Of a stretch of DNA of 64,000 nucleotides, positions 1 to 64,000 are shown one piece after another. The translations under genes were made by a program, and so were the position numbers. The DNA lies in the sequence record MH051915; one strand, given 5' to 3'. The stretch is from Enterobacteria phage vB_EcoM_IME339. Below the pieces are notes generated by a model. The model was not told where the DNA came from, ran no database searches, and was given only the letters and a program-made list of their open reading frames with translations. How positions within the stretch are numbered: position 1 is the stretch's first letter; each line of letters begins with the position of its first letter.

Positions 1-913
1 ACCCGTAGGCATTTTGTGAAAGATATTTATCATCTTCTGGTTTATGTTTTAACCAACCTGATGCAGCAAGAATCGCAGCAGCACGAGCTGAAGCAACACA
101 GAACGTTGCTGTATAAGTTGATTCTTTTTGGATATGTGAAACCATTTCACATACCATTCGGTATAATGAACGACCAGCTTCAGGTGCAGATGCATAACTC
201 AAATCAATGAATCCAGTATCAGTAATTCCTGTAACTTTATAGCGTTTTGACACTGTAATCAAAGACTGTAGAATATCTTTATTGATTTCATCCGCCATTT
301 CAGTTGCAAGCAAATCTTCCAAGAAATTAGGAGCATCGAATCCATTTGCTTCTAAATCTTGTGCTAATTCAACTGTGATGCCAGTTTTAAGTTTACGAGA
401 TTTAACCGCGGTTTGCCATTTATTAATCTGGAATCTAGCATCAGCAATTTCGCTATCAGAGCTTTCAAATTTGCTCGTTGACGCTGCGTCAGAAAATAGA
501 CGAACCTTTAAAAGAACAATTGCAATCTGAAGAGCTAATTCTAAATCGCTTTCTTCAATATCAGCAAATGGTGTATCTTCTAATACTTTATAAACGATAT
601 TATTATATTTGAATAAATCGCCTTTATTGAGAGTTAATTTAGACTCTTCTGTTAATTCTGTGATTTGTTCTCGGTCTACGTACCCAGCTTCGCCAGCGTA
701 AGTAGCACCAGTTTTAAATGTAAATTCGTTATCTGGGTTAAGGTATTTGATACCATAAAAAGCAGCAACAGGTTGATTAGTTCTTTGCGTTGCTACAATG
801 TCAGAATATATTAATTTAGTGGTAGCGCGAGTCAAAGCAACGAGATTTGGGCGACCGATTGAGTTGCTATTCGTTGTGGTTGATTCGCGCAGAAGTTCGT
901 TGATTTTAGCCAT
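1..913 (-). CDS. 24: Head vertex protein gp24 (partial; C-terminus lies beyond window start)
   Basis: Minus-strand ORF open to the window edge; start ATG at 911-913; N-terminus MAKINELLRESTTTNSNSIGRPNLVALTRATTK matches T4 gp24 from memory; sits directly downstream of gene 23. Confidence 0.85.
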   Translation of the reverse strand, partial: MAKINELLRESTTTNSNSIGRPNLVALTRATTKLIYSDIVATQRTNQPVAAFYGIKYLNPDNEFTFKTGATYAGEAGYVDREQITELTEESKLTLNKGDLFKYNNIVYKVLEDTPFADIEESDLELALQIAIVLLKVRLFSDAASTSKFESSDSEIADARFQINKWQTAVKSRKLKTGITVELAQDLEANGFDAPNFLEDLLATEMADEINKDILQSLITVSKRYKVTGITDTGFIDLSYASAPEAGRSLYRMVCEMVSHIQKESTYTATFCVASARAAAILAASGWLKHKPEDDKYLSQNAYG

Positions 914-940
914 TGCGCTTTCCTTTTGGTTTATATGATT

Positions 941-948
941 TATTTATA
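941..948 (-). promoter_or_regulatory. Late promoter TATAAATA (minus strand) for gene 24
   Basis: Plus-strand TATTTATA ~30 nt upstream of the gene 24 start. Confidence 0.6.
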
Positions 949-949
949 C

Positions 950-983
950 CATAAAAACAACTAAAGGGACCCGAAGGTCCCTT
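950..983 (-). terminator. Rho-independent terminator downstream of gene 23
   Basis: AAGGGACC-CGAA-GGTCCCTT hairpin followed on the minus strand by TAGTTGTTTTTATGG. Confidence 0.7.
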
Positions 984-996
984 AAATCGTCAAAGA

Positions 997-2562
997 TTAG
1001 ATACCTTTAACATATACACGGCGGAAGTAAGCGTTTTTACCAAGGCTATTCAGAATAGAAGGCATACCGCTTTGAATGCGAGAAGCCGGAGCCTGAGCAG
1101 CGGATTCTGCAAATGGGTTGATACCGATACCGTAACGAGTTTTGAATCCCATTACTGGTTGGAAGTTCTTCGGATCGGAACCACGCAGCGGAGTCAGAGC
1201 TACATATGGAGCATAGTAAATACCAGCATCCATTTCGTTCGGACCTTTATAACCTACAGTGAAATAATCCTGTTTAGCATACTGGTCGATATATACACGG
1301 TATTTACCACCCAGAACACCAGCAAATACTGACTTGGTAGTATCAGTGTTAAAGCCGGTAGCCAGACCTTGTGCAGCATAAGAAATGCCAGTATCAACTG
1401 AAGCCAGAACGTTAACTACGTTACGGGAAGCGATAATGAAGTTACCTTCACCACGACCGGTCTGACGAGCAATTTCAACTGCTTCTTTGTCAATCTGGAA
1501 CAACAGAGCTTTAAAGGATTCACCCGCCCAGCGAGCACCACGAATATCAATCGGATCCTGGAAGTCAAATACACCAGCTTTAGAACCCGGAGTCAGGGTC
1601 ATACCAGATTTACCAACCTGGGCTGAGTAGTTAATCCAATCAACAACTTCGCGGTTGATTTCCAGCATGATTTCGGTAGCCAGAATACCAGACAGTTCAG
1701 CATCAGCATCCATACCGTGAACAGCGCGGAGGTCTTGTGCTAATTCGATAGAGTAAGCAGCTTTCAGCTGGCGAGATTTAGCTTCGATAACTTGTTTATC
1801 GATACGGAAGCCCATTTCATTCCATGGGTTATCGGTAGAACCGTTGAAACTTTCCTGGAGTTCAGCGATAGAAGTAGCCATACCTTCAGCGATTTCTACC
1901 AGTACACCAGCTTCCATTTGTTTCTTAATTTCAGCATCTAATTTAGCTGCGTCAGTTGCACTAGTATCAATTTGCTTAACTTCTGTAGCTTGCAGATACA
2001 CAGTACCAGTGTCCTGGAAGAAGTGGGTGTAAATAGTTCCAACTTCAAGAGTATCACTTGCTTTCAAAGCAGCGAATTTCTTAGCAGCACCCTGACCAGA
2101 GAACATTGCATCTGGGCCATACATTGGGTGGAATGCTTCTTTAGCACCGGAAGCGATTGGGTCTTTACCATATACTGCGCGCAGTGCGAATACCTGGCCA
2201 GTCGGGCTGTTCATCGGCTGAACACCGCAAATATCGAAAGCAATCAGGTTAGGAATAGCACGACGTACCATACCCATAACAGCTGGGCCAATCTGAGTTA
2301 CTGCGCCAGAAGTCTGACCAGCAGCGATGTTAGTAGCATTGTAACCGTGGTCACCACCGATTTCAGCTTCTGTTAAGAAAGAACCGAACGCCTGAGCGAT
2401 TTTTTCGTCTTTGTACTCTGGAGCTGTCTGGAAATCTTTTTCCTGGTTTTCAAAGATTTTAGCGATAATCGCTTGTTTGCTATTAGCAATTTCCGGTAAA
2501 CCTTCACCTTCCAGTAATGGCTTCCATTTGTTCAAAAGTTCAGCTTTAGTTTTGATAGTCAT
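997..2562 (-). CDS. 23: Major capsid protein gp23
   Basis: 521 aa; MTIKTKAELLNKWKPLLEGEGLPEIANSKQAIIAKIFENQEKDF matches T4 gp23; correct length and position. Confidence 0.97.
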   Translation of the reverse strand: MTIKTKAELLNKWKPLLEGEGLPEIANSKQAIIAKIFENQEKDFQTAPEYKDEKIAQAFGSFLTEAEIGGDHGYNATNIAAGQTSGAVTQIGPAVMGMVRRAIPNLIAFDICGVQPMNSPTGQVFALRAVYGKDPIASGAKEAFHPMYGPDAMFSGQGAAKKFAALKASDTLEVGTIYTHFFQDTGTVYLQATEVKQIDTSATDAAKLDAEIKKQMEAGVLVEIAEGMATSIAELQESFNGSTDNPWNEMGFRIDKQVIEAKSRQLKAAYSIELAQDLRAVHGMDADAELSGILATEIMLEINREVVDWINYSAQVGKSGMTLTPGSKAGVFDFQDPIDIRGARWAGESFKALLFQIDKEAVEIARQTGRGEGNFIIASRNVVNVLASVDTGISYAAQGLATGFNTDTTKSVFAGVLGGKYRVYIDQYAKQDYFTVGYKGPNEMDAGIYYAPYVALTPLRGSDPKNFQPVMGFKTRYGIGINPFAESAAQAPASRIQSGMPSILNSLGKNAYFRRVYVKGI

Positions 2563-2580
2563 TTGTGTTAACCTTTAAAA

Positions 2581-3390
2581 TTAGAAACGAGATGCGACTT
2601 TCGCATATACACTTACAATATCTTCTGCACCAGGTGCAGTTTTATCTTCTACAGCTTCAGTGACGAAATTCAGTCCGGCTGCTTCAGTATCAGGAGTATT
2701 TATACCCTCAGTAATAGTGCTTTCATCTTTATTAGACTTCTTCACCATTTCTACGATGGCACTCAATTTACTTGAGAATTCATCTGAATAATCCATACCT
2801 TCGACCAGAGCAGAGACTTTTTCTTTTTGAGACTCAGTCAGATCTTTAGTACTTTCGCTCAATGCCACTTCACGCTGCACATAATTGATATATGCGTCAC
2901 GCTTATTGAGTTCTTCGAACAGACGAGCTGATTCTTCTTTATGTTCTTGCAGCTCTTCTTCCATTTCAGCTACAACATCAACTGATTCTTCTGGAACAAC
3001 AACGTTGTGTTCAACAAAGAGCTCTTTTAATCCACCAAGCATGGATTCAAACAGTTCGGCTTTGATGCCTTTATCAACTGCTAATTTATTTTCGGCGAGC
3101 CATTCTTTCGCAAGATGGTCGATGAATTTAGAAGCTTGCTCAGCGATTTTCTTCTCAGCTTTTTCTTCGGCTTCTTCTTTATTTTTTTCTACTTCTTCTT
3201 CTGCTTTTTCAGCAATTTTAGCGATATGAGATTCAGCTAATTTAACGGCGTGCTGCTTGACGGTAGCTTCGAATACAGTGCCGAAAGTTTCTTTTGCTTC
3301 CGGAGAAATATTAACTGATTCGAAAATACTATCAAGAGCAACGGAAGCATCAATTTTTTGCGCTTCAGCAATCAGTTGTTCTTTAAGCAT
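2581..3390 (-). CDS. 22: Prohead core scaffold protein gp22
   Basis: 269 aa, highly acidic coiled-coil, immediately upstream of gene 23 in T4 order. Confidence 0.9.
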   Translation of the reverse strand: MLKEQLIAEAQKIDASVALDSIFESVNISPEAKETFGTVFEATVKQHAVKLAESHIAKIAEKAEEEVEKNKEEAEEKAEKKIAEQASKFIDHLAKEWLAENKLAVDKGIKAELFESMLGGLKELFVEHNVVVPEESVDVVAEMEEELQEHKEESARLFEELNKRDAYINYVQREVALSESTKDLTESQKEKVSALVEGMDYSDEFSSKLSAIVEMVKKSNKDESTITEGINTPDTEAAGLNFVTEAVEDKTAPGAEDIVSVYAKVASRF

Positions 3391-3420
3391 TTTGTAGTCC
3401 TGTTGTTTAGATAATAATAT

Positions 3421-4059
3421 TTATAACGCTTTTTTCATGGCCTCTGCGAGAGCCATATAGGCGTCATCGGCACTTGTATCGGCTTCCGCCGTCTGTGATT
3501 CGGTAATTTCCTTAGGAGTTACCCATGCATCTGGAGCACTTGGACCCCATACTGCATCAACACCTACAGTTAATTTAAATCCTTCGTTTACGATACGATA
3601 ACCTTTATTTGTGTCAGTCAATGAACCTAATCCACGAGAAGAAACTCCTGGAATCCATCCGGCACGAATATTAGCTGCTAATTTATCTCCAGGACCATGG
3701 TCACCTTCAATAACACGAGCTCGTCCGTATACGTCATTTCCTTTCCACCACATATCTTCTATAATGATAGCGGCTTGCATCGGGTCAACATTAGCGCGTG
3801 GAGGATGATTTAATTCTCCGAGAGCTTGTTTAGTTAAAACTTGCTCATTGATATAGTCTTTTACCGCTTTTTCTAATATGCGTTTTGGATAAAGACGTTT
3901 ATTTCTATTGACGACTTCCGCTTGCATGAATATTCCTTCGATGTATAAACCAGGTTTTAAACCTAGGTCTTTTCCATCATGAGATTCAAGCATTGGCACG
4001 CCATCAATAATTTCGCCAGGTTGACCCCAAGTTTCAATTAGTAATTGGGGTTCATTCAT
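3421..4059 (-). CDS. 21: Prohead core protease gp21
   Basis: 212 aa; position between 68 and 22; length matches T4 gp21. Confidence 0.9.
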   Translation of the reverse strand: MNEPQLLIETWGQPGEIIDGVPMLESHDGKDLGLKPGLYIEGIFMQAEVVNRNKRLYPKRILEKAVKDYINEQVLTKQALGELNHPPRANVDPMQAAIIIEDMWWKGNDVYGRARVIEGDHGPGDKLAANIRAGWIPGVSSRGLGSLTDTNKGYRIVNEGFKLTVGVDAVWGPSAPDAWVTPKEITESQTAEADTSADDAYMALAEAMKKAL

Positions 4060-4484
4060 TAGCTTAATCCTAATGCTTTACGGCGTTTAAGAGCTTTTTT
4101 ACGCTTACGCTGAGCACGAGATTGACCTGCTGGATTGGCAATCTTCGTTTTGGTAGCTTTGCGAGCAATTTGTCTACGTTTTGCTTTAGACAGCCCAGTG
4201 GTTTGAAATGCATTACGTTCGCGCGTTTTGCGGTCTTTAGTACGTGTAATTTCACCACGAGCTGAAACATGCTTAACAATGAATTCATTTAACGGCATAT
4301 TTTCATTAATAGAAGCTAATGCAACTGCTAAATCAGTTTCATCATCAAGCATATTCTCGACAATTGTATTTATATCGTCTTTATTTAAAGCAGAAGACAA
4401 TTCGTCAAAGCGACCCTGTGCTTCAGGAATAAGTGCTTCGACATTCTCGAGAACTAATTCATGAGTTTCAGGGATCAGAAGCAT
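4059..4484 (-). CDS. 68: Prohead core protein gp68
   Basis: 141 aa with basic C-terminus; T4 order 20-67-68-21. Confidence 0.8.
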
Positions 4485-4725
4485 TATTCATCATCCTCGT
4501 CTTCGTCATCTTCGTCAGAGTCTTTGTCTTTTTTGTCGTCTTTATCATCACTATCTTCGTCATCATCCTCGTCTTCAGGTTCTTCACCTTCGATTAAGAA
4601 ATTACGAGCGATAGCGATTTTTTCTTCTTTAATTAAATCAATCGTTCTTGCAGCCATGGCTTCAGCAAATAATTTACGAGCGGCTACGAGGTCGTTTGAT
4701 TTAATAGCTTCAATTAAACCTTCCA

Positions 4726-4726
<1 letters not shown>
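4484..4726 (-). CDS. 67: Prohead core protein gp67 (acidic, internal peptide precursor)
   Basis: 80 aa with poly-acidic C-terminus ([14 protein letters not shown]...); position after gene 20. Confidence 0.8.
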
Positions 4727-6351
<1,625 letters not shown>

Positions 6352-6383
6352 TTAAGCAGGATGGGGATTTCTCCCCATTCATT

Positions 6384-6875
6384 TTATTCCCAATAATCGA
6401 GAGCGAGAGTTACTTCAAAGGTTTGGATTTCATTGTTTGAATCCCAATCTAATTGAAGTTCACCCACGTTAGTAGGCCACAGGCCTTTAATTTCGACTTC
6501 TTTTGTTACAGTTTTAGCGTCACGAGCATATTGGCGTACAATAGCGCTCTTTTTATACTCTGCTGGTTTTCCACCAGTAATTTCGTTTCCTTGCCCAGCA
6601 GCAATGCTTTGCCAGTCAACAAACTTCTGACGTGCATCATGAGCCTCATCATTCATTACTGTAATAGTCCAGTCATCGAATGTACGATCGCCTGCTACGT
6701 TAATTTTACGGTTCATAAACCCGACTGGAATTTTTTCTACAATACCAGCTGGTAAAGCAGTGGCTTTACATTGAAACGTAAAATTTTGTCCAAGATAAGA
6801 AATTTCTACTTGGAACAAGTTAGGTCGAGCAAAATCACCAGATTCAAACGCTCGTGTTACATCATCTACAAACAT
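6384..6875 (-). CDS. 19: Tail tube protein gp19
   Basis: 163 aa; position between 20 and 18; length matches T4 gp19. Confidence 0.9.
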   Translation of the reverse strand: MFVDDVTRAFESGDFARPNLFQVEISYLGQNFTFQCKATALPAGIVEKIPVGFMNRKINVAGDRTFDDWTITVMNDEAHDARQKFVDWQSIAAGQGNEITGGKPAEYKKSAIVRQYARDAKTVTKEVEIKGLWPTNVGELQLDWDSNNEIQTFEVTLALDYWE

Positions 6876-6983
6876 ATTAGCCTCTGTAGTATTTATATCC
6901 CTATGTTTAACCTAGGGCATATAGAATTAAAGATATAGTGTATTTATATGGCCTGCCGAAACAGGCCTTTAGAATGCACCGTA

Positions 6984-8963
6984 TTAACCTGCAAGACCAG
7001 TTAACTCATCGAAATCTGCACCAGTAGCAGTTGCTACGAAGTTCAAGGTAATGTAGTTAATGCTTCTAGCCGGTTGGATGTAGAATGTTGCAACAAACTC
7101 ATTTCTATCAATTACTGACGGAGTGTTATTTGTTGTATCGCAAACTACACGATATTCATAAATTCCACCGAGAGCTTTAATTCCCTGTAAGTACTGGGCA
7201 GTTTCTGTGCGGAATGATGAACGAGTAAACGCGTTGTTTAATTCGAACAAACGATATTTTGAACTACGTCCGATATTCGTTTTCAACATATTAAACAGAC
7301 GACGAACGTTAATACGATCAAATGGAGAAGGAACAGAAGTAGCTGTTTTATCACCATACAATACGTAACCATCACCACCTGTACCGGTTACCGGGTTGAT
7401 AGCTTCTTGGTATAAACGGTCGCGCTGCGCCTGGCGAGTTTCAATAGCAAGTTTAATAACGTTAAGAATCTGGCCACGATTATAACCAGCTGGAGACATC
7501 CAAGTCTGAGAAACGTTATCAGTTCTTGCGCATAAACCGGCAATATCAGCTGCTAATGGAACCCAACGATTTACATCATTATATTTGTCATACTGATATT
7601 TGTAGTTACCATCAATTGCTGCATAGGTTGAACTGATATTAAAGTTATTATCAGTGTATGAACCAGTTGCAGTTCTCCAATTGACTAAGTTATCGACAGC
7701 ACGAGTTACAGGAATTCCAACTACAGTTTCACGCGGTGGTGAGCATAATACTAAGCAATCTTGACGAGCATCCCCAATTGAAACGACATGTTTTTGGACA
7801 GTAGATGCTGTTTCTAAAGATTCACCGGCACAAGAACCCGCAATAAACAACTGAACGTCAACAGATTCACGGTCAGCAAAGAAGTCCCAAGCTTCCATCA
7901 AATCTCCTGCTGTTACTTCAGCATTTGACGATAATCCACCAGACAGAGTTAAAATTCCAGAGAAGCCTTCTGGCCAGTTTTGCGCAGTTGCGAAAATATA
8001 TTCTGAACCACCTTTTGCGAAAAAGTCATCAATATAGATGTTACTATCGTAAATATCTTTTTCACCACGCTTCGTTGAAAGAACAACGCTTTGAACAATA
8101 GCATCATTGCGACGAACTATAATAGCGTATTGTGAATCAGTTTGTGGTCCATATCCAAACACTGCCTTGGCAGTAGATGCGCGGGTTCCGCCACCTGGAT
8201 AAATTGGGAGTAATGCAGAAGCCCCTTTTGCGTAGTCAGCTTTAGATACGATTTCGATTTCGATTTTATCGCCCAACTCGCCTGGATAAAGAGCTACTAC
8301 TCCTGGAATTCCATATTTTTCGAGATTTGCTTGAAAGTCAACAGCTGTCATAGCAGCTTCGGCATTTTCAATTTCAGCTAATAAAATACCAGAATCAGTA
8401 ATAATTTTTCCAAGAGTTATTACTGCAGCTAAACCAGAGGAAGACGAAGAAATTTCCGCGGTCCAGTTAGAACCTAATTCCGGATATTCGCCTACTTCTT
8501 TCGCTTTAGCGATAATTTTTGCAGTAGGAATATTAATTTTCTTAATTTTTCCATCAGCATCCACTTCGGTAACTTTACATTCTGTTTCAATGTCTTCTGA
8601 AACATACTTAACCGTGATTTTATCTCCAACCGCGTAGTTACTACCTGGGGTAGAAATAGTGTATTCAATATTACCGGCAATCGGAGATGAGTTTTTAGCG
8701 GTATCTCTATCGACAGCACGCACAACTCGCAAATCATTTCCGTATTGTAAGAAATTCATTGCAGACATAAAATAGTCAGCAGTTTCAGCTGTAGGTTGAC
8801 CAAAAGTATTAACTAAATCTACTTCATTTGTAACCTGTTTAATTTGAAAAGCAGGACCCCACTGGAATTTACCGGCCAAAGCTGCTGTACCAGTAGAGTT
8901 ATTAACCACGGTGCTTTGAACCGTAGTTTCTTTGAGCTCAATGCCCGGAGATAATAAAGTCAT
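6984..8963 (-). CDS. 18: Contractile tail sheath protein gp18
   Basis: 659 aa; MTLLSPGIELKETTVQSTVV N-terminus; T4 order. Confidence 0.93.
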   Translation of the reverse strand: MTLLSPGIELKETTVQSTVVNNSTGTAALAGKFQWGPAFQIKQVTNEVDLVNTFGQPTAETADYFMSAMNFLQYGNDLRVVRAVDRDTAKNSSPIAGNIEYTISTPGSNYAVGDKITVKYVSEDIETECKVTEVDADGKIKKINIPTAKIIAKAKEVGEYPELGSNWTAEISSSSSGLAAVITLGKIITDSGILLAEIENAEAAMTAVDFQANLEKYGIPGVVALYPGELGDKIEIEIVSKADYAKGASALLPIYPGGGTRASTAKAVFGYGPQTDSQYAIIVRRNDAIVQSVVLSTKRGEKDIYDSNIYIDDFFAKGGSEYIFATAQNWPEGFSGILTLSGGLSSNAEVTAGDLMEAWDFFADRESVDVQLFIAGSCAGESLETASTVQKHVVSIGDARQDCLVLCSPPRETVVGIPVTRAVDNLVNWRTATGSYTDNNFNISSTYAAIDGNYKYQYDKYNDVNRWVPLAADIAGLCARTDNVSQTWMSPAGYNRGQILNVIKLAIETRQAQRDRLYQEAINPVTGTGGDGYVLYGDKTATSVPSPFDRINVRRLFNMLKTNIGRSSKYRLFELNNAFTRSSFRTETAQYLQGIKALGGIYEYRVVCDTTNNTPSVIDRNEFVATFYIQPARSINYITLNFVATATGADFDELTGLAG

Positions 8964-8994
8964 TTTTAATCCTCTTTAATATGCTTTAATATAT

Positions 8995-12132
<3,138 letters not shown>

Positions 12133-12173
12133 GATTTCTCCTAATCTGGGCTTTAATTAGTTTATAATATTTA

Positions 12174-13875
<1,702 letters not shown>

Positions 13876-13876
13876 T

Positions 13877-13904
13877 TAAAAATCCTTTGGGGCCTTGCGG
13901 CCCC
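13877..13904 (-). terminator. Rho-independent terminator downstream of wac
   Basis: GGGGCC-TTGC-GGCCCC hairpin followed on the minus strand by a U-rich tract. Confidence 0.65.
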
Positions 13905-13907
13905 ATG

Positions 13908-15371
13908 TTATGCTGGTGATAAAAAGGTAGAAAGTAATACCCATTCGCCGTCTTTACGAACGTAAGCTTGACCATCTTTTGGAGCTTCAGGAATATAACC
14001 TGCTTCTTGTAGAGCTTGAACATCACCTTGCAGAGAAGATATACTACCTTTGGCTGTATTCACTTCTTGTGTAACTGATGCAATGTTGGTTTCGTTAGCT
14101 TTTATTGAATTGGTTAATCCACGTTCTTCGACAGTTGAACCGTTTGGATTAGTTCCATTTACTAAAGTATTTAACGCTACAACTTGCCCTTTAATTCCTG
14201 CGCTGTTATTACCAATCTCTACTTGTAGGTTTTGAACATCGTTGTTCAAGCTTGAAACAGAAGTTTCAATTGTAGAAACTCGGTTTAAAAGAGACCCAGG
14301 AGGAGAAGGTTGTCCACCGCTAGAATCAGTTCCAACAATTTGGTTTAACCACGAAACATTCGCTCTTAAACCAGATGAAGTGTTTTCACCGACGATTCCA
14401 TTTAGAGCTTCGATTGAAGTTGTATTATCTTTGATTTGGCCTTTAATACTCGAAGGAATATCATCTGAACCAATAGAAGTTTCAATAACGGTTAAACGCT
14501 GTTTAATACCTCCACTTTGATTTAGCTCTAAATTAATAGATGCAATATTATCAGTGTTTGTATTAACACTCGTAATAATCGAATTATTTCCTGGATATCC
14601 TATTGAGGTCTTAATAGCACTAATGTCAGACTCAACTGTTGTCTGTTTAGTGTCAATTTCATTTAAGCGGCTGTAAACGGTTTGTGAAAACGATGGTGGT
14701 TTTGGTCCAAGCTCTTCACGGAGATTACCAACTTCAATAGTCAAAGAACCTACATCAGATTCAATAAATTTTGTTTCTAATTCGCTTAAACGTATTCCCT
14801 GTGAAGTAATGACATCAGTATTATTAATAATGCGATGCTTCATTCCTGTGCTAGGATTTCCTACAACAGGAAGACCATTAATATCTTGGCCTGTGTATTG
14901 TCCAAGTTCACGCTTTATCCACAGTAAATCATTTCTGATCGTTCTGTATACAGAGTTGGCCTCGGAGTTAAATGGACCAATATCAGCAAGAATGCTGTCA
15001 ACCGTACTATTAGTCCCATTTAATATTTCTGTATGTTCACTGGTTAGCGTTTTAAGGTCAGAAATATCCTTTTTATTGATACTTATTTGGGCCAAAGCTT
15101 CAATATCACCAGATACATCTAAGATGCCCTGAATTGTTTTAATATCACTATTTGCGGTTTCTAAAGATGTTTTAAGTATTCCGATGTTTTTATCAAGAAC
15201 TTCAACATTTCTTAGTATAGAAACTGTTGGTCTATTCATTGAGCCTTCACTTCCATACTGTGTGTCAGCTCCTAATATTTCTTCGCCGTTTTTAATCCAG
15301 GAAATGCGGCTCTGGCCCTCTGCAGGAGGGCCGTCAACGAATGGTAAGTCATTCAGTACAATATCTGTCAT
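13908..15371 (-). CDS. wac: Fibritin (whisker antigen control)
   Basis: 487 aa, repetitive coiled-coil segments, C-terminal foldon-like [27 protein letters not shown]. Confidence 0.9.
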
Positions 15372-16951
15372 TCTTTTACCTTAATTATGTAGTTTAAAGA
15401 AATGTTCCATGGACGTGTTTCATTTCCAATTAATTCAGGACGATTTAATGTATATTTGGAATTTCGTTGTGATGCTGGGTCAATTTCATATCCATCATTG
15501 GTGAAGTATGAACGGTTATCCCAGTCAAGTCCTTTACGTGTACCAACAAAATTTGATCTACGGGTATTACCGAATGCTCCAGAATCATCATGCTCACCAA
15601 ATCCGCCAGCGTGTTTATGATAAGACATCTGCTGTTTTTGTACTTCACCAACATATCCACCGGTACAACCTACACCTAATCTAGGCTTACCAAATTGGTC
15701 ATTACCATTAACGTTTGGATTTGTTAAGTGAGAGCCACGACCAGAGCCACGAACAAAAAGACCACGCATATCAGGTAATCCAGGATTTGATGAGCTTCCG
15801 CCGTATCTTGTTCCAATTCTAGAAGCGTATAACGGACAATCTGACGCAGAAACAGTTCCACCATGACAGAAGCGCCAAGCATCACTAGGAAGACTATCTG
15901 CCGCCCACATCATAATAGCTCCGACAGGAATAGTTCTATCTATTTCATTCTGTGTTACAACACGCTTACCTTGAATATAACCACCGGTCATGTTAACTGT
16001 TCCGGTAATATTTGCTCCGCCTGAAGCTATTGTGAGCGTATTATTAATGCGAAGTGTTCCATTAATCGTTTGACCACCTCTTTGGTGGATAACGTCAGCA
16101 TTCCAAGCTAATGCCGATGAAGCATCGCCTCCACTCTGTGAGCCGGCGGTTGTAGTTAATTTAACTACGCCTCTCATTGACGTTGTAGAACCACGACCAT
16201 TAAGAGTTGCACCAGTAACCGCAACAGAAGCATTATTCGAGTTAACTTCTGATTGTGTTCCTAATTTAATTACGCCCTTATATTCTTCTGTAGCAGACGA
16301 ATTCATAAACGTATAAGGAGAAATTGCATAGCCTTCTCTTAAGGTTCCTTGACGAACTTGAGCTACTGTTGCTAATTGAACAACGCCTTGGTCAGATTCA
16401 GTAGCGGTGGTTTCAGAAGGAGCAATTTGCGCAATTAATTTAATAGCTAACTGCTGTGTTTTTAATGGAGTCATTGCAGTAGTATCATCTGCTCCAGCTA
16501 ATGCTTGCGGTAGAGATGAAATTTTAATAACTCCATTTGATGATTCAGTTGAAACGCGAGTTTCAAAGGCATTATTAAGGGCAACAGTAAATTTAGCAGG
16601 AGTTATAGAAGATTCATTATTAACTCCAGCAATTGCTTCATCATCTGTAGAATATCGTGTTAATCCATAAACGGTTTCAGTTGCGTTTGGGTAAGATAAT
16701 CTTGTTGCCAATGTTGCTGGTGTAACTGCTTTGGTATTATCAGTTCCATCGATAACTTCCTGTTCAGTAGCAAGAAATAAAATTCCCTTTGTTGTTGATG
16801 ATGCGTCAGGAACTCCATTTACACCAGCAGGAGAAATGGCTGCTATAGCAGCCTGAACATCAGTAATCTCTGCTGGAAAATTTGTACCAGTTGGATCAAA
16901 TTTTACATAGCGAGATTCATTAGAAACGTGTTGGTATGTATTATTACTCAT
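15368..16951 (-). CDS. 12: Short tail fibre protein gp12
   Basis: 527 aa; position between wac and 11. Confidence 0.88.
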
Positions 16952-17607
16952 GCTGTTCTCTCAAAATGATAAAGTACTATTGGAGTTTGCTGATTATCTA
17001 AAGTTACAGTTTGTGCACCAAGCAAATTCCATGTGCCATACCCAGGCTTAGATTCTGAAATAATTTCTTGGGAAATAGTTATTCCATATGTAGAATATGT
17101 GCTTAATACATGTTTTTGATTATCTAAATAAGTAACTTCTAATTTACTACCATCTGTTGGATGGTCTTTATATGAATTGATAGCAGTAAATGACGCAATA
17201 GCTTCTTGCAGGGCAACACGAACTTTGGCGACAAACTCGATAGCTGTCATTCCAGTTGTTGCTGAAACTGGAAGACCGAATACTAATACAGTAACAGGAG
17301 AACCAGGAGGAAGCGAATCATCTGTTACAGTTCCCGAAAATGCCCAATAATCAGTTTGAGAAACACCCTCAGGAGAAACACCAGTTTTATTAGTAATAAT
17401 TGTACCAACGTCTTTTATAGAAAAATTATGAACATCATTAATAGCTGATTCTACGTTTGGTTCATAAAATCCTTTCGCTAATTGAGAAATTGTCACTGAC
17501 CCAACTGATTGACGATTCATTACATCGATGTCGCCAGTTTTAGGTCTAAAACCAAGAAAATCGGCTAAGCGGGAAATAACTCCCGCTTTATTATTAAGTA
17601 AACTCAT
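16948..17607 (-). CDS. 11: Baseplate wedge protein gp11
   Basis: Track ORF 225 aa; start moved to Met-7 ([14 protein letters not shown], 219 aa) which overlaps the gene 10 stop (TAATG) and matches T4 gp11. Confidence 0.85.
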
Positions 17608-19415
17608 TATGCAATCCTTATCCAACGATAAACTGTAATATATGGTTGAATGTTAGTTATTGATGTTGGCGGAGTATGAGTAGAGTTAGTAGATGCTTTA
17701 GCTTCACGGTATTTCGTGTAAACTGGACCGGATTCATCTGGGTCGTATTGACATCCACCAACAATGACTGATCCATTTTCATCAACTATTAGAACTTCTT
17801 CATCTGTCTCAGTTGCAGGAAGATTAGCATTTTCCAATGTAACAGAAGTAGAACCGCCTGTTCCACCCGCAGTATGTGAAGGATTTCCACCCGAATCTAA
17901 ATCGTTGTTATTTAGAGCAAAGTTAGGGTCCGAAATATCTTCATTCCATCCAACTAAAACTTTTCCTTGCCCAAATAATTTCCATGAGCCGAATCCCATA
18001 TATGTAACAGGGTTATTTGGATTAACAGCGTTTTCATATATAGTTCCAATAGGATAAATCGTATCAAAGATATTTGAAACAGCATTAAATTCGCGTTGAT
18101 AGGATTGAACTGCTTCTACATTTGGCCAACCAATTTTATCGAAGTCTGTTAAATTTACATCACCAGAAATATCTACTCCTGGTCCTTGCGATACATAGAG
18201 ATTATCAGTTTCATCGATAATCTCATCTTTTGTTAATAATGTACCTAAATCATTATTAAACCAGGTGATATTGATAATGTCACCATGCTCAAATACTCTA
18301 TCGAAATGTAAAATTTCCGGTATGCCGTTTTCGTCAGTTTCAACTGAATAGTCGGTATGAGACTGTTCCCAAGTTCCACCTAAAACAGAGCATTCTACTT
18401 CATCGTCTGAGTCGGCACCAACGCAATGAAATAATGGCATTCCAACTGTGCCAGCCAATTCCTGCAAAATTCCATTAAAACGAACCTCAAGAGAATTAGG
18501 ATTAATAGGTTCACCTGGAATTAATCCAAAAGCTGAAAATGGAATTGATTTCATTGTTGATAAATCAGTAACGTAAATGCTTCCTTCTAAAGAAGTTTTT
18601 GACGTTAATTTTGAATCTAACAGTCTAATTTGGCGTCTTGTATATGAACTTCTCCATTGTGATACACCATCCATAAATGTTTCAATTTGAACAGTGTCAC
18701 CAATATTACAAGGCTGTCTTAATCGAATATTAAATCCATCAAGAGGAACTAATTCGCCTTCATTTTCGCCCGGAGAGCCAAAATCACTGTTTTCACTAAA
18801 TACATCGCCGTAATACAATTCGTTACCACGATGTTTTACTCTGATGTTATTTACATTATAACTAGTTCCACGGAAAACATCTAAAAAGTCTGTTTGTCCT
18901 TGGACTTCGACTAAAAATTCTTTACGAGCTACATTACTAATGTCTGAACTGGTAATTTTGTCAATTTGCTTATTTTTGACATATTCCCAACGTCCTGGGG
19001 CGCAATACACTAATTCCAAATCACTGAATTGAACATTAATTTCAACCGGTACTGCAGACCCTTTAATCGTATCACCGGAAGCAGCTACTAGTGTAACTGG
19101 GTTGACGTTCCATGTAGCAAATACGTCTCTAGCTCTAATTACCTTGTTGTAATCATTGACAGTTCCCTTTGGAAGATTTATAGTTACTCTTCCAGAAGAG
19201 GTATTAATAGCGTATGATTTTCCCCATTCAGCTTTTAATGTTTGACCAGATGAAGCATCATAAGTTTTCCAGGCACCGGCTGAATATGGAACATCTCCAT
19301 CACCAAGCTCGTAATAAAGCTCATCAAAGTTTTCATTTATTTTTATACCACCTTTACGCAGGTAGTCACCGGTACCATCATCAACAACATTACCGATATT
19401 AATATTTTGTTTCAT
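17607..19415 (-). CDS. 10: Baseplate wedge protein gp10
   Basis: 602 aa; T4 order. Confidence 0.88.
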
Positions 19416-20281
19416 TATTGAGCCACCCCGATTTTCTGCGTAGCGATAACTTTAACTGCTGCTCTCATACCGACAGTTGAAGAACTTATAGTCGCCGTTA
19501 CATAATTTTCTTTAATACTAAATGCAATATTAGCGATTTCGTCTTCTTCGGTTTCATTCCCAACTCGCATGACAGCATATTCAGAAGAAATGACCGCTGA
19601 ATTAACAGTATCCACAAGAATATTTATTTCTGCCGTTTTAATTTTTCTTCCATCTACCGATTGACATGTAACTAATAATTTAGCCATGTTATATTCAGTA
19701 CGATGAAATAGTGGAATATCAACTGATCCGGATGTAGAAATATTCCATGTACCTTCAGCTGGTGATTCCTTTTGTCCAAACATACTTTCAATAGAATAAT
19801 TCCAAACCGATGTAGAATTATCAGATGAAATACAGCGTAAAGTTACTTTACTATATGGGCTAGTTACTACTAAATTACCTGAAACGCCTTTAATTGAATC
19901 AATAGCTTGAATCGTTAAAGGATTAGTAACTGATATTGATCCATTTGAGTTAATAAATTCAACGCAGTCGCCAAGTTCGCCTCTTTCAATGATAACTTTA
20001 ACACCTACGGTAGAGGTATCAATATCATGTCTAGTGCCAACTTTTACTGGAGTTGCGTACTCTGCAATAGAGTGTTTTTGATAATATCCAGTAGCATGGA
20101 TAATTTGACCATCTGCTCCAGTGCCATTTGCTACTGCCATTTTACGTTGATCGCCAAACGCATTATAAATTGCGTTAAAATCACTATTAATTTTATTACC
20201 ACCGTCGAATAAGATATCACCAGTAGAAGCGTTACCAATTTCGCCGGTATCAATCAATTTCTTTGGTTCTTGAATGAACAT
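19415..20281 (-). CDS. 9: Baseplate wedge protein gp9 (long tail fibre socket)
   Basis: 288 aa; T4 order; late promoter upstream. Confidence 0.85.
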   Translation of the reverse strand: MFIQEPKKLIDTGEIGNASTGDILFDGGNKINSDFNAIYNAFGDQRKMAVANGTGADGQIIHATGYYQKHSIAEYATPVKVGTRHDIDTSTVGVKVIIERGELGDCVEFINSNGSISVTNPLTIQAIDSIKGVSGNLVVTSPYSKVTLRCISSDNSTSVWNYSIESMFGQKESPAEGTWNISTSGSVDIPLFHRTEYNMAKLLVTCQSVDGRKIKTAEINILVDTVNSAVISSEYAVMRVGNETEEDEIANIAFSIKENYVTATISSSTVGMRAAVKVIATQKIGVAQ

Positions 20282-20305
20282 AGCGGTTTCCTTATGAGTT
20301 TATAG

Positions 20306-20313
20306 TATTTATA
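20306..20313 (-). promoter_or_regulatory. Late promoter TATAAATA (minus strand) for gene 9
   Basis: Plus-strand TATTTATA between the gene 8 stop and gene 9 start. Confidence 0.65.
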
Positions 20314-20340
20314 AAGAAAAAGGGAGCCCATGGGCTCCCT
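20313..20340 (-). terminator. Rho-independent terminator downstream of gene 8
   Basis: Palindrome AGGGAGCCCATGGGCTCCCT followed on the minus strand by TTTTTCTTT. Confidence 0.7.
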
Positions 20341-20344
20341 TAAG

Positions 20345-21349
20345 TTAAAATGTAAACAGAATATTGATTTCTTCTGTTTGATCCATTGCCATGATAATAG
20401 GTGGCCTATTTTCCATATAAATCATTTCGCCCGAATGCCTCATTAAATCTTCCGGATCATAATAATCCTTTTCAGCTTTAACATTTGGGTCATTTGGATG
20501 AGCTTTAGCTTCAAGAGGATTCGTGATTATTGATATTTGCCTAAATCCTTTATTTCCCGGTAGTGCAGCTTCAGGAAAATAAACTGAATCTAAATATGCT
20601 TTAAAACGGATAGTATTTGCCTTAACGCGGTAAATTAATCCAAAATCATCTTGTTGCCATGTGAGATTATCTTCATATCCCCATCTAGTCGGGTCTTCTT
20701 TTAATTCCTCAGGCCAAGGAACCACGATATATTCATTCGTGCATCTATTTATAGATACATCAGGCGGAATCTCAAAAAGATATTCCCAAACATACCCGTC
20801 TCCAGGCTCGATTGTTCCTTCCGCGTCTCCTCGACCTTCAGGAGGAGTCATTGACCTAACAGAAGGAGTCCATTTTCCACCTAACTTAAGGCATTCATCC
20901 TTATTAGTTAAAGACTCAATTGAACACATTCCTGTGTCAGGAACATCTAAACAACGATATACTAACCAGCCTGCGCCTGATTCAGTAGCATTGTAAGGAG
21001 CTGAGTTACACACTACAATATCGTTAATTCTAAATGTGTATGGATCCGGATATCTAGTATCTCCCCAATCTCGACGAGGAATAACTGCATCAAGCATAGA
21101 TGGAAGAACCTTTACAGTTCCCATCATATGAGTCCACATGTCAGTTACACCTAATACAGAATCAGTTGGATAAGGTGGAGCAAAGCCCACCTCATTTTCA
21201 TTTGATGACCATGGTTCTGATCTTCCAAATGTGATAAAGATAGTGTTTTTATCCGGACCACTTCCAATTGAATTATAAAAATTCAACATTTTTTCTGTTC
21301 TAAATTTTGAAGTAACTATCGCACGATAGATAACACTTGAATCATTCAT
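20345..21349 (-). CDS. 8: Baseplate wedge protein gp8
   Basis: 334 aa; T4 order. Confidence 0.85.
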   Translation of the reverse strand: MNDSSVIYRAIVTSKFRTEKMLNFYNSIGSGPDKNTIFITFGRSEPWSSNENEVGFAPPYPTDSVLGVTDMWTHMMGTVKVLPSMLDAVIPRRDWGDTRYPDPYTFRINDIVVCNSAPYNATESGAGWLVYRCLDVPDTGMCSIESLTNKDECLKLGGKWTPSVRSMTPPEGRGDAEGTIEPGDGYVWEYLFEIPPDVSINRCTNEYIVVPWPEELKEDPTRWGYEDNLTWQQDDFGLIYRVKANTIRFKAYLDSVYFPEAALPGNKGFRQISIITNPLEAKAHPNDPNVKAEKDYYDPEDLMRHSGEMIYMENRPPIIMAMDQTEEINILFTF

Positions 21350-24300
21350 CTATTTTAACCTGTGTTGGATTTTCAGGGTCTCTTGGATTTCCTATATTAT
21401 CTTTTAGACGTTTATTAACTAAATCCCTAAATTGTGCAAATGTTGTTCCAGATGCATCGAATAAAGGACTCATTAATTTACGTCGTTCAGACGGCAATTG
21501 ACCTTGAAATATTGAATTGTTATTTTCAGCATTATAGTCATCAGGAAGAGGATATTCTACACCAGCCATTGGGCCAGGCTCGTAAATTGCTTCGCCTGTT
21601 ACCGAATCATGCTCAATTTCACCAGTTGGAGTTAATTTAGCTACTCTATCAGCATATTCAGTAGGCAATCCAGAATCCCATTTGTAGTTTTTGTATTTAT
21701 TAATTATAGTCTCTGTGTGTTTAAGAGTTAAACCAACATTAATAAACATTGTTAAAAGAGTAATTGCTATAAATCCAAATCCTACTGGATGAACAAAACG
21801 AATAACGTCAGATTTCCAGCGGGAAGAAGGTAAATTGGATTTAATTTTCATTACATAATATGATCTACTTCTATTAATATAGTCTATATTATTTTGAAGC
21901 AAATCCTTTCCTTTAACCCCGCGAATAATTTCGCCTTCGAAACTAGGGAGTCTTTCTGCTTTAACTTCTTGACCGGCAATTAATCTTCCTAAAAGATTAT
22001 GAATAGTTACAGTCCATTGCAATTTACCATTAGAATAGCTTCTTTCTATATAAGTAACATTACATCTTCCTGTAGCGGTATAAATCGTTTGTCCTACTAA
22101 GTCTTCGGTCAAAGAATCAGATTGAACGATTATATCATATTCAGTACCAGCCCCAGATTCAATTTCAATTTCAACTTCTTCATTATAAAGAACTTTAAAA
22201 AGAAATTTGTATGATGCTTCAATTCCTTTAGTGGAATAAAAATCATAGCTACGTGATTCAAAAAATCTTGCAACAGCATCGCGTTTGTCAGCATTTAAAT
22301 AAATGTTTCTTTTATATATCTCTGACCACAAATATTCCCACGCATGCTCTTCTCGTGGATATTTGTTACGAATTAAATTTCGTAAATTGTTATACTGAGT
22401 TCCATATCCATCAGAGAGATACTGAATATATGCTTCACAAAATGCCTCAAAATTCGAATCCTGTAACAAATAAGAATCAGGCATCATTGTGCCAATCAAT
22501 GGTCTTAAATCAGGGTCAGCTAATCCACGCTCTTCTTCGGGCGACCAAGGAGTTTCATGCTCTTGGTTTTGTAAAAATGCTTTTAAAAATACTTCAGTTG
22601 GCTTCCAAATAATTTCGACAGTGTCTCTAACACGATAGTTAAAATCATAGTAAGAAATTATTTCACCAGAAGCTTTATAGAAAAGCATCCCAGATGCATA
22701 TTTTTTAAATCCAGTGAATTTAACATTTGGCATTACTATAGTGCAATCGCCATCGTCCCAATATTCATGAACTAATCTATCTGGTGATGTTTCCGGAATA
22801 TTTTCTATAACTTTAATGTATTTTAAATCAGCATAAACTACTACAACCCTATCAGAGTTGTTTATCCAACAACGTGTGTTAGATTTTTTAGACCAGTTAA
22901 AGAATGGTTCTGCATAGTATTTCATCGGCTGAGGAGTAAAAGTTTCCCAATCAGACTTTTCATCTGCTATAAATGCCATCATATGATAATGCTTATCAGC
23001 TAACCATTCACGAGGAAATTCATATTTAACAGCACCGATTAACTGATATTTTGCTGCAGTTTCAGGGTCATTAACAACATTATCACTTAAAAATTTAAAA
23101 TTACTCGATGATAGAGAAACTAATTTACCATCAGTTGACATATTCGCATACCCTGGTTGAATACGTCTTCTTTCTTCTTCAGTGTTGCCAAAAACTCTTT
23201 TCCATGTTTTTGTGTCATGATTTAAAACATATATTCCTTTATCAGCAGAATCAATTATTTTTGATGTTCTAGGATTAGCATTTAATGTTTCAACTTCACC
23301 AATAATAAGAGCAAAAACTTTATCACCGACAGAATCCATTTTATAGCATACTGCTTTAGGATTTCCAGTTATAGTCATAGTATCAGGTTCAAAAAGCCTT
23401 TCCGAATATGTCGGAGATAATGGATCAGAATCTATAGGTGCATTACTCGTTTTTATGTATCTAACTTTATCTCTGGCGACAACGTAAATGTAATCATCGG
23501 TGCAAGTAATAGCTTCTGCAATACGGTATACATTAGCTGGTAAAGTCGCGTAAGTGGCAAAAATTTCTACATCAAATCCTAGATGTAATTGGTCACCGAG
23601 TTTAGCGAATGTTATATCCTGAGAACTAAATCTGACATCATCAGCTGACCATCTAACATCAGTCGATTTGCGGCCATAGAAAATCTTGTCGTATCCTAGA
23701 ACGTATGTTGTGTTCGCAGATTGGTAATATACTGTCTTAGATAAAGGATATCCTACGCGGTCATTGAAGAGCTTTACAGCTTTCCAGGTTTGTCCTTTAT
23801 CATTGGATACTTTAACTACAGGTTGATAACGCTCAAAAAGATATAGAATCCCTTCTGATTCCATCAAATAAACTCGGTTAATATCCTTACATACTTGCTG
23901 AATAGAACCTTGTATTTCATGATACTCATTTTCACCAATAATAAAATTACTTATTGATGAAACGTCAACATATGATGGGCTGAACTGAAATGATTCATTC
24001 ATTAATGCAGCCATTATAGTGTCATTATTAAAATTGACATAATCAGAATTATTAAGAGTAAATTTTTCCTGAATGAATTTATTGGCTAATTGCATTTCAA
24101 TCATGTTTTGAAATGTATAAGCATTTGTAGCAAAAGTTTCAAACTCTTCGGTATAAATCCAATCAGATTGCTCAAAATCTTGCGCAGCTGTAGCTACTCT
24201 AATAACGTATGATGTCAATGGGTCAGCATCATCAAAAAAGAAGCTGTTATTTGCAGTATATCCTAAGTTAATCCATCTGTATTGATTACTCGGGAGATTT

Positions 24301-24440
24301 TCCCCCGAGTCTGTTTTTGTCTCAGCGATTTCTACAAAATAGTAGAAATTAGCACCAACGTCATCCCAGCGTACTTGCACCTGATTTGCGGATAACTTGG
24401 AAATTCTGAGACTAGTGACTGAAGGTGCTTTTACTGTCAT
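21342..24440 (-). CDS. 7: Baseplate wedge protein gp7
   Basis: 1032 aa; T4 order and length. Confidence 0.88.
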   Translation of the reverse strand: MTVKAPSVTSLRISKLSANQVQVRWDDVGANFYYFVEIAETKTDSGENLPSNQYRWINLGYTANNSFFFDDADPLTSYVIRVATAAQDFEQSDWIYTEEFETFATNAYTFQNMIEMQLANKFIQEKFTLNNSDYVNFNNDTIMAALMNESFQFSPSYVDVSSISNFIIGENEYHEIQGSIQQVCKDINRVYLMESEGILYLFERYQPVVKVSNDKGQTWKAVKLFNDRVGYPLSKTVYYQSANTTYVLGYDKIFYGRKSTDVRWSADDVRFSSQDITFAKLGDQLHLGFDVEIFATYATLPANVYRIAEAITCTDDYIYVVARDKVRYIKTSNAPIDSDPLSPTYSERLFEPDTMTITGNPKAVCYKMDSVGDKVFALIIGEVETLNANPRTSKIIDSADKGIYVLNHDTKTWKRVFGNTEEERRRIQPGYANMSTDGKLVSLSSSNFKFLSDNVVNDPETAAKYQLIGAVKYEFPREWLADKHYHMMAFIADEKSDWETFTPQPMKYYAEPFFNWSKKSNTRCWINNSDRVVVVYADLKYIKVIENIPETSPDRLVHEYWDDGDCTIVMPNVKFTGFKKYASGMLFYKASGEIISYYDFNYRVRDTVEIIWKPTEVFLKAFLQNQEHETPWSPEEERGLADPDLRPLIGTMMPDSYLLQDSNFEAFCEAYIQYLSDGYGTQYNNLRNLIRNKYPREEHAWEYLWSEIYKRNIYLNADKRDAVARFFESRSYDFYSTKGIEASYKFLFKVLYNEEVEIEIESGAGTEYDIIVQSDSLTEDLVGQTIYTATGRCNVTYIERSYSNGKLQWTVTIHNLLGRLIAGQEVKAERLPSFEGEIIRGVKGKDLLQNNIDYINRSRSYYVMKIKSNLPSSRWKSDVIRFVHPVGFGFIAITLLTMFINVGLTLKHTETIINKYKNYKWDSGLPTEYADRVAKLTPTGEIEHDSVTGEAIYEPGPMAGVEYPLPDDYNAENNNSIFQGQLPSERRKLMSPLFDASGTTFAQFRDLVNKRLKDNIGNPRDPENPTQVKIDE

Positions 24441-26419
24441 TGTGATATAGGCTCCAAATCGATAGTTAAGTATTGTGGACGTAAGTCATTTTCAAATACA
24501 ATCAGTGAACCATCGCGAGTAAAGATAACATCATCGGTTGGGTCAGAATATAATTCAATAGTCTGAACTTCAAATTTTTCAGATGTTAAATTAATTTTAG
24601 CGATATTCCAATAAATCACATCAGCTGGATAATTTATTTCGCCGATAACATAGTATTTGTCGCGTCCATCAGAATTTGCTAATTTGTTAAAATCGTTGCC
24701 TGTATATGGCTGAATGTTTTCATTTTCTGTAACATCGCCAGAAGCAAATGGACCAATAATAACTTTACCAATTCCTTTAGAATCTCGGTCTGTTGATACT
24801 ATACGAACGTCATATAATACATCTTCTTCTAAACCAGTATCAGGATTTACAACCTTTCGTCCAGAATTAAATGAAAACGTATTAGATTCCATAGAACGAT
24901 CTTTTATTTGATTATTGTATTTAATACCTGCTTCAGGCGTTTTATAGAAGTTTTGTACTTCACGTACTATTTGAATTGTCGCGGATGAGCCAATGATAGA
25001 ATGATCTGCATCATCTACATATGTCAACATCTTAGATTTAGCGAAAGATGAGTTAAAAATTTCTACATCTTCGGTATAATAACGATCAATTTTATCAATT
25101 ATTTGACCTTCGAGCCACTGCTCAGATTCTTGCAGCTTATTTAAAGCATATGTGACTTTTAAATTAGTCTTAATAAAAAGATAATTAGGAGAAATAATTG
25201 ATGGCGTAATAGGAGCTAAATTATAGTCTTTGAGATAATTTTTAATATCTTCGCGTTGTACAGTAGTTAAATACAGCCCTGATTTAGGTTTAGCAGCAAT
25301 AAATGCATAACCAGGTTTAGTAGAATCAGTGAAAGTCTGAACTGCTTGAATAATAGAACCAAATCTCTCTGAAACGAATGTATCATAGTCAGTTGCAGTT
25401 ACGCAGCGTTGCTGGGTTTCGCGTTTAATAGTACCCAATTCGCGAATACGTTCAATATCTTCTGGATCGCCGCCGCCATCTGCCCCAACAAAATCTGGGT
25501 CATCGTTTGGGTTTTCATTAATATTGATGACAGTTATATTTGTTAATGTATCTGCGTATGAAAATCCGACTGCGCCATTCGCATCTGCACCGTTAGTACT
25601 GATGTACTCAATAACAATCGTAGAGTTCTGAGTAGGTTTAAGACCTCCAATATAATTAGCGGTCAATGCTCCTTCTGCCGCGTTAACAGAAATCTCACCT
25701 TCACCAAAATAAAATTCAGTATTTCCATCAATAGTTTCACGCATGTAGTAAATTGTTGATGTAGAACCAGCATGAACCATTGACTTTCTTGTCCAGTTAA
25801 TCCATTCTGCTCCATCAACGTATAGTTTAACTTGGTTTCTATCTATATTTTTGTCATAAATGATAATAGGTGTTAATTTATCATAAATGATTTCAGTTCT
25901 TACTATACGTCCCTGAGCCAATTTTAAACGTGGAAAATATTGGTTATTTTTATCACGAATAGCAATAACATCTTCGGTAGATACAAAGTTATAAGGATTA
26001 ACAGAAGTATCCTTTGCATATGCTAAAAAGCGAGTACCACGAGGAATAGTAATGTAATTTCTATTCAATGCATCTGTACAAGTTAGCATAATTTCAGTTT
26101 GAGCAGCCGATTTTGAAGTAGGTAAATATCCATTGTCTTGCGCAGCTTGAACTACTGAACTACGTAAGTTAGCAGTACGCATAAAGCTTTCATACAAGGC
26201 AGCATTACCAAACTGCTGAATGTACAATGTATTATAAGCCAAAAGGTCGCATAGAACGTTTAATCTCGAGCCTTCAAAATCATAATCCAAAAATTCATTT
26301 TGACCATTAAGCCATTCAATGAGGTTTTGTTTTATTTCAGCAAATGTACCCCCGACGAATATCTCGGGAATAGCATTTGCTGTTCTTGTTAATTGATAAT
26401 TTACAGGGGTATTTGCCAT
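24437..26419 (-). CDS. 6: Baseplate wedge protein gp6
   Basis: 660 aa; T4 order and length. Confidence 0.88.
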   Translation of the reverse strand: MANTPVNYQLTRTANAIPEIFVGGTFAEIKQNLIEWLNGQNEFLDYDFEGSRLNVLCDLLAYNTLYIQQFGNAALYESFMRTANLRSSVVQAAQDNGYLPTSKSAAQTEIMLTCTDALNRNYITIPRGTRFLAYAKDTSVNPYNFVSTEDVIAIRDKNNQYFPRLKLAQGRIVRTEIIYDKLTPIIIYDKNIDRNQVKLYVDGAEWINWTRKSMVHAGSTSTIYYMRETIDGNTEFYFGEGEISVNAAEGALTANYIGGLKPTQNSTIVIEYISTNGADANGAVGFSYADTLTNITVININENPNDDPDFVGADGGGDPEDIERIRELGTIKRETQQRCVTATDYDTFVSERFGSIIQAVQTFTDSTKPGYAFIAAKPKSGLYLTTVQREDIKNYLKDYNLAPITPSIISPNYLFIKTNLKVTYALNKLQESEQWLEGQIIDKIDRYYTEDVEIFNSSFAKSKMLTYVDDADHSIIGSSATIQIVREVQNFYKTPEAGIKYNNQIKDRSMESNTFSFNSGRKVVNPDTGLEEDVLYDVRIVSTDRDSKGIGKVIIGPFASGDVTENENIQPYTGNDFNKLANSDGRDKYYVIGEINYPADVIYWNIAKINLTSEKFEVQTIELYSDPTDDVIFTRDGSLIVFENDLRPQYLTIDLEPISQ

Positions 26420-26427
26420 TTTAAATC

Positions 26428-26721
26428 CTATTTAATGAATACTTTAGATGATGCCTGAGCCACAGTATCACCGCATGATATTGGATCAGCCATTTGAACA
26501 GCTTTCTTTCCAGTGACATATACCTTAGAAGTTCTAGGTTGTGTCACTCCGCCATGTGTTTCATATGGCTTTTTAATTTCTGTATGTTCTGTAATTGGAT
26601 CACCTGCTACGAGAACAGCAATTCCTCCAGTGAATACTTTACTTTGTGTGGCATTCACAACTGTTGGAGGCCATGCTTCATGGCCAGCAGTAACACACTT
26701 ATCGTAACTTAATCCTGACAT
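26428..26721 (-). CDS. 5.4: Baseplate spike tip protein gp5.4 (PAAR-repeat)
   Basis: 97 aa; PAAR-like sequence; lies between 5/5.1 and 6. Confidence 0.8.
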
Positions 26722-27279
26722 TTATGGCCTCTCATACACATAGCTTCTCAATTTATTAGCCCAACGACTCCAATTTCCAACTATAGTTTTTGTATAATTT
26801 TTAACAAGAGTTTTTCTTATTGGAGCTGGAGGATTCGTTGGTTCAGTAGTATCAGAAGATGACCTAGAATTACTGCCAGAACCTCCAGATTCACTTTGTT
26901 CTTGGTAGTCATATATTAATGTTACTTCGTAAGTGAATGTCTTCTGGAGGTTTTGAGGAGCTTTCCATAGATATAACTGAGTATTAGAATCAGTTGGAAG
27001 GTCTTCCCATGAAGCAGCAGTTTTAAATTCATTATCTAAACGATATTTCAACGCATCATTTCCAAATCCAAATACAGATTCATACGTTCCATATAAACGA
27101 TTTTCTTCTACTAAAACCCCAGGAGTTTCTTCGTAACTAGTTATATTTATAGATACTAACGTTTCACCTGTTTCTAATTGAGCGGTAAAGGTGACGTCGA
27201 TAGAAGAACCTTCCATGGATTCTCCTAAATCAGCGCTCATTGGAAGTATATTAGCCAATGTCAATCCTCGATCCATCAA
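26722..27279 (-). CDS. Hypothetical protein, gene 5.1-like by position
   Basis: 185 aa ORF between gene 5 and 5.4, overlapping the gene 5 stop; product unknown. Confidence 0.6.
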
Positions 27280-28978
27280 TTGTGTATTGACCAGATGAAA
27301 TAGAACTCATAGATGCCATTTTTTCTGTCCAATCGCCACCAACGTCCCAATCAACTGTACCAGCAACTTTCCAAGAAAGATTTCCATTTACTGTATTAGT
27401 CTGATTTCCTTCAACTAAAGTGGTAGCATCTCCTTTAACTGTAATGTCAGCATTACCTTCAACTACAATAGTAACATTACCTTTGACTAGGATAGTTCCA
27501 TTACCTTCAACTGTCTTAGTTTCATCGCCACGCACAAATATTGTATTGCTTCCATCTATTTGGTGGAGACGATTATCCATGTTGTAATAAATTTCTGACC
27601 CACCGACGTTAGTCTTTTTATCGCCAGCTACCAAAAAATTACCATCAGCATTTGTTATATCATACAAATTATCAACAGTTTTTCTTGTTCTTCTTCCTGA
27701 TGGTGATACTTCCTCATACGTTCCAGTCGGATGAACTAATCTGTATCGTTCTTGTCCCGGGGTATCGTCAAATTCCTGAATATGACCGCTTTCAGTTTCC
27801 ATTGTGTGAACATACGGATATTCACCTTTATATGAAGAAACAGGTTCTTTAAATAAAATTCTCGAATCATTCGGAATAGGAGGGTCAGCTGGATCAGAAG
27901 ACTTTGCTACAGTAGCAGCCATTGCTGACAAAGACCTAGCCGGTGTTTTCACTTCAATACCGTATGATTCCAAATTCCCTGTAAGAATAATCATGGTAAC
28001 ACGGGATGCACGGCCTTTTGTTTGTTGATACCACAATGAATCACGACCAGCTTTATATGCTTTTTCCCAATCTCCGGCTAACATAGCAGTTAACATTGTG
28101 TTAAATTTAGCTACACCGCCAACACCCATCTGAAATGCCATATTTTCTAATGCCATTTGACGAGAACGATTAACTGCCTGCCAAACTGGGCCAACTTTAG
28201 AATGTGATTTAATGTCGCGTTGCATATCAGCCAAATCACGTTCAAATAAAGTTACCGCTTCTTCCATTGTAATAGAACCTGGATTTCCGGTAATTTCACG
28301 ACCAACTTGTTTTGATAAAACTTTATTAATTTGAGTCATATCACGAACTGGCTGCTTCATGATAAGATGACCAATACCAATTGTCGGATATCCTTCAGTA
28401 TCCCAATAAACTTTTAGTCTTAATCCTTCATCACGGCGAAGCATTTCAGCCATTGACATATTTGGATTATCATCAGTTGGAATTTCTGATAGCGGTCTAT
28501 CATCGGGATTTATCGCAGTGTCTAGATTGCTATCTTGGATAATATTAGAAGACGAATCATATCCTACTTCTCCGCCTTGGTTTAATACGTTAGTATCATT
28601 TCCTAGACGTCTAGGATACTGTCCAGTTGGGTCAGAAAATCCTTCAAGTCTATTAGGCTTTTCGCGAACTATTCCGCCATATGTGCCAAGGACAATTCCG
28701 TTAGTTTTCCATTTGTCTAAAAAATGACCATAAACTCTAGTTCCTTCTACTGGCCCTGTAACAGAACCTCCAATTCCAGACATTGCTGCAGAAGTTATAG
28801 GTTGAATAACTGACATCCATGGCAATTTATCGGTTGGAATACCCATTACGTCGCCTTGTGCTCTTTGAGGTGGATGCAGACCAACCACACGAACACGAAC
28901 ACGACCTAATTTTAATGGATCCATTCTATCTTCAACAACACCAACAAACCAATTGAGGTTATTACTTATCATTTCCAT
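27251..28978 (-). CDS. 5: Baseplate hub / cell-puncturing device with tail lysozyme gp5
   Basis: 575 aa; MEMISNNLNWFVGVVEDRMDP N-terminus; internal lysozyme domain (DTEGYPTIGIGHL) resembling gene e product; C-terminal VxGxxxxx beta-helix repeats. Confidence 0.93.
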   Translation of the reverse strand: MEMISNNLNWFVGVVEDRMDPLKLGRVRVRVVGLHPPQRAQGDVMGIPTDKLPWMSVIQPITSAAMSGIGGSVTGPVEGTRVYGHFLDKWKTNGIVLGTYGGIVREKPNRLEGFSDPTGQYPRRLGNDTNVLNQGGEVGYDSSSNIIQDSNLDTAINPDDRPLSEIPTDDNPNMSMAEMLRRDEGLRLKVYWDTEGYPTIGIGHLIMKQPVRDMTQINKVLSKQVGREITGNPGSITMEEAVTLFERDLADMQRDIKSHSKVGPVWQAVNRSRQMALENMAFQMGVGGVAKFNTMLTAMLAGDWEKAYKAGRDSLWYQQTKGRASRVTMIILTGNLESYGIEVKTPARSLSAMAATVAKSSDPADPPIPNDSRILFKEPVSSYKGEYPYVHTMETESGHIQEFDDTPGQERYRLVHPTGTYEEVSPSGRRTRKTVDNLYDITNADGNFLVAGDKKTNVGGSEIYYNMDNRLHQIDGSNTIFVRGDETKTVEGNGTILVKGNVTIVVEGNADITVKGDATTLVEGNQTNTVNGNLSWKVAGTVDWDVGGDWTEKMASMSSISSGQYTIDGSRIDIG

Positions 28979-29552
28979 AAGATTTCTCCATTATACGTAT
29001 AAGGTCGTTCATAAATGAATTGATGTCTGATTTTGCTATTATTTTTATTTGACGAAGTTTTTCATTTTCAAGAACAGCAGCTTCATACGTATCGACCGCA
29101 GCAAGTGCTCCTTCATATTGAGGATATTTTCTAGCTTTATCGCCTTTGTCATACCAAACATATGGATTATCATCATATGATACTAAATTATAAAATTTTT
29201 CACCGTTTTCATTCACATGATATACTATTTGGTCTCCACCTACGTTTTTGTATTTTTGTATAGATGCTTGATAAGCAGCTTCTTGCGAAGTAATCCATCC
29301 ATAATACGGATCATAATTATCATTACACATCAATAAAACCCAATACAACTGCGGATTTCCATATATAGCATTTGCTAATTCTTCAGGGCGTGGTGAACCT
29401 TTAATATAATAAGTACGTAAGCGGTATCCCGCAAGAGCACGTTTGAAATAGTCTTTATAGTTTCTAAAAATATCTGTCATAGGAATAGTCGGCGCGTTTT
29501 TATTCACCGTTTTGGCCGCATATTCAATCGGATCAAAAAATGTAAAGAGCAT
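28962..29552 (-). CDS. 53: Baseplate wedge protein gp53
   Basis: 196 aa; first gene of the minus-strand late block, divergent from gene 4. Confidence 0.85.
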   Translation of the reverse strand: MLFTFFDPIEYAAKTVNKNAPTIPMTDIFRNYKDYFKRALAGYRLRTYYIKGSPRPEELANAIYGNPQLYWVLLMCNDNYDPYYGWITSQEAAYQASIQKYKNVGGDQIVYHVNENGEKFYNLVSYDDNPYVWYDKGDKARKYPQYEGALAAVDTYEAAVLENEKLRQIKIIAKSDINSFMNDLIRIMEKSYGNDK

Positions 29553-29565
29553 GGGCCCTCCTGTT

Positions 29566-29573
29566 TATAAATA
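29566..29573 (+). promoter_or_regulatory. Late promoter TATAAATA for gene 4
   Basis: Exact TATAAATA 27 nt upstream of ATG 29600. Confidence 0.65.
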
Positions 29574-29580
29574 TATTATC

Positions 29581-29588
29581 TATTTATA
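29581..29588 (-). promoter_or_regulatory. Late promoter TATAAATA (minus strand) for gene 53
   Basis: Plus-strand TATTTATA ~30 nt upstream of the gene 53 start; divergent with the gene 4 promoter. Confidence 0.65.
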
Positions 29589-29599
29589 AGGAGAATCCA

Positions 29600-30052
29600 A
29601 TGGCATATTCTGGAAAATGGGTTCCTAAAAATATATCAAAATATAGAGGTGACCCTAAAAAAATTACGTATAGATCAAATTGGGAAAAATTCTTTTTTGA
29701 ATGGTTAGATAAAAATCCAGAAATTATTGCATGGGGTAGTGAAACAGCAGTAATTCCTTATTTTTGTAATGCAGAAGGGAAAAAACGTAGATACTTCATG
29801 GATATTTGGATGAAAGATTCTTCTGGACAAGAATTTTTTATTGAAATAAAGCCTAAAAAAGAAACACAACCACCAGTTAAACCAGCACATCTAACAACTG
29901 CAGCGAAGAAAAGATTTATGAATGAAATTTATACATATTCCGTTAATACTGACAAATGGAAAGCAGCTCAAGCTTTAGCTGAAAAGCGTGGAATAAAATT
30001 TAGAATTCTAACAGAAGATGGATTAAGAGCTCTTGGCTTTAAGGGGGCATAA
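29600..30052 (+). CDS. 4: Head completion protein gp4
   Basis: 150 aa; late promoter TATAAATA 27 nt upstream; T4 order 4-2-3-1. Confidence 0.85.
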
Positions 30053-30876
30053 TGGCTATTTTTCAAATAATTAATGAAAGCACTCCCCAAGTTCCAAAGG
30101 TTAAGCAATCATTAAACGAAAAGAAATGGATTCAGATAGGTCTTGAATACAGAAAGGCCAAAGCAAAAGGAATGACAGGAAAGCAATTTGCTGAAGAAAG
30201 AGGAATCAAATACTCTACGTTTACTTCGGCAATGTCAAAATATGCTTCAGGAATTAAAACGGCTGAAAAGATTCAAAAGCTTGAATCAAAACCAATGAAT
30301 AAACTCAATAAGCAAGAAAGACAACTGCTTATGATAAATTCATTCAGGCAAACATTGCGTGATAAAATTCGTAATGAAGGTGCAGCAATTAATAATAAAA
30401 CCAAAAAGTGGTTTGCTGAAACTATTAAGCAGGTAAAAGGACATAAAGTTGTTCGCCCGCAGCCGGGACGAATATATGCTTTTGCTTACGATGCTAAACA
30501 CAAAGAAACTCTTCCTTATTGGGATAAATTTCCTTTGATAATTTACCTCGGTTTAGGTAAACACAATTTAATGTACGGATTGAACTTGCACTATATTCCA
30601 CCTAAAGCTCGTCAGCAATTTCTAGAAGAGCTTTTAAAGCAATATTCAAATACACCTACTATTACTAATAAAACGAAATTAAAAATTGATTGGAGTCAAG
30701 TGAAAGGATTTAGGGGTGCAGACCAAATGATTAAGGCATATATACCTGGTAATATTATGGGTAGCCTTGTTGAAATCGCCCCGAAAGACTGGGCGAACGT
30801 TGTATTAATGCCACTTCAGCAGTTCGTTTCAAAAGGAAAACGTTTCTCTGCAAACAAAGTCTGGTCAAATATCTAA
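30052..30876 (+). CDS. 2: DNA end protector protein gp2
   Basis: 274 aa, basic; overlapping start with gene 4 stop. Confidence 0.85.
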
Positions 30877-30982
30877 TTCTATTATCTTCCATTCTTTTCT
30901 ATTGTTTGTTCTAATTGGAATTGAATGGAAGGGACTTAGACCCATTATACCACCAACATTTATGAAGCATTATGAGGAATAT

Positions 30983-31513
30983 ATGTCGCAAGCACTGCAA
31001 CAAATTTTTAACCAAGCAAATACAACTAACTTTGTAGTATCAATACCGCATAGTAATACTACATCTGCTTTTACTTTAAATGCTCAGTCAGTTCCTATTC
31101 CGGGAATTAGGATACCTGTTACTGATACCGTGACTGGGCCGTTTGGACTAGGCCGAGCACAACGTCCAGGTGTTACATTTGAGTACGACCCACTCATCGT
31201 GAGATTTATAGTTGATGAAGAGCTTAAGTCATGGATAGGAATGTATGAATGGATGCTAGGAACTAGTAACTATCTTACAGGCGAAAATACTGCCCAAAAA
31301 ACAGGTCCTGAATACATTACGCTTTACATTTTAGATAATAGTAAAACTGAAATCGTGATGTCAATAAATTTTTATAAGCCCTGGGTTTCTGACCTGTCTG
31401 AAGTAGAATTTAGCTACACAGAAGATTCAGACCCAGCCTTAGTATGCACAGCAACGATTCCTTATACGTATTTTCAAGTAGAAAAAGATGGAAAAATTAT
31501 AGCAGAAGTTTAA
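30983..31513 (+). CDS. 3: Tail completion / sheath stabiliser gp3
   Basis: Track ORF 203 aa; start moved to Met-28 (MSQALQQIFNQANTTNF, 176 aa), which has a GAGGA RBS and matches T4 gp3. Confidence 0.85.
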   Translation: MSQALQQIFNQANTTNFVVSIPHSNTTSAFTLNAQSVPIPGIRIPVTDTVTGPFGLGRAQRPGVTFEYDPLIVRFIVDEELKSWIGMYEWMLGTSNYLTGENTAQKTGPEYITLYILDNSKTEIVMSINFYKPWVSDLSEVEFSYTEDSDPALVCTATIPYTYFQVEKDGKIIAEV

Positions 31514-31562
31514 TGCTTCAGTTTCATGTGTTATAATCTTAACTAAATTTGAGGAGAAACAT

Positions 31563-32275
31563 ATGAAACTAATCTTTTTAAGTGGTGTAAAGCGTAGTGG
31601 AAAAGATACTACTGCAGATTTTATTATGAATAATTATTCTGCAGTTAAATATCAACTTGCTGGTCCTATTAAGGATGCATTGGCTTATGCATGGGGTGTA
31701 TTTGCAGCAAACACTGGCTATCCTTGTTTAACTCGTAAAGAGTTTGAAGGAATTGACTATGATCGTGAAACTAATTTAAATCTGACTAAATTAGAAGTAA
31801 TTACGATTATGGAACAAGCATTTTGCTATCTTAATAGTAAAAGCCCAATTAAAGGTGTGTTTGTTTTTGATGACGCAGTTAATTTCGTAGCATTTAACAA
31901 GATTGCTGACGTTATAAATAATATTGAAGATCAATGGTCAGTCCGTCGTCTGATGCAAGCCCTAGGTACGGATTTGATTGTTAATAACTTCGACCGCATG
32001 TATTGGGTAAAATTATTTGCTTTAGATTATCTTGATAAATTTAACTCAGGTTATGATTATTATATCGTTCCTGATACTCGTCAAGATCATGAAATGGATG
32101 CGGCTAGGGCGATGGGTGCTACAGTAATTCATGTAGTTCGTCCTGGTCAAAAATCCAATGATACTCATATTACAGAAGCTGGATTGCCAATTCGTGATGG
32201 CGATTTAGTAATTACAAACGATGGTTCTCTTGAAGAACTTTTTTCTAAAATTAAAAATACACTAAAGGTACTATA

Positions 32276-32276
<1 letters not shown>
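31563..32276 (+). CDS. 1: Deoxynucleoside monophosphate kinase gp1
   Basis: 237 aa; P-loop GVKRSGKDT; position before 57A. Confidence 0.88.
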
Positions 32277-33016
<740 letters not shown>

Positions 33017-33045
33017 ATCTCATCAAAATTAATTAGGAAAATAAA

Positions 33046-33333
33046 ATGAAAACTTTCAAAGAATTTACTACAAAAACTACCCCGGTTTCTACTATTACTG
33101 AAGCTACTCTTACTTCTGAAGTTATTAAAGCAAATAAAGGACGAGAAGGTAAACCAATGATTAGTCTGGTTGATGGCGAAGAAATCAAAGGTACTGTTTA
33201 CCTAGGTGATGGGTGGTCTGCTAAAAAGGATGGTGCTACAATCATTATCTCTCCTGCTGAAGAAACTGCGTTGTTTAAAGCTAAACACATTTCTGCGGCA
33301 CATCTCAAGATTATTGCTAAAAATCTTTTGTAA
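33046..33333 (+). CDS. ipI: Internal protein I (IPI; capsid-packaged GmrSD inhibitor)
   Basis: 95 aa; N-terminal capsid targeting sequence MKTFKEFTT...ITE|A; early promoter upstream. Confidence 0.85.
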   Translation: MKTFKEFTTKTTPVSTITEATLTSEVIKANKGREGKPMISLVDGEEIKGTVYLGDGWSAKKDGATIIISPAEETALFKAKHISAAHLKIIAKNLL

Positions 33334-33336
33334 TAA

Positions 33337-33382
33337 ATATTTCACAAAGTTGTTTACATAGGGTTTTAGTTGTGATACTATT
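33337..33382 (+). promoter_or_regulatory. T4 early promoter
   Basis: GTTTAC -35 and TGTGATACTAT extended -10. Confidence 0.6.
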
Positions 33383-33409
33383 ACCCTATCAACTACCGAG
33401 GAGAATAAA

Positions 33410-33595
33410 ATGAAACGTTGTGAATTAATTAGAAATGTTGCTATTGCAATTTCTGCTTCTGCTTTTAGTTTTTCAATGTTTGTTGGATTTATATGTGGAT
33501 TATTAACTACAGCAGAAAATGTGTTTTCACTTGTAGTAGCATTTTTAATTGGTTTAATTGCTATCGTTATGGATAAAATTTCTAAAGGTGAATAG
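33410..33595 (+). CDS. Small hydrophobic membrane protein (hypothetical)
   Basis: 61 aa, two predicted transmembrane helices; early promoter 33337-33382 and AGGAG RBS upstream. Confidence 0.5.
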   Translation: MKRCELIRNVAIAISASAFSFSMFVGFICGLLTTAENVFSLVVAFLIGLIAIVMDKISKGE

Positions 33596-33596
33596 A

Positions 33597-33980
33597 ATGT
33601 ATAAAGTGTATGCGGATTATCAGGCTAATCCATCTGAAAAGCCAGGTTGTCAAATTGGATGGGCTCATGATACTTTGCTTGAAGCAGTAGATGCTGCTCA
33701 AAAATTAGGATATAAATATGTAGAGATTGTTCAACTACCATCAGGAAAAGTTATTACTCTTGAAGAGTTCAATAATATTAAACCAAACTTTTTACTTTTT
33801 GCAGGTGATAATTATTATCCTCGCGGTGGATATGCTGATTTAATCGCGAAAGCCGCTACCGAAGATGAACTCCGTGATATTATCAAAGAAAATGAAAACA
33901 AACCGATGTATGGTTCTAATCGCTTTGATTGGTGGCAAATCGTAAATGCCCATACTCATACTATTGTTGATGAAGGTTGA
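33597..33980 (+). CDS. Hypothetical protein
   Basis: Track start 33558 is TTG; moved to ATG 33597 (MYKVYADYQ) with AAAGGTG RBS. Confidence 0.6.
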   Translation: MYKVYADYQANPSEKPGCQIGWAHDTLLEAVDAAQKLGYKYVEIVQLPSGKVITLEEFNNIKPNFLLFAGDNYYPRGGYADLIAKAATEDELRDIIKENENKPMYGSNRFDWWQIVNAHTHTIVDEG

Positions 33981-33982
33981 TA

Positions 33983-34270
33983 ATGATTCTTTACGCGAAA
34001 GTATCATCCATTGAAAATGGATATAAATATGATCAAGAAGCAGCTAAATCCTTGATTGATGATTATGGCATTTTAACATATTTTGAAGTTGAAAAGGTTT
34101 ACATTGACCGTTCATCTTCTCAGGTTAAATTAGTAAAGGAAGACCGTAAATTTAACACAGTTAACTTTGATTTCTTTATTGAAACAGAAAAAGGTCCTCT
34201 TGAATATGATATTTTCAAGAATCCTTTGGGTCTTGAATGCATCGTAAATATGTATCACCATAAATGGTAA
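33983..34270 (+). CDS. Hypothetical protein
   Basis: Track start 33977 is TTG; moved to ATG 33983 with GAAGG RBS; 95 aa. Confidence 0.55.
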   Translation: MILYAKVSSIENGYKYDQEAAKSLIDDYGILTYFEVEKVYIDRSSSQVKLVKEDRKFNTVNFDFFIETEKGPLEYDIFKNPLGLECIVNMYHHKW

Positions 34271-34367
34271 ATATGCTTTAAGAATTATTTGTTATTATTA
34301 ACTCATACCGCACTGATTAATACCCTCTATCACCAAGGGCTCTTATTTGAGAGCCTTTGTTAATAAT

Positions 34368-34440
34368 TGGGAATTAGCCAAGTTGGTAAGGCACTGGATT
34401 TTGATTCCAGGATGCAAAGGTTCGAGTCCTTTATTCCCAG
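34368..34440 (+). tRNA. tRNA-Gln (anticodon UUG)
   Basis: Hand-folded cloverleaf: acceptor TGGGAAT/ATTCCCA, anticodon loop TTTTGAT, T-loop GGTTCGAGTCC; no encoded CCA. Confidence 0.85.
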
Positions 34441-34441
34441 C

Positions 34442-34528
34442 GCGAGAATGGTCAAATTGGTAAAGGCACAGCACTTAAAATGCTGCGGAATGATTTCCTT
34501 GTGGGTTCGAGTCCCACTTCTCGCACCA
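34442..34528 (+). tRNA. tRNA-Leu (anticodon UAA)
   Basis: Acceptor GCGAGAA/TTCTCGC, anticodon loop CTTAAAA, long variable arm, encoded CCA. Confidence 0.85.
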
Positions 34529-34533
34529 AATTT

Positions 34534-34607
<74 letters not shown>

Positions 34608-34617
34608 ATTTAATTTA

Positions 34618-34691
34618 CTCCGTGTAGCTCAGTTTGGTAGAGCGCCTGATTTGGGATCAGGAGGTCCAAGGTTCAAATCCTTGTATGGAGA
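34618..34691 (+). tRNA. tRNA-Pro (anticodon UGG)
   Basis: Anticodon loop TTTGGGA, T-arm CAAGG-TTCAAAT-CCTTG; acceptor stem has two G-U pairs, so boundaries are +/-2 nt. Confidence 0.75.
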
Positions 34692-34693
34692 CT

Positions 34694-34783
34694 GGAGGCG
34701 TGGCAGAGTGGTTTAATGCACCGGTCTTGAAAACCGGCAGTCGCTCCGGCGACTCATAGGTTCAAATCCTATCGCCTCCGCCA
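34694..34783 (+). tRNA. tRNA-Ser (anticodon UGA)
   Basis: Acceptor GGAGGCG/CGCCTCC, anticodon loop CTTGAAA, long variable arm, encoded CCA. Confidence 0.85.
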
Positions 34784-34788
34784 GTTTT

Positions 34789-34864
34789 GCTGATTTAGCT
34801 CAGTAGGTAGAGCAACTCACTTGTAATGAGAAGGTCGGCGGTTCGATTCCGTCAATCAGCACCA
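34789..34864 (+). tRNA. tRNA-Thr (anticodon UGU)
   Basis: Acceptor GCTGATT/AATCAGC, anticodon loop CTTGTAA, encoded CCA. Confidence 0.85.
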
Positions 34865-34865
34865 A

Positions 34866-34940
34866 GGCCCTGTAGCTGGAAGGTTCAAGCAAGCGACTCA
34901 TAATCGCCAGATGGTGGTTCAATTCCACCCAGGGCCACCA
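34866..34940 (+). tRNA. tRNA-Ile (anticodon CAU, presumably lysidine-modified to read AUA)
   Basis: Acceptor GGCCCTG/CAGGGCC, anticodon loop CTCATAA, encoded CCA; T4 tRNA-Ile has a CAU anticodon. Confidence 0.8.
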
Positions 34941-34953
34941 AATTAAGAATTAA

Positions 34954-35040
34954 GGGGAGTTATCCCGTAGAGGTAGCGGTGTGGACTGTAAATTCATTGT
35001 CATTGCGACTCGGGTGGTTCGACTCCCATCGGTCCCCCCC
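34954..35040 (+). ncRNA. Candidate small structured RNA between tRNA-Ile and tRNA-Arg (possibly stable-RNA species 1/2-like or a degenerate tRNA)
   Basis: GGGGAGT at the 5' end can pair with ACTCCC near the 3' end; contains GGTTCGACTCC T-loop-like motif and a C7 run; no canonical cloverleaf could be folded by hand. Confidence 0.25.
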
Positions 35041-35045
35041 AATTA

Positions 35046-35121
35046 CGGGGCATAGCTCAGAAGGAAGAGCAAGGACCTTCTAAGTCCTAGGTCGTAGGTT
35101 CGATCCCTACTGCCTCGACCA
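35046..35121 (+). tRNA. tRNA-Arg (anticodon UCU)
   Basis: Acceptor CGGGGCA/TGCCTCG (one G-U), anticodon loop CTTCTAA, T-arm GTAGG-TTCGATC-CCTAC, encoded CCA. Confidence 0.8.
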
Positions 35122-35137
35122 ATTAAGTGAGGAAAAT

Positions 35138-35488
35138 ATGAAAGGTAATGTTTATTTAGTAGTTCATGATTTAACATTTTATTTTAATCACAATGACACT
35201 GTTATTTCTGAACGTGTAATTAATTTGCTTTATCAACATGCGGATTATGTTTATGTCGAAAACGAATATGGTCATTGGCAATTTCTCAAAAATCGTTCAT
35301 TTGGCTTAGATGGTTACGAATACTTTGAACGTAAAGACCTTTTAGATAAAATTTCGTTATCTACGCAATATCAAAATCACAAGTCTTTACACAAATGCCG
35401 ACTAATTCGAAATGCTGAATCTGCGTATGAAGCAATTGATTTATGGCGTAAACGCCGTGAACAGATTGATGCTTTAAAAGAATATTAA
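35138..35488 (+). CDS. Hypothetical protein
   Basis: 116 aa ORF immediately after tRNA-Arg with GAGGAAAATATG RBS. Confidence 0.6.
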   Translation: MKGNVYLVVHDLTFYFNHNDTVISERVINLLYQHADYVYVENEYGHWQFLKNRSFGLDGYEYFERKDLLDKISLSTQYQNHKSLHKCRLIRNAESAYEAIDLWRKRREQIDALKEY

Positions 35489-35827
35489 GAAACCGGGTCG
35501 CTACCGGTAAGTCGTCGGACTGATGTTCCCTGGGTAAGGACTGGCATTAACAAATCTTTACGATCTGTTAATGTCCCCTTACATCACAGCAGAAACGGCG
35601 CACAGAATTATCGATTCGAGGAAATATCTTTGCCGTAAGCCGAGTAGCGTTTTTGACGGAACGTTCGGATATGGTCGAGATATGGCCTTTTAAAAATATT
35701 GAGTAGCGTCAACTGCTTAATAACCGGGTTCGAATCCCGGCGTTTCGTACAAACACTTGCCTTAGCAGGTGGAACCCCGACAAGGTTGCCGCAAGGCTTA
35801 GCCCCGACCGAAAGGTTGGGGCTTTTT
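35489..35827 (+). ncRNA. ORF-free structured region; candidate non-coding RNA(s) ending in an intrinsic terminator
   Basis: No ORF of 60 aa or more on either strand; local hairpins (ACCGG-7nt-CCGGT at 35492-35508); canonical tRNA T-arm CCGGG-TTCGAAT-CCCGG at ~35724-35740; duplicated GAGTAGCGT motif; terminator 35801-35827. Confidence 0.3.
35801..35827 (+). terminator. Rho-independent terminator
   Basis: GCCCCGACC-GAAA-GGTTGGGGC stem-loop followed by TTTTT. Confidence 0.75.
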
Positions 35828-35829
35828 AG

Positions 35830-35837
35830 TATAAATA
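35830..35837 (+). promoter_or_regulatory. T4-type late promoter (TATAAATA) for the internal-protein-like gene
   Basis: Exact TATAAATA ~40 nt upstream of ATG 35878. Confidence 0.6.
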
Positions 35838-35877
35838 TAGTAGTATATTAAATCCACGAATTAAAACAGGAAATAAG

Positions 35878-36351
35878 ATGAAATCATATGCTCAATTTTT
35901 AAATGAAGCGGTGTTAAATGAAGCATCTAGCACCGAAATTCAAGCTGTCGCAAAAGCAGCCATTGCAGCGGGTAAATATTCCTATAAAGATGCTTCTGAC
36001 GAATCACGATTCCAATTTGCTCGCGACATGAAAGCAGAAGGATTTACGGGAAATGCAGTTAGTATGGCCTGGAAAAGTTTAGTTGCTACTGGCGCTGCTT
36101 TTGCAAAGGCTTCGGGTAAACCTGCTCCTAAAGCAGATCCTAAAGCTGCACAAGAAAAAAATATCGTTAAAGGAATTATCTCTAAATATGAAGCTATCCT
36201 TAAAGAGCTTTTAGTAATCAAAACCGAAGGCCAAAAGCTAGCCCGTGCTTATAGTTTCAAAGATAATCCGCATGTTCACTCTCTTGAGTATGTTGAAGAC
36301 ATCCAAAAAATTATTAAAGACCGCATTTGGTCTGCTAAACAAATCAAATAA
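35878..36351 (+). CDS. Internal-protein-like capsid-targeted protein (IPII/IPIII-type leader), function unknown
   Basis: 157 aa; N-terminus MKSYAQFLNE|A matches the T4 capsid targeting sequence and gp21 cleavage motif (L-x-E); Ala/Lys-rich; late promoter upstream; terminator downstream. Confidence 0.75.
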   Translation: MKSYAQFLNEAVLNEASSTEIQAVAKAAIAAGKYSYKDASDESRFQFARDMKAEGFTGNAVSMAWKSLVATGAAFAKASGKPAPKADPKAAQEKNIVKGIISKYEAILKELLVIKTEGQKLARAYSFKDNPHVHSLEYVEDIQKIIKDRIWSAKQIK

Positions 36352-36358
36352 CATTCTT

Positions 36359-36386
36359 AACCCCAGCCGAAAGGTTGGGGCTTTTT
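36359..36386 (+). terminator. Rho-independent terminator
   Basis: CCCCAGCC-GAAA-GGTTGGGG stem-loop plus TTTTT; near-duplicate of the terminator at 35801. Confidence 0.75.
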
Positions 36387-36504
36387 GGTATCTAGGCCTT
36401 TCTGGACCTCTCTAGTCATCATTTGGTTTATACCCTTTATAATATATTATCCTATCTTTTAATTGCCCCTCCCTGCCCTAGAATTCCCTAAAACTTTTTA
36501 AAAA

Positions 36505-36552
36505 ATTTTTCACAAAACGGTTTACATCTCTGTTCTTCCATGGTACTATACA
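36505..36552 (+). promoter_or_regulatory. T4 early promoter (-35 GTTTAC, extended -10 TGGTACTATAC) with AT-rich UP element
   Basis: Matches T-even early promoter consensus; block nearly identical to those at 51660 and 53105. Confidence 0.7.
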
Positions 36553-36592
36553 ACTATCAACTACTGATACAGAAAACAACTTGGAGAATGAA

Positions 36593-36856
36593 ATGGATAA
36601 TTACGGCGAACTGTTCAACTTCTTTATGAAATGCGTTTCAGAAGATTTCGGTCGTACAGTGAATGATATTAAAGTTATCGGTCCTGATCATCCGATGTTT
36701 GAAACTTACGCAGTAATGGGTAATGAAGATGGTCAGTGGTATACTGTAAAGGTTGTGATTAACATGTTTACAGCAGAAGGTTATGTTAAACTGTCTTCTA
36801 AAGTTTACCACGATAACGACGAAATCGCAGAAGAATATTTCAATAATATGAAATAA
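36593..36856 (+). CDS. Hypothetical protein
   Basis: Track start 36581 is TTG; moved to ATG 36593 (MDNYGELF) with GGAGA RBS; 87 aa. Confidence 0.55.
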   Translation: MDNYGELFNFFMKCVSEDFGRTVNDIKVIGPDHPMFETYAVMGNEDGQWYTVKVVINMFTAEGYVKLSSKVYHDNDEIAEEYFNNMK

Positions 36857-36911
36857 GTTTACACAGGCTCATGATTGAGATATTATGAGCCTGTAACTTG
36901 AGGAGAACATA

Positions 36912-37310
36912 ATGAATATTGAAGATAAAGAAATGCGAGAGTTATATAATTCATTAACACCCGAACAACAAAAAGCTGCCAAAGAATTAGAGAAAGCTCT
37001 TAGTTTAAGCTTGACAAAAACTGATTGGGCCGCCGTGTATGAAGAAAAAATGAGGTCTGAAAATGAAGCTATCGAGAGAAATGAATGGATTGTAAACACC
37101 AAGATTAGTTCTGATGGCTGCTCTGTTGAGGTGTCAGCTGTAGTTAAAGGTACTCATGGCGAAGAATCATGGGGCTGGCATAATGAGGCAAACAAATATA
37201 TTGTTCTCTCAACGTCAAAAACTTATGGTCAAAAGGTTCCTGTATCCAAAGCTATTATTAAGCAAGCTCAATGGGAAGCCAATGAAATCTGTCTCGCAAA
37301 AATGAAATAA
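36912..37310 (+). CDS. Hypothetical protein
   Basis: 132 aa; GAGGAGAACATAATG RBS. Confidence 0.55.
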   Translation: MNIEDKEMRELYNSLTPEQQKAAKELEKALSLSLTKTDWAAVYEEKMRSENEAIERNEWIVNTKISSDGCSVEVSAVVKGTHGEESWGWHNEANKYIVLSTSKTYGQKVPVSKAIIKQAQWEANEICLAKMK

Positions 37311-37384
37311 CATGTTTACATTTCTCAAATAACAGGATATAATTCTACACGGATTTTAAATCTTAATCAACCTAAGGAAATATT

Positions 37385-37978
37385 ATGAACACACTGAAGA
37401 AAATTGTTGAGTTTATTCGCACTAAACTTGGTTCTGCTATGGCTAAAAATCTATCTGTCGAAGAACAGTATACTGCTGCAGCAGCAAAACTACTTGATAA
37501 AATTAAAGATCTAAAAACTGCTTCTGTTAAATCTATTAATGAAGAAAAACGTATTCGTGAACTTATTGTCGAAAAGAATCGACAGGCTGAATCAAAAGAG
37601 CGTGAAATTCGTAAACTTCTTTCCGAAGGTCAAGATGTAACAATGCACGCTAAACTCGGCTTGCTATATCGTCGAACGGCTGAGCAGTTGACTACTAAGG
37701 CTGACGGTTATGCTGAAATGCGAATTGAAATCGCTAAGAAAGTAGTTGAGTTAGATGATGCTCGTCAAGAACTTGCAGTTAAATTGGAATATATCCGTGA
37801 AACTCGTGCAGCAAATGCCCTTGGAATTAGTACTGCAGATGATGTAGTTGAAATCGCAGCGCTGACTAAGGTTGATATTGAAGATACCCTTGCTCGAGTT
37901 GAAACCTTTAACGGTAATATTTCCGGGGTTGAAACTACCTCTGCCGATGTCCAGGAATATATTAATTCTCTGAAATAA
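37385..37978 (+). CDS. Coiled-coil protein with weak PspA/IM30-like character (hypothetical)
   Basis: 197 aa, heptad-rich; segments such as DTLARVETF resemble PspA by eye only; early promoter at ~37310-37345. Confidence 0.5.
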
Positions 37979-38019
37979 TGATAAGGGGCTTCGGCCCCTA
38001 TTACTTGGAGTAAATAGGA

Positions 38020-38625
38020 ATGAAAATGCAAAGTGATTTCAATTCAATGTTTGAAGAGTTCCAAAGACAGGTTGATGTTCCAGACCAATTACTAAATGCT
38101 CTTAAACGTATGGCAGAAGGACGTAATTATTATTGGGGGTCTTCATATGAAACTGATGAAAGTCTTTCTGGATTTTATAAAGGTAAAAAGTCTTTAATAC
38201 GTCCTGGAATACTTATTAAAAGTATTGAATCAATTCATTCATTGACATGTGATTTTGATGTTGAATTTACTGATTTCATTTCTCCTGAATGGACAGTTTG
38301 TTATTTAAATGACGATTATGATTATCTTGGCGTTTATAGTTTAAGTGACGCATGGTTTAAACGTAATTTACAAAAGTCAAATTTGTTCTATATTGATACT
38401 ACGGTAAAATTTCAGGGAAAGAAATATTTCTTTACTCTTATAGTTGATTCTGAAACAAAGCATGAAAATAAACGTATTCTTAGCAAAAAGAATATCTTAA
38501 CTATTGTTGATGATCTTTTTGATAAATTCGTGGAAAATCCTAATTTTGAAAGCGATTTATTATTAGAAAAATTTGTTAAGGAATGTAGAGAATATGTCAA
38601 AGCCATCACTATACCTTCCAAGTAA
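38020..38625 (+). CDS. Hypothetical protein
   Basis: 201 aa; hairpin terminator-like element upstream; C-terminus shares the FVKECR junction motif with the next three ORFs. Confidence 0.55.
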   Translation: MKMQSDFNSMFEEFQRQVDVPDQLLNALKRMAEGRNYYWGSSYETDESLSGFYKGKKSLIRPGILIKSIESIHSLTCDFDVEFTDFISPEWTVCYLNDDYDYLGVYSLSDAWFKRNLQKSNLFYIDTTVKFQGKKYFFTLIVDSETKHENKRILSKKNILTIVDDLFDKFVENPNFESDLLLEKFVKECREYVKAITIPSK

Positions 38626-38986
38626 ACCTGTGAAGTATGAATTAAAGCGCCAGCTAATTTCTACTGATGTATTAATAGGTCCTGTTATACTCATATCATT
38701 TGTAATTCTATTGATTATTGGAGGTGTTTTAGATGTTATGACTGATATTGATTCTGGCGAAATACTTGTGTTAATGCTAATTCTTCCATTAATAGTTCCA
38801 CTTTTATTAGTACCTGTAAATTGGATAGGATATTGGTATCAAGGAAGACATTATCGTAAACGTGTACGTGATTGGAAAGCACAGTGTAAAAAGATTAAAA
38901 AGGAACACCAGCTTAAACTTGTTGAGTATGAATTTAATGAAATTATGAAATTTGTTAAGGAATCACGATGCAAAAGCCAAAACTAA
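38594..38986 (+). CDS. Small membrane protein (hypothetical), paralogue family member
   Basis: Track start 38573 is TTG; moved to ATG 38594; two transmembrane helices then a basic tail; C-terminal FVKESR motif. Confidence 0.5.
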   Translation: MSKPSLYLPSKPVKYELKRQLISTDVLIGPVILISFVILLIIGGVLDVMTDIDSGEILVLMLILPLIVPLLLVPVNWIGYWYQGRHYRKRVRDWKAQCKKIKKEHQLKLVEYEFNEIMKFVKESRCKSQN

Positions 38987-39330
38987 ATAAAGTCAAATAT
39001 TCGTTCCCCGAGGCACTATTAATTCTTGCCGTGTCAGTATTTGCAGCTCTTGCTGGTAGTCTTATTGGATTGTTAATTGACTGTATTATTTTAAACATCG
39101 ATGGTTCAGCAATTATAACAGAGGTTTGGAGTGAACTTCGTTTTACTATAGCGATTACATTATTTTCATTCTTTGGTACCATGCTATATTTTCATTATGA
39201 TAATTTTAAAATAAATTGGCAAAGAAAAAAGGATTACAAAATACAATTAAAAGAATATAATAGCTACATGTCTTATATTGAAAATGAATCAATGAAAGAG
39301 TTTGTGAGTGATTGCAGGAAAATCAAATGA
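38968..39330 (+). CDS. Small membrane protein (hypothetical), paralogue family member
   Basis: 120 aa; transmembrane helices; C-terminal EFVSDCRKIK. Confidence 0.5.
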   Translation: MQKPKLNKVKYSFPEALLILAVSVFAALAGSLIGLLIDCIILNIDGSAIITEVWSELRFTIAITLFSFFGTMLYFHYDNFKINWQRKKDYKIQLKEYNSYMSYIENESMKEFVSDCRKIK

Positions 39331-39815
39331 TTTTAAAAACTCGCTGGTATGATTTAGATGACGGGGATGATGGCATTTCAGTTGATAGAGTTGACTGGAA
39401 TGGCTGTTCCGAAGATATGAAAAATTTGCTGATTAGGGAGTTTAGAATGGGATATCAACCAGTTAAGCCATCTACTGCAACAGATGATAAATTCGTGTGT
39501 ATTCATAATGGTCGCGCTAAATTAACGAACGCTGATTGGTTCACAGATAAGATTATGATTCTGTGGTATATTATTAGTTTTCCTGTGACATCATTTGTAT
39601 TTTGCTTCTTTGGAGAAAGTCCAGTAGGCAGAACGGAAGATTGGATTCTTTTAATTATACTTGTTAATATTTTTACAGCAGCAGTACTATCAGGAATATG
39701 GTGCGTGTTCATTGAAATGCCATGGCGGTTACGTAGGCAGCAAAAGATTTTTGATGAAAAGAAATATACTCAAAATTTAAATAATTTTATCACTGAATGC
39801 AGGAAATTAAAATGA
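39327..39815 (+). CDS. Small membrane protein (hypothetical), paralogue family member
   Basis: Track start 39312 is TTG; moved to ATG 39327 (ATGA overlap with upstream stop); transmembrane helices; C-terminal NFITECRKLK. Confidence 0.5.
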   Translation: MILKTRWYDLDDGDDGISVDRVDWNGCSEDMKNLLIREFRMGYQPVKPSTATDDKFVCIHNGRAKLTNADWFTDKIMILWYIISFPVTSFVFCFFGESPVGRTEDWILLIILVNIFTAAVLSGIWCVFIEMPWRLRRQQKIFDEKKYTQNLNNFITECRKLK

Positions 39816-40252
39816 AAACATTATCAGCTGGTATTATCTTTATGACAGAAGATAAAGATTTATTTATGGGACGAGTTACTGGTTCTCGTAAGCCTGGAAT
39901 GATGGCACATCGTTGGGATATTCCAAAGGGGCGTGTAGAAAGTTCTGATTTGAATGCACTGGAAGCTGCAAAAAGAGAATGTTTAGAAGAGACTGGCTTT
40001 AGTAATTATAATCCAGACCTTCTAGAAGACCTAGGTGTATTTAAATATTCTAGTAATAAAGACTTACAGTTGTTTTATTATACGATTCCAGTAGAGCATG
40101 AGATGTTTAGAAATTGCCATTGTGAGTCTTATTTTGAAAATAAAGATGGCGTTATGATTCCAGAGATGGATGCTTTTGCTCTTATTCCTCGTACTCAGTG
40201 GCAATATGTGATGGCTCCTTCACTTTACCGAATAATGAACAGCCTCTTTTAA
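39797..40252 (+). CDS. nudE: Nudix hydrolase NudE (e.1)
   Basis: 151 aa; Nudix box region GRVESSDLNALEAAKRECLEETGF; immediately upstream of e; alternative start ATG 39812. Confidence 0.85.
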   Translation: MQEIKMKTLSAGIIFMTEDKDLFMGRVTGSRKPGMMAHRWDIPKGRVESSDLNALEAAKRECLEETGFSNYNPDLLEDLGVFKYSSNKDLQLFYYTIPVEHEMFRNCHCESYFENKDGVMIPEMDAFALIPRTQWQYVMAPSLYRIMNSLF

Positions 40253-40818
<566 letters not shown>

Positions 40819-40842
40819 TTCACAGTTACTTGGAGGGATAAA

Positions 40843-41259
40843 ATGACTCGTATTAATTTGACTTTAGTATCTGAACTTGCTGATCAACATTTAATCGCAG
40901 AATACCGTGAACTGCCGCGTGTTTTTGGTATAGTTCGTAAACATGTTGCAAATGGTAAACGGGTTAAAGATTTTAAAATATCTTCCGAGTTTATTTTAGG
41001 TTCTGGTCATGTTACGTTCTTTTATGATAAGTTAGAATTTTTGCGAAAGCGTCAATCAGACATTATAACGGAATGCTTAAAACGTGGGTTTAGTATAAAA
41101 GATACTGAAGTTCCTGACATCAGCGATATTCCAGCAGAATGGAAAAATGATTATAATCCATGCAAATCAGCTATTAAGTTGAGTCAACAACGACTCGATG
41201 AAAAAATTTTAATGAAGCCACACTGGTATAAATACTACGGTAAAAATATTTACATTTAA
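40843..41259 (+). CDS. denV: Endonuclease V (pyrimidine dimer DNA glycosylase/AP lyase)
   Basis: 138 aa; [17 protein letters not shown]...YKYYGK matches T4 DenV. Confidence 0.93.
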
Positions 41260-41268
41260 AGGAAACAC

Positions 41269-41742
41269 ATGAAAACATATCAAGAATTTATCACTGAAGC
41301 AGCTATTAATTCTCAAATTATTGCTGAATCTTTTACTGATCTTTTGAAATTTAAAAAAGGTCAAAAAATCACTGCTGTATTGGATGATGGTACAGAAGTT
41401 GAGATGGATGTACAGGGATATAATTATGCAGTAGATGGAAAACTGTATAATAAATCTCACGCTAAATTTGATTCATTTGACGACTTTGTTAATACAGTTG
41501 AAGATGAAAAAACTCGTAGATCAATTTCAACTGGCGATGCTAAGGTTCTTATGGCGCACGGCCATGAACGTATCCGCGCCAAACAGAATAAAATGGGTGA
41601 AGATAATTTTGCATTAGTTGGTTATCAATCTGGTAAGCAAACTTATGGCTATCAGCGTACTGCTACCATGTATAACAAAAATGGTAAAATCGCTTTCGTG
41701 AATAGCAAAGGCTCTATTCAGTACGTCAAATCATTCAAATAA
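41269..41742 (+). CDS. Internal-protein-like capsid-targeted protein, function unknown
   Basis: 157 aa; N-terminus MKTYQEFITE|A is a near-consensus T4 capsid targeting sequence; sits after denV rather than between e and denV as T4 ipII/ipIII do. Confidence 0.75.
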   Translation: MKTYQEFITEAAINSQIIAESFTDLLKFKKGQKITAVLDDGTEVEMDVQGYNYAVDGKLYNKSHAKFDSFDDFVNTVEDEKTRRSISTGDAKVLMAHGHERIRAKQNKMGEDNFALVGYQSGKQTYGYQRTATMYNKNGKIAFVNSKGSIQYVKSFK

Positions 41743-41847
41743 GCAAATAAGAAATATGGGAACAAGCTGGACCTCATGATTCTATGAGGGATTCCCGCCA
41801 ACCTGTAATAAGGTCGAGCCTGAGTGCGGTAATGGGTAAATACAGAA

Positions 41848-42435
41848 ATGGACAATTCATGCGCCATGGAATGGCCCAAATTTAGAGAGAATAAAATGAG
41901 AACATTTTTAACTGGTCCTTATCTATCCCTGATGAATGCTTTTACACACCATTCTGATGCTAGAGTAGAAGAAATTTGTAAAAACGATTATATCCCACCA
42001 TTTGAAGACTTACTCAAACAGTATTGCACACTTCGACTAGATGGTGGACGTCAATCTGGTAAATCAACTGCTGTGACTAACTTTGCTGCTAATTGGCTGT
42101 ATGACGGTGGAACAGTTATTGTTCTTTCTAATACTTCAGCTTACGCTAAAATTTCTGCGGGCCACATTAAAAAAGAATTTTCGCGTTATTCTAATGATGA
42201 TATTCGATTCCGCTTATTTACTGATTCTGTGCGCAGTTTTATTGGCAATAAAGGAAGCAAGTTCAGGGGTTTATTGCTTTCGCGAATTTTGTATATAATT
42301 GATGAGCCTGTTAAAGCTCCCGATATGGATAAAATTTATGATATTCATATTGACACTGTACATTACTGTTGCAATAGCAAGTGTTGCATTGGTGGTATTA
42401 CTCGCCCGCAGTTTTTCGTAATTGGAATGCAATGA
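41848..42435 (+). CDS. Hypothetical protein (vs.8-like by position)
   Basis: 195 aa ORF; start uncertain (ATG 41848 or ATG 41896). Confidence 0.5.
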   Translation: MDNSCAMEWPKFRENKMRTFLTGPYLSLMNAFTHHSDARVEEICKNDYIPPFEDLLKQYCTLRLDGGRQSGKSTAVTNFAANWLYDGGTVIVLSNTSAYAKISAGHIKKEFSRYSNDDIRFRLFTDSVRSFIGNKGSKFRGLLLSRILYIIDEPVKAPDMDKIYDIHIDTVHYCCNSKCCIGGITRPQFFVIGMQ

Positions 42436-42761
42436 TGACAGATACGCAACTTTTCGAATATCTTTATTTTTCGCCAAAAACTATTAAAAATAAATTGGTG
42501 AATCATTTTGAAATTTTGGCAAATAACAACGTCTTGAGCGAATTTTATCCTAAGCAATACAAATTACAAAAAGGTGTATTCAAAGGATGCAGAGTTTTGT
42601 GTACTGCTCCTAATGCAAGATTAATGAATAAAATTCCATATTTTACCATGGAATTTATTGATGGACCTTTTAAAGGACTAATCACCCAAAGTTTAATGGC
42701 ATATGATTCTGAGCCATTTTTAATTAAAGAACAATCTTGGATAAATTTATTTTCTAATTGA
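42432..42761 (+). CDS. Hypothetical protein
   Basis: Track start 42381 is GTG; moved to ATG 42432 (MMTDTQ), overlapping the upstream stop. Confidence 0.5.
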
Positions 42762-42769
42762 GAGGTTAT

Positions 42770-43132
42770 ATGAAAGCATATCAAATTCTTGAAGGCACGC
42801 ATAAAGGTACTATTTATTTTGAAGATGGTATTCAAGCGCGAATTATTGTTTCTAAAACCTTTAAAGAGGACTCTTTTGTAGACCCAGAAATTTTCTATGG
42901 TTTGCATGCCCGTGAAATTGAAATTGAAACACAACCTACAGTTAAAATTGAAGGTGGTCAACACCTGAACGTTAACGTTCTGCGTCGTGAAACTCTGGAA
43001 GATGCAGTTAAGCATCCGGAAAAATATCCGCAGCTGACCATCCGTGTATCCGGTTATGCAGTTCGCTTTAACTCTCTGACTCCGGAACAGCAACGCGACG
43101 TTATTGCTCGTACCTTTACTGAGAGTTTGTAA
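42770..43132 (+). CDS. Autonomous glycyl radical cofactor (GrcA/YfiD-like)
   Basis: Track start 42758 is TTG; moved to ATG 42770; 120 aa; C-terminal ~58 aa ([59 protein letters not shown]) match E. coli GrcA as I recall it, with the glycyl radical signature RVSGY. Confidence 0.9.
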
Positions 43133-43353
43133 TGGCAAAGATAATTATTGAAGGTTCTGAAGATGTGTTAAATGCTTTCGCCGAATGGTTTAGTAATTCA
43201 GGCGAACAGCAATTTAATGAAGCGTGGAACATGGGTGATATTAGTGGAATTTATCCTACGACAGAAATTTCTGTTCAAGGATATGGAATTCATGAACCTA
43301 TTCGTTTAGTTGAATATGATTTATGTACTGGTGAGGAAGTCAAATATGATTGA
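43132..43353 (+). CDS. Hypothetical protein
   Basis: 73 aa; start overlaps upstream stop (TAATG). Confidence 0.5.
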   Translation: MAKIIIEGSEDVLNAFAEWFSNSGEQQFNEAWNMGDISGIYPTTEISVQGYGIHEPIRLVEYDLCTGEEVKYD

Positions 43354-43612
43354 AGATATTAAGGGTTATAAGCCACATACTGAAGAGAAAATCGGTAAAG
43401 TGAATGCTATCAAAGATGCTGAAGTTCGTTTAGGACTTATCTTTGATGCTTTATATGATGAATTCTGGGAAGCACTAGATAATTGTGAAGACTGTGAATT
43501 CGCGAAGAATTATGCTGAAAGCCTTGATCAGTTAACTATTGCTAAAACTAAACTCAAAGAAGCCAGTATGTGGGCTTGTCGTGCTGTGTTCCAACCAGAG
43601 GAAAAATATTAA
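43346..43612 (+). CDS. Hypothetical protein (vs.4/Acb2 candidate by position; unverified)
   Basis: Track start 43310 is TTG; moved to ATG 43346 with GAGGAAG RBS; 88 aa. Confidence 0.45.
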
Positions 43613-43890
43613 TGGCTCAATTAAGCGCAGGGTTTGGTTATGAGTATTATACTGCCCCTCGTCGTGTATCTGTCGCTCCTAAGAAAATTCAAAGTCTTGA
43701 TGACTTCCAAGAAGTAGTCCGTAAAGCTTTCCAGGACTACGCACGTTATCTTAAAGAAGATTCACAGGACTGTCTCGAAGAAGATGAAATTGCTTACTAT
43801 GAGCAGCGTCTTGAACAGCTTAAAAACCTACATGAGGTTCGTGCAGAAGTTACAAAGTCTATGAATAAATTGATTAGATTTAAAGAATAA
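43612..43890 (+). CDS. Hypothetical protein (vs.3-like by position)
   Basis: Track start moved to ATG 43612 (MAQLSAG), TAATG overlap; 92 aa. Confidence 0.45.
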
Positions 43891-43922
43891 CTGTTTACTT
43901 TTCCTCTTGACTGTGGTATAAT
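43890..43922 (+). promoter_or_regulatory. T4 early promoter for regB
   Basis: GTTTAC -35 and TGTGGTATAAT extended -10, ~30 nt upstream of the regB RBS. Confidence 0.7.
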
Positions 43923-43949
43923 TTTTCTATCAGTTAAGAGGAGAATAAC

Positions 43950-44411
43950 ATGACTATCAACACAGAAGTTTTTATCCGTCGAAATAAGCTCCGTCGTCAC
44001 TTTGAGTCGGAGTTTCGTCAAATTAACAATGAGATTCGTGAGGCATCAAAAGCAGCAGGGGTCTCATCGTTTCATCTAAAATATTCTCAACATCTTCTTG
44101 ATCGTGCAATTCAACGGGAGATTGATGAGACATATGTTTTTGAATTATTCCACAAAATAAAAGACCATGTTTTAGAAGTTAATGAATTCCTGAGTATGCC
44201 TCCACGCCCTGATATTGACGAAGATTTTATTGATGGTGTTGAATATCGTCCTGGGCGTTTAGAAATCACAGATGGAAATCTTTGGCTTGGATTTACAGTT
44301 TGTAAACCTAATGCGAAGTTCAAAGACCCGTCGCTTCAATGCAGGATGGCAATTATCAACAGTCGTCGTTTACCGGGAAAGGCTTCTAAGGCAGTAATTA
44401 AAACTCAATGA
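43950..44411 (+). CDS. regB: Sequence-specific endoribonuclease RegB
   Basis: 153 aa; MTINTEVFIRRNKLRRHFESEF N-terminus and length match T4 RegB. Confidence 0.85.
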   Translation: MTINTEVFIRRNKLRRHFESEFRQINNEIREASKAAGVSSFHLKYSQHLLDRAIQREIDETYVFELFHKIKDHVLEVNEFLSMPPRPDIDEDFIDGVEYRPGRLEITDGNLWLGFTVCKPNAKFKDPSLQCRMAIINSRRLPGKASKAVIKTQ

Positions 44412-44418
44412 GGTAAGC

Positions 44419-44964
44419 ATGAGAAAAGCACTACTCGCTGGTCTATTGGCCATTTCTATGATGGCACATAGCTCCGAGCATACTTTCAGTAATGTCCAAC
44501 TCGATAACATGCGTTACGCGTATCAATTCGGGGAACAATTTTCTAAGGATGGAAAATATAAAACACACAAAAATATCCACAAGAGCGGATTAGGCCATAT
44601 AATGGCTGCTATTTTATGGCAAGAAAGCTCTGCCGGAGTTAATTTAAAATCTAAACCAAAGCATCACGCTTATGGAATGTTCCAAAATTATTTGCCTACT
44701 ATGCGAGCGAGAGTTAAGGAACTTGGTTATAATATGACCGATGCTGAAATAAAAAGAATGTTGAATAAACGGTCCAATTCAGCTTCCTGGGCGTACATTG
44801 AACTTTCTTATTGGTTAAATATACATAAGGGCGATATAAGAAAGGCAATATCCTCTTATAATTCGGGATGGAATGTTAAAGCAGGTTCTAAATATGCTTC
44901 TGAAGTCCTAGAAAAGGCTAATTACCTTAAAAATAATAAACTTTTGGAAATAGTAAATGACTAA
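44419..44964 (+). CDS. Secreted protein, vs.1-like (possible lytic transglycosylase-like fold)
   Basis: 181 aa with N-terminal signal peptide MRKALLAGLLAISMMAHS; position between regB and vs. Confidence 0.55.
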   Translation: MRKALLAGLLAISMMAHSSEHTFSNVQLDNMRYAYQFGEQFSKDGKYKTHKNIHKSGLGHIMAAILWQESSAGVNLKSKPKHHAYGMFQNYLPTMRARVKELGYNMTDAEIKRMLNKRSNSASWAYIELSYWLNIHKGDIRKAISSYNSGWNVKAGSKYASEVLEKANYLKNNKLLEIVND

Positions 44965-45304
44965 AATTTTGGTTTTATGTATAGGATTAATTTCATTTTC
45001 TGCTTCTGCGTTAGCAAATACATCATATACTGAAATTAGAGAGTATGTAAATCGCACTGCGGCAGATTATTGTGGGAAAAATAAAGCATGCCAAGCTGAA
45101 TTTGCGCAGAAATTAATATATGCATATAAAGACGGAGAAAGAGATAAATCAAGCAGATACAAAAACGATACATTATTAAAACGATATGCTAAAAAGTGGA
45201 ATACCTTAGAATGTTCAGTTGCGGAGGAGAAAGATAAAGCCGCTTGTCATTCAATGGTTGACCGTTTGGTAGATTCTTATAATCGAGGATTGAGTACTAG
45301 ATGA
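44957..45304 (+). CDS. vs: Valyl-tRNA synthetase modifier Vs (by position and length)
   Basis: 115 aa with signal-like N-terminus; follows vs.1 as in T4. Confidence 0.55.
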   Translation: MTKILVLCIGLISFSASALANTSYTEIREYVNRTAADYCGKNKACQAEFAQKLIYAYKDGERDKSSRYKNDTLLKRYAKKWNTLECSVAEEKDKAACHSMVDRLVDSYNRGLSTR

Positions 45305-45768
45305 TTGTAAAATATATCAAGGGCGATATTGTCGCCCTTTTCGCTGAAGGTAAAAATATTGCGCATGGATGCAATTGTTTTCATACTATGGGTTCAGGCG
45401 TAGCGGGTCAATTAACCAAAGCTTTCCCTAAAATTTTGGAAGCTGATAAATTACAGACTGAATGGGGTGATGTAACTAAACTTGGTTCTTACTCAGTCTA
45501 TGAAAAATACTTTAGGACTCATAAAGCGTATTGCTTCAACCTTTATACTCAATTTCAACCAGGGCCAAATTTTGAGTATTCCGCTTTAATGAATTGTATG
45601 TTAGAATTAAATGAGTTTGGTGAAAATAAACTGATTAAACCTACAATCTATATGCCTAGGATTGGTGCAGGCATAGGTAAAGGGAACTGGGATATTATTG
45701 AGGGGATTTTAGATACATATTCCTCTAAATTAGAAATTGTGATTGTTGATTGGGAACCATTATTATGA
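45301..45768 (+). CDS. Macro-domain protein (putative ADP-ribose binding/hydrolase)
   Basis: 155 aa; N-terminal GDIVALFAEGKNIAHGCNCFHTMGSGVAGQL resembles the macro-domain diphosphate-binding motif. Confidence 0.6.
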   Translation: MIVKYIKGDIVALFAEGKNIAHGCNCFHTMGSGVAGQLTKAFPKILEADKLQTEWGDVTKLGSYSVYEKYFRTHKAYCFNLYTQFQPGPNFEYSALMNCMLELNEFGENKLIKPTIYMPRIGAGIGKGNWDIIEGILDTYSSKLEIVIVDWEPLL

Positions 45769-45977
45769 ATATACATTATCCACATCCATATGACCCAAAG
45801 AATAAGGCAGTAATTATTCGTCAATGGGAACGCATTTGCCGTACTAAATGCCCAATTAATAGTCCACATGACGTAGATAAAGACTACATTGGAACATTCG
45901 TTGAATATACCTTTATTGATAAGAAAGGTCGTAAACAGCATGTAGAAGAATACTGCTTAAAGGTTACATGGTTATGA
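45765..45977 (+). CDS. Hypothetical protein
   Basis: Track start 45750 is TTG; moved to ATG 45765 (ATGA overlap); 70 aa. Confidence 0.45.
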   Translation: MNIHYPHPYDPKNKAVIIRQWERICRTKCPINSPHDVDKDYIGTFVEYTFIDKKGRKQHVEEYCLKVTWL

Positions 45978-46180
45978 GCCAAACTAGTATTCTTAAAAAT
46001 GCCCATTGTGAAAAGTGTAAATGGCCAGTTGTTTTTGCTTTATGCAACGATGAAATGGCTTGTGATTTCGATTATTGGTGCTATTGTTCTAATAAAGGAT
46101 GCATCAATCATAAAGGTGAAGGATTTTATTCGGGATTTTATCCTTATCCAGATTTCGTTAAAGAAGGTAAACCGAAATGA
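45968..46180 (+). CDS. Small Cys-rich protein (possible zinc binding)
   Basis: 70 aa with CxxC...CxxxxC...C pattern. Confidence 0.5.
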   Translation: MVMSQTSILKNAHCEKCKWPVVFALCNDEMACDFDYWCYCSNKGCINHKGEGFYSGFYPYPDFVKEGKPK

Positions 46181-46350
46181 ATAGTTCTGAGTTACAGTAT
46201 GAAGTGTTACGTGAGCTTGATAATTTAATTGAACTCGCTGTCAATAAAGGTTTTGCCATTGGAATCGGTCAAAAAGATACTGGTCATTTAACTATGGAAA
46301 TATTTAAGCAAAAGCGAATTATTTTAAAACTCCTGGAAATTAATATATGA
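46177..46350 (+). CDS. Hypothetical small protein (57 aa, below the ORF-track cut-off)
   Basis: ATGA overlap with upstream stop, and its own stop overlaps the next start; fills an otherwise uncoded gap. Confidence 0.4.
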   Translation: MNSSELQYEVLRELDNLIELAVNKGFAIGIGQKDTGHLTMEIFKQKRIILKLLEINI

Positions 46351-46532
46351 GTCTGAGTAAAGAACAAAAAGATAAATTGTTTGAGCTTATCCATGAACTT
46401 CTAGATGAGCATACAGAAGCAAACACCTTTTATGATGAATACGGCCCGCTATCTCCCGAACAGCAAGAAGAATTTGCTGATCGGTTTGATAAGAAAGAAA
46501 ACGAATTAATAGCTTATGTGAATACGCTTTAA
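46347..46532 (+). CDS. Hypothetical protein
   Basis: 61 aa acidic ORF immediately upstream of tk. Confidence 0.5.
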   Translation: MSLSKEQKDKLFELIHELLDEHTEANTFYDEYGPLSPEQQEEFADRFDKKENELIAYVNTL

Positions 46533-46541
46533 GAAGGTGAT

Positions 46542-47123
46542 ATGGCGAGTTTAATTTTTACTTATGCAGCAATGAATGCTGGAAAATCTGCTTCTCTTTT
46601 GACTGCTGCGCATAATTATAAAGAGCGCGGAATGAGTGTATTAGTTCTTAAGCCTGCTATTGATACTCGCGATTCTGTCTGTGAAGTCGTTTCTCGCATT
46701 GGAATTAAGCAGGAAGCAAATATTATTACAGATGATATGGATATTTTCGAGTTCTATAAATGGGCTGAAGCACAAAAAGATATTCATTGCGTATTTGTAG
46801 ATGAAGCCCAGTTTTTAAAAACTGAACAGGTGCATCAATTGAGCCGAATTGTTGATACATATAATGTTCCTGTTATGGCCTATGGTCTAAGGACTGATTT
46901 CGCCGGAAAATTATTTGAAGGTTCTAAAGAACTTTTGGCGATTGCAGATAAACTTATTGAACTAAAGGCAGTTTGTCATTGTGGTAAAAAAGCTATTATG
47001 ACAGCTCGATTAATGGAAGATGGAACACCCGTTAAAGAAGGTAATCAAATCTGTATTGGTGATGAAATTTATGTTTCTTTGTGTAGAAAACATTGGAATG
47101 AATTAACTAAAAAGCTCGGTTAG
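46542..47123 (+). CDS. tk: Thymidine kinase
   Basis: 193 aa; P-loop AMNAGKSAS and C-terminal zinc-ribbon cysteines; length as T4 Tk. Confidence 0.93.
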   Translation: MASLIFTYAAMNAGKSASLLTAAHNYKERGMSVLVLKPAIDTRDSVCEVVSRIGIKQEANIITDDMDIFEFYKWAEAQKDIHCVFVDEAQFLKTEQVHQLSRIVDTYNVPVMAYGLRTDFAGKLFEGSKELLAIADKLIELKAVCHCGKKAIMTARLMEDGTPVKEGNQICIGDEIYVSLCRKHWNELTKKLG

Positions 47124-47165
47124 TGCAAAAGTTATAAATAGGTTTATCTAACTAAAGGGGTATAT

Positions 47166-47378
47166 ATGCTACAATTAACTGAAAAGCAACTTCGCAATCT
47201 TACTGTTCTTCAATTAGATGAAATTCGTAGGGAAGTTGGAAATATCATTTCAGCTTTGCGTCGAGAAGTATCACTCAACCAATCTCCGGCAGACTATACT
47301 AGATTGCGAAATTTTGAAAAATACCTTGATAAAGTTAAGGCCGTGCATCGGCATAAAGTAAATACAGGACAAAAATGA
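47166..47378 (+). CDS. Hypothetical protein (rI.1-like by position)
   Basis: 70 aa; TATAAATA motif at 47133-47140 upstream. Confidence 0.5.
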
Positions 47379-47390
47379 TAGGAGGCCTTT

Positions 47391-47684
47391 ATGGCCTTAA
47401 AAGCAACGGCACTATTTGCCATGCTAGGATTAGCGTTTGCTTTATCTCCACCGATTGAAGCGAATGTCGATCCTCATTTTGATAAATTTATGGAATCTGG
47501 TATTAGACACGTTTATATGCTTTTTGAAAACAAAAGCGTAGAATCATCTGAACAGTTCTATAGTTTTATGCGAACGACTTATAAAAATGACCCGTGCTCT
47601 TCCGATTTTGAATGTATAGAGCGAGGCGCGGAGATGGCACAATCATACGCTAGAATTATGAACATTAAATTGGAGACTGAATGA
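47391..47684 (+). CDS. rI: Lysis inhibition regulator RI (periplasmic antiholin)
   Basis: 97 aa with signal peptide MALKATALFAMLGLAFALS; position next to tk as in T4. Confidence 0.75.
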   Translation: MALKATALFAMLGLAFALSPPIEANVDPHFDKFMESGIRHVYMLFENKSVESSEQFYSFMRTTYKNDPCSSDFECIERGAEMAQSYARIMNIKLETE

Positions 47685-48067
47685 AATTCAGCGACTTTTC
47701 ACAAAGTGGAAAACCTTCAAAGGCAGATGAATACTTAGGTTTATTAATGGCTGCACAAGCTTATTTTCATTCTGCGCATTTTGAAACTAAAAATTATGCT
47801 AGACACAAAGCATACGATTTTATTTTCTCCGAGTTGCCAGATTTGATTGATAAATTTGGTGAGCAATATTTGGGGTATTCTGGTAGAAAATACACGCCGT
47901 CAATTCCGGATGCCAGTAAACTTCCTACCGACACAATTAAAATGATTGATCGTATACTAGACCAATCTGACAGCATTTACAAAGAAATGCCTCCAGCCAT
48001 TCAAAGCACGATAGATGATATTACTGGAATGTTTTACCAGAGTAAGTATCTTCTTTCCCTCGAATAA
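47681..48067 (+). CDS. Hypothetical protein (rI.-1-like by position)
   Basis: 128 aa; ATGA overlap with the rI stop. Confidence 0.5.
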
Positions 48068-48071
48068 CATT

Positions 48072-48096
48072 AGTCTCCTTCGGGAGACTTTTTTCA
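48072..48096 (+). terminator. Rho-independent terminator
   Basis: AGTCTCC-TTCG-GGAGACT hairpin followed by TTTTTT. Confidence 0.7.
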
Positions 48097-48099
48097 TTT

Positions 48100-48136
48100 T
48101 ACCGGTTTACTTTCCATTTGAGCTGTGATACTATAC
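48100..48136 (+). promoter_or_regulatory. T4 early promoter
   Basis: GTTTAC -35 and TGTGATACTATAC extended -10, directly after the terminator. Confidence 0.65.
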
Positions 48137-48162
48137 AACCATCGGATAAAGAGGAGAACATC

Positions 48163-48351
48163 ATGAAAATTGAAGCACTTAATCAAGAAGGAAATATCTA
48201 CGTCATCATTAATGGTGATTTTTTCGTCGACATGGATGAAGTTACTAGTGAAGAACTTGTAGAACTTCTTAAGAAACGCTATGATATGTGTGATGAAGCT
48301 GCAACTCATATGGCGTGTGCAATATTCTCTCTTTCATATGTGGTGGAATAA
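48163..48351 (+). CDS. Hypothetical small protein
   Basis: Track start 48118 is TTG inside the promoter; moved to ATG 48163 (MKIEALNQ) with GAGGAG RBS. Confidence 0.5.
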
Positions 48352-48533
48352 TGATTAGTATCGAACAAGCAGATAAAATTAAAGAATTGGTAGCTTTAAT
48401 TCGCAAAGCAGATGAGGAACGCGTTAACTTTGCCTTATCAGGTATTGAAGAATTTGAAGCTAAAGTTGATAATGCTTTAGAAGCTTTAGATATGTTTCTT
48501 GATGAAATTATCGATCATAATACGAGAGTTTAA
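48351..48533 (+). CDS. Hypothetical small protein
   Basis: Track start moved to ATG 48351 (MISIEQ), TAATG overlap. Confidence 0.45.
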   Translation: MISIEQADKIKELVALIRKADEERVNFALSGIEEFEAKVDNALEALDMFLDEIIDHNTRV

Positions 48534-48535
48534 GT

Positions 48536-48730
48536 ATGCTAACACGTGAACAGTTTGAAAAAATCATTAAATTAGCACGTGATATTGAAATAGATTCATA
48601 CCAATTGGCAGTTGAGCATTGTGAAGGATATTCATACGATGGTATAGAAGCAGCTAAAAAGGATTTGGATAAATCCAAAGCTAAGTTAGTTCAATATCTT
48701 GAAATGATTAGGTGGAATAATGAAAACTGA
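48536..48730 (+). CDS. Hypothetical small protein
   Basis: 64 aa. Confidence 0.45.
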   Translation: MLTREQFEKIIKLARDIEIDSYQLAVEHCEGYSYDGIEAAKKDLDKSKAKLVQYLEMIRWNNEN

Positions 48731-48893
48731 AAAGCAGATGTTTTTAATGAAGCTAATTGAAGAATATGCTAACGCAGTTTCTGACTATGAGTATTCTGCT
48801 CGGGAAAGAGGTACAGCTTTCGCAAAGGAAGAAATGAAAATCATGGTTGATGCTCACACAAAGCTTCAGAATTTTATTGAAAACGTCATTTAA
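48720..48893 (+). CDS. Hypothetical small protein (57 aa, below the ORF-track cut-off)
   Basis: ATG 48720 preceded by GGTGGAATAATG RBS; overlaps the upstream stop. Confidence 0.4.
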   Translation: MKTEKQMFLMKLIEEYANAVSDYEYSARERGTAFAKEEMKIMVDAHTKLQNFIENVI

Positions 48894-48930
48894 TAGTTTA
48901 CAGGTTGGCAAGGTTATGGTATAGTAATCT
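48890..48930 (+). promoter_or_regulatory. T4 early promoter
   Basis: GTTTACA -35 and TATGGTATAGTAAT -10 region. Confidence 0.6.
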
Positions 48931-48953
48931 TGTCAACTGTCAAGGAGAAGAGA

Positions 48954-49058
48954 ATGAAAGTTTTGTTTGTTGTGTATGTGATGATTCAATATAATTACCC
49001 AATGTTTACTTATAATCTGGTGAACAACATTATTGATATTATTCAAAGGAGTATGTAA
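48954..49058 (+). CDS. Candidate 34-aa hydrophobic leader peptide / micro-ORF
   Basis: Strong RBS AAGGAGAAGAGA then ATG; MKVLFVVYVMIQYNYPMFTYNLVNNIIDIIQRSM; stop lies 2 nt before the GTG start of the next gene. Confidence 0.3.
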   Translation: MKVLFVVYVMIQYNYPMFTYNLVNNIIDIIQRSM

Positions 49059-49060
49059 TT

Positions 49061-49618
49061 GTGAGTGAGTCGAAGAGAATCAATATGAAACGATTGGTAT
49101 TAGAAGTTAGTCCGCTTTTTGGCGAATTGGCTATAGAAAAAGTAAATAATATGTATCGTTTGACGCAAGAAGACGATATGCTATATTTTACGCCCAGTGA
49201 AATCATTCATTTAACCCAAATTGAAAATCCTTATACTGATAAAATTGTAAGCATTAATGATGAGCATAAAATTCATTTTTATTCTTCATGCCCAGGATTT
49301 AATATTGAAAGCGAGTCAATATGCTTATCAGTTATCCATTGGGACAGTTTTATAGATAAGATTAAATATTTTTATTATTCTAATGAAAGAAAACATAGTT
49401 TAAAATGGTTTAAAAATTGCAATGCTATTATTACTAACGCTTGCAATCAGAATGATGAAACTGTTTTAAACGTATCAAAATGTTATGAAGATGGAGACGT
49501 CTTAACTATTCGTCAAATTGACGATTTTCGATCGCATATTGTCACATTTACCAAAGACGAAGCTATTGCGCTAAAGACTTATCTTGATTCTGTCATTCCA
49601 ACTATGATTTCAAAGTGA
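49061..49618 (+). CDS. Hypothetical protein, paralogue A
   Basis: 185 aa from GTG 49061 (alternative ATG 49085); C-terminus KDEAIALKTYLDSVIPTMISK parallels the next ORF. Confidence 0.55.
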   Translation: MSESKRINMKRLVLEVSPLFGELAIEKVNNMYRLTQEDDMLYFTPSEIIHLTQIENPYTDKIVSINDEHKIHFYSSCPGFNIESESICLSVIHWDSFIDKIKYFYYSNERKHSLKWFKNCNAIITNACNQNDETVLNVSKCYEDGDVLTIRQIDDFRSHIVTFTKDEAIALKTYLDSVIPTMISK

Positions 49619-49624
49619 GGAAAT

Positions 49625-50146
49625 ATGTTTATTTCAAGTGGAAGTGGTTTAATTCGTGTTGAATTTAAAAATGACATCTTCCTTATTCAAGGAGACGATA
49701 TTATTAAAATGAGTTATGATGAAATTAAGAAAATTTGTAATGCTCTTGAAAATCATGGAAAGGTGAATGCTGTCATTGATATTGGCGATTTATGGGTGAC
49801 ACTTTATGAAGTATCCGAAGGATTTAACATTGAAGATGAAAACAACATCTTAGCTATTGATAAAAGAAGCGATTTGTTTGATGTGTTAAAAGTTTATGAA
49901 CAGTCAAACGGTGGAAGAAAAGCTGCATTGATTTATCAAAAACCACATTCATGTGGAACTGCTTCAATTATTTCAGATATTGAAGATGAAACTGATACTT
50001 ATATGTGTATTTTAAAAGCTGGTGGTGACCGTCATCCGGATTTTATTTCTATTCGTCAAAACAATGGAGAAATTTCATTATCAAAATCAGAAGCTGAAGC
50101 TATGATTAAGTATTTAACAACTGTTACACCTTCAATGAAAGGATGA
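49625..50146 (+). CDS. Hypothetical protein, paralogue B
   Basis: 173 aa; C-terminus KSEAEAMIKYLTTVTPSMKG parallels the previous ORF. Confidence 0.55.
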   Translation: MFISSGSGLIRVEFKNDIFLIQGDDIIKMSYDEIKKICNALENHGKVNAVIDIGDLWVTLYEVSEGFNIEDENNILAIDKRSDLFDVLKVYEQSNGGRKAALIYQKPHSCGTASIISDIEDETDTYMCILKAGGDRHPDFISIRQNNGEISLSKSEAEAMIKYLTTVTPSMKG

Positions 50147-50616
50147 TTATAATTATGGTTATTAATGAAAACTCTTGGCATTATAAATTATTCAAAATGT
50201 TTAACGACGAATGGAAACGACCTAAGACACTGTGCGCGTATTTTTGGTCTATTGTTATCCCTACATTTTTCGTTTCTTTATTCGGATGTACTATGCTCGC
50301 AGGTCTAACTATTATCTGCGCAGAAATCATACAGAAATGGCTTATTTTTGGTAGTTTATGGACTCTTATTCCATCAGCATTTATACTTGCCATTTTGCTT
50401 GTTTTACTTATTATTGGTTCATTTGTTATTCCTGCACAACTGCATGAAAAATATAAAGATTATAAATGGAAAAAGGATTATGCTTTACATGTAGAAAATA
50501 TTGATAGGGCGTATAAAGGTTTACCTCCTATTCAACCCAAGAAATCTATTATCGTCGAATTTTTAAAAGCGCGCAAAGCTAAAGTATGTCCTGTTATTGA
50601 ATATAAGGCTGAATGA
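50143..50616 (+). CDS. Integral membrane protein (hypothetical)
   Basis: 157 aa with 3-4 hydrophobic helices; ATGA overlap. Confidence 0.55.
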   Translation: MIIIMVINENSWHYKLFKMFNDEWKRPKTLCAYFWSIVIPTFFVSLFGCTMLAGLTIICAEIIQKWLIFGSLWTLIPSAFILAILLVLLIIGSFVIPAQLHEKYKDYKWKKDYALHVENIDRAYKGLPPIQPKKSIIVEFLKARKAKVCPVIEYKAE

Positions 50617-51626
50617 TGAAAACAGTAATGAAAAGCTATTTTGGTAGTCATCTTTATGGAACTTCTACTCCAGAATCTGATGTAGATTTTAAAGAAATCT
50701 TTGTTCCTCCTGCTCGCGATATTCTTATCGGAAATGTTAAAGAGCATATGAGTAAAAACACTAACAACACATCATCTAAAAACACTAAAGATGATATTGA
50801 CCACGAACTATACAGTCTTAAGTATTTCTTTAAATTAGCAGCAGATGGTGAAACTGTAGCATTGGATATGCTCCACACTCCACCTGAACTTGTAGTTAAA
50901 TCTGATTTGCCTGATGTATGGAAGTTTATTCAAGATAATCGTTCTCGTTTTTATACGACTAACATGAAATCCTATTTAGGGTATGTTCGCAAGCAAGCTT
51001 CTAAATACGGTGTTAAGGGTTCTCGTTTGGCCGCATTACGTGATGTATTGAAAGTAGTTAATCAAATCCCTGAGCAATGGGTTGATTACCAAGAAGACGG
51101 CTCCATTAAGCAGCGTCGCACTAAAGTTGAAGATATTAAGCATCGTCTTCCAGAGAACGAATTCTGTGAATGGGTATTCCATAATCATGAGAAAACAGGT
51201 CCACAAACGTTCTACACTGTGTTGGGTCGTAAATATCAAACAACGCTTTCTCTTATTGAGCTTAAGCAGTCACTGAATAAATTAGATGCTGAATACGGCG
51301 AACGTGCTCGTAAGGCTGAAGCGAATGAGGGCATCGACTGGAAAGCTCTGAGTCATGCTTGTCGTGGTGGACTCCAACTATTGGAAATTTACAAAACTGG
51401 TGACTTAGTCTATCCACTTCAAGACGCTCCATTTATTCTCGACGTGAAGTTGGGTAAACATCCATTTAAAACTGTTCAAGAGTTTTTGGAAGATGTGGTC
51501 GATCAAGTAGAAGCAGCATCCATTGAAGCTTCTAAGAACGGTATGCAGCAAAAAGTAGACATGGGTTTCTGGGATGACTTCCTTGAGAGGGTTTATCTTG
51601 AAAACCATCGAAGTTATTATAAATGA
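50613..51626 (+). CDS. Predicted nucleotidyltransferase (Pol-beta-like fold), nrdC.11-like by position
   Basis: 337 aa; N-terminal YFGSHLYGTSTPESDVDFKEIFV fits the G[GS]x(9-13)DxD nucleotidyltransferase motif. Confidence 0.65.
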   Translation: MMKTVMKSYFGSHLYGTSTPESDVDFKEIFVPPARDILIGNVKEHMSKNTNNTSSKNTKDDIDHELYSLKYFFKLAADGETVALDMLHTPPELVVKSDLPDVWKFIQDNRSRFYTTNMKSYLGYVRKQASKYGVKGSRLAALRDVLKVVNQIPEQWVDYQEDGSIKQRRTKVEDIKHRLPENEFCEWVFHNHEKTGPQTFYTVLGRKYQTTLSLIELKQSLNKLDAEYGERARKAEANEGIDWKALSHACRGGLQLLEIYKTGDLVYPLQDAPFILDVKLGKHPFKTVQEFLEDVVDQVEAASIEASKNGMQQKVDMGFWDDFLERVYLENHRSYYK

Positions 51627-51628
51627 TA

Positions 51629-51654
51629 GGGAGCCTTCGGGCTCCCTTTTTTAT
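51629..51654 (+). terminator. Rho-independent terminator
   Basis: GGGAGCC-TTCG-GGCTCCC hairpin followed by TTTTTTATTT. Confidence 0.8.
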
Positions 51655-51659
51655 TTCAA

Positions 51660-51712
51660 AATTTTTTCACAAAACGGTTTACAAGCATAAAGCTTTATGG
51701 TACTATACAACT
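51660..51712 (+). promoter_or_regulatory. T4 early promoter
   Basis: GTTTAC -35 and TGGTACTATAC -10; near-identical to the block at 36505. Confidence 0.7.
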
Positions 51713-51740
51713 ATCAACTGATACGGATTTGGAGAATAAA

Positions 51741-52709
51741 ATGAAAACTGTAACTATCAATAAGGGTATCTACTTCGGTAAAGAAATCTCTGGAACTTTT
51801 GAGCTCTTAGGCGAATGGTTCCCAGATAATGCTCCGGTAGATGCACAAGGAGATGGTAAAGTTTTTGTTGAAATTGACGGTAAACGTCGCGGTGTTTGGG
51901 TTTACAAATCAGATATTTCATATGATGGTGTAAAGGTTGAAGAAGTTAAAGAATCGTATGAAGATATGAAAACCCGCATTAATAAAAGATTTAATGTTAT
52001 GGGAATGATGACGAATGGTATTATTAATGGAAATATTCGTTCATTAATTATCTCTGGCGCAGCAGGTATTGGTAAAACGTATTCTTTAGATAAAGCTTTG
52101 AATAAAGCAAATGATATTGGATACATTGAATATAAAAGCATTAATGGTAAAATCTCTGGTATTGGTCTTTATGAGCAGCTTTGGAATAATCGTGAAGAGA
52201 ATTCTGTCCTTTTGATTGATGATGTGGATGTTTTCTCTGATATGGACATTCTTAATCTTCTAAAAGCCGCTCTGGACACCGGAGAGACCCGTAAAGTCTG
52301 CTGGAGCACTGCGTCTTCTTACTTAGAAGAAAAAGGCATTGAGCGTGAGTTTGAATTTAAAGGAACGATTGTTTTTATCACAAACGTTGACATTGACCGC
52401 GAATTAGACCGTGGTACTAAACTTGCTCCACACTTACAAGCATTAGTGTCCCGCTCGGTTTATTTAGATTTGGGTGTTCACACTAATGAAGAAATTATGG
52501 TCAGGGTTGAAGATGTTATTCTTTCAACTGACATGATGCAAAAGCGCGGTCTTTCTGATGAAGAAACTTATAAAGCATTATCATGGATGAAAGTTAATGT
52601 TAATCGTTTACGCAATGTTTCACTGCGTACTGCTCTTTATCTTGCTGACTTTATTATGACCGATAAAAACGGTTGGGAAGAAATCGCTGAGGTTACTCTT
52701 CTGAAATAA
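51741..52709 (+). CDS. AAA+ family ATPase (hypothetical), nrdC.10-like by position
   Basis: Track start 51729 is TTG; moved to ATG 51741; Walker A GAAGIGKT, Walker B LLIDDVD. Confidence 0.7.
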   Translation: MKTVTINKGIYFGKEISGTFELLGEWFPDNAPVDAQGDGKVFVEIDGKRRGVWVYKSDISYDGVKVEEVKESYEDMKTRINKRFNVMGMMTNGIINGNIRSLIISGAAGIGKTYSLDKALNKANDIGYIEYKSINGKISGIGLYEQLWNNREENSVLLIDDVDVFSDMDILNLLKAALDTGETRKVCWSTASSYLEEKGIEREFEFKGTIVFITNVDIDRELDRGTKLAPHLQALVSRSVYLDLGVHTNEEIMVRVEDVILSTDMMQKRGLSDEETYKALSWMKVNVNRLRNVSLRTALYLADFIMTDKNGWEEIAEVTLLK

Positions 52710-52810
52710 TTCATAAGAGGACTTCTATGACAAAAAGGCAGTTCAGAAATAGATTATATGGACTGCCATTAAAAAGATGACTAGAATTAAACTGGTGAAT
52801 GGAGGTAGTG

Positions 52811-53113
52811 ATGTTATACTCAAAGGCTCGTGAAATTTACGAAACTAAAATTAAAGAAGCAGTATTTCAGTTCGCAACGACAATGCGATGGACAAATGAC
52901 TGGGAGTATTCAAAAAATCATAAGAAGCCCATGGTGACAAGAAAGGCTCATATGTTAGTGTTAATAGACCGTGAGCAGATTAAAGCCCGAGAAGCCCTCC
53001 AGAATCATAAAAAGGCTGCCTTTGAATGGTTTATGGATAACACTGCTCCTGAGACCAAGAAAGCGGTAAGTGCATGGTTCAGTGGAAAAAATTGTGAAAG
53101 AAGTTTCTTTTAG
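52811..53113 (+). CDS. Hypothetical protein
   Basis: Start moved to ATG 52811 (MLYSKAREIY) after GGAGG RBS; 100 aa. Confidence 0.5.
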   Translation: MLYSKAREIYETKIKEAVFQFATTMRWTNDWEYSKNHKKPMVTRKAHMLVLIDREQIKAREALQNHKKAAFEWFMDNTAPETKKAVSAWFSGKNCERSFF

Positions 53114-53148
53114 TGGTTTACAAGACTGTTCCTCTGTGGTACTATACA
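53105..53148 (+). promoter_or_regulatory. T4 early promoter
   Basis: GTTTAC -35 and TGTGGTACTATAC -10; same leader block as at 36505 and 51660. Confidence 0.7.
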
Positions 53149-53173
53149 ACTATCAACTACGGAGGAACACAAA

Positions 53174-53701
53174 ATGAACGCTAAAGATATTTTCAACTTG
53201 GTAAATTACAACGATGGTAAATTTAAATCTGAAGCGCAAAGCAAGTTCTTTAACGACATCTCAATCGGAGGTGAAATCACTGTTGATGGAGGACAAATTT
53301 ACAAATCCCGTTGGAATTGGATCGTTATTATTGATGAGATCGGTATTGTAGAAATTTACAAAAATACGAATAAAAATCGTACATTGCACTGGTCTCGTGA
53401 TACTAACGAACAGTACAAAAAGGATAAAGCATCTAAATTATCTCGTGTAACTCAAGAAGATATTGAGTTCATCAAGAAAGATATTTTAATGTATGATAAT
53501 TTAATTGCTGAAGAGCAAGCTGTTATTGATAAATTTGACGAGATTAAAGCTTCTCGTGAAATTCCTGATTTTATGAAAGAATCGGTAAATGAACGATACA
53601 CTCTCATTTCAGAGCGTATTGAAACTTACAAAAAGCAAAGAGCTGAACGCCAAAATACTCTTCGGAAGTTTGAAGAACGGTTAAAGACGGTACTCGCATA
53701 A
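53174..53701 (+). CDS. Hypothetical protein
   Basis: 175 aa; GGAGGAACACAAAATG RBS. Confidence 0.55.
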   Translation: MNAKDIFNLVNYNDGKFKSEAQSKFFNDISIGGEITVDGGQIYKSRWNWIVIIDEIGIVEIYKNTNKNRTLHWSRDTNEQYKKDKASKLSRVTQEDIEFIKKDILMYDNLIAEEQAVIDKFDEIKASREIPDFMKESVNERYTLISERIETYKKQRAERQNTLRKFEERLKTVLA

Positions 53702-53756
53702 CCGCTTTATACCAAGGATGGTATAATGGTTCTAAGCCCTTTTAATTGAGATTATT

Positions 53757-54164
53757 ATGAAACAGTTGATAATTAAAAGATTGAATTTATTGATATGTTG
53801 TTTATGTGTAGTAGTTGCATATGGTTATTACGCAATTAATGATTATATGCATTATAAAGATTATGATGTTACTGTAGTTAATACCATTACAGGAACACAA
53901 GGAAAAGGGTCTAGTTTATCGTTTATTGCCGTATATGAACTCAAAGATGGTTATAGATTTGGTGAATATATTTCCCCAGAGATGTATTCTTCAATAGAAA
54001 AAGGTGATAATATTACTGTAAGTTTACGTCCTTTCGACGTAAAACAGACATGGTTTGATAATATTGTTTGGTTCTTTGGAATGGTATTAGTTCAATCTGT
54101 GTGTGGTGCTTATATAGTCTGTTCCATCTTATTCTGTATATTTAGTAAAATTGAAATTGAGTGA
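53757..54164 (+). CDS. Membrane protein (hypothetical)
   Basis: 135 aa with N- and C-terminal hydrophobic helices. Confidence 0.55.
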   Translation: MKQLIIKRLNLLICCLCVVVAYGYYAINDYMHYKDYDVTVVNTITGTQGKGSSLSFIAVYELKDGYRFGEYISPEMYSSIEKGDNITVSLRPFDVKQTWFDNIVWFFGMVLVQSVCGAYIVCSILFCIFSKIEIE

Positions 54165-54229
54165 GGAAAATATGTCAGTAGTAATTAATAATGTCAATGC
54201 AGTAATTAAATCTTTAGTTAATAAAAAAA

Positions 54230-55063
54230 ATGATGAATGAATGGACTGTATTTCGTCGTGGAGAGCCAGATAAATTTTTTCATAGATTTAACCCAACTTT
54301 GGATTTGAATGTTATCGACAGAGATGTTCATGCTGAAATTTTAGATAAGTTTAAAGTTGATATTGGATTTGGATTAGAAAAACATTTACAGCGAACAAAT
54401 GGATCTGGAATGAGTTTATCTAATCGCATTATGAAAGCCCTTAATAAAATTGGAGCGTTGTCTCGTATTAACGCGAGTGAAATTCTTCGTAATTATAATA
54501 AAGGATATGACCTTTATGGTCGACTAATGCCGAAGTTATCATTTGACCAAATGATTGCAGATTTGTGGGAAAATCAAAGACGATTATTAGCATTAGGCGC
54601 TCGATTAGCTAAAGGTCTAGATAAACAAATGATTTTTAAGACCAATAATACAGAAGACCTTAAATGCTTTAAATTTAGTATTCGTGGAGATGATTATTAC
54701 ATCAGAGCTCACTCTACAGATTATGTTAATATGGGTCATCATCTCTGTTTAGCTTTTGAAGTTTTAAAAGAAGCTGGAACATTAGAATATTCATCTGGGG
54801 CAAAATGTCCTATTGGTTCAAGTTGTATTTTAATTTATCGCCCGGATGAATCCAGTTCAACTACATTGCCTACGAAACCTGTACCAGTTCGTAGTAACGA
54901 AAAACATTCTGAACAAATTGATTATTTTAATAAACAGATTGAAGAGCTGAATATTTCTATTCAACAATATGACGATGAAATTTTCAGACTATCTGGATTG
55001 AGTAGTAAAGCTAAATCTGAGCGTGAAAAGTTAATTAAAATCGTTGATTTACTTAAATCTTAA
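54230..55063 (+). CDS. Hypothetical protein, member 1 of a four-gene paralogue family with C-terminal coiled coil
   Basis: 277 aa; shares the internal motif (W/F)xxQ(R/L)xL(L/K)xxAxRL and a C-terminal heptad-rich tail with the next three ORFs. Confidence 0.6.
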   Translation: MMNEWTVFRRGEPDKFFHRFNPTLDLNVIDRDVHAEILDKFKVDIGFGLEKHLQRTNGSGMSLSNRIMKALNKIGALSRINASEILRNYNKGYDLYGRLMPKLSFDQMIADLWENQRRLLALGARLAKGLDKQMIFKTNNTEDLKCFKFSIRGDDYYIRAHSTDYVNMGHHLCLAFEVLKEAGTLEYSSGAKCPIGSSCILIYRPDESSSTTLPTKPVPVRSNEKHSEQIDYFNKQIEELNISIQQYDDEIFRLSGLSSKAKSEREKLIKIVDLLKS

Positions 55064-55071
55064 GGAATACC

Positions 55072-56100
55072 ATGAAAACTCGTTCTCAAATTGAAGATAT
55101 GGTTCGTAATGCCAGCTATACTCGTGATGTTATGACATTTTTGTGTGAAAATAATTTAGACCCTGATAAAGTTAATCATGTTATTCATCACTTTAAGTAT
55201 ACAAATAGCAGTGAATGGATACGTAATTTTAGTAAAGCAGGGTATATTACACAAATGACGGCTCGTGAGCAGCTCACAGATTTCTGTAAAACTATTGATT
55301 ATAAAAATCCTCTATTTGTTCAAGGCGTTGGTCAAAGTAAGGTCGATTTATCATCTGGATTTTTCAATCCAAATCATTATCGTATTGAATGGAGATTTAT
55401 TGCTCTGTTCCGTAGACAATTAAAGCAAATTTTATCAACTGCGAGTCGATTGAAAGGTTCTGATATTAACTTAAAGAACCTGAAATTTGATGGTTATACT
55501 CTTCAGATGGAAGTAAGACCATTAAAAGAAAATAACAGAACTGCACGAATTAGCTTTAAACCTAATACAAAAAATTCTCTTTCAATTTGCGAATGCCTTA
55601 AATCGCAGTTGACAGAAGCATTTAAGTATATGGATGTTGTTGCTGCAGTTCATTCTAAGATTTTACCTCGTTTTGAGCGAAATTGGGAACATACAACAAC
55701 GTATGAACTTGATATGATCGTTTCATTTAAATATGAATTTTTGAGAAAGGACGAAGTTACACAAGAGAAAAAGCAAGAAGTGCAAGATAACTTAAATTTA
55801 AATTTATCCAATTACTCATCAAACGATCCTAAATGTTGGATGTACAGTTCAAGTAGTACAGATGCATGGAAACTTAATAAAGTGAGTTTTCTTCCTACTG
55901 AAAATTCAAATTTTAAACCTGTAGAAAAATGGCACGCCGATGCGATTGAGAAGTCTCTTAAAGCAGTAGATGATGAACTTGTTAAAGCAACTAATGAAAT
56001 GTTAGAAGCTGAAAAGGTGTTAGAACAAGCACAATCAAGAGTTCAAAATCTGACAAAGCAACGTTCTAAACTGAACAATGCACTAAATGCACTGAACTAG
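55072..56100 (+). CDS. Hypothetical protein, paralogue family member 2
   Basis: 342 aa; motif RFIALFRRQLKQILSTASRLKG; C-terminal coiled coil. Confidence 0.6.
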   Translation: MKTRSQIEDMVRNASYTRDVMTFLCENNLDPDKVNHVIHHFKYTNSSEWIRNFSKAGYITQMTAREQLTDFCKTIDYKNPLFVQGVGQSKVDLSSGFFNPNHYRIEWRFIALFRRQLKQILSTASRLKGSDINLKNLKFDGYTLQMEVRPLKENNRTARISFKPNTKNSLSICECLKSQLTEAFKYMDVVAAVHSKILPRFERNWEHTTTYELDMIVSFKYEFLRKDEVTQEKKQEVQDNLNLNLSNYSSNDPKCWMYSSSSTDAWKLNKVSFLPTENSNFKPVEKWHADAIEKSLKAVDDELVKATNEMLEAEKVLEQAQSRVQNLTKQRSKLNNALNALN

Positions 56101-56130
56101 TTTACTTTGCCACAAGGATGTGGTATAATG
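56095..56130 (+). promoter_or_regulatory. T4 early promoter
   Basis: GTTTAC -35 and TGTGGTATAAT extended -10 upstream of paralogue 3. Confidence 0.65.
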
Positions 56131-56157
56131 TTCTTACTTTCTACTGAGGAGATTATT

Positions 56158-57159
56158 ATGACTCGTAACGAATATATCAAATCATTCAATAGCGTTATTG
56201 ATGATAAAGTTAAACCCATGTCTAGTCAGAATGCTGTTCTTTCTATTATCAATCAATGGCTCAGCAGTATTGATGCAAGTATTGTTTCTTCCAGTAAATT
56301 TATTCATGAAGTTCGTGAAATTTCTAGCCGCGTAGATAAAGATGATATTAAGATAACCTTTAAAGGGTCTCGTCTTCTTTCATATTTGGTTAATCGGGAT
56401 ATTCTTGGTAATTTTGGGAAAGAAATTAAACGAACTAAAGGTGTAATAGGATACAATTGGTTCGGTGATGTTAATTCTTATCATCTTAATATTAAAGAAG
56501 ACCCTAAGAATATTTTTACTCGTCGTTGGATTAGTAATTTCAGACTTTTCAAGAAGCAACTTTTAAAATCAGCTTCTAAATTATGTTATGGTGATTATCG
56601 TCAAATTCATCCTTTGGCTTCTGATATGATTATCGTAAAAGAATATGAGCTTGATAAAAATAAAGTAGCTATTTTTGTGAATTATGAATTTTTTACACCA
56701 GAAGCTAACCAAAAGAATATTAATAAATTTTTCTCAATTGCTAGCACTATAACTCATCAATTAGAAACGGCTTTGGATTGTATGGAAACTGTAAAAAGTA
56801 TTCATACATATCCTTTCAAAAATATGGGTGGTTGGGAAGGATATAAAATTGTAATTAGTCTTCGTGAAGTGAAATGTGCGTACTCACCGACTGATAAAGA
56901 AATTTACCAACAAAAATGTGAAGAAATTGTGAATACTCCTAAAGAAGAAACTACCCTTGAGGAACTAATGGAATGTCTTGACGATTCACCTGAACCGGTA
57001 GAAATTCGTCCAGAAGTTATTGCACTAGAAAAAGCTTATAAAGAAGTTCTAGAAATTTCTAATAAAGCGCAGAAAGAATATGAGCAGGCTAAAAGGATTT
57101 GGGAAGAATCTGTTAATCGCCTGGATCGTCTTGAACAAGCTTTACAGTTAATTAAGTAA
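56158..57159 (+). CDS. Hypothetical protein, paralogue family member 3
   Basis: Track start 56107 is TTG inside the promoter; moved to ATG 56158 (MTRNEYIKSF) with GAGGAG RBS; motif RRWISNFRLFKKQLLKSASKL. Confidence 0.6.
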   Translation: MTRNEYIKSFNSVIDDKVKPMSSQNAVLSIINQWLSSIDASIVSSSKFIHEVREISSRVDKDDIKITFKGSRLLSYLVNRDILGNFGKEIKRTKGVIGYNWFGDVNSYHLNIKEDPKNIFTRRWISNFRLFKKQLLKSASKLCYGDYRQIHPLASDMIIVKEYELDKNKVAIFVNYEFFTPEANQKNINKFFSIASTITHQLETALDCMETVKSIHTYPFKNMGGWEGYKIVISLREVKCAYSPTDKEIYQQKCEEIVNTPKEETTLEELMECLDDSPEPVEIRPEVIALEKAYKEVLEISNKAQKEYEQAKRIWEESVNRLDRLEQALQLIK

Positions 57160-57211
57160 TTTAAAGCCAAGGATGGCTCGGAGTATAAATCATTAACCAA
57201 GTGAGAAGAAC

Positions 57212-58141
57212 ATGAAAACTCGTAAACATTATATTGATTATTTTGACAGTCTTATTACTAAACACCGTAATTATCAGATCGGACACAGAGCAGTAATCAA
57301 TAATATTCTTCGTGATTTCCTTCAATATGTTGGCCAGGAAAATCATATCTGTAAAGATACTCAAAACGCTTATTCTCATTCGTTAGGCAATTTGCTTGAA
57401 TGGTTTAAACGTTCTCGTATGTTATCTTCTACTGTAGCTCGCGATAACATTAAAAACTTTATGAAGCCAAGCTTCATTAAATCTGCGACATCTATAACCG
57501 ATTTGGTTGAATTTACTATTGTTAACGATGTTAAAAAGACCCATTTAGCCGATTGGTTATCTACCATTCCTGAAACTAAATTTGCTGATAAATTTGCTTG
57601 TCAGTTCAATGACCAAGTGAATATGCTTTTTAAGCATGCTCGCAAACTATTTACCGCAGGCGATGACCGTACAAATACAGTTCATGTTAAGGATTGGGTT
57701 ATTGCTGATGAAGTAACACACAAGCCAGGTGGTTCATCAGTGGTAATTAATATCCAAGTTCCTTATTATTACTCACGTAATCTTGGCACCATGAACTCTA
57801 AAGAAATTAATAAGCACAACAAAACTATTCGTTCGTTGTCTTATAAACTCCGCATGATGTTAAAAATCATGGACGTAGTAGAAATGTATGACGAAATCGA
57901 AGATAATGGTTCAATGTTATACAGTTCACGTATTCTAATTAAACTGAAGAACCCTAATACATATAAGACAGTTGTAAAAGAGCCTAAAGTAGAAAAAATT
58001 GATAACTTGAGCGAAGAACGTGAATATCTCAATGCTCGTTTGATTGAAGTTGAAGCCCAGATTGCCGAACACACCAAATTGTTAAAAGCTCTTAATGCAA
58101 AAGCAAATGGTTTACGTAATGCTATTGAGGTATTGAAATGA
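57212..58141 (+). CDS. Hypothetical protein, paralogue family member 4
   Basis: 309 aa; N-terminus MKTRKHYIDYF parallels member 2 (MKTRSQIEDM); C-terminal coiled coil. Confidence 0.6.
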   Translation: MKTRKHYIDYFDSLITKHRNYQIGHRAVINNILRDFLQYVGQENHICKDTQNAYSHSLGNLLEWFKRSRMLSSTVARDNIKNFMKPSFIKSATSITDLVEFTIVNDVKKTHLADWLSTIPETKFADKFACQFNDQVNMLFKHARKLFTAGDDRTNTVHVKDWVIADEVTHKPGGSSVVINIQVPYYYSRNLGTMNSKEINKHNKTIRSLSYKLRMMLKIMDVVEMYDEIEDNGSMLYSSRILIKLKNPNTYKTVVKEPKVEKIDNLSEEREYLNARLIEVEAQIAEHTKLLKALNAKANGLRNAIEVLK

Positions 58142-58506
58142 AAAAGCGTCTATTAGAAGATATTGCCGAAGCTTCAGATTTTCCTGAATGGACTCCATGC
58201 GCTGGGTTTGATAAAGGACTGTTAGTTACTGACGATTTAGATTTTAAACCTCCAGCCTGGGATGCTATTATGGCTATGGTTGAACGTCGCGAAAGGGCTT
58301 CTAAAAACGTTCCTAATTGTCCTGAATGCGGTACTGAACAGGTTCAATTGATTAACTGGCGTAAACCGGAACTTGAATATAAATGCCGTCATTGTAAACA
58401 CAAATTTAGCAAGCATGCTCCGGAAATGGTTAAATTACCTGACTCTACTGAGTTCTTTAAAGAACTTGCGAGTGTTCAACCAATGCCTAATAATATTTTG
58501 GATTAA
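58138..58506 (+). CDS. Zinc-ribbon protein (hypothetical)
   Basis: 122 aa; CPECG...CRHCKHKF four-cysteine zinc ribbon. Confidence 0.55.
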
Positions 58507-58507
58507 A

Positions 58508-58750
58508 ATGACCAAGCGTAAAGAATATATGGAGACTGCTGAAAAAGCAGTCCGTGAATTAGCAATAGCGTATTATAATGAACATGGTAAATTTCCTGAT
58601 AGATACAGCGTGCTTAAATCTGCTTTAACTCGTTCATATAAAAATATGCTATCAGAAGTAAGTGATATTATATACAAACATAAAGAACAAACGGGCCAAA
58701 GTCTTGATTACGACGAGACTTTTAAACAAGTACTAGGAATTAAGGAATAA
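58508..58750 (+). CDS. Hypothetical protein
   Basis: Track ORF 58373 overlaps the upstream gene; moved to ATG 58508 ([10 protein letters not shown]); 80 aa. Confidence 0.5.
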
Positions 58751-58751
58751 T

Positions 58752-59015
58752 ATGTTTAAAGTATATGGTTATGATAGCAACATCCATAAATGTGTGTATT
58801 GCGATAATGCAAAACGTCTTTTGACCGTGAAGAAACAGCCGTTTGAATTTATCAACATTATGCCGGAAAAAGGTGTTTTTGATGATGAGAAAATCGCTGA
58901 GCTTCTGACGAAACTGGGTCGTGATACTCAAATTGGACTGACGATGCCACAAGTATTTGCTCCTGATGGAAGTCATATTGGTGGATTTGACCAATTGCGG
59001 GAATACTTTAAATGA
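58752..59015 (+). CDS. nrdC: Glutaredoxin/thioredoxin NrdC
   Basis: 87 aa; MFKVYGYDSNIHKCVYCDNAKRLL with CVYC active site. Confidence 0.92.
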   Translation: MFKVYGYDSNIHKCVYCDNAKRLLTVKKQPFEFINIMPEKGVFDDEKIAELLTKLGRDTQIGLTMPQVFAPDGSHIGGFDQLREYFK

Positions 59016-59227
59016 TGCTCGAAGGAACTGATTATATCCATGACTACCGCGGAAGCGCGGTATATGTAGGTGATGAGGTTGCAGTTTACTATGGGTATGG
59101 AACTTTGATGACAGCCAAGGTTATTCAAATTAAAAATAATCGTGCTAAACTCGAAGTTTATTATTCTAACGGTGAAAAGTCTATTTCTAAATGGAAATAT
59201 GGCGATTGTATGGTCAAACTGGGGTAA
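59012..59227 (+). CDS. Hypothetical protein
   Basis: 71 aa; ATGATG start overlapping the nrdC stop. Confidence 0.5.
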   Translation: MMLEGTDYIHDYRGSAVYVGDEVAVYYGYGTLMTAKVIQIKNNRAKLEVYYSNGEKSISKWKYGDCMVKLG

Positions 59228-59229
59228 AT

Positions 59230-59400
59230 ATGATTTACGATATTAATGTATCAAGAACTCCGTCAATGGTTACTATTCCTGCTGAAGAATTAGATCGTCT
59301 TCAGAAAATTGAAGAACTTCTTTGGGAAATTGAATCTGATTTGCCATCAGGATTAGAATCCTGGATTGATTATGAAGAACTTAATAAATTGCGAAATTAA
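59230..59400 (+). CDS. Hypothetical small protein
   Basis: Start moved to ATG 59230 (MIYDINVS); 56 aa. Confidence 0.4.
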   Translation: MIYDINVSRTPSMVTIPAEELDRLQKIEELLWEIESDLPSGLESWIDYEELNKLRN

Positions 59401-59410
59401 TTGGTGAAAA

Positions 59411-59731
59411 ATGAATATTGAAAATAAATTAGATGTTGATGCAGTTCTGAGTGAAATCATCGAAGACCATGATGCATTTTCAGAAAATTATGATTTCGAT
59501 TTTTCGGATTATCTTAAACCTATCGAAATAGAAGACTGGGTGCAAGATGGTAAATGCCAATATCGCCAGTGTGTTTATTTTAGTCCAAAACACAATGTAC
59601 ATGTTTCCGTAAATGAAACTCGCTCAGGTTCTTATCATTCTGACTGGTATTATGCAGTTCCGACTGTTGAACTAGTCGAGCCCCGTGAACGTGTAGTAAC
59701 TCAGACAGTACGAGAATGGATTACGCTATAA
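59411..59731 (+). CDS. Hypothetical protein
   Basis: 106 aa; GGTGAAAAATG RBS. Confidence 0.5.
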   Translation: MNIENKLDVDAVLSEIIEDHDAFSENYDFDFSDYLKPIEIEDWVQDGKCQYRQCVYFSPKHNVHVSVNETRSGSYHSDWYYAVPTVELVEPRERVVTQTVREWITL

Positions 59732-59854
59732 AACCTTGGTGGGCGGCTAGATGGGAAACTGTAGAGCCAGAGCCGGAAGAACCGGTTTACACTGATGAAG
59801 AAACAGTATATAATGAACCGACGATAAATGACATAATTGATATGGAGATGGGAC

Positions 59855-60301
59855 ATGATTACAGTAGATAAGTGGTTTAGAATTAATCGTGCTGATAAAG
59901 GGTTGTGTAATTACTGGCCTGAACTTAGTGCAGGTACTGTCTTTAAAGTTCGTGAACTTGCAAAAGAATGTGAAGATGACATAGAACCTGATACTGGAAT
60001 TATTGAAATTGAACTTTCTGATGGAAAGATTATTAACATCTATGATAAGCCAATTACGTATTGGTGCTTGTGGAATACTGAATCCGCAGAAAATGGCGAA
60101 ATTGAAGAAGTTGTAGAACGAATTGATCAAGTTATTCGGAAGCCTGAAGCCGCTTTTCAAGGTGAACGTATTTCATACGCATTATCTAAATTAGCTGCAC
60201 AAGAAAATAACGATGGCTATGAAGGAAATTTAATGCAAGCCGCGGCAGAATATATTGAATGGCTTGAAACCCAAATTTCTTTTTCTGACCGAGCGTTTTA
60301 A
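59855..60301 (+). CDS. Hypothetical protein (49.1/pin-region by position)
   Basis: Track start 59837 is TTG; moved to ATG 59855 (MITVDKW) after GGAG RBS; 148 aa. Confidence 0.5.
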   Translation: MITVDKWFRINRADKGLCNYWPELSAGTVFKVRELAKECEDDIEPDTGIIEIELSDGKIINIYDKPITYWCLWNTESAENGEIEEVVERIDQVIRKPEAAFQGERISYALSKLAAQENNDGYEGNLMQAAAEYIEWLETQISFSDRAF

Positions 60302-60349
60302 TACTTGAAATAATAAATACCCTTATCTATTTAAGGTAAGGGTTTTATT

Positions 60350-60823
60350 ATGTTATTGACTGGCAAATTATACAAAGAAGAAAAACAGAAATTTTATAAT
60401 GCACAAAACGGTAAATGCTTAATTTGCCAACGAGAACTAAATCCTGATGTTCAAGCTAATCACCTCGACCATGACCACGAATTAAATGGACCAAAAGCAG
60501 GAAAGGTGCGTGGATTGCTCTGTAATCTTTGCAATGCAGCGGAAGGTCAAATGAAGCATAAATTTAATCGTTCTGGCTTAAAGGGACAAGGTGTTGATTA
60601 TCTTGAATGGTTAGAAAATTTACTTACTTATTTAAAATCCGATTACACCCAAAATAATATTCACCCTAACTTCGTTGGAGATAAATCAAAGGAATTTTCT
60701 CGTTTAGGAAAAGAGGAAATGATGGCTGAGATGCTTCAAAGAGGATTTGAATATAATGAATCTGACACTAAAACACAATTAATAGCTTCATTTAAGAAGC
60801 AGCTTAGAAAGAGTTTAAAATGA
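60350..60823 (+). CDS. 49: Endonuclease VII (Holliday junction resolvase)
   Basis: 157 aa; MLLTGKLYKEEKQKFYNAQNGKCLICQRELNPDVQANHLDHDHE with zinc-binding cysteines; matches T4 gp49. Confidence 0.95.
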   Translation: MLLTGKLYKEEKQKFYNAQNGKCLICQRELNPDVQANHLDHDHELNGPKAGKVRGLLCNLCNAAEGQMKHKFNRSGLKGQGVDYLEWLENLLTYLKSDYTQNNIHPNFVGDKSKEFSRLGKEEMMAEMLQRGFEYNESDTKTQLIASFKKQLRKSLK

Positions 60824-62637
60824 CAATTGAAAAAGAAATTGAAGGATTGATTCATAAAACTAATAAAGACCTTTTGAACGAGAATGCTAATAAAGATTCT
60901 CGTGTTTTTCCAACTCAACGGGACCTTATGGCTGGTATTGTGTCTAAACACATTGCCAAAAATATGGTCCCGTCTTTTATTATGAAAGCGCATGAAAGCG
61001 GAATTATCCATTTCCATGATATTGATTATTCCCCTGCTCTTCCATTTACTAATTGCTGTTTAGTAGATTTAAAAGGAATGCTTGAAAACGGATTTAAGCT
61101 CGGTAATGCGCAGATTGAAACTCCTAAATCAATCGGCGTTGCTACTGCAATTATGGCACAAATTACTGCACAGGTTGCTTCCCATCAATATGGCGGAACG
61201 ACTTTTGCGAATGTAGATAAAGTACTTTCTCCTTATGTTAAACGCACCTATGCAAAACATATTGAGGATGCAGAAAAATGGCAAATCGCTGATGCGTTGA
61301 ATTATGCCCAATCTAAAACAGAAAAAGACGTATACGATGCATTCCAAGCTTATGAATATGAAGTAAATACTCTCTTTAGTTCAAATGGACAAACGCCTTT
61401 TGTAACAATTACATTTGGTACGGGAACTGACTGGACTGAACGAATGATTCAGAAAGCAATTCTGAAAAATCGTATTAAAGGCCTTGGCCGTGATGGAATA
61501 ACTCCTATTTTCCCTAAGCTTGTTATGTTCGTTGAAGAGGGTGTCAATCTTTATAAAGATGATCCGAACTATGATATTAAGCAGCTTGCGTTAGAATGTG
61601 CAAGCAAAAGAATGTATCCTGATATTATTTCAGCTAAGAACAATAAAGCTATCACCGGTTCATCTATTCCTGTTTCTCCAATGGGTTGCCGTAGTTTCTT
61701 AAGCGTATGGAAAGATTCGACTGGTAATGAAATTCTTGATGGACGTAATAATCTCGGTGTTGTAACACTGAATCTTCCTCGCATTGCGTTAGATTCTTAT
61801 ATTGGAACACAATTCAATGAACAGAAATTTGCCGAATTGTTCAATGAACGAATGGATTTGTGTTTTGAAGCTTTGATGTGTAGAATTAGTTCCTTAAAAG
61901 GAGTTAAAGCGACCGTTGCTCCTATTCTTTACCAAGAAGGTGCATTCGGGGTTCGTCTTAAACCTGATGACGACATAATTGAGTTATTTAAAAACGGTAG
62001 AAGTTCAGTGTCCCTAGGATACATTGGTATTCACGAATTGAATATTCTTGTCGGTCGTGATATTGGACAGGAAATTTTGACTAAAATGAATGCTCGTCTT
62101 AAACGGTGGACTGAAAGAACCGGTTTTGCTTTTAGCTTGTATTCTACTCCTGCTGAAAACCTGTGCTATCGCTTCTGTAAACTTGATACTGAAAAATATG
62201 GAAGTGTAAAAGATGTTACTGATAAAGGCTGGTACACTAATAGTTTCCATGTTTCAGTAGAAGAAAATATTACTCCGTTTGAAAAGATTTCTCGCGAAGC
62301 CCCATATCATTTCATTGCGACAGGTGGTCACATTTCTTATGTTGAACTTCCTGATATGAAAAATAACTTAAAAGGTCTTGAGGCTGTATGGGATTATGCT
62401 GCACAACATTTAGATTATTTTGGTGTTAACATGCCAGTAGATAAATGTTTTACATGTGGAAGTACCCATGAAATGACTCCTACTGAAAACGGATTTGTTT
62501 GTTCTATTTGTGGAGAAACTGATCCTAAAAAGATGAATACGATAAGAAGAACTTGTGGTTATTTGGGAAATCCGAACGAACGCGGATTTAATCTCGGCAA
62601 AAATAAAGAAATCATGCATAGGGTTAAACACCAATGA
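60820..62637 (+). CDS. nrdD: Anaerobic ribonucleoside-triphosphate reductase NrdD
   Basis: 605 aa continuous ORF; C-terminal zinc ribbon CFTCGSTHE...CSICG and glycyl radical motif RTCGYLG; no intron interruption. Confidence 0.95.
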   Translation: MTIEKEIEGLIHKTNKDLLNENANKDSRVFPTQRDLMAGIVSKHIAKNMVPSFIMKAHESGIIHFHDIDYSPALPFTNCCLVDLKGMLENGFKLGNAQIETPKSIGVATAIMAQITAQVASHQYGGTTFANVDKVLSPYVKRTYAKHIEDAEKWQIADALNYAQSKTEKDVYDAFQAYEYEVNTLFSSNGQTPFVTITFGTGTDWTERMIQKAILKNRIKGLGRDGITPIFPKLVMFVEEGVNLYKDDPNYDIKQLALECASKRMYPDIISAKNNKAITGSSIPVSPMGCRSFLSVWKDSTGNEILDGRNNLGVVTLNLPRIALDSYIGTQFNEQKFAELFNERMDLCFEALMCRISSLKGVKATVAPILYQEGAFGVRLKPDDDIIELFKNGRSSVSLGYIGIHELNILVGRDIGQEILTKMNARLKRWTERTGFAFSLYSTPAENLCYRFCKLDTEKYGSVKDVTDKGWYTNSFHVSVEENITPFEKISREAPYHFIATGGHISYVELPDMKNNLKGLEAVWDYAAQHLDYFGVNMPVDKCFTCGSTHEMTPTENGFVCSICGETDPKKMNTIRRTCGYLGNPNERGFNLGKNKEIMHRVKHQ

Positions 62638-63104
62638 ATTATGATAGATTTTATCCTTGCGATTTTGTGAATGGCCCTGGATGCAGGGTCGTTCTTTTCG
62701 TTACAGGTTGTTTGCATAAATGCGAAGGGTGTTATAATAAATCAACATGGAATGCTAGAAATGGCGTTCCATTCACTGGTGAAACACTGGAACAATTAAT
62801 TGAATGTTTGAATAATGATTATATAGAAGGATTAACTATAACTGGAGGAGACCCTCTCTATCCTGATAACCGAGATGTTATTCACTCTGTGGTTCAAACA
62901 GTAAAAAATCTTTATCCAAATAAAAGCATTTGGTTGTGGACAGGATATAAATTTGAAGATATTAAACAACTAGAAATGCTTAAATATGTTGATGTTATTA
63001 TTGATGGGAAGTATGAGAAAAATCTTCCTACCAAAAAGCTGTGGCGAGGATCAGATAATCAGCGACTTTGGTCAAATACCGATGGGGTGTGGAAACATGA
63101 TTAA
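62634..63104 (+). CDS. nrdG: Anaerobic RNR activating enzyme NrdG (radical SAM)
   Basis: 156 aa; cysteine cluster CLHKCEGCYN; ATGA overlap with nrdD. Confidence 0.9.
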   Translation: MNYDRFYPCDFVNGPGCRVVLFVTGCLHKCEGCYNKSTWNARNGVPFTGETLEQLIECLNNDYIEGLTITGGDPLYPDNRDVIHSVVQTVKNLYPNKSIWLWTGYKFEDIKQLEMLKYVDVIIDGKYEKNLPTKKLWRGSDNQRLWSNTDGVWKHD

Positions 63105-63219
63105 ATTGAATTATATTATGGACACTATAAATGATATGATTTTTCATTTTGGTCCAGAATTTTATTCGCAATATAGTTTAGTGCTTATCAATGCTTGGTT
63201 AATCAATTAAGGGTAAAAT

Positions 63220-63432
63220 ATGTATAAATTTCGTAAAGGTTTAGCTGATTTTCTTACAACCGTAACATTCTTTTTGTTTATGGCAGTTGGAGCTATTTTC
63301 CTTATTCCTTTTATTGTTATATTTTTCGTGATTAGTTTGATTTCTCCAGAAAAAGGACTGTCTTCTAGCGAGTTCAATGAGCGTTTGGATAAAATTACTA
63401 ATAAGCTGAATGCTGCTCTTAGTAAGGAATAG
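63220..63432 (+). CDS. Small membrane protein (hypothetical)
   Basis: 70 aa with one long hydrophobic helix. Confidence 0.5.
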   Translation: MYKFRKGLADFLTTVTFFLFMAVGAIFLIPFIVIFFVISLISPEKGLSSSEFNERLDKITNKLNAALSKE

Positions 63433-63434
63433 TT

Positions 63435-63743
63435 GTGAAACAAAACAAGATTGAAGTCTATGGAATTCCAGATGAAGTAGGTCGTTGTCCTGGATGTCAA
63501 TCAGTTACAAAACTTCTAAAGGAGCTCAATGCTCCTTTTACTTTCTATAAAGTTCTTACAAATAATGGTAAGATCGAGTATGATCGTCCACTGATTGTAT
63601 CTCTTGCTAAACGCGCTGGATTCACATCTCTTAACATTCGTTATCCAGTCATTTTCATCAATGATTCTAGACAAAAGAACATTAAACACTTCAAAGAAAC
63701 TCTCATTTCACTTGGATATGATAGAGATATCATAGAAGACTAA
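63435..63743 (+). CDS. nrdH: Glutaredoxin-like protein NrdH
   Basis: 102 aa from GTG 63435 with AAGGA RBS; CPGC redox motif. Confidence 0.8.
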   Translation: MKQNKIEVYGIPDEVGRCPGCQSVTKLLKELNAPFTFYKVLTNNGKIEYDRPLIVSLAKRAGFTSLNIRYPVIFINDSRQKNIKHFKETLISLGYDRDIIED

Positions 63744-63747
63744 GACG

Positions 63748-63769
63748 GGCCCTCTGGGCCTTTCTTTCT
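63748..63769 (+). terminator. Rho-independent terminator after nrdH
   Basis: GGCCC-TCT-GGGCC hairpin followed by TTTCTTTCT. Confidence 0.6.
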
Positions 63770-63824
63770 AACATTCTGTATATTACCATTCTAAGCTATC
63801 GTTCCCTTCTTATCATTCCCTAAA

Positions 63825-63872
63825 ATAATTTTCACAAAGTTGTTTACAACAAGTTCAAACTGTGGTATTATT
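63825..63872 (+). promoter_or_regulatory. T4 early promoter
   Basis: GTTTAC -35 and TGTGGTATTAT extended -10 with AT-rich upstream region. Confidence 0.65.
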
Positions 63873-64000
63873 AACATATGAATTGCCTTTGAGGAATTGA
63901 TATGGTTGATAAAGAGATTAAAAAGATCAGTATTATCGTGTTAACGGACATATTGTTATTGTTACAGCAGTAGATGATTTTGAGGTTCACTATACTTTAC

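What the first reader, a model, noticed from the sequence alone, without database searches (positions are those of the whole stretch)
35489..35827. ORF-free ~340 bp structured region after the tRNA cluster with a canonical tRNA T-arm and a strong terminator
In an otherwise tightly packed genome, this stretch has no ORF of 60 aa or more on either strand. It contains several local hairpins, a duplicated GAGTAGCGT motif, and a perfect tRNA-type T-arm (CCGGG-TTCGAAT-CCCGG at ~35724-35740), but I could not fold a D-arm or anticodon arm. It ends in a 9-bp GAAA-tetraloop terminator. This is what a stable tRNA-like RNA processed by RNase P would look like; it may correspond to the poorly understood T4 stable RNAs species 1/2, or be something new.
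Basis: partly seen in the sequence, partly recalled or inferred. Interest (0 to 1): 0.6.

Follow-up and report, generated by a model that had tools for sequence, protein, structure and literature searches.

The report
Phage T4 rnaD–rnaC stable RNA genes
This ORF-free stretch is the T4-type phage locus for two small stable RNAs known since the 1970s (species 2/rnaD and species 1/rnaC) plus the tRNA-operon terminator, so it is not new; their function is still unknown, and comparison across phages shows that rnaC is a tRNA look-alike whose anticodon-like loop is capped by a loop-loop contact.

Summary
Window 35485-35828 is collinear with phage T4 rnaD (species 2 RNA, about 90% identical), a 6-nt spacer, rnaC (species 1 RNA, 137/139 identical), a conserved 3' trailer and the intrinsic terminator of the tRNA operon. 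About 750 Tevenvirinae records carry it; complete E. coli genomes do not. Neither RNA matches any Rfam family, and papers from 2010 to 2025 still call their function unknown.

What I add: 25 distinct rnaC homologs from 11 named genera plus one record without a genus support a cloverleaf-like fold by covariation. It has a 7-bp acceptor stem, a 3-bp D-stem-like helix, a roughly 60-nt arm inserted in the "D-loop", a 10-bp anticodon-like hairpin and a canonical T-arm. The arm's apical loop (UUGACG) pairs with the hairpin loop (CGUCAA) in 150/150 cells, with two independent compensatory changes.

In other genera rnaC sits flush between tRNA genes. rnaD has an invariant core and a replaceable apical hairpin. 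A published adaptive SNP in phage BW-1 restores a base pair there.

Function (inferred, about 0.35): tRNA-mimic decoy or binding partner.

The element is already known; interest is modest.

The parts
34272..34310 (+). MotA-box-like (T4 middle-type) promoter candidate just upstream of the tRNA array (context)
   Evidence: TATGCTTTA motif found by regex. PMC2330249 states that a middle promoter just upstream of the cluster drives a ~1.75 kb transcript ending after species I. This is a consensus match only.
34368..35121 (+). tRNA array (Gln, Leu, Gly, Pro, Ser, Thr, Ile/Met-CAU, a weak Tyr, Arg); upstream part of the same transcription unit
   Evidence: ARAGORN and Rfam. tRNA-Tyr at 34954-35041 is called only in relaxed mode.
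35138..35488 (+). 116-aa ORF (phrog_3355, function unknown) lying between tRNA-Arg and rnaD; its stop codon abuts the rnaD 5' end
   Evidence: Absent from T4 and GiZh at this position. Present in BW-1.
35485..35604 (+). rnaD homolog (T4 species 2 RNA), about 120 nt
   Evidence: Local alignment to T4 rnaD positions 4-118. 18 distinct homologs in alignment A4.
35492..35508 (+). rnaD hairpin P1: ACCGG / GUCGCUA loop / CCGGU
   Evidence: The closing pair changes A-U to G-C in 3 sequences; the loop is invariant.
35511..35603 (+). rnaD closing stem (35511-35517 with 35596-35603) enclosing the rod-like body
   Evidence: MFE. Alifold pairs are invariant in 18/18 sequences, so they give no covariation evidence.
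35532..35582 (+). rnaD variable apical hairpin (type A in this window)
   Evidence: Three sequence types that cannot be aligned to each other (A, B, C) each fold as a hairpin. The BW-1 adaptive SNP maps here.
35605..35610 (+). Spacer between rnaD and rnaC (GAATTA)
35611..35749 (+). rnaC homolog (T4 species 1 RNA), 139 nt
   Evidence: 137/139 identical to T4 rnaC. CM R1 scores it 159.6 bits.
35612..35618 (+). rnaC acceptor-stem 5' strand (positions 2-8), pairs with 35741-35747
   Evidence: Pair 4-135 is A-U in 11 sequences and G-C in 14. The tandem U.U becomes U-A/C-G in Tegunavirus.
35619..35621 (+). D-stem-like 5' strand A9G10G11, pairs with C76C77U78 (35686-35688)
   Evidence: Invariant in 25/25 sequences, so this helix is predicted by MFE only and has no covariation support.
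35624..35683 (+). Long arm (positions 14-73), an insertion in the D-loop-equivalent position
   Evidence: Multiple compensatory pairs. The arm sequence is unrelated in Melville, L029, fGh-Ecl04 and Marfavirus.
35653..35658 (+). Kissing loop 1: UUGACG (positions 43-48)
   Evidence: Pairs with 35707-35712 in 150/150 cells, with two independent compensatory events. It lies in the apical loop in the independent MFE fold of Melville's unrelated arm; in L029 and fGh-Ecl04 a local stem read from the sequence places it in a 6-nt apical loop.
35684..35685 (+). G74G75, unpaired in the MFE; candidate equivalents of tRNA G18G19
   Evidence: G74/U120 in 22 sequences, C74/G120 in 3 (Kanagawavirus and Winklervirus). 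G75/C121 in 25/25. Suggestive only.
35689..35696 (+). A-rich single-stranded linker UUUAAAAA (positions 79-86)
   Evidence: A83-A86 are invariant in the 19-sequence alignment.
35697..35722 (+). Hairpin 2 (positions 87-112), the anticodon-arm equivalent: 10 bp plus the 6-nt loop CGUCAA (35707-35712, kissing loop 2)
   Evidence: 6 of 10 pairs show compensatory changes.
35724..35740 (+). T-arm CCGGG-UUCGAAU-CCCGG (positions 114-130)
   Evidence: Two stem pairs covary. The T-loop follows the tRNA consensus in all but the Kanagawavirus/Winklervirus lineage.
35741..35749 (+). Acceptor 3' strand (131-137), discriminator-like U138, and A139
   Evidence: Marfavirus homologs read U138-CCA.
35750..35799 (+). 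Conserved 3' trailer with small hairpins (7-bp CACUUGC/GCAGGUG hairpin and others)
   Evidence: It follows rnaD directly in Dhakavirus phages, which lack rnaC.
35800..35828 (+). Intrinsic terminator of the tRNA/stable-RNA operon (10-bp stem, GAAA loop, T5)
   Evidence: PMC2330249: transcription terminates after the species I gene. GiZh annotates a terminator at this position.

Best explanation
The region is the 3' end of a T4-type tRNA operon. It encodes two small stable non-coding RNAs followed by a trailer and the operon terminator: rnaD (species 2, window about 35485-35604), rnaC (species 1, 35611-35749), trailer (35750-35799) and terminator (35800-35828).

SHOWN here:
- Homology and synteny with the annotated T4 genes.
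- A covariation-supported fold for rnaC with cloverleaf topology: a 7-bp acceptor stem, a 3-bp D-stem-like helix, a roughly 60-nt arm inserted in the D-loop-equivalent, an 8-nt A-rich linker, a 10-bp anticodon-like hairpin, one variable nucleotide, and a canonical T-arm.
- A six-base-pair loop-loop (kissing) interaction between the apex of the inserted arm and the anticodon-like loop.
- Placement of rnaC flush between tRNA genes in other genera.
- For rnaD, an invariant core with a replaceable apical hairpin.

INFERRED:
- Both RNAs are cut out of the polycistronic tRNA precursor by the host tRNA-processing machinery. For rnaC this would be RNase P at the 5' end and 3' trimming, possibly followed by CCA addition, because it presents the acceptor/T-arm minihelix.
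- They are stable because they are compact.
- rnaC cannot decode, because its anticodon-like loop is sequestered.
- Most likely mode of action (my estimate about 0.35): rnaC works in trans as a tRNA mimic that binds or titrates a protein recognising the acceptor/T-arm/elbow of tRNA, either a host defence or toxin factor or a tRNA-handling enzyme.
- rnaD is a separate structured RNA whose fold matters for growth on particular hosts.
For: Identity:
- 759 phage records match, 100% identical to phage ime09.
- T4 AF158101 annotates rnaD at 71053-71171 and rnaC at 70908-71046, directly after tRNA-Arg.
- rnaC is 137/139 identical; rnaD aligns over positions 4-118. GiZh, RB3, RB6, RB10 and RB27 annotate rnaC/rnaD at the same place.

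Expression in T4: RNAC was probed by northern blot and RNAC and RNAD are classed as late RNAs (PMC9697503). A ~1.75 kb precursor ends after species I (PMC2330249).

rnaC structure:
- 93.5% of cells paired against 38-46% when the partner is slid. 22 pairs carry double changes against 2-6. 0 of 500 shuffles reach the observed covariation score.
- On a CM alignment built without the pseudoknot, the kissing helix pairs in 150/150 cells against 17-50% when slid. There are two independent compensatory events: UUGAUG/CAUCAA in Tegunavirus and UUGGCG/CGCCAA in Marfavirus.
- UUGACG lies in the apical loop in the independent MFE fold of Melville's arm, whose sequence is otherwise unrelated. In L029 and fGh-Ecl04 a local stem read from the sequence places it in a 6-nt apical loop; the L029 whole-molecule MFE differs.

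tRNA slot: Trp|rnaC|Gly or Met|rnaC|Gly in Moon, Pet-CM3-4, Melville and fGh-Ecl04; preceded by tRNA-Met in Entb_45; followed by tRNA-Trp and tRNA-Gly in LC53. Marfavirus encodes U138-CCA.

rnaD:
- The P1 closing pair covaries and there are three interchangeable apical hairpin types.
- The BW-1 SNP found in all three ECOR34-evolved lines (PMC12685909) is A to G at rnaD position 76. It turns C x A into C-G, gives the sequence carried by natural relatives, and lowers the MFE from -25.9 to -31.0 kcal/mol.

Distribution: phage-specific, with no match in 5,426 complete E. coli genomes.
Against: - No function has ever been shown. Papers from 2010, 2022 and 2025 all say it is unknown.
- The decoy idea has no direct support, and no partner protein is known.
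- rnaC fails the formal tRNA models. Its best Rfam clan hit is tRNA-Sec at 16.6 bits, E = 3.3. Default ARAGORN makes no call.
- The D-stem-like helix never varies, so it is unproven.
- The elbow-like G74/U120 covariation rests on one or two related lineages.
- One lineage has a non-tRNA T-loop (UGCAUGC), so T-loop identity is not strictly required.
- The 3' end is UACA, not CCA, in most homologs, and the mature ends were not determined here.
- The kissing interaction could be intermolecular (a dimer) rather than intramolecular.
- The BW-1 SNP could be standing variation shared by the three lines rather than three independent events.
- To my recollection (not verified here), the T4 tRNA region is dispensable on laboratory hosts.
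Confidence: 0.9

Rival explanations
1. The RNAs have no trans function. The structured segments act only in cis, as processing punctuation and a 3' protective module that helps maturation and stability of the upstream tRNAs. The 'stable RNAs' are by-products.
For: - In Tequatrovirus they sit at the 3' end of the polycistronic tRNA transcript, just before the terminator.
- The trailer is conserved and stays attached even when rnaC is absent.
- rnaC is lost cleanly in Dhakavirus, so it is not essential to all relatives.
Against: - In Moonvirus, Karamvirus, Gelderlandvirus, Kanagawavirus and Winklervirus, rnaC lies in the middle of the array or ahead of other tRNAs, not at the 3' end.
- Selection keeps a specific tertiary contact (the kissing loops, with two compensatory events) and invariant single-stranded segments. 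That is more than a processing site needs.
- The BW-1 adaptive change is in the rnaD apical hairpin, far from any tRNA.
Confidence: 0.2
2. rnaC and rnaD are base-pairing regulatory sRNAs that act by antisense pairing on phage or host mRNAs.
For: - They are abundant late RNAs and are called 'small regulatory RNAs' in PMC9697503.
- rnaD has invariant stretches that the consensus fold leaves partly unpaired.
Against: [quoted passage not shown]
- In rnaC nearly all conserved bases are engaged in intramolecular helices or the kissing contact, which leaves only an A-rich linker and the T-loop free.
- I did not run a target search. Only 64 kb of the phage and no host genome were available offline.
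Confidence: 0.12
3. They are decaying tRNA pseudogenes or junk between genes, with no function.
For: - rnaC has tRNA topology and lies in tRNA arrays.
- The window also carries a visibly degenerating tRNA-Tyr.
- The tRNA region gains and loses genes freely.
Against: - rnaC is at least 97% identical across roughly 680 Tequatrovirus-like records.
- It shows 22 compensatory pairs across genera.
- Loops and linkers are invariant, and the tandem U.U is conserved in 23/25 sequences rather than drifting.
- rnaD has an invariant core of about 45 plus 20 nt across three hairpin types.
Confidence: 0.03
4. The region encodes small proteins, as many GenBank records annotate ('hypothetical protein' x2 or x3 over this stretch).
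For: - A 40-aa ATG ORF (35571-35693) and a 50-aa TTG ORF (35699-35851) exist.
- Several records annotate CDSs here.
Against: - The 40-aa ORF is 35 aa in T4. It has no ATG in KAW3E185, and JS98 retains only a 4-aa ORF.
- The TTG start of the 50-aa ORF is absent in the Moon and Tegunavirus sequences.
- Substitutions follow base-pair covariation, and single-base indels occur in the linker.
- The RNAs themselves are detected in T4.
Confidence: 0.02
5. The 3' two-thirds of rnaC (35656-35750) is a real, unusual tRNA. ARAGORN in relaxed mode calls tRNA-Leu(taa) with a 5-nt intron, or an undetermined tRNA. Some records annotate tRNA-Lys or tRNA-OTHER.
For: - ARAGORN with -i or -ps90 makes the call.
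- The internal strand 46-53 pairs 8/8 with 131-138 in Tequatrovirus.
- The records behind hits H119, H147 and H195 carry tRNA annotations.
Against: - The alternative stem falls to 7/8 and then 5/8 in other genera and shows no compensatory change. G49 to A49 together with U135 to C135 breaks it.
- The 5'-end acceptor, in contrast, covaries (A4-U135 to G4-C135; U.U to U-A/C-G).
- The segment 46-48 belongs to the conserved kissing loop.
- The Rfam tRNA-clan score is only 16.6 bits.
Confidence: 0.03

Closest known systems
Bacteriophage T4 rnaC (species 1 / species I RNA; AF158101 70908-71046)
   Same: 137/139 identical, with the same length, the same neighbours (rnaD upstream, trailer and terminator downstream) and the same strand relative to the tRNA array. 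This is the same gene.
   Different: There are two substitutions. Both fit the fold: U94.G105 here against U94-A105 in T4, and the unpaired position 66 is C here against U in T4. In this phage a 116-aa ORF separates tRNA-Arg from rnaD.
Bacteriophage T4 rnaD (species 2 RNA; AF158101 71053-71171)
   Same: Same position and the same invariant 5' and 3' cores. The apical hairpin is of the same sequence type (A).
   Different: About 10% divergence, concentrated in the apical hairpin. In T4 rnaD starts one base after tRNA-Arg. Here it starts at the stop codon of an inserted ORF, so its 5' end cannot be generated by tRNA-Arg 3' processing alone (inference).
Canonical tRNA (Rfam RF00005, clan CL00001)
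   Same: A 7-bp acceptor stem, a 5-bp T-stem with a UUCGAAU T-loop and a G53-C61-type closing pair, cloverleaf order of helices, location inside tRNA arrays, and U-CCA encoded in the Marfavirus homologs.
   Different: - There are no nucleotides 8-9 between acceptor and D-stem.
- The D-stem has 3 bp, with a roughly 60-nt arm inserted in the D-loop.
- An 8-nt linker replaces nucleotide 26.
- The anticodon-like arm has 10 bp and a 6-nt loop without U33, and that loop is paired intramolecularly.
- The variable region is 1 nt.
- The acceptor stem carries a tandem U.U.
- It scores below every tRNA model threshold.
tmRNA tRNA-like domain
   Same: An acceptor stem plus T-arm module joined to a large non-tRNA body; it is not a decoder in the usual sense.
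   Different: No tag reading frame and no pseudoknot series. ARAGORN tmRNA mode finds nothing. There is no G3.U70 alanine identity pair; position 3:70 is A-U or G-C.
Bacterial and phage Y-RNA-like YrlA (tRNA-mimicking module bound by Ro/Rsr)
   Same: A non-coding RNA that mimics the tRNA acceptor/T-arm/D-loop elbow and is handled by tRNA enzymes (this description is from my own knowledge).
   Different: No Rfam hit to any Y RNA or YrlA family, even at E up to 10. In rnaC the T-arm is adjacent to the 3' acceptor strand as in real tRNA, and there is no long Ro-binding terminal stem.
Loop-loop kissing complexes (e.g. TAR-TAR*, ColE1 RNA I/RNA II)
   Same: Two 6-nt hairpin loops that are fully complementary, with covariation that keeps all six pairs.
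   Different: Here both loops are in one molecule and close a ring within a tRNA-like scaffold. Whether the contact is intra- or intermolecular was not determined.

Membership tests
T4 rnaC (species 1 RNA) gene family | Sequence homology to T4 rnaC over its full length | tested here: met
   137/139 identical to AF158101 70908-71046. CM R1 scores the window copy 159.6 bits.
T4 rnaC (species 1 RNA) gene family | Location in the tRNA gene cluster, co-oriented with the tRNAs and upstream of the cluster terminator | tested here: met
T4 rnaC (species 1 RNA) gene family | Accumulates as a discrete stable RNA of about 140 nt in infected cells | not testable with these tools
   Shown for T4 by northern blot in PMC9697503. 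There are no expression data for this phage.
T4 rnaD (species 2 RNA) gene family | Sequence homology to T4 rnaD and a position immediately upstream of rnaC | tested here: met
   Aligned over rnaD positions 4-118 with a 6-nt spacer to rnaC. The invariant 5' and 3' cores are shared by 18 homologs.
tRNA (Rfam RF00005 / clan CL00001) | Score at or above the Rfam gathering threshold, or a default ARAGORN call | tested here: not met
   No gathering-level hit. The best clan hit is tRNA-Sec at 16.6 bits against a threshold of 47, E = 3.3. Default ARAGORN makes no call. Only relaxed modes call a non-conserved alternative fold.
tRNA (Rfam RF00005 / clan CL00001) | 7-bp acceptor stem continuous with a 5-bp T-stem and a 7-nt T-loop (UUCRANY) | tested here: met
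   Acceptor 2-8/131-137 and T-stem 114-118/126-130, both with covariation. The T-loop fits the consensus in 22 of 25 distinct sequences.
tRNA (Rfam RF00005 / clan CL00001) | 5-bp anticodon stem with a 7-nt loop (U33, free anticodon) | tested here: not met
   The stem has 10 bp, and the 6-nt loop CGUCAA is fully paired with 43-48.
tRNA (Rfam RF00005 / clan CL00001) | D-loop GG contacting T-loop positions 55/56 (the elbow) | tested here: inconclusive
   G74G75 are unpaired and conserved. C74 accompanies G120 in 3 sequences from related lineages. That is one or two events only.
tRNA (Rfam RF00005 / clan CL00001) | 3' CCA end and aminoacylation | not testable with these tools
   Most homologs read U138-ACA. 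Marfavirus reads U138-CCA. The mature 3' end and charging are unknown.
tmRNA | tRNA-like domain plus a tag-peptide reading frame, detectable by ARAGORN or Rfam | tested here: not met
   ARAGORN -m finds 0 genes. There is no Rfam tmRNA hit.
Rho-independent (intrinsic) terminator | G+C-rich hairpin directly followed by a U tract, at the end of a transcription unit | tested here: met
   35800-35823: 10 pairs (7 G-C), GAAA loop, then TTTTT. The literature places the operon end here.

The most novel reading that the evidence does not exclude
rnaC is a purpose-built tRNA mimic. It keeps the acceptor/T-arm/elbow face that tRNA-binding proteins read, while an inserted arm folds back to cap its own anticodon-like loop. 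That would make it non-decoding and resistant to anticodon nucleases. Under this reading it acts as an abundant late decoy or inhibitor of a host tRNA-targeting defence or toxin, or of a tRNA-handling enzyme. rnaD would be a second structured host-range determinant, as suggested by the BW-1 adaptive mutation that repairs its apical stem. This would be the first assigned function for two RNAs that have been orphans for 50 years, and a new class of RNA-based phage counter-defence.
Probability: 0.2. Interest if true: 0.75.

Novelty: already known. Interest (0 to 1): 0.35.

Why it matters
The element itself is textbook T4: species 1 and 2 RNAs, annotated as rnaC and rnaD. Finding it in a T4-like genome is expected. 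What remains open is its function, which reviews and omics papers from 2010, 2022 and 2025 all list as unknown.

The comparative analysis here turns that question into specific, cheap experiments:
- It defines which bases matter: two 6-nt kissing loops, a conserved tandem U.U in the acceptor stem, the G74G75/T-loop pair, and the rnaD apical stem.
- It shows rnaC is a mobile, tRNA-slot cassette present in at least 11 genera.
- It gives a structural reading of a published adaptive SNP, namely that it restores a base pair.

It also flags a widespread annotation error. Most of the records listed either leave the region unannotated or call it 'hypothetical protein', 'tRNA-Lys' or 'tRNA-OTHER'. There is also no Rfam family for either RNA.

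Tried and rejected
(1) My first IMG/VR pattern scan used a 7-N spacer where the real spacing is 6. Its 7 hits do not bear on rnaC. I repeated it correctly (20 loci, 2 of them chance matches).

(2) A gapped pattern built on the kissing-loop elements (CGAGGA..TTGAYG..CRTCAACT) was too loose. Absence is established only for complete E. coli genomes.

(3) I considered the relaxed ARAGORN tRNA call on rnaC 46-140 and rejected it because it is not conserved.

(4) I rejected protein-coding readings of the 40-aa and 50-aa ORFs.

(5) rnaD as a tRNA-like RNA: its closing stem plus a 1-nt 3' tail and its 5' hairpin do not match the acceptor/T-arm topology, so I rejected this on reading the fold.

(6) A 6-nt complementarity between rnaD GAAACG and rnaC CGUUUC is at chance level by my own rough estimate (about 4 such matches expected by chance between RNAs of these lengths). 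I did not pursue it.

(7) Literature searches for a function, a partner protein or the classical deletion genetics (CT439) found nothing beyond 'unknown function'. The T4 genome review (PMC150520) is not held in the library.

(8) I did not attempt antisense-target prediction, because no host genome or full phage genome was available offline.
Full report
**1. What is there**

The window is a Tequatrovirus (T4-like) genome segment. The flagged stretch is 100% identical to phage ime09 and several others, and matches 759 phage records in total.

Upstream lies a tRNA array, Gln-Leu-Gly-Pro-Ser-Thr-Ile(CAU)-[weak Tyr]-Arg, at 34368-35121. The T4 reference record AF158101 annotates rnaD ("small, stable RNA; species 2 RNA", 71053-71171) and rnaC ("species 1 RNA", 70908-71046) directly after tRNA-Arg.

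Alignment shows the flagged region is collinear with these genes:
- rnaD corresponds to window about 35485-35604, aligned over T4 positions 4-118.
- A 6-nt spacer follows.
- rnaC is 35611-35749, 137/139 identical.
- A conserved trailer covers 35750-35799.
- The terminator is 35800-35828.

Phage GiZh and several RB phages annotate rnaC or rnaD at the same place.

**2. The observation**

All details check out:
- No ORF of 60 aa or more.
- The T-arm is at 35724-35740. Its core GGTTCGAATCC is found exactly once in the window. The other six near matches are all T-arms in the tRNA array: five called tRNAs and the weak tRNA-Tyr.
- The 9-mer GAGTAGCGT occurs twice, at 35642 and 35701, against 0.15 expected.
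- The terminator has a 10-bp stem, a GAAA loop and T5.
- Each of the three segments folds far better than shuffles, with z = -4.55, -3.68 and -4.17.
- Rfam has no family for either RNA. Nothing reaches a gathering score, and nothing meaningful appears at E up to 10.

**3. What is known**

The literature held in the library is consistent:
- "RNAs of yet unknown functions", classified as late RNAs and checked by northern blot (PMC9697503, 2022).
- "of unknown function" (PMC12685909, 2025).
- PMC2330249 describes one ~1.75 kb primary transcript, from a middle promoter upstream of the cluster, that ends after the species I gene and is the precursor of the tRNAs and both RNAs. A MotA-box-like motif lies at 34272.

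From my own memory, not verified here: species 1 RNA was sequenced by Paddock and Abelson in the 1970s; it is a classical in-vitro RNase III substrate; and a dimeric species 2 + species 1 precursor was used in RNA-processing studies.

**4. rnaC structure**

I collected homologs from the phage collection and IMG/VR. This gave 25 distinct sequences. They come from Tequatrovirus, Gaprivervirus, Mosigvirus, Kanagawavirus, Moonvirus, Karamvirus, Tegunavirus, Gelderlandvirus, Winklervirus, Marfavirus and related unclassified contigs.

The MFE fold of the window copy was tested on a 19-sequence alignment:
- 93.5% of cells are paired, against 38-46% when the 3' partners are slid.
- 22 pairs carry changes on both sides, against 2-6 in the slid controls.
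- 0 of 500 shuffles reach the observed covariation score.

The fold has cloverleaf topology:
- Acceptor stem 2-8/131-137. Pair 4-135 is A-U in 11 sequences and G-C in 14. A tandem U.U is conserved in 23/25 and becomes U-A/C-G in Tegunavirus.
- A 3-bp D-stem-like helix, A9G10G11/C76C77U78. It is invariant, so it is unproven.
- A "D-loop" made of A12A13, a roughly 60-nt arm (14-73) and G74G75.
- An 8-nt A-rich linker.
- A 10-bp hairpin (87-112) with the loop CGUCAA.
- A113.
- The T-arm (114-130).
- U138.

**5. A loop-loop contact**

The apical loop of the inserted arm (U43UGACG48) is complementary to the hairpin-2 loop (C97GUCAA102). I realigned the sequences with a covariance model that does not contain this interaction.

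- On that alignment all six pairs form in all 25 distinct sequences (150/150 cells), against 17-50% when the partner is slid.
- There are two independent compensatory events at different positions: C47-G98 to U-A in Tegunavirus, and A46-U99 to G-C in Marfavirus.
- In Melville, L029 and fGh-Ecl04 the arm has an unrelated sequence, yet the UUGACG hexamer is retained. In Melville the independent MFE fold puts it in the apical loop. In L029 and fGh-Ecl04 a local stem read from the sequence places it in a 6-nt loop, although the L029 whole-molecule MFE differs.

The anticodon-like loop is therefore occupied, and rnaC cannot be a decoder. Whether the contact is within one molecule or between two was not resolved.

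A further hint of a tRNA-like elbow: G74G75 accompany T-loop U120C121 in 22 sequences. The three sequences whose T-loop has G at position 120 (Kanagawavirus and Winklervirus) have C74. These lineages are related, so this is suggestive only.

**6. Genomic behaviour**

- In Moon, Pet-CM3-4, Melville and fGh-Ecl04, rnaC lies flush between tRNA genes (Trp|rnaC|Gly or Met|rnaC|Gly). In Entb_45 a tRNA-Met immediately precedes it. In LC53 it lies a few bases upstream of tRNA-Trp and tRNA-Gly. So it occupies a tRNA slot.
- Marfavirus copies encode U138-CCA.
- Dhakavirus phages (JS98, IME08, MX01) have tRNA-Arg, rnaD, trailer and terminator but lack rnaC precisely. rnaC therefore behaves as a cassette.
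- No relative exists in 5,426 complete E. coli genomes.

These facts, together with the acceptor/T-arm minihelix, support the inference (not tested) that rnaC is excised and matured by the tRNA machinery.

**7. rnaD**

Eighteen distinct homologs share near-invariant 5' (about 45 nt) and 3' (about 20 nt) segments.
- The 5' hairpin (ACCGG/GUCGCUA/CCGGU) has one covarying pair.
- The closing stem is invariant.
- The apical hairpin exists in three sequence types that cannot be aligned to each other. Types A and B, the evolved BW-1 type C sequence and its natural relative EAWsc9 fold as rods; the ancestral BW-1 sequence does not.
- rnaD is not tRNA-like.

The BW-1 paper reports one SNP shared by all three lines evolved on the semi-permissive host ECOR34.
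- I map it to rnaD position 76, A to G on the RNA strand.
- It converts CACAG/CUAUG to CACAG/CUGUG, so a C x A mismatch becomes C-G.
- The result matches the sequence of natural type C relatives.
- The predicted fold changes from a disordered -25.9 kcal/mol structure to the common rod at -31.0 kcal/mol.

[quoted passage not shown] My reading differs. Caveat: a SNP shared by all three lines could be standing variation in the ancestral stock.

**8. Mechanism**

Shown:
- identity with the T4 genes;
- the folds;
- the capped anticodon-like loop;
- tRNA-slot placement;
- phage restriction.

Inferred:
- co-transcription with the tRNAs;
- excision by RNase P and other processing enzymes;
- stability that comes from compactness;
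- no decoding.

For function I commit to a trans-acting tRNA mimic for rnaC: a decoy or binding partner of a protein that reads the acceptor/T-arm/elbow. I put this at roughly 0.35. The rivals are a purely cis processing role (0.2), antisense regulation (0.12), and pseudogene, coding or real-tRNA readings (each 0.03 or less). The arguments for and against each are in the rival entries.

**9. Verdict**

It is ordinary for a T4-like genome, so novelty is "already known". Interest is modest. It rests on the 50-year-old open question of function and on the structural features defined here, which can now be tested directly.

Noticed in passing
window 34954-35041: A tRNA-Tyr(GUA)-like gene that default ARAGORN and the Rfam gathering threshold miss (tRNA-Sec model 22.9 bits; called only with -ps90). 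Compared with GiZh's tRNA-Tyr, it has changes in the acceptor 3' strand, an extra C at the T-stem, and a weakened anticodon-stem pair. The tRNA-Asn that follows in GiZh is absent. It may be a decaying tRNA at a recombination junction.
   Followed up: partly
window 35138-35488: A 116-aa ORF (phrog_3355, unknown function) sits between tRNA-Arg and rnaD, and its stop codon abuts the rnaD 5' end. It is absent at this position in T4 and GiZh and present in BW-1. It implies that rnaD's 5' end here must be made by cleavage of an mRNA-rnaD junction rather than by tRNA-Arg 3' processing.
   Followed up: partly
window 35830-36385: The 157-aa ORF 35878-36351 (phrog_2280, unknown function) is absent from T4. 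It is preceded by a late-promoter-like TATAAATA (35830-35837) and followed by a near-copy of the operon terminator (36361-36380 plus a T run). After that, the sequence rejoins what follows the single terminator in T4. This looks like a gene cassette inserted with a terminator duplication.
   Followed up: partly
L008 (JS98) 695-900; L275 (MX01); L276 (IME08): Dhakavirus phages have tRNA-Arg, rnaD, trailer and terminator, but rnaC is missing precisely (junction ...GCGCACAGAA|CACTTGCC...). So rnaC is gained or lost as a discrete cassette of about 150 nt.
   Followed up: partly
window 35656-35663 with 35741-35748 (rnaC 46-53 with 131-138): In Tequatrovirus the 3' acceptor strand can alternatively pair 8/8 with an internal segment that overlaps the kissing loop. 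This is what relaxed ARAGORN reports as a tRNA. It is not conserved in other genera (7/8, then 5/8). It could still be a lineage-specific alternative conformer or a precursor-stage fold.
   Followed up: partly
window 35497-35503 (rnaD P1 loop GUCGCUA) versus 35645-35649 and 35704-35708 (UAGCG in both copies of GAGTAGCGT): The invariant rnaD hairpin loop is complementary over 5 nt (CGCUA/UAGCG) to both copies of the duplicated motif in rnaC. The repeat is not conserved in the Melville-type or Marfavirus rnaC sequences. rnaC and rnaD also occur without each other, so this may be coincidence.
   Followed up: no
L003, L019, L035, L282 (Kanagawavirus) and L281 (Winklervirus), T-loop of rnaC: These lineages replace the tRNA-type T-loop UUCGAAU by UGCAUGC or UGCAUCC (the first is partly palindromic) while keeping the rest of rnaC. 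G74 changes to C at the same time.
   Followed up: partly
public records listed: Most of the phage records listed that carry this locus leave it unannotated or annotate 'hypothetical protein' (x2-x3), 'tRNA-Lys' or 'tRNA-OTHER' over rnaC/rnaD. Only a handful carry rnaC/rnaD. No Rfam family exists for either RNA.
   Followed up: no
L272 (BW-1) position 376, which is rnaD position 76: The published convergent SNP of BW-1 evolved on ECOR34 restores a Watson-Crick pair in the rnaD apical stem and matches the natural consensus of type C rnaD. The original paper counted the position from the other end and placed rnaC upstream of rnaD, which reverses the transcription order.
   Followed up: yes
L273 and L277, trailer region: Two phages carry an 11-nt deletion that removes the third small trailer hairpin (TGCCGCAAGGC), so that hairpin is dispensable. 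Several phages also have TT in place of GA in the terminator stem, which creates an internal mismatch.
   Followed up: no

Follow-up and report, generated by a model that had tools for sequence, protein, structure and literature searches.

The gene at positions 35878–36351 of the DNA analyzed here probably encodes a so far unnamed T4-type internal protein (Ip), which would be packaged in the phage head, injected into the next host, and likely act there against host defenses. The parts of this reading differ in strength. That the product is packaged and processed as an Ip is quite probable. An anti-defense role of any kind, argued by analogy with other Ips, has somewhat better than even prospects, while inhibition of type IV restriction specifically, argued in the same way, is a possibility that we rate below even. 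The Ip class itself is well known, and a further member is unsurprising to a specialist. What is new about this gene? First, its family is neither named nor recognized as Ip in the annotations and papers searched. Second, it occupies a third Ip locus, and it ranks with the most widespread Ip-like genes even though the model phages T2, T4, and T6 all lack it.

The gene, its signals, and its flanking repeats

The window, meaning the whole 64,000-nt stretch that was analyzed, is DNA of a T4-like phage (Tequatrovirus), with its genes in T4 order, counter-clockwise (Table 1). The candidate gene lies 3′ of eight tRNA genes and the stable RNAs rnaD and rnaC, and 5′ of e.8. In T4, ipI lies between 57B and trna.4, and ipII and ipIII lie between e and denV. 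An earlier note on this DNA had placed the gene at a non-T4 ip locus, between the tRNA region and e.x-like ORFs, and the placement holds, the rnaC–e.8 spacer being empty in T4, T2, T6, and PST. The note's ORF, ATG, and coordinates for a 157-aa product starting MKSYAQFLNE↓A (arrows mark gp21 cuts) are exact. The protein, whose N-terminus reads MKSYAQFLNEAVLNEASS, matches the PHROG 2280 profile over residues 1–157 (E = 7e-61), a profile without assigned function, and is 97.5% identical to RB32ORF133c.

The gene sits in an insulated, predicted late cassette that consists of the rnaC terminator, TATAAATA, a Shine-Dalgarno sequence, the ORF, and the gene's own terminator. The claim that it has a late promoter and terminator of its own is borne out by TATAAATA at 35830–35837 and by a GC-rich hairpin at 36361–36380, which starts 10 nt past the stop codon and is followed by CTTTTT. 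Exact copies of TATAAATA number 21 in the window, whereas 9.2 ± 3.1 would be expected; in 100 shuffles the count always stayed below 21. The stretch from the upstream terminator to the candidate ATG showed no sigma-70-like or early-type promoter, and expression is predicted, by sequence, to be late only. The ends of rnaC and rnaD were taken from an alignment to the annotated T4 and RB27 sequences; neither RNA has an Rfam match at the gathering threshold.

Table 1. Features of the window that bear on the candidate gene, in order of position
Feature	Position	Strand	Description
Head genes gp23, gp22, gp21	997–4059	−	
gp22 scaffolding-core protein gene	2581..3390	−	Pfam T4_CASP, E = 3.3e-90; the core is the target of internal proteins
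gp21 prohead protease gene	3421..4059	−	Pfam Peptidase_S77, E = 1.5e-111; expected leader-removing enzyme
Gene 1, then 57A and 57B	31563 (gene 1)	+	
ipI	33046..33333	+	Pfam IPI_T4, E = 2e-53; PHROG 4363, internal virion protein; in-window leader reference
trna.4/.3/.2-like ORFs	between ipI and tRNA genes	+	
Eight tRNA genes	34368–35121	+	
116-aa ORF, then stable RNAs rnaD and rnaC	between tRNA genes and candidate	+	
Upstream repeat copy	35797..35832	+	rnaC 3′ terminator hairpin (35800–35823) and T-run; last three bases, TAT, open the promoter
Late promoter TATAAATA	35830..35837	+	T4-type, exact; 40 nt 5′ of ATG; abuts rnaC terminator
Shine-Dalgarno AGGAAA	35868..35873	+	4 nt 5′ of ATG; AGGAA invariant in five-phage alignment
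Candidate CDS	35878..36351	+	ATG start; 157-aa internal-protein-like precursor; stop codon counted in
Leader, residues 1–15	35878..35922	+	targeting sequence MKSYAQFLNE plus duplicated AVLNE; predicted gp21 cuts after E10 and E15
N-terminal three-helix domain, residues 18–75	35929..36102	+	predicted, pLDDT 80–91; kept across genera
Flexible linker, residues 76–87	36103..36138	+	AKASGKPAPKAD; Lys/Pro/Ala-rich; low pLDDT, non-helical
C-terminal helical hairpin, residues 88–154	36139..36339	+	predicted; long, antiparallel
Downstream repeat copy	36356..36391	+	holds candidate's own terminator hairpin and T-run; continues GGTATCTAGG
e.8 through nudE, then e and denV	3′ of candidate; e 40289, denV 40843	+	
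Ip4-like gene	41269..41742	+	leader MKTYQEFITE↓A; TATAAATA at 41227–41234; second in-window reference

Two copies of a 36-nt direct repeat, 89% identical and 559 bp apart, enclose the 559-bp cassette. An alignment with T4 and RB32, together with the RB27 rnaC annotation, shows the upstream copy to be rnaC's 3′ end. In T4, the rnaC–e.8 spacer is geneless and holds a single, chimeric copy of the repeat, with an upstream-type stem (CCCCGACC) and a downstream-type tail (TTTTTGGTATCTA), which is what a crossover inside the shared core would be expected to leave. The spacer is likewise short and empty in T2, T6, and PST. The cassette would be gained or lost through recombination between the duplicated rnaC terminator hairpins, and such recombination would account for its absence from T4, T2, and T6. 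The gene is, judging by these spacers, dispensable, cassette-like, and variably present. The RB32 annotation already describes RB32ORF133c as “flanked by 34 bp imperfect direct repeat” and leaves its product hypothetical.

This architecture resembles that of the promoter-early stem-loop (PeSL) modules of T4-like phages (Arbiol et al. 2010; PMC4122927), in which a repeat made of a terminator hairpin plus a promoter flanks a variable gene and allows recombination. The PeSL promoter is early, whereas the candidate has the late TATAAATA, and its repeated hairpin forms the 3′ end of the stable RNA rnaC.

Leader and mature protein

The product begins with a predicted capsid targeting sequence that closes in the gp21 motif L-x-E↓A. 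The earlier note had called this a T4-type signal, and the leader proves to be specific to ip genes in the window: the pattern MK[ST][YF]x[EQ]F is found in 3 of the 597 ATG frames (at least 40 aa, all six frames), namely ipI, the Ip4-like gene (whose counterpart carries the name Ip4 in RB32 and IpIV in PST), and the candidate. The genes for gp21 and gp22 are also in the window. The candidate leader aligns with those of nine named Ips, for example MKTYQEFIAE↓A of T4 IPII and IPIII, MKTYQEFISE↓A of RB32 Ip9, MKTFKEFINE↓A of Ip7, and MKTYQEFITE↓A of Ip4. The sequence L-N-E↓A occurs twice in the candidate, at L8-N-E10↓A11 and L13-N-E15↓A16, because of a five-residue tandem duplication (LNEAV/LNEAS). 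The RB27 and Bas47 alleles lack the duplication and have one cleavage site, directly before [AQ]S[AS]S; therefore, E15↓A16 is the homologous cut.

The leader is also kept in divergent homologues. Their mature parts are only ~30%–40% identical to that of the candidate, yet they still have a leader that fits x-F-x-[EDQS]-[FI]-L-x-E↓[AG], as in MKFKEFLAE↓A, MLEYSEFLKELFCE↓A, MLKFNEFLAE↓G, MINFSDFLNE↓G, MKSFSSFLNE↓G, and MITFNDILAE↓G. A cleavage motif L-x-E↓[AGQ] is present in all members of the family.

The predicted mature protein has a mass of about 15.5 kDa and a pI of ~9.5, with 24 Lys and Arg residues against 16 Asp and Glu, and is thus basic and Lys-rich as other Ips are (PMC3012670). An AlphaFold2 model built from an eight-sequence alignment (mean pLDDT 76, pTM 0.47) has two helical domains joined by a linker. 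The family signature of the N-terminal domain, in invariant alignment columns, is AGKYSYKD..E.RFQF.RDMK..GF, and a similar linker is found in all homologues of the candidate. The C-terminal part comes in two or more unrelated versions, with the Jiaodavirus and Tegunavirus homologues carrying a different type.

How does the mature protein compare with known proteins? Searches of Pfam, NCBIfam, and PDB sequences, and fold searches, gave no relative of known function. In BLASTP comparisons with T4 IPI, IPII, IPIII, and the other named Ips, similarity was confined to the leader. The comparison with known Ips that the earlier note had called for has therefore turned up no identity to a characterized Ip, and a mature part unlike that of every named one. 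The idea that the gene is a diverged ipII, ipIII, or Ip4 was rejected because these pairwise matches are leader-only.

Distribution, locus, and selection

A full-length homologue is present in 466 phage records, and in all records listed it is called hypothetical or “phage protein.” In the same database, IPI has 281 records, Ip4 has 467, and NudE has about 500 (at least 90% identity). The candidate family is thus about as common as Ip4 in sequenced T4-like phages, and commoner than IPI. The “hypothetical” label apparently persists because T2, T4, and T6 lack the gene. Among 5.8 billion proteins the family forms 14 clusters, a profile search drew 13 proteins from 1.8 billion representatives, all of them lacking an assigned function, and a scan of viral contigs added no genus beyond those known for the family. 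The literature search found no paper on RB32ORF133c, and the names Ip5, Ip7, and Ip9 gave unrelated papers only; the Durham-collection paper and the 5-hydroxycytosine paper do not mention the gene.

The locus is shared as well as the gene. In Mosigvirus Bas47, Jiaodavirus KpV477, and Tegunavirus fHe-Yen9-01, the homologue lies in the same syntenic place, behind a hairpin and TATAAATA. The layout of terminator, TATAAATA, and Shine-Dalgarno sequence is common to Tequatrovirus, Mosigvirus, Jiaodavirus, and Tegunavirus, and the position of TATAAATA is the same in RB27, GRNsp7, Bas47, and KpV477. The locus can also hold more than one gene with a leader. pSs-1 is one of 165 records in which the homologue is directly followed by a second leader-bearing gene (pSs-1 gp150; 187 aa, MKTYAEFLTE↓AAK), and fHe-Yen9-01 has three leader-bearing genes in a row (52, 189, and 178 aa), the last of which is the homologue. 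Judged by this gene content, the rnaC–e.8 locus is a hotspot of ip genes. The pSs-1 gp150 and fHe-Yen9-01 189-aa proteins share with the candidate not only the locus and leader type but also a small N-terminal domain, a K/P/A-rich linker, and a helical C-terminus. The 189-aa protein is weakly similar to pSs-1 gp150 (E = 1e-4) and matches the candidate at 26% identity over 185 residues, a full-length but marginal match with a single-pair E value of 4e-4. The candidate and its leader-bearing neighbors may be old paralogues.

Pairwise dN/dS among seven alleles is 0.05–0.17, with dS of up to ~1.5, and by this measure the candidate is under purifying selection. There is also proteomic evidence from a close relative. 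The g140 protein of Yersinia phage fD1, 98% identical to the candidate, was found by LC-MS/MS of ultracentrifuge-purified virions and scored as particle-associated (PMC8309999, Table S3). It passed the strict threshold of that study (two or more peptides, with a mean spectral count no lower than 2), and the authors marked it as having no T4 counterpart. DenV, lysozyme, and NudE were particle-associated in the same preparation too, and 49% of the gene products were detected (PMC8309999). Because the preparation was not clean, the detection of g140 proves expression and supports packaging weakly.

Function and alternative explanations

The diversity of Ips is said to have been recognized since Repoila et al. 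reported the Ip4–Ip9 series of T-even phages in 1994, and the work of Mullaney and Black in 1996 reportedly forms the basis for T4 internal-protein targeting. In T4, internal proteins are targeted to the prohead core, lose their leader to gp21, are retained with the DNA, and are co-injected with it (PMC3012670). Each of Ip1, Ip2, and Ip3 blocks a GmrSD variant of its own and gives no cross-protection (PMC12373910), and IPIII is active in the cytoplasm without its leader (10.1101/2022.04.14.488369). A fourth Ip, the leader-bearing bas37_0260, inhibits McrBC, a function established from a knockout (bioRxiv 10.1101/2025.11.20.689424).

The candidate shares several features with IPII, IPIII, and Ip4–Ip9. 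Like theirs, its targeting sequence has ten residues and closes in L/I-x-E↓A, and its mature protein is basic. It too lies in a small non-essential cassette with a late promoter, a terminator, and flanking repeats, in a phage that encodes gp21 and gp22. There are three differences. First, its mature sequence has no detectable similarity to theirs, and it is unnamed. Second, it lies at a third locus, rnaC–e.8, whereas the classical Ips lie at 57B–trna.4 or e–denV. Third, the classical Ips are more patchily distributed (281 records for IPI vs 466), while the candidate is kept in four genera. The predicted life history, from late synthesis to co-injection, is the same as that of IPI*, the injected inhibitor of GmrSD (E. 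coli CT596). However, IPI* is a 76-residue alpha/beta protein (PMC3012670), whereas the candidate is predicted to be all-helical, with two domains and no Pfam match. The window phage carries ipI besides the candidate gene. A precedent is bas37_0260, likewise an uncharacterized gene known by its Ip N-terminal signal and otherwise without homology. It differs from the candidate in lying at the ipI locus, and the two were compared by description, not by sequence. The bas37_0260 case indicates that such leader-only genes can be genuine type IV restriction inhibitors. With Ip1–Ip3 acting on GmrSD variants and the fourth Ip on McrBC, the earlier suggestion of an injected anti-defense protein now has a stronger prior, by analogy.

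How might the protein act? The precursor would be synthesized late and brought by its leader into the gp22 scaffolding core of the prohead, where gp21 would cut off 10–15 residues. The mature, basic, helical protein would stay with the DNA in the head, enter the next host with it, and neutralize a first-response defense there ahead of phage gene expression. A gene that is expressed late only and is dispensable in the laboratory could act on defenses against incoming DNA only if its product travels in the virion. The target would most probably be a variant of a modification-dependent (type IV) restriction nuclease, by analogy with the four Ips of known target. Since the mature part resembles no known Ip or anti-defense protein, this target is a guess by class.

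The family is well conserved and under purifying selection over four genera, which is less like the fast turnover that an arms-race inhibitor would be expected to show and which a housekeeping role in the head would also explain. Conceivably, the protein is packaged as an internal protein but does general physical work, such as balancing DNA charge, helping DNA into or out of the head, or shielding its ends, and has no specific host defense as its target. The excess of basic residues and the Lys/Pro/Ala linker would suit such a job, as internal-protein lysines touch DNA phosphates inside T4 heads (PMC3012670), and the strongly conserved N-terminal domain with its low dN/dS would suit a conserved partner such as DNA. 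Yet T4, T2, T6, and PST lack the gene and package and eject their DNA normally, all four Ips of known function are specific restriction inhibitors (PMC12373910; 10.1101/2025.11.20.689424), and the C-terminal domain is swapped between genera, which looks like a change of specificity. On balance, we regard a purely physical role as unlikely.

A second alternative is that the late protein is not packaged at all and owes its Ip-like N-terminus to recombination among ip cassettes with common 5′ sequences. Such cassettes do shuffle through shared flanking sequences, of which the candidate's direct repeats are an example, and the virion preparation analyzed by mass spectrometry was contaminated with soluble late and early proteins. 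However, the leader is kept at the protein level while its codons differ among homologues and small indels are present, so the shared N-terminus is not merely a recombination scar and the leader itself is selected. This conservation extends over four genera and metagenomic relatives, and L-x-E↓[AG] recurs in every family member. An unpackaged product is accordingly very improbable.

The third alternative, to which we give about as little credence or slightly less, accepts targeting but has the protein act during head assembly and not in the next host: it would be a scaffold-core accessory, degraded by gp21 like gp22, gp67, and gp68. The logic of targeting and cleavage is the same for core proteins, and the candidate does have a third L-x-E site, L108-K-E110, within the C-terminal hairpin. 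This internal site is the only one, though, has no small residue after it, and lies in a confidently predicted helix. Moreover, at least two peptides of the fD1 homologue were detected in mature virions, and the gene is dispensable in model phages. Finally, a chance ORF in an intergenic spacer, as the hypothetical label and the two spurious ORFs that some records annotate over the adjoining rnaD and rnaC might suggest, was rejected on the dN/dS values (at a dS of up to ~1.5) and the mass-spectrometric peptides, and is next to impossible given also the conserved promoter, Shine-Dalgarno sequence, and terminator and the 466 records with a full-length homologue.

The preferred reading, an injected Ip with a probable anti-defense role, can be taken further. 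The rnaC–e.8 spacer could be a third, ancestral Ip locus of the Tevenvirinae, lost by T2, T4, and T6, and its product a two-domain injected effector whose target would be a first-response defense other than GmrSD and McrBC, the systems known for Ips to date. The N-terminal domain would then engage a conserved partner, with the swappable C-terminal hairpin setting specificity. That all these parts hold jointly is doubtful.

What would a further Ip of this kind mean? The four Ips of known function are narrowly specific antagonists of type IV restriction enzymes, and uncharacterized leader-bearing proteins are the most direct route to new injected anti-defense factors and to the defenses that they target. 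The gene described here is, by that analogy, a good candidate for a new injected inhibitor of bacterial defenses. Naming the family and studying its function would fill a gap in host-range prediction, while leaving the principle of the system unchanged. Many phages that carry the gene are candidates for therapy, with E. coli, Shigella, Yersinia, Salmonella, and Klebsiella as hosts, and Bas39 and Bas47 carry it too.

Leader and N-terminal domain of the candidate

The leader of the candidate, the internal-protein (Ip)-like gene, contains a tandem duplication of five residues, LNEAV/LNEAS. This duplication creates a second gp21-type site, such that two cleavage sites are predicted, as opposed to one in the RB27 and Bas47 alleles. 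The homologue in Klebsiella phage KpV477 ends after 78 aa, where the N-terminal domain and linker end, whereas the homologue in related Klebsiella phages has 177 aa. Either the short form is a truncation that arose naturally, or a frameshift in the sequencing accounts for it. In a single database protein, P0013, a candidate-type N-terminal domain is joined to the next ORF in an apparent fusion.

Coordinates of features in and around the candidate locus (|, predicted cut)
Feature	Location	Size	Remark
116-aa ORF	window 35138-35488	116 aa	between tRNA-Arg and rnaD; function not assigned
Short ORF	window 35571-35693		overlaps stable RNAs rnaD/rnaC
Short ORF	window 35699-35851		overlaps stable RNAs rnaD/rnaC
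Candidate leader	window 35878-35922		LNEAV/LNEAS
KpV477 homologue	L009:3995-4231	78 aa	Klebsiella phage
pSs-1 gp150	L007:2278-2841	187 aa	Shigella phage; Ip-type leader, MKTYAEFLTE|AAK
Three leader-bearing genes in succession	L014:1700-3537	52, 189, 178 aa	Yersinia phage fHe-Yen9-01; locus equivalent to candidate's

Additional leader-bearing genes at the same locus

A second leader-bearing gene, of the gp150 type, lies directly 3' of the candidate in pSs-1 and 164 further phage records and carries its own terminator. This gene is uncharacterised and is annotated as "hypothetical" in all records. The window lacks it, the equivalent insertion point being at ~36392. In fHe-Yen9-01, one hairpin-plus-TATAAATA (the late promoter sequence) precedes the pair of genes encoding the 189-aa and 178-aa proteins, the two genes being separated by 9 nt. 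Because the 189-aa protein weakly resembles both pSs-1 gp150 and the candidate, there are hints that the three may belong to an old paralogous family.

The other ip loci in the window

Gene order at window 40289-41742 is e, denV, Ip4-like, as compared to e, ipIII, ipII, denV in T4; thus, the second ip locus is rearranged and also differs in content. The Ip4 late promoter sits within the 3' end of denV. An exact late promoter precedes both the candidate and Ip4, unlike ipI: upstream of ipI (window 32975-33045) there is no exact TATAAATA, and the promoter there is a good early one of the sigma-70-like type (TTTACA, 17 nt, TACTAT).

Upstream ORFs and the reliability of annotation

The two short ORFs overlapping rnaD/rnaC are almost certainly spurious as genes, judging from alignment to annotated T4 and RB27. 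They are entered as CDS in some GenBank records, e.g., ESh16. No Rfam model detects rnaC or rnaD. The 116-aa ORF is present in T2 and absent from T4 and RB32, and the tRNA cluster of the window lacks segB. Most product names in the candidate region are wrong in the records for phages T2 (AP018813) and T6 (AP018814), having come by similarity transfer from mis-annotated records, and these names should not be used as evidence. For example, an e.4-like ORF is named "major capsid protein", and segB is named "serine recombinase".

Follow-up and report, generated by a model that had tools for sequence, protein, structure and literature searches.

The window analyzed here is the whole stretch of 64,000 nucleotides from Enterobacteria phage vB_EcoM_IME339 (sequence record MH051915). 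A preliminary description of this DNA had placed a 197-aa protein at positions 37385-37978, and these positions indeed hold an exact ATG-to-stop open reading frame on the plus strand. The encoded protein is identical to the T4 e.6 protein (NP_049742) at 196 of its 197 residues, and by its sequence the reading frame is orthologous to gene e.6 of phage T4. The T4 protein carries the annotation of a conserved hypothetical protein; the window protein matches phrog_1203 (E = 1e-87), a PHROG family of unknown function, and in the supplement of PMC11879866, a recent genome-wide T4 resource, the function entered for e.6 is "Unknown". Some GenBank and UniRef records of orthologs carry the label "host specificity protein", which we consider an annotation artefact, as none of our searches yielded evidence in its support. 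An 88-aa reading frame on the opposite strand (37765-38031, minus), lying inside or opposite the strongly conserved e.6, was treated as spurious. The features of the locus are:

37315-37343, plus strand: predicted promoter of the T4 early (sigma-70) type, (G)TTTACA - 17 nt - TATAAT, immediately 5' of e.6

37374-37378, plus strand: ribosome-binding site AAGGA, 6 nt 5' of the ATG, read from the sequence

37385-37978, plus strand: e.6 coding sequence, 197 aa plus stop, an ATG-to-stop reading frame for what is very probably a diverged PspA/IM30-like protein

37984-37999, plus strand: stem-loop AGGGGC-TTCG-GCCCCT just 3' of the e.6 stop, from a terminator scan

The gene sits in the e-segB/tRNA region, flanked by e.8/e.7-slot genes on one side and by e.5-e.2/nudE on the other, and has its own early-type promoter, in agreement with its initial placement in a "variable early block". 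This promoter fits the consensus at 11 of 12 positions, the top sigma-70-type match in a 6-kb scan (35500-41500), and its GTTTACA and -10 boxes are kept in T4 and ime09 despite different flanks and a different upstream gene. At the ribosome-binding site, the sequence CCTAAGGAAAT is invariant across the window, T4 and ime09. The RNA fold of the downstream stem-loop (-12.7 kcal/mol) was equalled by 11 of 200 shuffles, and no T-run follows it on the plus strand; in PMC5931544, the identical stem-loop sequence of a T4-like phage is given as the terminator of e.6. We regard it as a putative transcript-end or stabilizing hairpin closing the e.6 module. With an early-type promoter, a ribosome-binding site and a downstream hairpin, e.6 thus appears to form a self-contained expression module. 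In T4 the e.6 transcript is classed as early, and the protein was detected by proteomics and is middle-phase in omics data (PMC9697503 supplements). A role as a virion adhesin is disfavored because e.6 is expressed early. Knock-down of e.6 in T4 caused no fitness defect in laboratory growth (PMC11879866 supplement), so that any protective role of the protein would be conditional.

The gene was found at full length in 1,098 phage records, with identities down to ~32% (tblastn), and the family as a whole reaches down to 18% identity with its length constant. Its members, whose sequences have drifted widely, are carried by phages infecting Aeromonas, Serratia, Erwinia and Klebsiella, and e.6-family proteins are also present in further Ackermannviridae records beyond the ~1,100 T4-like ones, giving a wide but patchy spread across two families of large virulent phages. 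An HMM built from 30 close homologs of e.6 and searched against 1.84 billion proteins retrieved only 45 proteins, of which the complete ones measured ~195-209 aa and the remainder were fragments. The PspA_IM30 proteins of Ackermannviridae-type phages (~202 aa) belong to the e.6 family by profile (full length, E ~1e-20), are only 22-25% identical to the window protein and, like e.6, are annotated "hypothetical protein".

Neither pspF, pspB nor pspC was found near e.6, and a Pfam search of the neighboring genes returned no match to Psp components and no domains of any kind; no AAA ATPase adjoins the gene. An association with Psp genes is not required in the wider PspA/IM30 family, as Vipp1 lacks such partners. 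The neighbors of the Ackermannviridae-type homologs differ from those of e.6, with no neighbor conserved, and a conserved operon of e.6 with a partner gene was rejected, since e.5 and the upstream reading frame have no counterpart beside the Ackermannviridae-type homolog.

The structure of the protein was predicted with two AlphaFold2 models (pLDDT 74.7 and 81.3, 88-98 in the hairpin), and secondary structure was assigned with DSSP. Helices were predicted at residues 3-22, 25-80, 86-145, 151-160, 166-174 and 186-196, or ~84% of the chain, which bears out the early impression of a protein that is almost entirely helical. That impression had been of heptad-repeat helix; the helical content stands, whereas the core is a long antiparallel hairpin and not a simple parallel coiled coil. 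The predicted elements are:

37391-37450, plus strand: residues 3-22, N-terminal cationic amphipathic helix, equivalent of alpha0 and predicted membrane anchor (AlphaFold2; aligned with PspA 1-22 by hhalign)

37457-37624, plus strand: residues 25-80, helix alpha1, first arm of the hairpin (pLDDT 88-98; aligned with PspA/Vipp1 alpha1)

37625-37639, plus strand: residues 81-85 (EGQDV), hairpin tip, the sole break between the two long helices

37640-37819, plus strand: residues 86-145, helix alpha2/3, second arm of the hairpin (pLDDT 86-94; aligned with PspA 86-141)

37835-37864, plus strand: residues 151-160, short helix, equivalent of alpha4 (second AlphaFold2 model, moderate confidence; aligned with PspA 149-158)

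37880-37906, plus strand: residues 166-174 (EDTLARVET), short helix, equivalent of alpha5 (AlphaFold2; hhalign)

37940-37972, plus strand: residues 186-196, C-terminal helix with a conserved Y..SLK end (pLDDT ~84)

The hydrophobic moment of the e.6 alpha0 is 0.45, as compared to 0.42 in E. coli PspA and 0.57 in Vipp1, and its charge of +3 is typical of the family, a positive charge being kept in nearly all of the 43 members. In the alignments, the hairpin tip falls at the same residue numbers as the tips TNGEEN of Vipp1 and KERED of PspA. The most conserved block of the family lies within residues 86-145, where K90, L91, L94 and R96 are invariant among close relatives. Toward the C-terminus, at least 90% of the 43 family members share Y192; among the 30 close relatives, S195, L196 and K197 each reach at least the same 90%. 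In global hhalign mode the C-terminal helix pairs with the PspA motif ISEQLAQLK, a weakly supported pairing. The predicted architecture, with an alpha0, an alpha1/alpha2-3 hairpin and short alpha4, alpha5 and C-terminal helices, is consistent with that of PspA/IM30 proteins.

The preliminary description had pointed to a resemblance with phage-shock protein A. Taken as a single sequence, the window protein does not bear this out: it had no match to PF04012 in a Pfam search even at E <= 10, no match among PDB sequences and no PspA or LiaH match in NCBIfam, and an alignment of its close homologs with the single E. coli PspA sequence was negative (hhalign probability 0.5%). The link emerges only when a diverse e.6 family profile is combined with a profile of PspA plus Vipp1, and at this family level the resemblance holds. 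In the profile comparison with PspA/IM30, which had been set beforehand as the check on this point, the e.6 family aligned significantly with E. coli-type PspA plus Vipp1 (probability 92%, E = 5e-7 to 7e-7, score 47.5), over residues 1-178 against 1-174, or 1-197 against 1-214 in global mode. Reversed profiles scored 18.5 and 19.1, column shuffles a mean of 12.5 (sd 2.1), and shuffles of heptad blocks a mean of 14.7 (sd 2.3) with a maximum of 23.7. The early caveat that the likeness may reflect generic coiled-coil composition is therefore not upheld, with controls at 12-24 against the real 47.5. The result is conservative because the PspA profile was of low diversity (Neff 1.8), its homologs comprising only Enterobacterales PspA of at least 78% identity. 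Identity between e.6 and PspA in the alignment is only 13-15%, and the C-terminal third of e.6 is shortened and aligns to PspA with low confidence.

A second, transitive line of evidence comes from two genuine but distant relatives in Ackermannviridae-type phages, P0065 and P0066, which the e.6 HMM matched over their full length (E = 1.5e-21 and 2.9e-20, respectively). Both exceed the PF04012 gathering score of 33.9 bits, P0066 with 39.0 bits (E = 8.9e-10) and P0065 with 35.1 bits (E = 1.4e-8), over model positions 2-143, and by these sequence matches e.6 appears to join PspA/IM30 through them. P0066 is ~85% identical to a protein of Klebsiella phage vB_KpnM-Zahir and related to Salmonella phage Se-S. 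In total, 5 of 43 e.6-family members match PF04012; the Ackermannviridae-type relatives keep enough ancestral signal, such as an N-terminal ...EANVN motif, to reach the threshold, whereas e.6 itself lies below it. When the 43-sequence profile was run against PDB sequences, Vipp1 came first (E = 7.5e-5), colinear over residues 1-146 against 1-147, the best-ranked entries being Synechocystis and Nostoc Vipp1 (E = 7.5e-5 to 2e-3). Both the Pfam and the PDB sequence matches span alpha0-alpha3.

The comparison of AlphaFold models, likewise proposed at the outset, pointed in the same direction: both models retrieved Vipp1, CdvB and PspA structures first. In a Foldseek search of 350,542 PDB chains, Vipp1 took the top 8 places with the first model and the top 11 with the second (best E = 2e-4), followed by archaeal CdvB/CdvB2 and PspA (7abk); CdvB and CdvB2 matched at E = 0.04-0.1 and CHMP1B at 0.25. 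The TM-scores were modest (0.41-0.56) and the rmsd large, much of which could be explained by open versus closed conformations; the hairpin alone superposed on Vipp1 6zvs_A at 2.8 A over 120 columns, with a TM-score of 0.71. No Snf7 Pfam match was found for the window protein or for the 43-member family. With family-level and transitive evidence in hand, we consider homology of e.6 to PspA/IM30 well supported and highly probable, and read the e.6 family as a branch of PspA/IM30 (Vipp1) that is specific to viruses, has diverged and has become shorter, and so belongs to the bacterial arm of the ESCRT-III superfamily.

Compared with E. coli PspA, e.6 is of a similar length class (197 versus 222 aa), and their profile alignment runs colinearly from residue 1 through to the LK motif at the C-terminus. 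The two share an amphipathic N-terminal helix and a long alpha1/alpha2-3 hairpin with its tip at ~81-85, and their alpha5 motifs are alike (ARVETF in e.6, ARFESF in PspA). The stretch DTLARVETF, singled out early on as PspA-like, occupies residues 167-175 and pairs in hhalign with EAMARFESF of PspA helix 5; its likeness to DDTLARMKK in helix 3 is only superficial. The proteins differ in that e.6 lacks ~21 residues in the stretch from alpha5 to the C-terminus, its alpha0 is cationic (+3) where that of PspA is neutral, and the KAEDP linker of PspA is replaced by KN(L/T)S(V/I)E. Unlike PspA, moreover, e.6 is a gene of a virulent phage, under an early phage promoter and outside any pspF or pspBCDE context. 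Vipp1 (IM30; Synechocystis sll0617; PDB 7o3w, 6zvr, 8qfv) is the closest PDB match by both sequence profile and structure; like e.6 it has no Psp partner genes, and its tip glycine is found at the same position in e.6 (G82). In contrast to Vipp1, e.6 has no C-terminal extension (helix alpha6), its alpha4-alpha5 region is shortened, and it has no thylakoid context.

Taken as a whole, the best explanation, which we hold to be probable by a modest measure, is that the gene is the T4 e.6 ortholog and that its product, of the PspA/IM30 branch, forms a coat that stabilizes the inner membrane. Using alpha0, the protein would attach to the inner membrane on its cytoplasmic side, as PspA and Vipp1 do, and would polymerize via its hairpin into a coat or ring, again as these proteins do; such a coat could seal or stabilize stressed membrane and so keep up the proton-motive force. 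Since T4 imposes a global shut-off of host transcription (PMC9697503), the infected cell is probably unable to switch on the psp operon of its own, a gap that a phage-supplied copy of PspA might fill. The view that e.6 binds and stabilizes the inner membrane during this shut-off stands, in our judgment, evenly between acceptance and rejection. Protection might be exerted after DNA injection, and while phage membrane proteins and the holin accumulate, when e.6 could avoid premature holin triggering; membrane protection of this kind, for example in lysis inhibition, is plausible. Alternatively, e.6 might guard against membrane-damaging host responses. These results suggest that T4-like phages carry their own protein keeping the host inner membrane intact in infection. 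More tentatively, and with our judgment leaning somewhat against so broad a claim, phages of the Straboviridae and Ackermannviridae might possess their own early ESCRT-III-type membrane repair, which would replace the silenced phage-shock response, keep the membrane energized until lysis and possibly blunt depolarizing suicide effectors.

It is also conceivable that e.6 is a PspA mimic that regulates or antagonizes the host Psp system and does not directly protect the membrane. It might bind PspF and thereby block psp induction, titrate PspB/PspC, or co-polymerize with host PspA in a dominant-negative or redirecting manner. Viral mimics of host regulators are common, and the homology spans alpha0-alpha3, which in E. 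coli PspA is the portion covered by structure 4whe (residues 1-144), a fragment that we take to contain the PspF-interacting surface; the C-terminal third, which contacts other subunits in ESCRT-III-type polymers, is the most altered part of e.6. However, the spread of the family to Aeromonas, Serratia, Erwinia and Klebsiella phages, with such drift, argues against mimicry, the conserved amphipathic alpha0 favors membrane binding as the selected property, and a PspF-dependent block would add little to the global host shut-off by T4 (PMC9697503). We consider a mimic unlikely.

A similarly doubtful alternative is that the PspA-like coat serves counter-defense and not phage housekeeping, neutralizing abortive-infection effectors that kill the host by depolarizing or perforating its inner membrane, pore and channel formers among them. 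Such a role would fit the early expression of e.6, its dispensability on the laboratory host, as is usual for anti-defense genes, its wide but patchy distribution in two families of large virulent phages, and its place in a hyperplastic accessory region, where a promoter-to-hairpin module is typical of shuffled T4-like accessory genes, in keeping with the PeSL concept (PMC4122927). The gene is, however, not mentioned in an accessory-gene screening paper, and its conservation in 1,098 T4-like records lies far above that of most strain-specific anti-defense genes.

The weakest alternative, a generic coiled-coil protein with no evolutionary tie to PspA and a function such as scaffold, spanin-like protein or "host specificity" factor, could draw on weak matches of the single sequence to USP8_interact, Seryl_tRNA_N and an Rz-like spanin (E = 0.05-0.2), on weak matches of many family members to unrelated coiled-coil families and on the label carried by some database records, but is very improbable given the scores of the composition- and periodicity-preserving controls, the colinearity of the PspA alignment from residue 1 to the C-terminus, the two family members above a curated Pfam threshold and the ranking of Vipp1 over every other helical protein among the PDB chains with both models. 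Its spanin variant, an Rz-like protein, was rejected: the phrog_1267 match was not significant (E = 0.22), and e.6 has no signal peptide, lipobox or transmembrane segment and is expressed early, not late.

T4 is the reference lytic phage, and about half of its genes still await a functional assignment. Placing e.6 within PspA/Vipp1/ESCRT-III provides a concrete hypothesis for one of them, a phage-encoded membrane-stabilizing polymer, and connects the biology of phages with the newly unified field of bacterial ESCRT-III. In a full-text literature search covering e.6, PspA, ESCRT-III and phage, with the 2003 T4 genome review outside its scope, we found no assignment of e.6 to PspA, nor did we find phage homologs discussed in the reviews of bacterial ESCRT-III that we consulted. 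The main phage lineage of PspA-like proteins thus escapes routine annotation: canonical PspA was detected in 2 of 50,697 phage records (tblastn), as compared to ~1,100 T4-like records with e.6. If the protective role holds true, it would bear on how phages time lysis and on lysis inhibition, and might also matter for how they evade abortive infection that targets the membrane; if phage membrane repair is the right reading, e.6 would be the first functionally defined viral PspA and part of a widespread phage strategy of membrane maintenance.

Other viruses encode proteins of the same superfamily by fold. In a BFVD fold search, a "PspA/IM30 family protein" of Acinetobacter phage vB_AbaM_ME3 (UniProt A0A172Q0S7) matched at E = 8e-3 and giant-virus Snf7 at E = 1e-2. 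At 229 and 268 aa, respectively, these proteins are longer than e.6 and show no detectable sequence-level link to it, and they are probably independent acquisitions.

The window is a segment of a T4-like (Tequatrovirus) genome, in which the 3 kb around e.6 share 94-96% identity with many T4-like phages of Escherichia and Shigella. The e.6 protein is identical at 196 of 197 residues to its T4 ortholog NP_049742, annotated "e.6 conserved hypothetical protein", and matches PHROG 1203 (E = 1e-87), a family without known function. Full-length homologs were found by tblastn in 1,098 of 50,697 phage records, down to ~32% identity, in phages of Escherichia, Klebsiella, Shigella, Aeromonas, Enterobacter, Yersinia, Citrobacter, Salmonella and Cronobacter. 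The preliminary description had the position and length of the ORF right:

37385 (ATG) to 37978 (stop), + strand: e.6 ORF, 197 aa

Searches with this single sequence were negative. The e.6 protein alone gave no match to PF04012 (Pfam PspA_IM30) even at E ≤ 10, with weak scattered coiled-coil matches only; it matched no PDB sequence and neither PspA nor LiaH in NCBIfam, and an hhalign comparison of the close-homolog alignment with the single E. coli PspA sequence was also negative. On the single sequence by itself, the earlier proposal of a PspA/IM30-like protein, which was to be given up if no significant profile match appeared, would fail to the letter.

The family as a whole gave a different result. 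An HMM of 30 close homologs, searched against 1.84 billion representative proteins, found only 45, the complete ones of ~195-209 aa and the others fragments; e.6 is thus a narrow family of constant length. A diverse set of 43 members, the most distant 18% identical to the window protein, was then aligned and compared with Pfam one by one; PF04012 matched five of the 43 (best E = 8.9e-10). Two of these five, P0066 (39.0 bits) and P0065 (35.1 bits), matched model positions 2-143 above the curated gathering score of 33.9 bits, and both were matched over their full length by the close-homolog e.6 profile (E = 2.9e-20 and 1.5e-21, respectively). They come from Ackermannviridae-type phages of ~155-160 kb infecting Klebsiella, Salmonella and Serratia, and further distant members belong to the same two phage families, in phages of Erwinia, Serratia and Cronobacter. 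When all PDB sequences were searched, the profile of the 43 members retrieved Vipp1 first (8qfv, E = 7.5e-5, e.6 residues 1-146 against Vipp1 1-147), and Vipp1 or PspA accounted for eight of the nine best entries.

We also compared the diverse e.6 alignment with one of E. coli MG1655 PspA, four enterobacterial PspA proteins and Synechocystis Vipp1 (sequence from a PDB alignment). hhalign paired e.6 1-178 with PspA 1-174 at a probability of 92% (E = 5e-7 to 7e-7). Because coiled coils so readily give spurious similarity, controls that keep composition and periodicity were run:

hhalign scores of the e.6 alignment against the PspA/Vipp1 alignment
Real alignment: 47.5
PspA/Vipp1 alignment reversed: 18.5
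e.6 alignment reversed: 19.1
Both reversed (match restored): 44.7
60 column shuffles: mean 12.5, sd 2.1, max 20.4
60 shuffles of 7-column blocks: mean 14.7, sd 2.3, max 23.7

The unaltered alignment scores ~14 standard deviations over the shuffle backgrounds, and the reversed and shuffled controls make it very improbable that e.6 is a generic coiled coil with no relation to PspA. We hold homology of the e.6 family to PspA/IM30 with high confidence. The DTLARVETF peptide cited in the preliminary description is present in e.6, and its TLARVETF portion pairs with the PspA alpha5 motif AMARFESF. The global-mode alignment (e.6 1-197 against PspA 1-214), of low confidence in its last part, pairs the conserved e.6 C-terminus with PspA AISEQLAQLK and leaves e.6 ~21 residues short between alpha5 and that motif. 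The window protein is not a recognised PF04012 member, since it falls below Pfam's own threshold; the profile match looked for holds for the family, through its relatives, Vipp1 and hhalign, and not for the single sequence. The family is demonstrably connected to PF04012 via passing members, profile-profile comparison and fold, and we therefore class e.6 as a viral, diverged PspA/IM30 variant.

AlphaFold2 models had a mean pLDDT of 74.7 with the close homologs and 81.3 with the diverse members (88-98 in the hairpin). Both bear out the helical character noted earlier: residues 3-22 form one helix, 25-80 and 86-145 form two long ones that meet at a five-residue tip (EGQDV), and three further helices are short. 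This predicted layout is that of PspA/Vipp1 alpha0, alpha1, alpha2-3, alpha4 and alpha5. The model comparison suggested in the preliminary description, made with Foldseek against 350,542 PDB chains, placed Vipp1 on top for both models: the first eight matches of the first model (best E = 3.7e-4), followed by archaeal CdvB and CdvB2 with PspA 7abk lower, and the first 11 of the second (best E = 2.1e-4), followed by CdvB2 with PspA 7abk and CHMP1B lower. On the hairpin-only Vipp1 chain 6zvs_A the model superposed at 2.8 A over 120 columns (TM 0.71). Whole-chain TM-scores were modest (0.41-0.56, with large rmsd), as a different placement of the flexible alpha0, alpha4 and alpha5 would produce. 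Among predicted viral structures the family itself came first, followed by a protein from Acinetobacter phage ME3 that UniProt names "PspA/IM30 family protein" and by a Snf7 protein from a giant virus; the modelled link to archaeal and eukaryotic ESCRT-III (E = 0.04-0.25) is only suggestive. Over residues 2-19 the hydrophobic moment is 0.45 (against 0.42 for E. coli PspA and 0.57 for Vipp1 over the same residues) and the net charge +3, and N-terminal positive charge is kept across the 43 members (typically +3, range +1 to +5), a property expected of a helix that would dock on an anionic membrane surface.

No Psp partner genes lie near e.6, its neighbours carry no Pfam domains, and no neighbour is conserved between the T4-like and Ackermannviridae-type loci; e.6 is therefore a stand-alone gene, as is Vipp1. 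Phage records hardly ever contain canonical PspA: by tblastn, E. coli PspA matched two of 50,697, both unannotated metagenomic contigs. It therefore appears that phages carry the PspA superfamily mainly as the e.6 family, a lineage missed by standard annotation.

The gene is flanked by its own signals:

37315-37343, + strand: sigma-70-type promoter TTTACA-17 nt-TATAAT (11/12 positions), immediately 5' of e.6
37984-37999, + strand: hairpin GGGGC-UUCG-GCCCC, beginning six bases after the e.6 stop codon

The promoter is the top sigma-70-type match in a scan of the 6-kb neighbourhood. The window and T4 share its GTTTACA box, the -10 box and the ribosome-binding region CCTAAGGAAAT, though the surrounding sequence and the upstream gene differ. 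The hairpin has an unexceptional folding energy compared with shuffles (z = -1.9) and no T-run after it on the + strand; the same sequence was given as the e.6 terminator in a T4-like genome analysis (PMC5931544). In time-resolved omics, T4 e.6 fell into the class "early RNA, middle protein" (PMC9697503, supplementary files 4 and 6); its product is thus synthesised and has been detected. A dCas13d genome-wide knock-down gave its function as "Unknown" and scored it "Not Fit", a label for the lack of a laboratory fitness defect (PMC11879866 supplements).

The analysis establishes PspA/IM30 homology, a matching predicted architecture and an early-type promoter, to which published T4 data add early expression, protein detection (PMC9697503) and dispensability (PMC11879866). 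Our functional reading draws on the known behaviour of the family: PspA and Vipp1 use alpha0 to bind membranes, assemble into polymers via the hairpin and limit proton leak (PMC7619361, PMC11237479; partly general knowledge). T4 shuts off host transcription (PMC9697503), so that the host sigma-54/PspF-dependent response probably cannot be mounted in the infected cell, and we propose that the phage supplies the effector itself. e.6 would coat stressed inner-membrane regions, and this coat would keep the infected cell energised, a reading on which we are evenly divided. Rather unlikely, in our view, is a PspA mimic working against the host Psp machinery or hijacking it; just as doubtful is counter-defence against membrane-depolarising abortive-infection effectors, which would be a specialisation of the same biochemical activity.

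Phage-encoded PspA-like proteins are already in databases, some relatives bearing Pfam or UniProt PspA labels, and are not discussed in two recent treatments of the PspA/ESCRT-III superfamily. T4 functional-genomics tables of 2022 (PMC9697503) and 2025 (PMC11879866) list e.6 as hypothetical or unknown. We found no e.6-PspA connection in the full-text literature searched, which leaves most subscription journals outside, and an earlier mention is possible. New here are the assignment of T4 e.6, the breadth of its family and the functional hypothesis. In several GenBank and UniRef entries, orthologs of e.6 are called "host specificity protein"; no search supports this name for an early-expressed, PspA-like protein, and it looks like a propagated annotation error. 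Two short public clusters from outside the window (P0029 and P0048) are 72-99% identical to the N-terminal 84-111 residues of e.6 and carry unrelated Pfam domains (PF02774; PF17782 with PF01978); probably these are metagenomic gene calls that are chimeric or mis-assembled, rather than true fusions.

Gene order in the annotated T4-like relative ime09 is e.8 and a variable ORF, e.6, then e.5-e.2, nudE and e. The slot 5' of e.6 (36912-37310, + strand) holds a 132-aa ORF in the window and ime09 and the 111-aa e.7 in T4, and the DNA 5' of the e.6 promoter is unrelated between window and T4; the slot looks like a replaced gene cassette with its edge at the conserved promoter. Two similar hairpins lie further upstream:

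35800-35823, + strand: GAAA-tetraloop hairpin AGCCCCGACC-GAAA-GGTTGGGGCT, GC-rich terminator followed by a T-run
36361-36380, + strand: GAAA-tetraloop hairpin CCCCAGCC-GAAA-GGTTGGGG, GC-rich terminator followed by a T-run

The second comes after a 157-aa ORF (35878-36351) that T4 lacks at this site, and resembles a hairpin given after "RNA C" in a T4-like phage.

Downstream, e.5, e.4, e.3 and e.2 share a similar C-terminal peptide (FVKECREY..., FVKESRCK..., FVSDCRKIK and FITECRKLK), and e.4, e.3 and e.2 seem to be small membrane proteins paralogous to one another. The next start (ATGCA(G/A) or TTGCAG) overlaps the preceding gene by 19 nt at three of four junctions (e.4/e.3, e.3/e.2 and e.2/nudE), and by ~32 nt at e.5/e.4 if e.4 starts at ATG 38594. 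Junction DNA is repeated within 38560-39820 (39301-39330 against 39786-39815, 80%; 38569-38584 against 38948-38963, 16/16); the repeats from e.5 to nudE could be recombination points for shuffling or duplication in tandem, or a signal for translational coupling that the junctions share. The e.2 ORF (39312-39815, + strand) encodes 167 aa from TTG 39312, compared with ~162 aa in the ime09 annotation and only 102 aa in T4; either its N-terminus is extended, or the window lineage has another start or a fusion.

Follow-up and report, generated by a model that had tools for sequence, protein, structure and literature searches.

Four consecutive early genes of Enterobacteria phage vB_EcoM_IME339 (e.5, e.4, e.3 and e.2, within a 64,000-nucleotide stretch of record MH051915, hereafter the window; Table 1) encode proteins with a common C-terminal tail. 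We consider it probable (roughly 60%) that this tail is a docking motif, maintained by selection on the peptide and carried by a mixed set of proteins, whose codons double as the Shine-Dalgarno sequence of the following gene, with the DNA repeats at the gene junctions and the excision of e.2 arising as by-products. Genes e.2–e.5 are among the many T4 early genes without a known role, and a selected tail on five or six bodies in three genera offers a handle for finding the role of the cluster as a group.

Genomic context

The window belongs to a Tequatrovirus, with 93.5% DNA identity to T4 (AF158101) and the same gene order, and the open reading frames under study are T4 genes e.5, e.4, e.3 and e.2 (matched by PHROG 2607, 2604, 2330 and 2203, respectively, with E values between 1e-57 and 1e-108), followed downstream by nudE and the lysozyme gene e, which in T4 is adjoined by ipII and ipIII. 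Together these early, dispensable genes make up a gap-free block 5′ of nudE and e, ahead of which the sole intergenic element is a GC-rich stem-loop, annotated as stem_loop or terminator in the T4 and Lutter records. Transcripts reading into the e.5–nudE block probably originate at the sigma-70-type site upstream of e.6, found by consensus scan in a region where the number of promoter-like sites (18) is not above expectation (16.0 ± 3.7 in shuffled sequences). The e.2 protein, which joins a 75-residue soluble N-terminal part to two transmembrane segments and then the tail, is encoded by a cassette that some Tequatroviruses have and others lack, and that is truncated in T4 itself.

Table 1 Features of the e.6–nudE region, in window coordinates.
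Feature	Position	Strand	Details
Sigma-70-type early-promoter-like site	37315-37343	+	TTTACA-17-TATAAT, 11/12; upstream of e.6; consensus scan only
Gene e.6	37385-37978	+	197 aa, helical/coiled-coil-like; directly 5′ of the cluster; motif absent
GC-rich stem-loop	37984-37999	+	GGGGCTTCGGCCCC; between e.6 and e.5
Gene e.5	38020-38625	+	201 aa, soluble; tail ...LLLEKFVKECREYVKAITIPSK; PHROG 2607, PF26876
16-nt direct repeat, copy 1	38569-38584	+	AAATTTGTTAAGGAAT; perfect; end of e.5
e.5 motif codons	38572-38589	+	TTT GTT AAG GAA TGT AGA (FVKECR)
Gene e.4	38594-38986	+	130 aa, ATG start; tail ...EIMKFVKESRCKSQN; PHROG 2604, PF26873 Phage_T4_Y06O
16-nt direct repeat, copy 2	38948-38963	+	AAATTTGTTAAGGAAT; perfect; end of e.4
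e.4 motif codons	38951-38968	+	TTT GTT AAG GAA TCA CGA (FVKESR); final base doubles as the A of the e.3 ATG
Gene e.3	38968-39330	+	120 aa; tail ...ESMKEFVSDCRKIK; PHROG 2330
30-nt junction repeat, copy 1	39301-39330	+	TTTGTGAGTGATTGCAGGAAAATCAAATGA; end of e.3
e.3 motif codons	39301-39318	+	within copy 1 of 30-nt repeat
AGGA Shine-Dalgarno for e.2	39316-39319	+	in 30-nt repeat copy 1; e.2 ATG overlaps e.3 TGA
Gene e.2	39327-39815	+	162 aa, ATG start; tail ...NLNNFITECRKLK; PHROG 2203, PF26896
30-nt junction repeat, copy 2	39786-39815	+	TTTATCACTGAATGCAGGAAATTAAAATGA; end of e.2
e.2 motif codons	39786-39803	+	within copy 2 of 30-nt repeat
AGGA Shine-Dalgarno for nudE	39801-39804	+	in 30-nt repeat copy 2; nudE ATG overlaps e.2 TGA
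nudE (e.1), Nudix hydrolase	39812-40252	+	first gene after the motif series; initiation region inside e.2 tail

A tail motif shared by four genes

The original prediction, that four consecutive open reading frames share a C-terminal motif, held for e.5, e.4, e.3 and e.2, each of which carries F[VI]x[ED][CS]R near its C terminus (11, 5, 3 and 3 residues from the stop, respectively), although the wording that all of them end with it is not literally true of e.5. At the Cys position e.4 deviates, carrying S or I. Of five matches in the 64 kb translated in all six frames, four were these C termini and the fifth (at 63654) was unrelated; the amino-acid composition of the window predicts 0.35 in total. 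The probability that four given open reading frames carry the motif within their last 20 residues is ~3e-18; residue shuffles gave a mean of 0.0035 motif-bearing frames per trial; and among 564 open reading frames (from T4 1–50 kb, T4 119–169 kb and this window, ~164 kb of T4-type genome) no other frame of at least 40 residues had even a relaxed form of the motif in its tail. On these counts the motif is non-random and locus-specific.

The shared element comprises ~9 C-terminal residues (hydrophobic-[E/N]-x-F-[V/I]-x-[E/D]-C-R) and recurs in other genera. Between Tequatrovirus and Mosigvirus, protein identity is 46% for e.5, 52% for e.4, 37% for e.3 and 25% for e.2, and the Mosigvirus tails read FIMECREY, FVKEIRCK, FIKECRK and FITECR, respectively. 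Dhakavirus encodes, at the e.5 position, a 180-residue protein that matches e.5 over 17 tail residues only and has the tail FIAECREY, with FIKECKS on an e.3-like gene and FIEECRK on e.2, and the motif is also kept in an intermediate third lineage (L025). Across the lineages compared, changes at the fixed motif positions are nearly all synonymous (TTT/TTC for F, GTG/GTA for V, ATC/ATT for I, TGT/TGC for C and AGA/AGG/CGA/CGT for R), and the F codon lies 17, 20, 22, 26, 28 or 40 nt from the next ATG, so the motif has no fixed place in the initiation region. Judged from these sequence comparisons, synonymous variation together with a variable distance to the next start shows a motif kept as a protein rather than as one DNA block, with the peptide as the main target of selection. 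Within Tequatrovirus, the motif codons GAA, AGG and AAA are invariant, so a nucleotide-level contribution is not separable there.

Membrane topology and paralogy

Two hydrophobic segments are present in each of e.4, e.3 and e.2 and none in e.5, in agreement with the expectation of three small membrane proteins. According to a hydropathy plot and the positive-inside rule, these three and m101 (our label for an extra 101-residue Mosigvirus gene) each combine a pair of hydrophobic segments with termini rich in K/R and an acidic loop from which K and R are absent, so their tails are predicted to be cytoplasmic. Profile alignment with hhalign matched e.4 to e.3 over the full length (117 columns, probability 88%, E = 3e-6; bodies ~22% identical), and on this basis the two are tandem paralogues of a two-transmembrane hairpin family with both ends predicted to lie inside. 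Probably, e.2 and m101 are further members, e.2 through its second transmembrane segment and tail only: probabilities were 76% for e.2 against m101 and 64% for e.3 against m101, over that part alone, while e.3 and e.2 matched over the tail only and e.4 and e.2 did not match. The Dhakavirus e.3-like gene scored 97% against e.3, and controls (Imm, Sp, 55.8, ac and others) scored at most 16%. Tandem families of small accessory paralogues with translationally coupled ATGA overlaps in phage genomes are a close parallel, in that e.4 and e.3 (probably also e.2 and m101) are adjacent, two-transmembrane proteins whose genes overlap at stop and start; unlike in such arrays, however, the conserved part is only the ~9 C-terminal residues and is found also on the non-paralogous e.5 and Dhakavirus 180-residue protein.

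As far as sequence comparison reaches, e.5 and the Dhakavirus 180-residue protein have the tail alone in common with the other proteins, and the same short tail thus sits on non-homologous bodies (e.5, the Dhakavirus protein and the membrane proteins). We propose that it may act as a portable docking helix, which would bring soluble and membrane proteins to one partner or fate. AlphaFold2 predicted e.5 and e.2 with low confidence only (mean pLDDT 57 and 50, respectively, too low for fold searches), which leaves the helix of the tail putative. The likeness of the e.5 tail could instead derive from an old fusion or offset duplication rather than from shared function. A more far-reaching reading, which we hold as a doubtful possibility, is that the tail is a portable address tag that recruits any body acquiring it, soluble or membrane-bound, to one partner or modification, the same 20–30 nt serving as tag, ribosome-binding site and joint for the gain, loss or replacement of bodies; as an equally doubtful part of that reading, the tail would be to these early genes what the N-terminal capsid-targeting leader is to the neighbouring internal-protein (IP) genes. 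The invariant Cys-Arg beside a Nudix/NAD-linked gene hints at a modification and, were the tail such a tag, every rearrangement would yield a tagged, expressed protein.

Junction repeats and the loss of e.2

Beyond the peptide, a conserved DNA block (GAATGCAGGAAA...ATGA) had been proposed as a junction repeated at all four gene ends and as a possible recombination site for cassette exchange. This block is present at the e.3/e.2 and e.2/nudE junctions but absent from e.5/e.4 and e.4/e.3, which have a block of their own, AAATTTGTTAAGGAAT. Nucleotide alignment of the four junctions found them alike in two pairs only, which rules out one block common to all of them, and copies of GAATGCAGGAAA with at most two mismatches were not enriched in the window. 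The score observed for the 16-nt repeat was reached in 0 of 500 shuffles; the copies of the 30-nt repeat are identical at 24 of 30 positions (80%) and are spaced 485 nt apart, the length of the e.2 cassette.

Gene e.2 is missing in T2, PST, PP01, ZN18, VEc74 and others, with T2-type phages accounting for ~10% of Tequatrovirus records, and the 30-nt repeats delimit the loss exactly. The hybrid joint GAT/TGCAGGAAA/TTAAAATG (in VEc74, 236Ecol005PP, ZN18, T2, PST and PP01) places the crossover within TGCAGGAAA, inside the 30-nt repeat with its 9-nt perfect core, and the e.3 tail of these phages is changed from CRKIK to CRKLK. Because e.2 adjoins nudE in both Mosigvirus and Dhakavirus, its presence is ancestral. 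The three e.2-less loci examined cluster together (97–100% identity in e.3, 98% in nudE), which suggests a single loss event; e.2 was therefore probably lost once, and independent recurrence of the loss is unsupported. Recombination between the e.3 and e.2 copies would have excised e.2 in the T2-type lineage, leaving the e.3 tail and the nudE initiation region intact.

Could the junctions be primarily DNA modules for swapping, inserting or excising cassettes, with the peptide incidental? We think this unlikely. The precision of the e.2 excision is what such a module would produce, and a perfect 16-nt repeat on both sides of e.4, Mosigvirus and Dhakavirus insertions starting immediately behind the e.3 tail, the Dhakavirus 180-residue protein with its different body on the common tail, and the deletion of a 78-residue open reading frame, also joined at a start/stop overlap (GAGATGA), all point the same way. 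However, the four junctions have no common DNA similarity, the Mosigvirus e.5 and e.4 ends are unlike in DNA with the peptide retained, the codon changes are synonymous, and the clustering of e.2-less phages is consistent with one event. Among the 25 best matches to the hypothetical e.4-less joint, all two-piece, there was no phage without e.4, although the perfect repeat flanks that gene. Other block deletions fall at unrelated microhomologies (6–7 nt where these lie inside genes): TCCTGT, which joins an e.4::e.2 chimera inside the first transmembrane segments, GAGATGA, and a site midway through e.5. Across ~500 Tequatrovirus records there was no swap of one cassette for another at identical joints; polymorphism within the genus amounts to e.2 presence or absence and sporadic fusions, with large differences between genera. 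What survives of the cassette-exchange proposal is one clean deletion of e.2 at repeats, and, for gene content between the junctions in relatives, variation in e.2 with no loss of e.4 in the top matches.

Two known systems bear on this deletion. Like PeSLs, the junctions lie in a plastic region and have a short boundary repeat, which takes in the start and Shine-Dalgarno sequence of the gene that follows, and excision between two copies leaves a functional joint (for e.2 only, not e.4); unlike PeSLs, which are intergenic and comprise a sigma-70 promoter and a stem-loop, they lie inside coding sequence. PeSL elements at the e.5–nudE junctions were rejected, there being no intergenic space or stable stem-loop and, by consensus scan, no promoter (a promoter-like match, 39233–39261, is in e.3, ~65 nt before the e.2 start). 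Spontaneous deletions arise between short direct repeats (Albertini et al. 1982, as cited in PMC4122927). The e.2 loss resembles these, as do the e.4::e.2 chimera and the loss of the 78-residue open reading frame. Such deletions are also known for T4 rII. The e.2 repeat, however, is no chance microhomology: it joins a coding motif under selection to an initiation region, which automatically makes the deletion product in frame and expressed. This helps to explain how T-even accessory genes can be lost as exact cassettes even without a PeSL, and leaves the general picture of T4 genome plasticity unchanged.

Tail codons as Shine-Dalgarno sequences

At all four junctions, as had been noted from the sequence, the coding end overlaps the ribosome-binding site and start of the next gene (by 32 nt at e.5/e.4, 19 nt at e.4/e.3, and 4 nt, ATGA, at both e.3/e.2 and e.2/nudE). 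Every junction has a Shine-Dalgarno-like AAGGAA or AGGAAA inside the tail codons of the upstream gene, with AAGGAA or AGGA 5–10 nt 5′ of each ATG (for e.3, AAGGAA 5 nt upstream, in copy 2 of the 16-nt repeat). Junction anatomy therefore fits coupled translation initiation, which we infer from this arrangement; 90-nt folds of the four junctions gave no RNA structure masking the downstream starts (z-scores −0.53 to +0.94 against shuffles). Stops and starts overlap throughout the tightly packed block, and purine-rich codons of the tails (AAG GAA for K-E, AGG AAA for R-K) therefore double as the Shine-Dalgarno sequence for the gene that follows, which imposes a further, nucleotide-level constraint. 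Consistent with this dual use, the rare Arg codon AGG is found only where AGGA stands 7 nt upstream of the next ATG, and a 26-nt stretch over the e.5/e.4 overlap is identical in Tequatrovirus and Mosigvirus. As a by-product, the repeated tails put short direct DNA repeats exactly at gene boundaries. The locus illustrates how close packing of genes lets one short sequence be protein motif, ribosome-binding site and accidental joint for a deletion at once.

The dependence might also run the other way, with the amino-acid motif a by-product of the overlapping initiation region, whose purine-rich Shine-Dalgarno sequence and spacer happen to encode K-E-C-R-K in the upstream frame; we regard this as quite improbable. 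It would account for the AAGGAA and AGGAAA inside the motif, for the fixation of AGG exactly at its Shine-Dalgarno positions, and for the high DNA identity of the two genera over the e.5/e.4 overlap. Against it, the F-[V/I] codons stand at no constant distance from the next ATG (17–40 nt), and the Shine-Dalgarno sequence comes from different codons by junction (K-E, R-K or R-G). The Dhakavirus 180-residue gene uses CGT for Arg in a motif 22 nt 5′ of a separate GAGG Shine-Dalgarno sequence, yet encodes FIAECREY, and no other overlapping gene pair in the ~164 kb of T4-type genome gives such a tail.

Comparison with the IP loci

T-even IP loci offer a precedent for a conserved terminal peptide on unrelated bodies, with flanking blocks that contain translation signals (Repoila et al. 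1994, as related by Arbiol et al. 2010, PMC2839356). The two loci are adjacent, and in both a terminal peptide is conserved on dissimilar proteins, the conserved coding end coincides with translation signals and gene number varies among related phages. In the e.5–e.2 cluster, however, the peptide is C-terminal rather than an N-terminal leader, the proteins are early and cytoplasmic or inner-membrane rather than packaged in the head, there are no intergenic blocks, and polymorphism in Tequatrovirus takes the form of e.2 presence or absence.

The prohead protease of T4 cleaves by the rule [L/I]-x-E, and the T4 capsid-targeting sequence is MKTYQEFI(A/T)E. A tail in which F-I-x-E precedes C would fit this rule and might be a processing or targeting signal akin to the IP leader peptide, which we consider highly improbable. 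FITE is spelled by the same codons (TTTATCACTGAA) in the e.2 tail and in the IP gene at 41269, whose product starts MKTYQEFITEA (the only two exact copies in the window), and FIAE, as in the T4 capsid-targeting sequence, occurs in the Dhakavirus tail. This four-residue likeness was spotted post hoc, however, and the 12-mer with one mismatch allowed is not above chance. Moreover, the motif is C-terminal on early, mostly inner-membrane proteins whereas the protease works late, in proheads; the V-x-D of e.3 fits the rule poorly; and cleavage would take off only 3–12 residues.

Finally, a neutral relic of recent tandem duplication or gene conversion, to which the paralogy of e.4 and e.3 and the perfect 16-nt identity within Tequatrovirus would be congenial, is already largely refuted and hardly credible, as the tail is kept in three genera on paralogue bodies at ~22% and orthologues at 25–52% identity, is found also on non-homologous bodies, and lacks the high DNA identity restricted to tails expected of recent transfer among genera.

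Homology searches

The suggestion that the membrane proteins are superinfection-exclusion-type factors gained no support from database searches. Like Imm and Sp, they are small early proteins sent to the cell envelope; unlike them, they have no detectable sequence relation to, or motif in common with, these factors, of which Sp is periplasmic (hhalign gave Imm, Imm.1 and Sp no more than 1.2% probability against any of the five profiles). No functional match was obtained for the cluster proteins in Pfam, PHROGs, NCBIfam or PADLOC, and these databases together with PDB sequences returned only families of unknown function or sub-threshold noise. In the literature consulted on PeSLs, NudE and T4-like diversity, e.2–e.5 are unmentioned, and literature searches by gene name retrieved unrelated papers only.

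A combined e.4 and e.3 profile found six clusters among 1.84 billion representative proteins, all T-even-type, and a nudE-anchored search of IMG/VR retrieved four T4-like loci only. Word-seeded searches with e.3, e.5 and e.2 returned Tequatrovirus proteins, to which e.5 alone added a distant protein at 47% identity, and tblastn with e.4 and e.3 gave Tequatrovirus-level matches plus a distinct group at <60% identity, all inspected records of which were Mosigvirus.

Gene layout and a shared C-terminal tail

The window phage is a Tequatrovirus, with region 37300-40900 sharing 90-96% identity with hundreds of T4-like phages (93.5% with T4), and gene names were assigned by alignment of its open reading frames (ORFs) to the T4 annotation, in which e.4, e.3 and e.2 are predicted membrane proteins of unknown function (the series is named msp1-8 in an old T4 record). 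From e.5 to nudE there are zero intergenic bases, and the overlaps between gene ends and starts that the original prediction described are present (successively 32, 19, 4 and 4 nt). Downstream, in 40783-41269, denV directly follows lysozyme e and an internal protein (IP) gene follows denV, whereas in T4 ipIII and ipII lie between e and denV; this difference is a known IP-locus polymorphism.

Coordinates of features in the window and, where an L-number is given, in loci from related phages with their own coordinates
Feature	Position	Size	Details
Strong early-promoter-like site			upstream of e.6
e.6	37385-37978	197 aa	
GC-rich stem-loop	37984-37999		between e.6 and e.5
e.5	38020-38625	201 aa	FVKECR, 11 residues before stop
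e.4	38594-38986	130 aa	ATG start; FVKESR, 5 residues before stop
e.3	38968-39330	120 aa	FVSDCR, 3 residues before stop
e.2	39327-39815	162 aa	ATG start; FITECR, 3 residues before stop
nudE (e.1)	39812-40252	146 aa	
Lysozyme e	40289-40783	164 aa	
denV	40843-41259	138 aa	
IP gene	41269-41742		begins MKTYQEFITEA
Repeat at e.5 and e.4 ends	38569-38584, 38948-38963	16 nt	perfect, AAATTTGTTAAGGAAT
Repeat at e.3 and e.2 ends	39301-39330, 39786-39815	30 nt	80% identity
Direct repeat within e.4	38623-38646, 38914-38937	24 nt	in frame, 83% identity
FITE codons, e.2 tail and IP leader	39786-39797, 41287-41298	12 nt	TTTATCACTGAA
T4 NudE start inside motif	39797-39815; L001 3933-3950		GA-ATG-CAG, MQEIKMKTLS...
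T4 reference e.2	L001 3463-3960	102 aa	truncated
e.5::e.4 fusion, Shigella phage A2	L004 1159-1896	245 aa	as annotated
e.4::e.2 chimera, UFV11	L031 1501-1821	106 aa	
e.5-position protein, Dhakavirus CLBP2	L028 2683-3225	180 aa	reverse strand
ORF between e.2 and nudE	L022 9864-10100, L024 9489-9725, L027 5492-5728	78 aa	Mosigvirus (L022, L024), Dhakavirus (L027)
Small tandem genes	L021 5784-6578 (reverse strand), L022 6231-7025, L027 354-1598	65-101 aa	Mosigvirus (L021, L022), Dhakavirus (L027)

Six-frame translation of the 64 kb yielded five matches to F[VI]x[ED][CS]R, four of them at the consecutive C-termini of e.5, e.4, e.3 and e.2, against 0.35 expected overall from the window's own amino-acid frequencies (the probability of the motif in the last 20 residues of four given ORFs is ~3e-18), so the shared tail is real. 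It is specific to the e.5-e.2 locus, because not even a relaxed version was found at any other end among 564 ORFs of at least 40 aa (T4 1-50 kb, T4 119-169 kb and the window). In its extended form (hydrophobic-[E/N]-x-F-[V/I]-x-[E/D]-C-R), hydrophobic residues fall at i, i+3, i+4 and i+7, a spacing that would form one face of an amphipathic helix; both AlphaFold2 models predict a helix at the tail, at low confidence. The shared tail goes unmentioned in the papers searched on PeSLs, NudE and T4-like diversity, and an earlier description elsewhere is possible.

Selection on the tail peptide and overlaid initiation regions

Comparison with other genera suggested, as the best-supported interpretation, that selection acts on the tail peptide. 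In Mosigvirus phages (AlbertHofmann, AV111, pEB20, WFbE185 and a record named Av-05), identity to the window orthologues is 46% for e.5, 52% for e.4, 37% for e.3 and 25% for e.2, and the tails read FIMECREY, FVKEIRCK, FIKECRK and FITECR, respectively; an extra 101-aa Mosigvirus protein with two transmembrane segments (m101) ends in NLENFIKECRGK. Dhakavirus CLBP2 has one e.3-like gene only (ending LETFIKECKS), an e.2 ending NSFIEECRK, and a 180-aa protein at the e.5 position whose similarity to e.5 is detectable only over 17 tail residues, RKLNRFIAECREYAKEV. The motif is also kept in an intermediate lineage from a metagenome. Nucleotide changes at fixed motif positions were almost all synonymous (TTT/TTC, GTG/GTA, ATC/ATT, TGT/TGC and, for Arg, AGA/AGG/CGA/CGT), and the F codon lay 17, 20, 22, 26, 28 or 40 nt upstream of the next ATG; together, the synonymous variation and the variable distance argue against a fixed initiation element. 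As an aside, the Av-05 record (KM190144, Escherichia phage Av-05) is classed as Vequintavirinae/Avunavirus, 121 kb and circular, yet its m101-e.2-nudE-e-denV segment is of Mosigvirus type, suggesting that the record was assembled from a mixture or assigned to the wrong taxon.

Each downstream gene's Shine-Dalgarno sequence falls within the upstream tail codons: AAGGAA (K-E) lies 5 nt before the e.3 ATG, AGGA (from R-K) 7 nt before the ATGs of e.2 and nudE, and GAGGA (R-G) ahead of the gene after m101. The rare Arg codon AGG is confined to sites where AGGA is the Shine-Dalgarno sequence, and 26 nt of the e.5/e.4 overlap are identical between Tequatrovirus and Mosigvirus. RNA folding revealed no stable structure over any of the junctions. 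On this anatomy, translational coupling of the overlapping genes is plausible. T4 NudE is annotated from an ATG inside the motif, of a type that arises from any Glu(GAA)-Cys pair, without a Shine-Dalgarno sequence; the ATG at 39812, with AGGA 7 nt upstream, is the nudE start in most other records.

Junction repeats and gene loss

The original prediction had one DNA block uniting the four junctions, but nucleotide comparison resolved two separate repeat pairs: a 16-mer common to the e.5 and e.4 ends, and a 30-mer common to the e.3 and e.2 ends, with copies spaced 485 nt apart, the length of e.2. Both pairs exceeded shuffled controls, with no significant DNA similarity between them at the junction (local alignments versus shuffles); the sole borderline cross-pair match (p = 0.026), between the e.4/e.3 and e.3/e.2 windows, lay away from the junction. 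The block originally proposed, GAATGCAGGAAA, occurs in the e.3/e.2-end pair only and is not enriched within the window. PeSLs, intergenic elements with a promoter and stem-loop (PMC2839356, PMC4122927), are ruled out as an identity for the junctions, which are not intergenic and have neither promoter nor stem-loop. Within e.4, a direct repeat is translated as KPVKYELK close to the N-terminus and as KLVEYEFN immediately ahead of the tail, and the e.3 start is similar (NKVKYSF); the repeat may be a remnant of duplication-unit boundaries.

Deletions in the block carry the classic short-direct-repeat signature. VEc74, 236Ecol005PP, ZN18, T2, PST, PP01 and others have no e.2, and their e.3 runs straight into nudE through an overlapping ATGA. 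Their joint, GAT-TGCAGGAAA-TTAAAATG, has its left flank from the e.3 copy and its right flank from the e.2 copy, with the crossover within a 9-mer common to both, and the e.3 tail therefore changes from CRKIK to CRKLK. By tblastn, ~497 records have a Tequatrovirus-type e.3 and ~446 have e.2, so that e.2 is missing in roughly one-tenth; this state is a deletion, because Mosigvirus and Dhakavirus have e.2 by nudE, with or without an intervening 78-aa ORF. Three e.2-less loci examined group together (97-100% identity in e.3, 98% in nudE), which fits a single event, and their nearest e.2-bearing relative is T4, in which e.2 is broken by a stop codon and frameshift; loss possibly followed pseudogenisation. 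The suggestion that junctions act as recombination sites held for e.2, with its hybrid joint inside the 30-nt repeat and its presence or absence at that joint; no e.4-less phage appeared among the best matches to the predicted e.4-deletion joint, and evidence for cassette exchange is thin. Pseudogenes of e.2 (T4), e.3 (WFbE185) and e.5 (ZN18) indicate that these genes are dispensable. The reference T4 e.2 ends early at a stop codon within a divergent patch, a frameshift lies farther along, and NFITECRKLK and the nudE junction survive in the 3' remnant; other phages have 122-aa and 102-aa forms.

Several other rearrangements in the block did not use the motif. Deletion fused e.5 to e.4 in frame in Shigella phage A2; in UFV11/UFV05 it removed e.3 and left an in-frame e.4::e.2 chimera, whose joint, TCCTGT, lies in the first transmembrane segment of both parents and which still encodes a two-transmembrane protein with the tail. 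One e.4 form has lost both transmembrane segments. The 78-aa ORF, found in several Mosigvirus phages and Dhakavirus and absent in AlbertHofmann, has GAGATGA at both ends and hence is a further case of a cassette deleted exactly where a start and a stop overlap.

Protein relationships and a possible docking role

Profile comparison (hhalign) related e.4 to e.3 over full length (probability 88%, E = 3e-6), as it did the Dhakavirus e.3-like gene to e.3 (97%), whereas matches of m101 to e.2 (76%) and e.3 (64%) covered the second transmembrane segment and tail, e.3 matched e.2 over 15 tail columns only (59.5%), and e.5 matched any other only weakly (0.6-40%, 7-13 motif columns). Controls (Imm, Imm.1, Sp, 55.8, 47.1, PseT.3, Ac and RIII) scored at most 16% against the e.2-e.5/m101 profiles, and the superinfection-exclusion role once suggested for the membrane proteins found no support. 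That e.4, e.3 and e.2 are membrane proteins was borne out by two hydrophobic segments in each; e.5 has zero. All four membrane proteins (these three and m101) have two such segments, an acidic loop without K/R and K/R-rich ends, and both ends are therefore predicted to lie inside, with the tail cytoplasmic. The family is very narrow: a search of 1.84 billion representative proteins with the e.4 and e.3 profile recovered six clusters. Pfam has gained newer entries (PF26873 Phage_T4_Y06O, PF26876 and PF26896), the single displayed name being a T4 uncharacterised-protein label.

On the best-supported reading, selection maintains a cytoplasmic tail motif that a small family of tandem paralogues shares with two or more unrelated soluble proteins; the motif is overlaid on the sequence from which each following gene is initiated; and the direct repeats that the tails produce may occasionally serve as deletion joints. 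We favour the tail as a common docking helix, an idea modelled on the adjacent IP locus, whose proteins are otherwise unrelated but have a capsid-targeting leader at the N-terminus in common (PMC2839356); both involve one terminal peptide across unrelated proteins, at the C-terminus in the e.5-e.2 genes. The tail feature is real and locus-specific, and is a variation on known themes: terminal peptides used as modules, coupled genes that overlap, and cassettes lost through repeats in the hyperplastic regions of T-even phages.

The only two exact copies of TTTATCACTGAA in the window are in the IP leader and the e.2 tail, and the nudE start, ATGAAAACATTATCA, resembles the IP leader start, ATGAAAACATATCAA (39786-39826 compared with the IP gene); this likeness, which is not statistically compelling, could be coincidental or left over from old recombination between the two loci. 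The e.3-e.2 interval of other genera holds small tandem genes (three in Mosigvirus, five in Dhakavirus), all ending in G-W-[V/I]-[S/A]-S-S-x-x-C before the stop codon, which makes them, within this hyperplastic stretch, a second tandem family whose C-termini are conserved.
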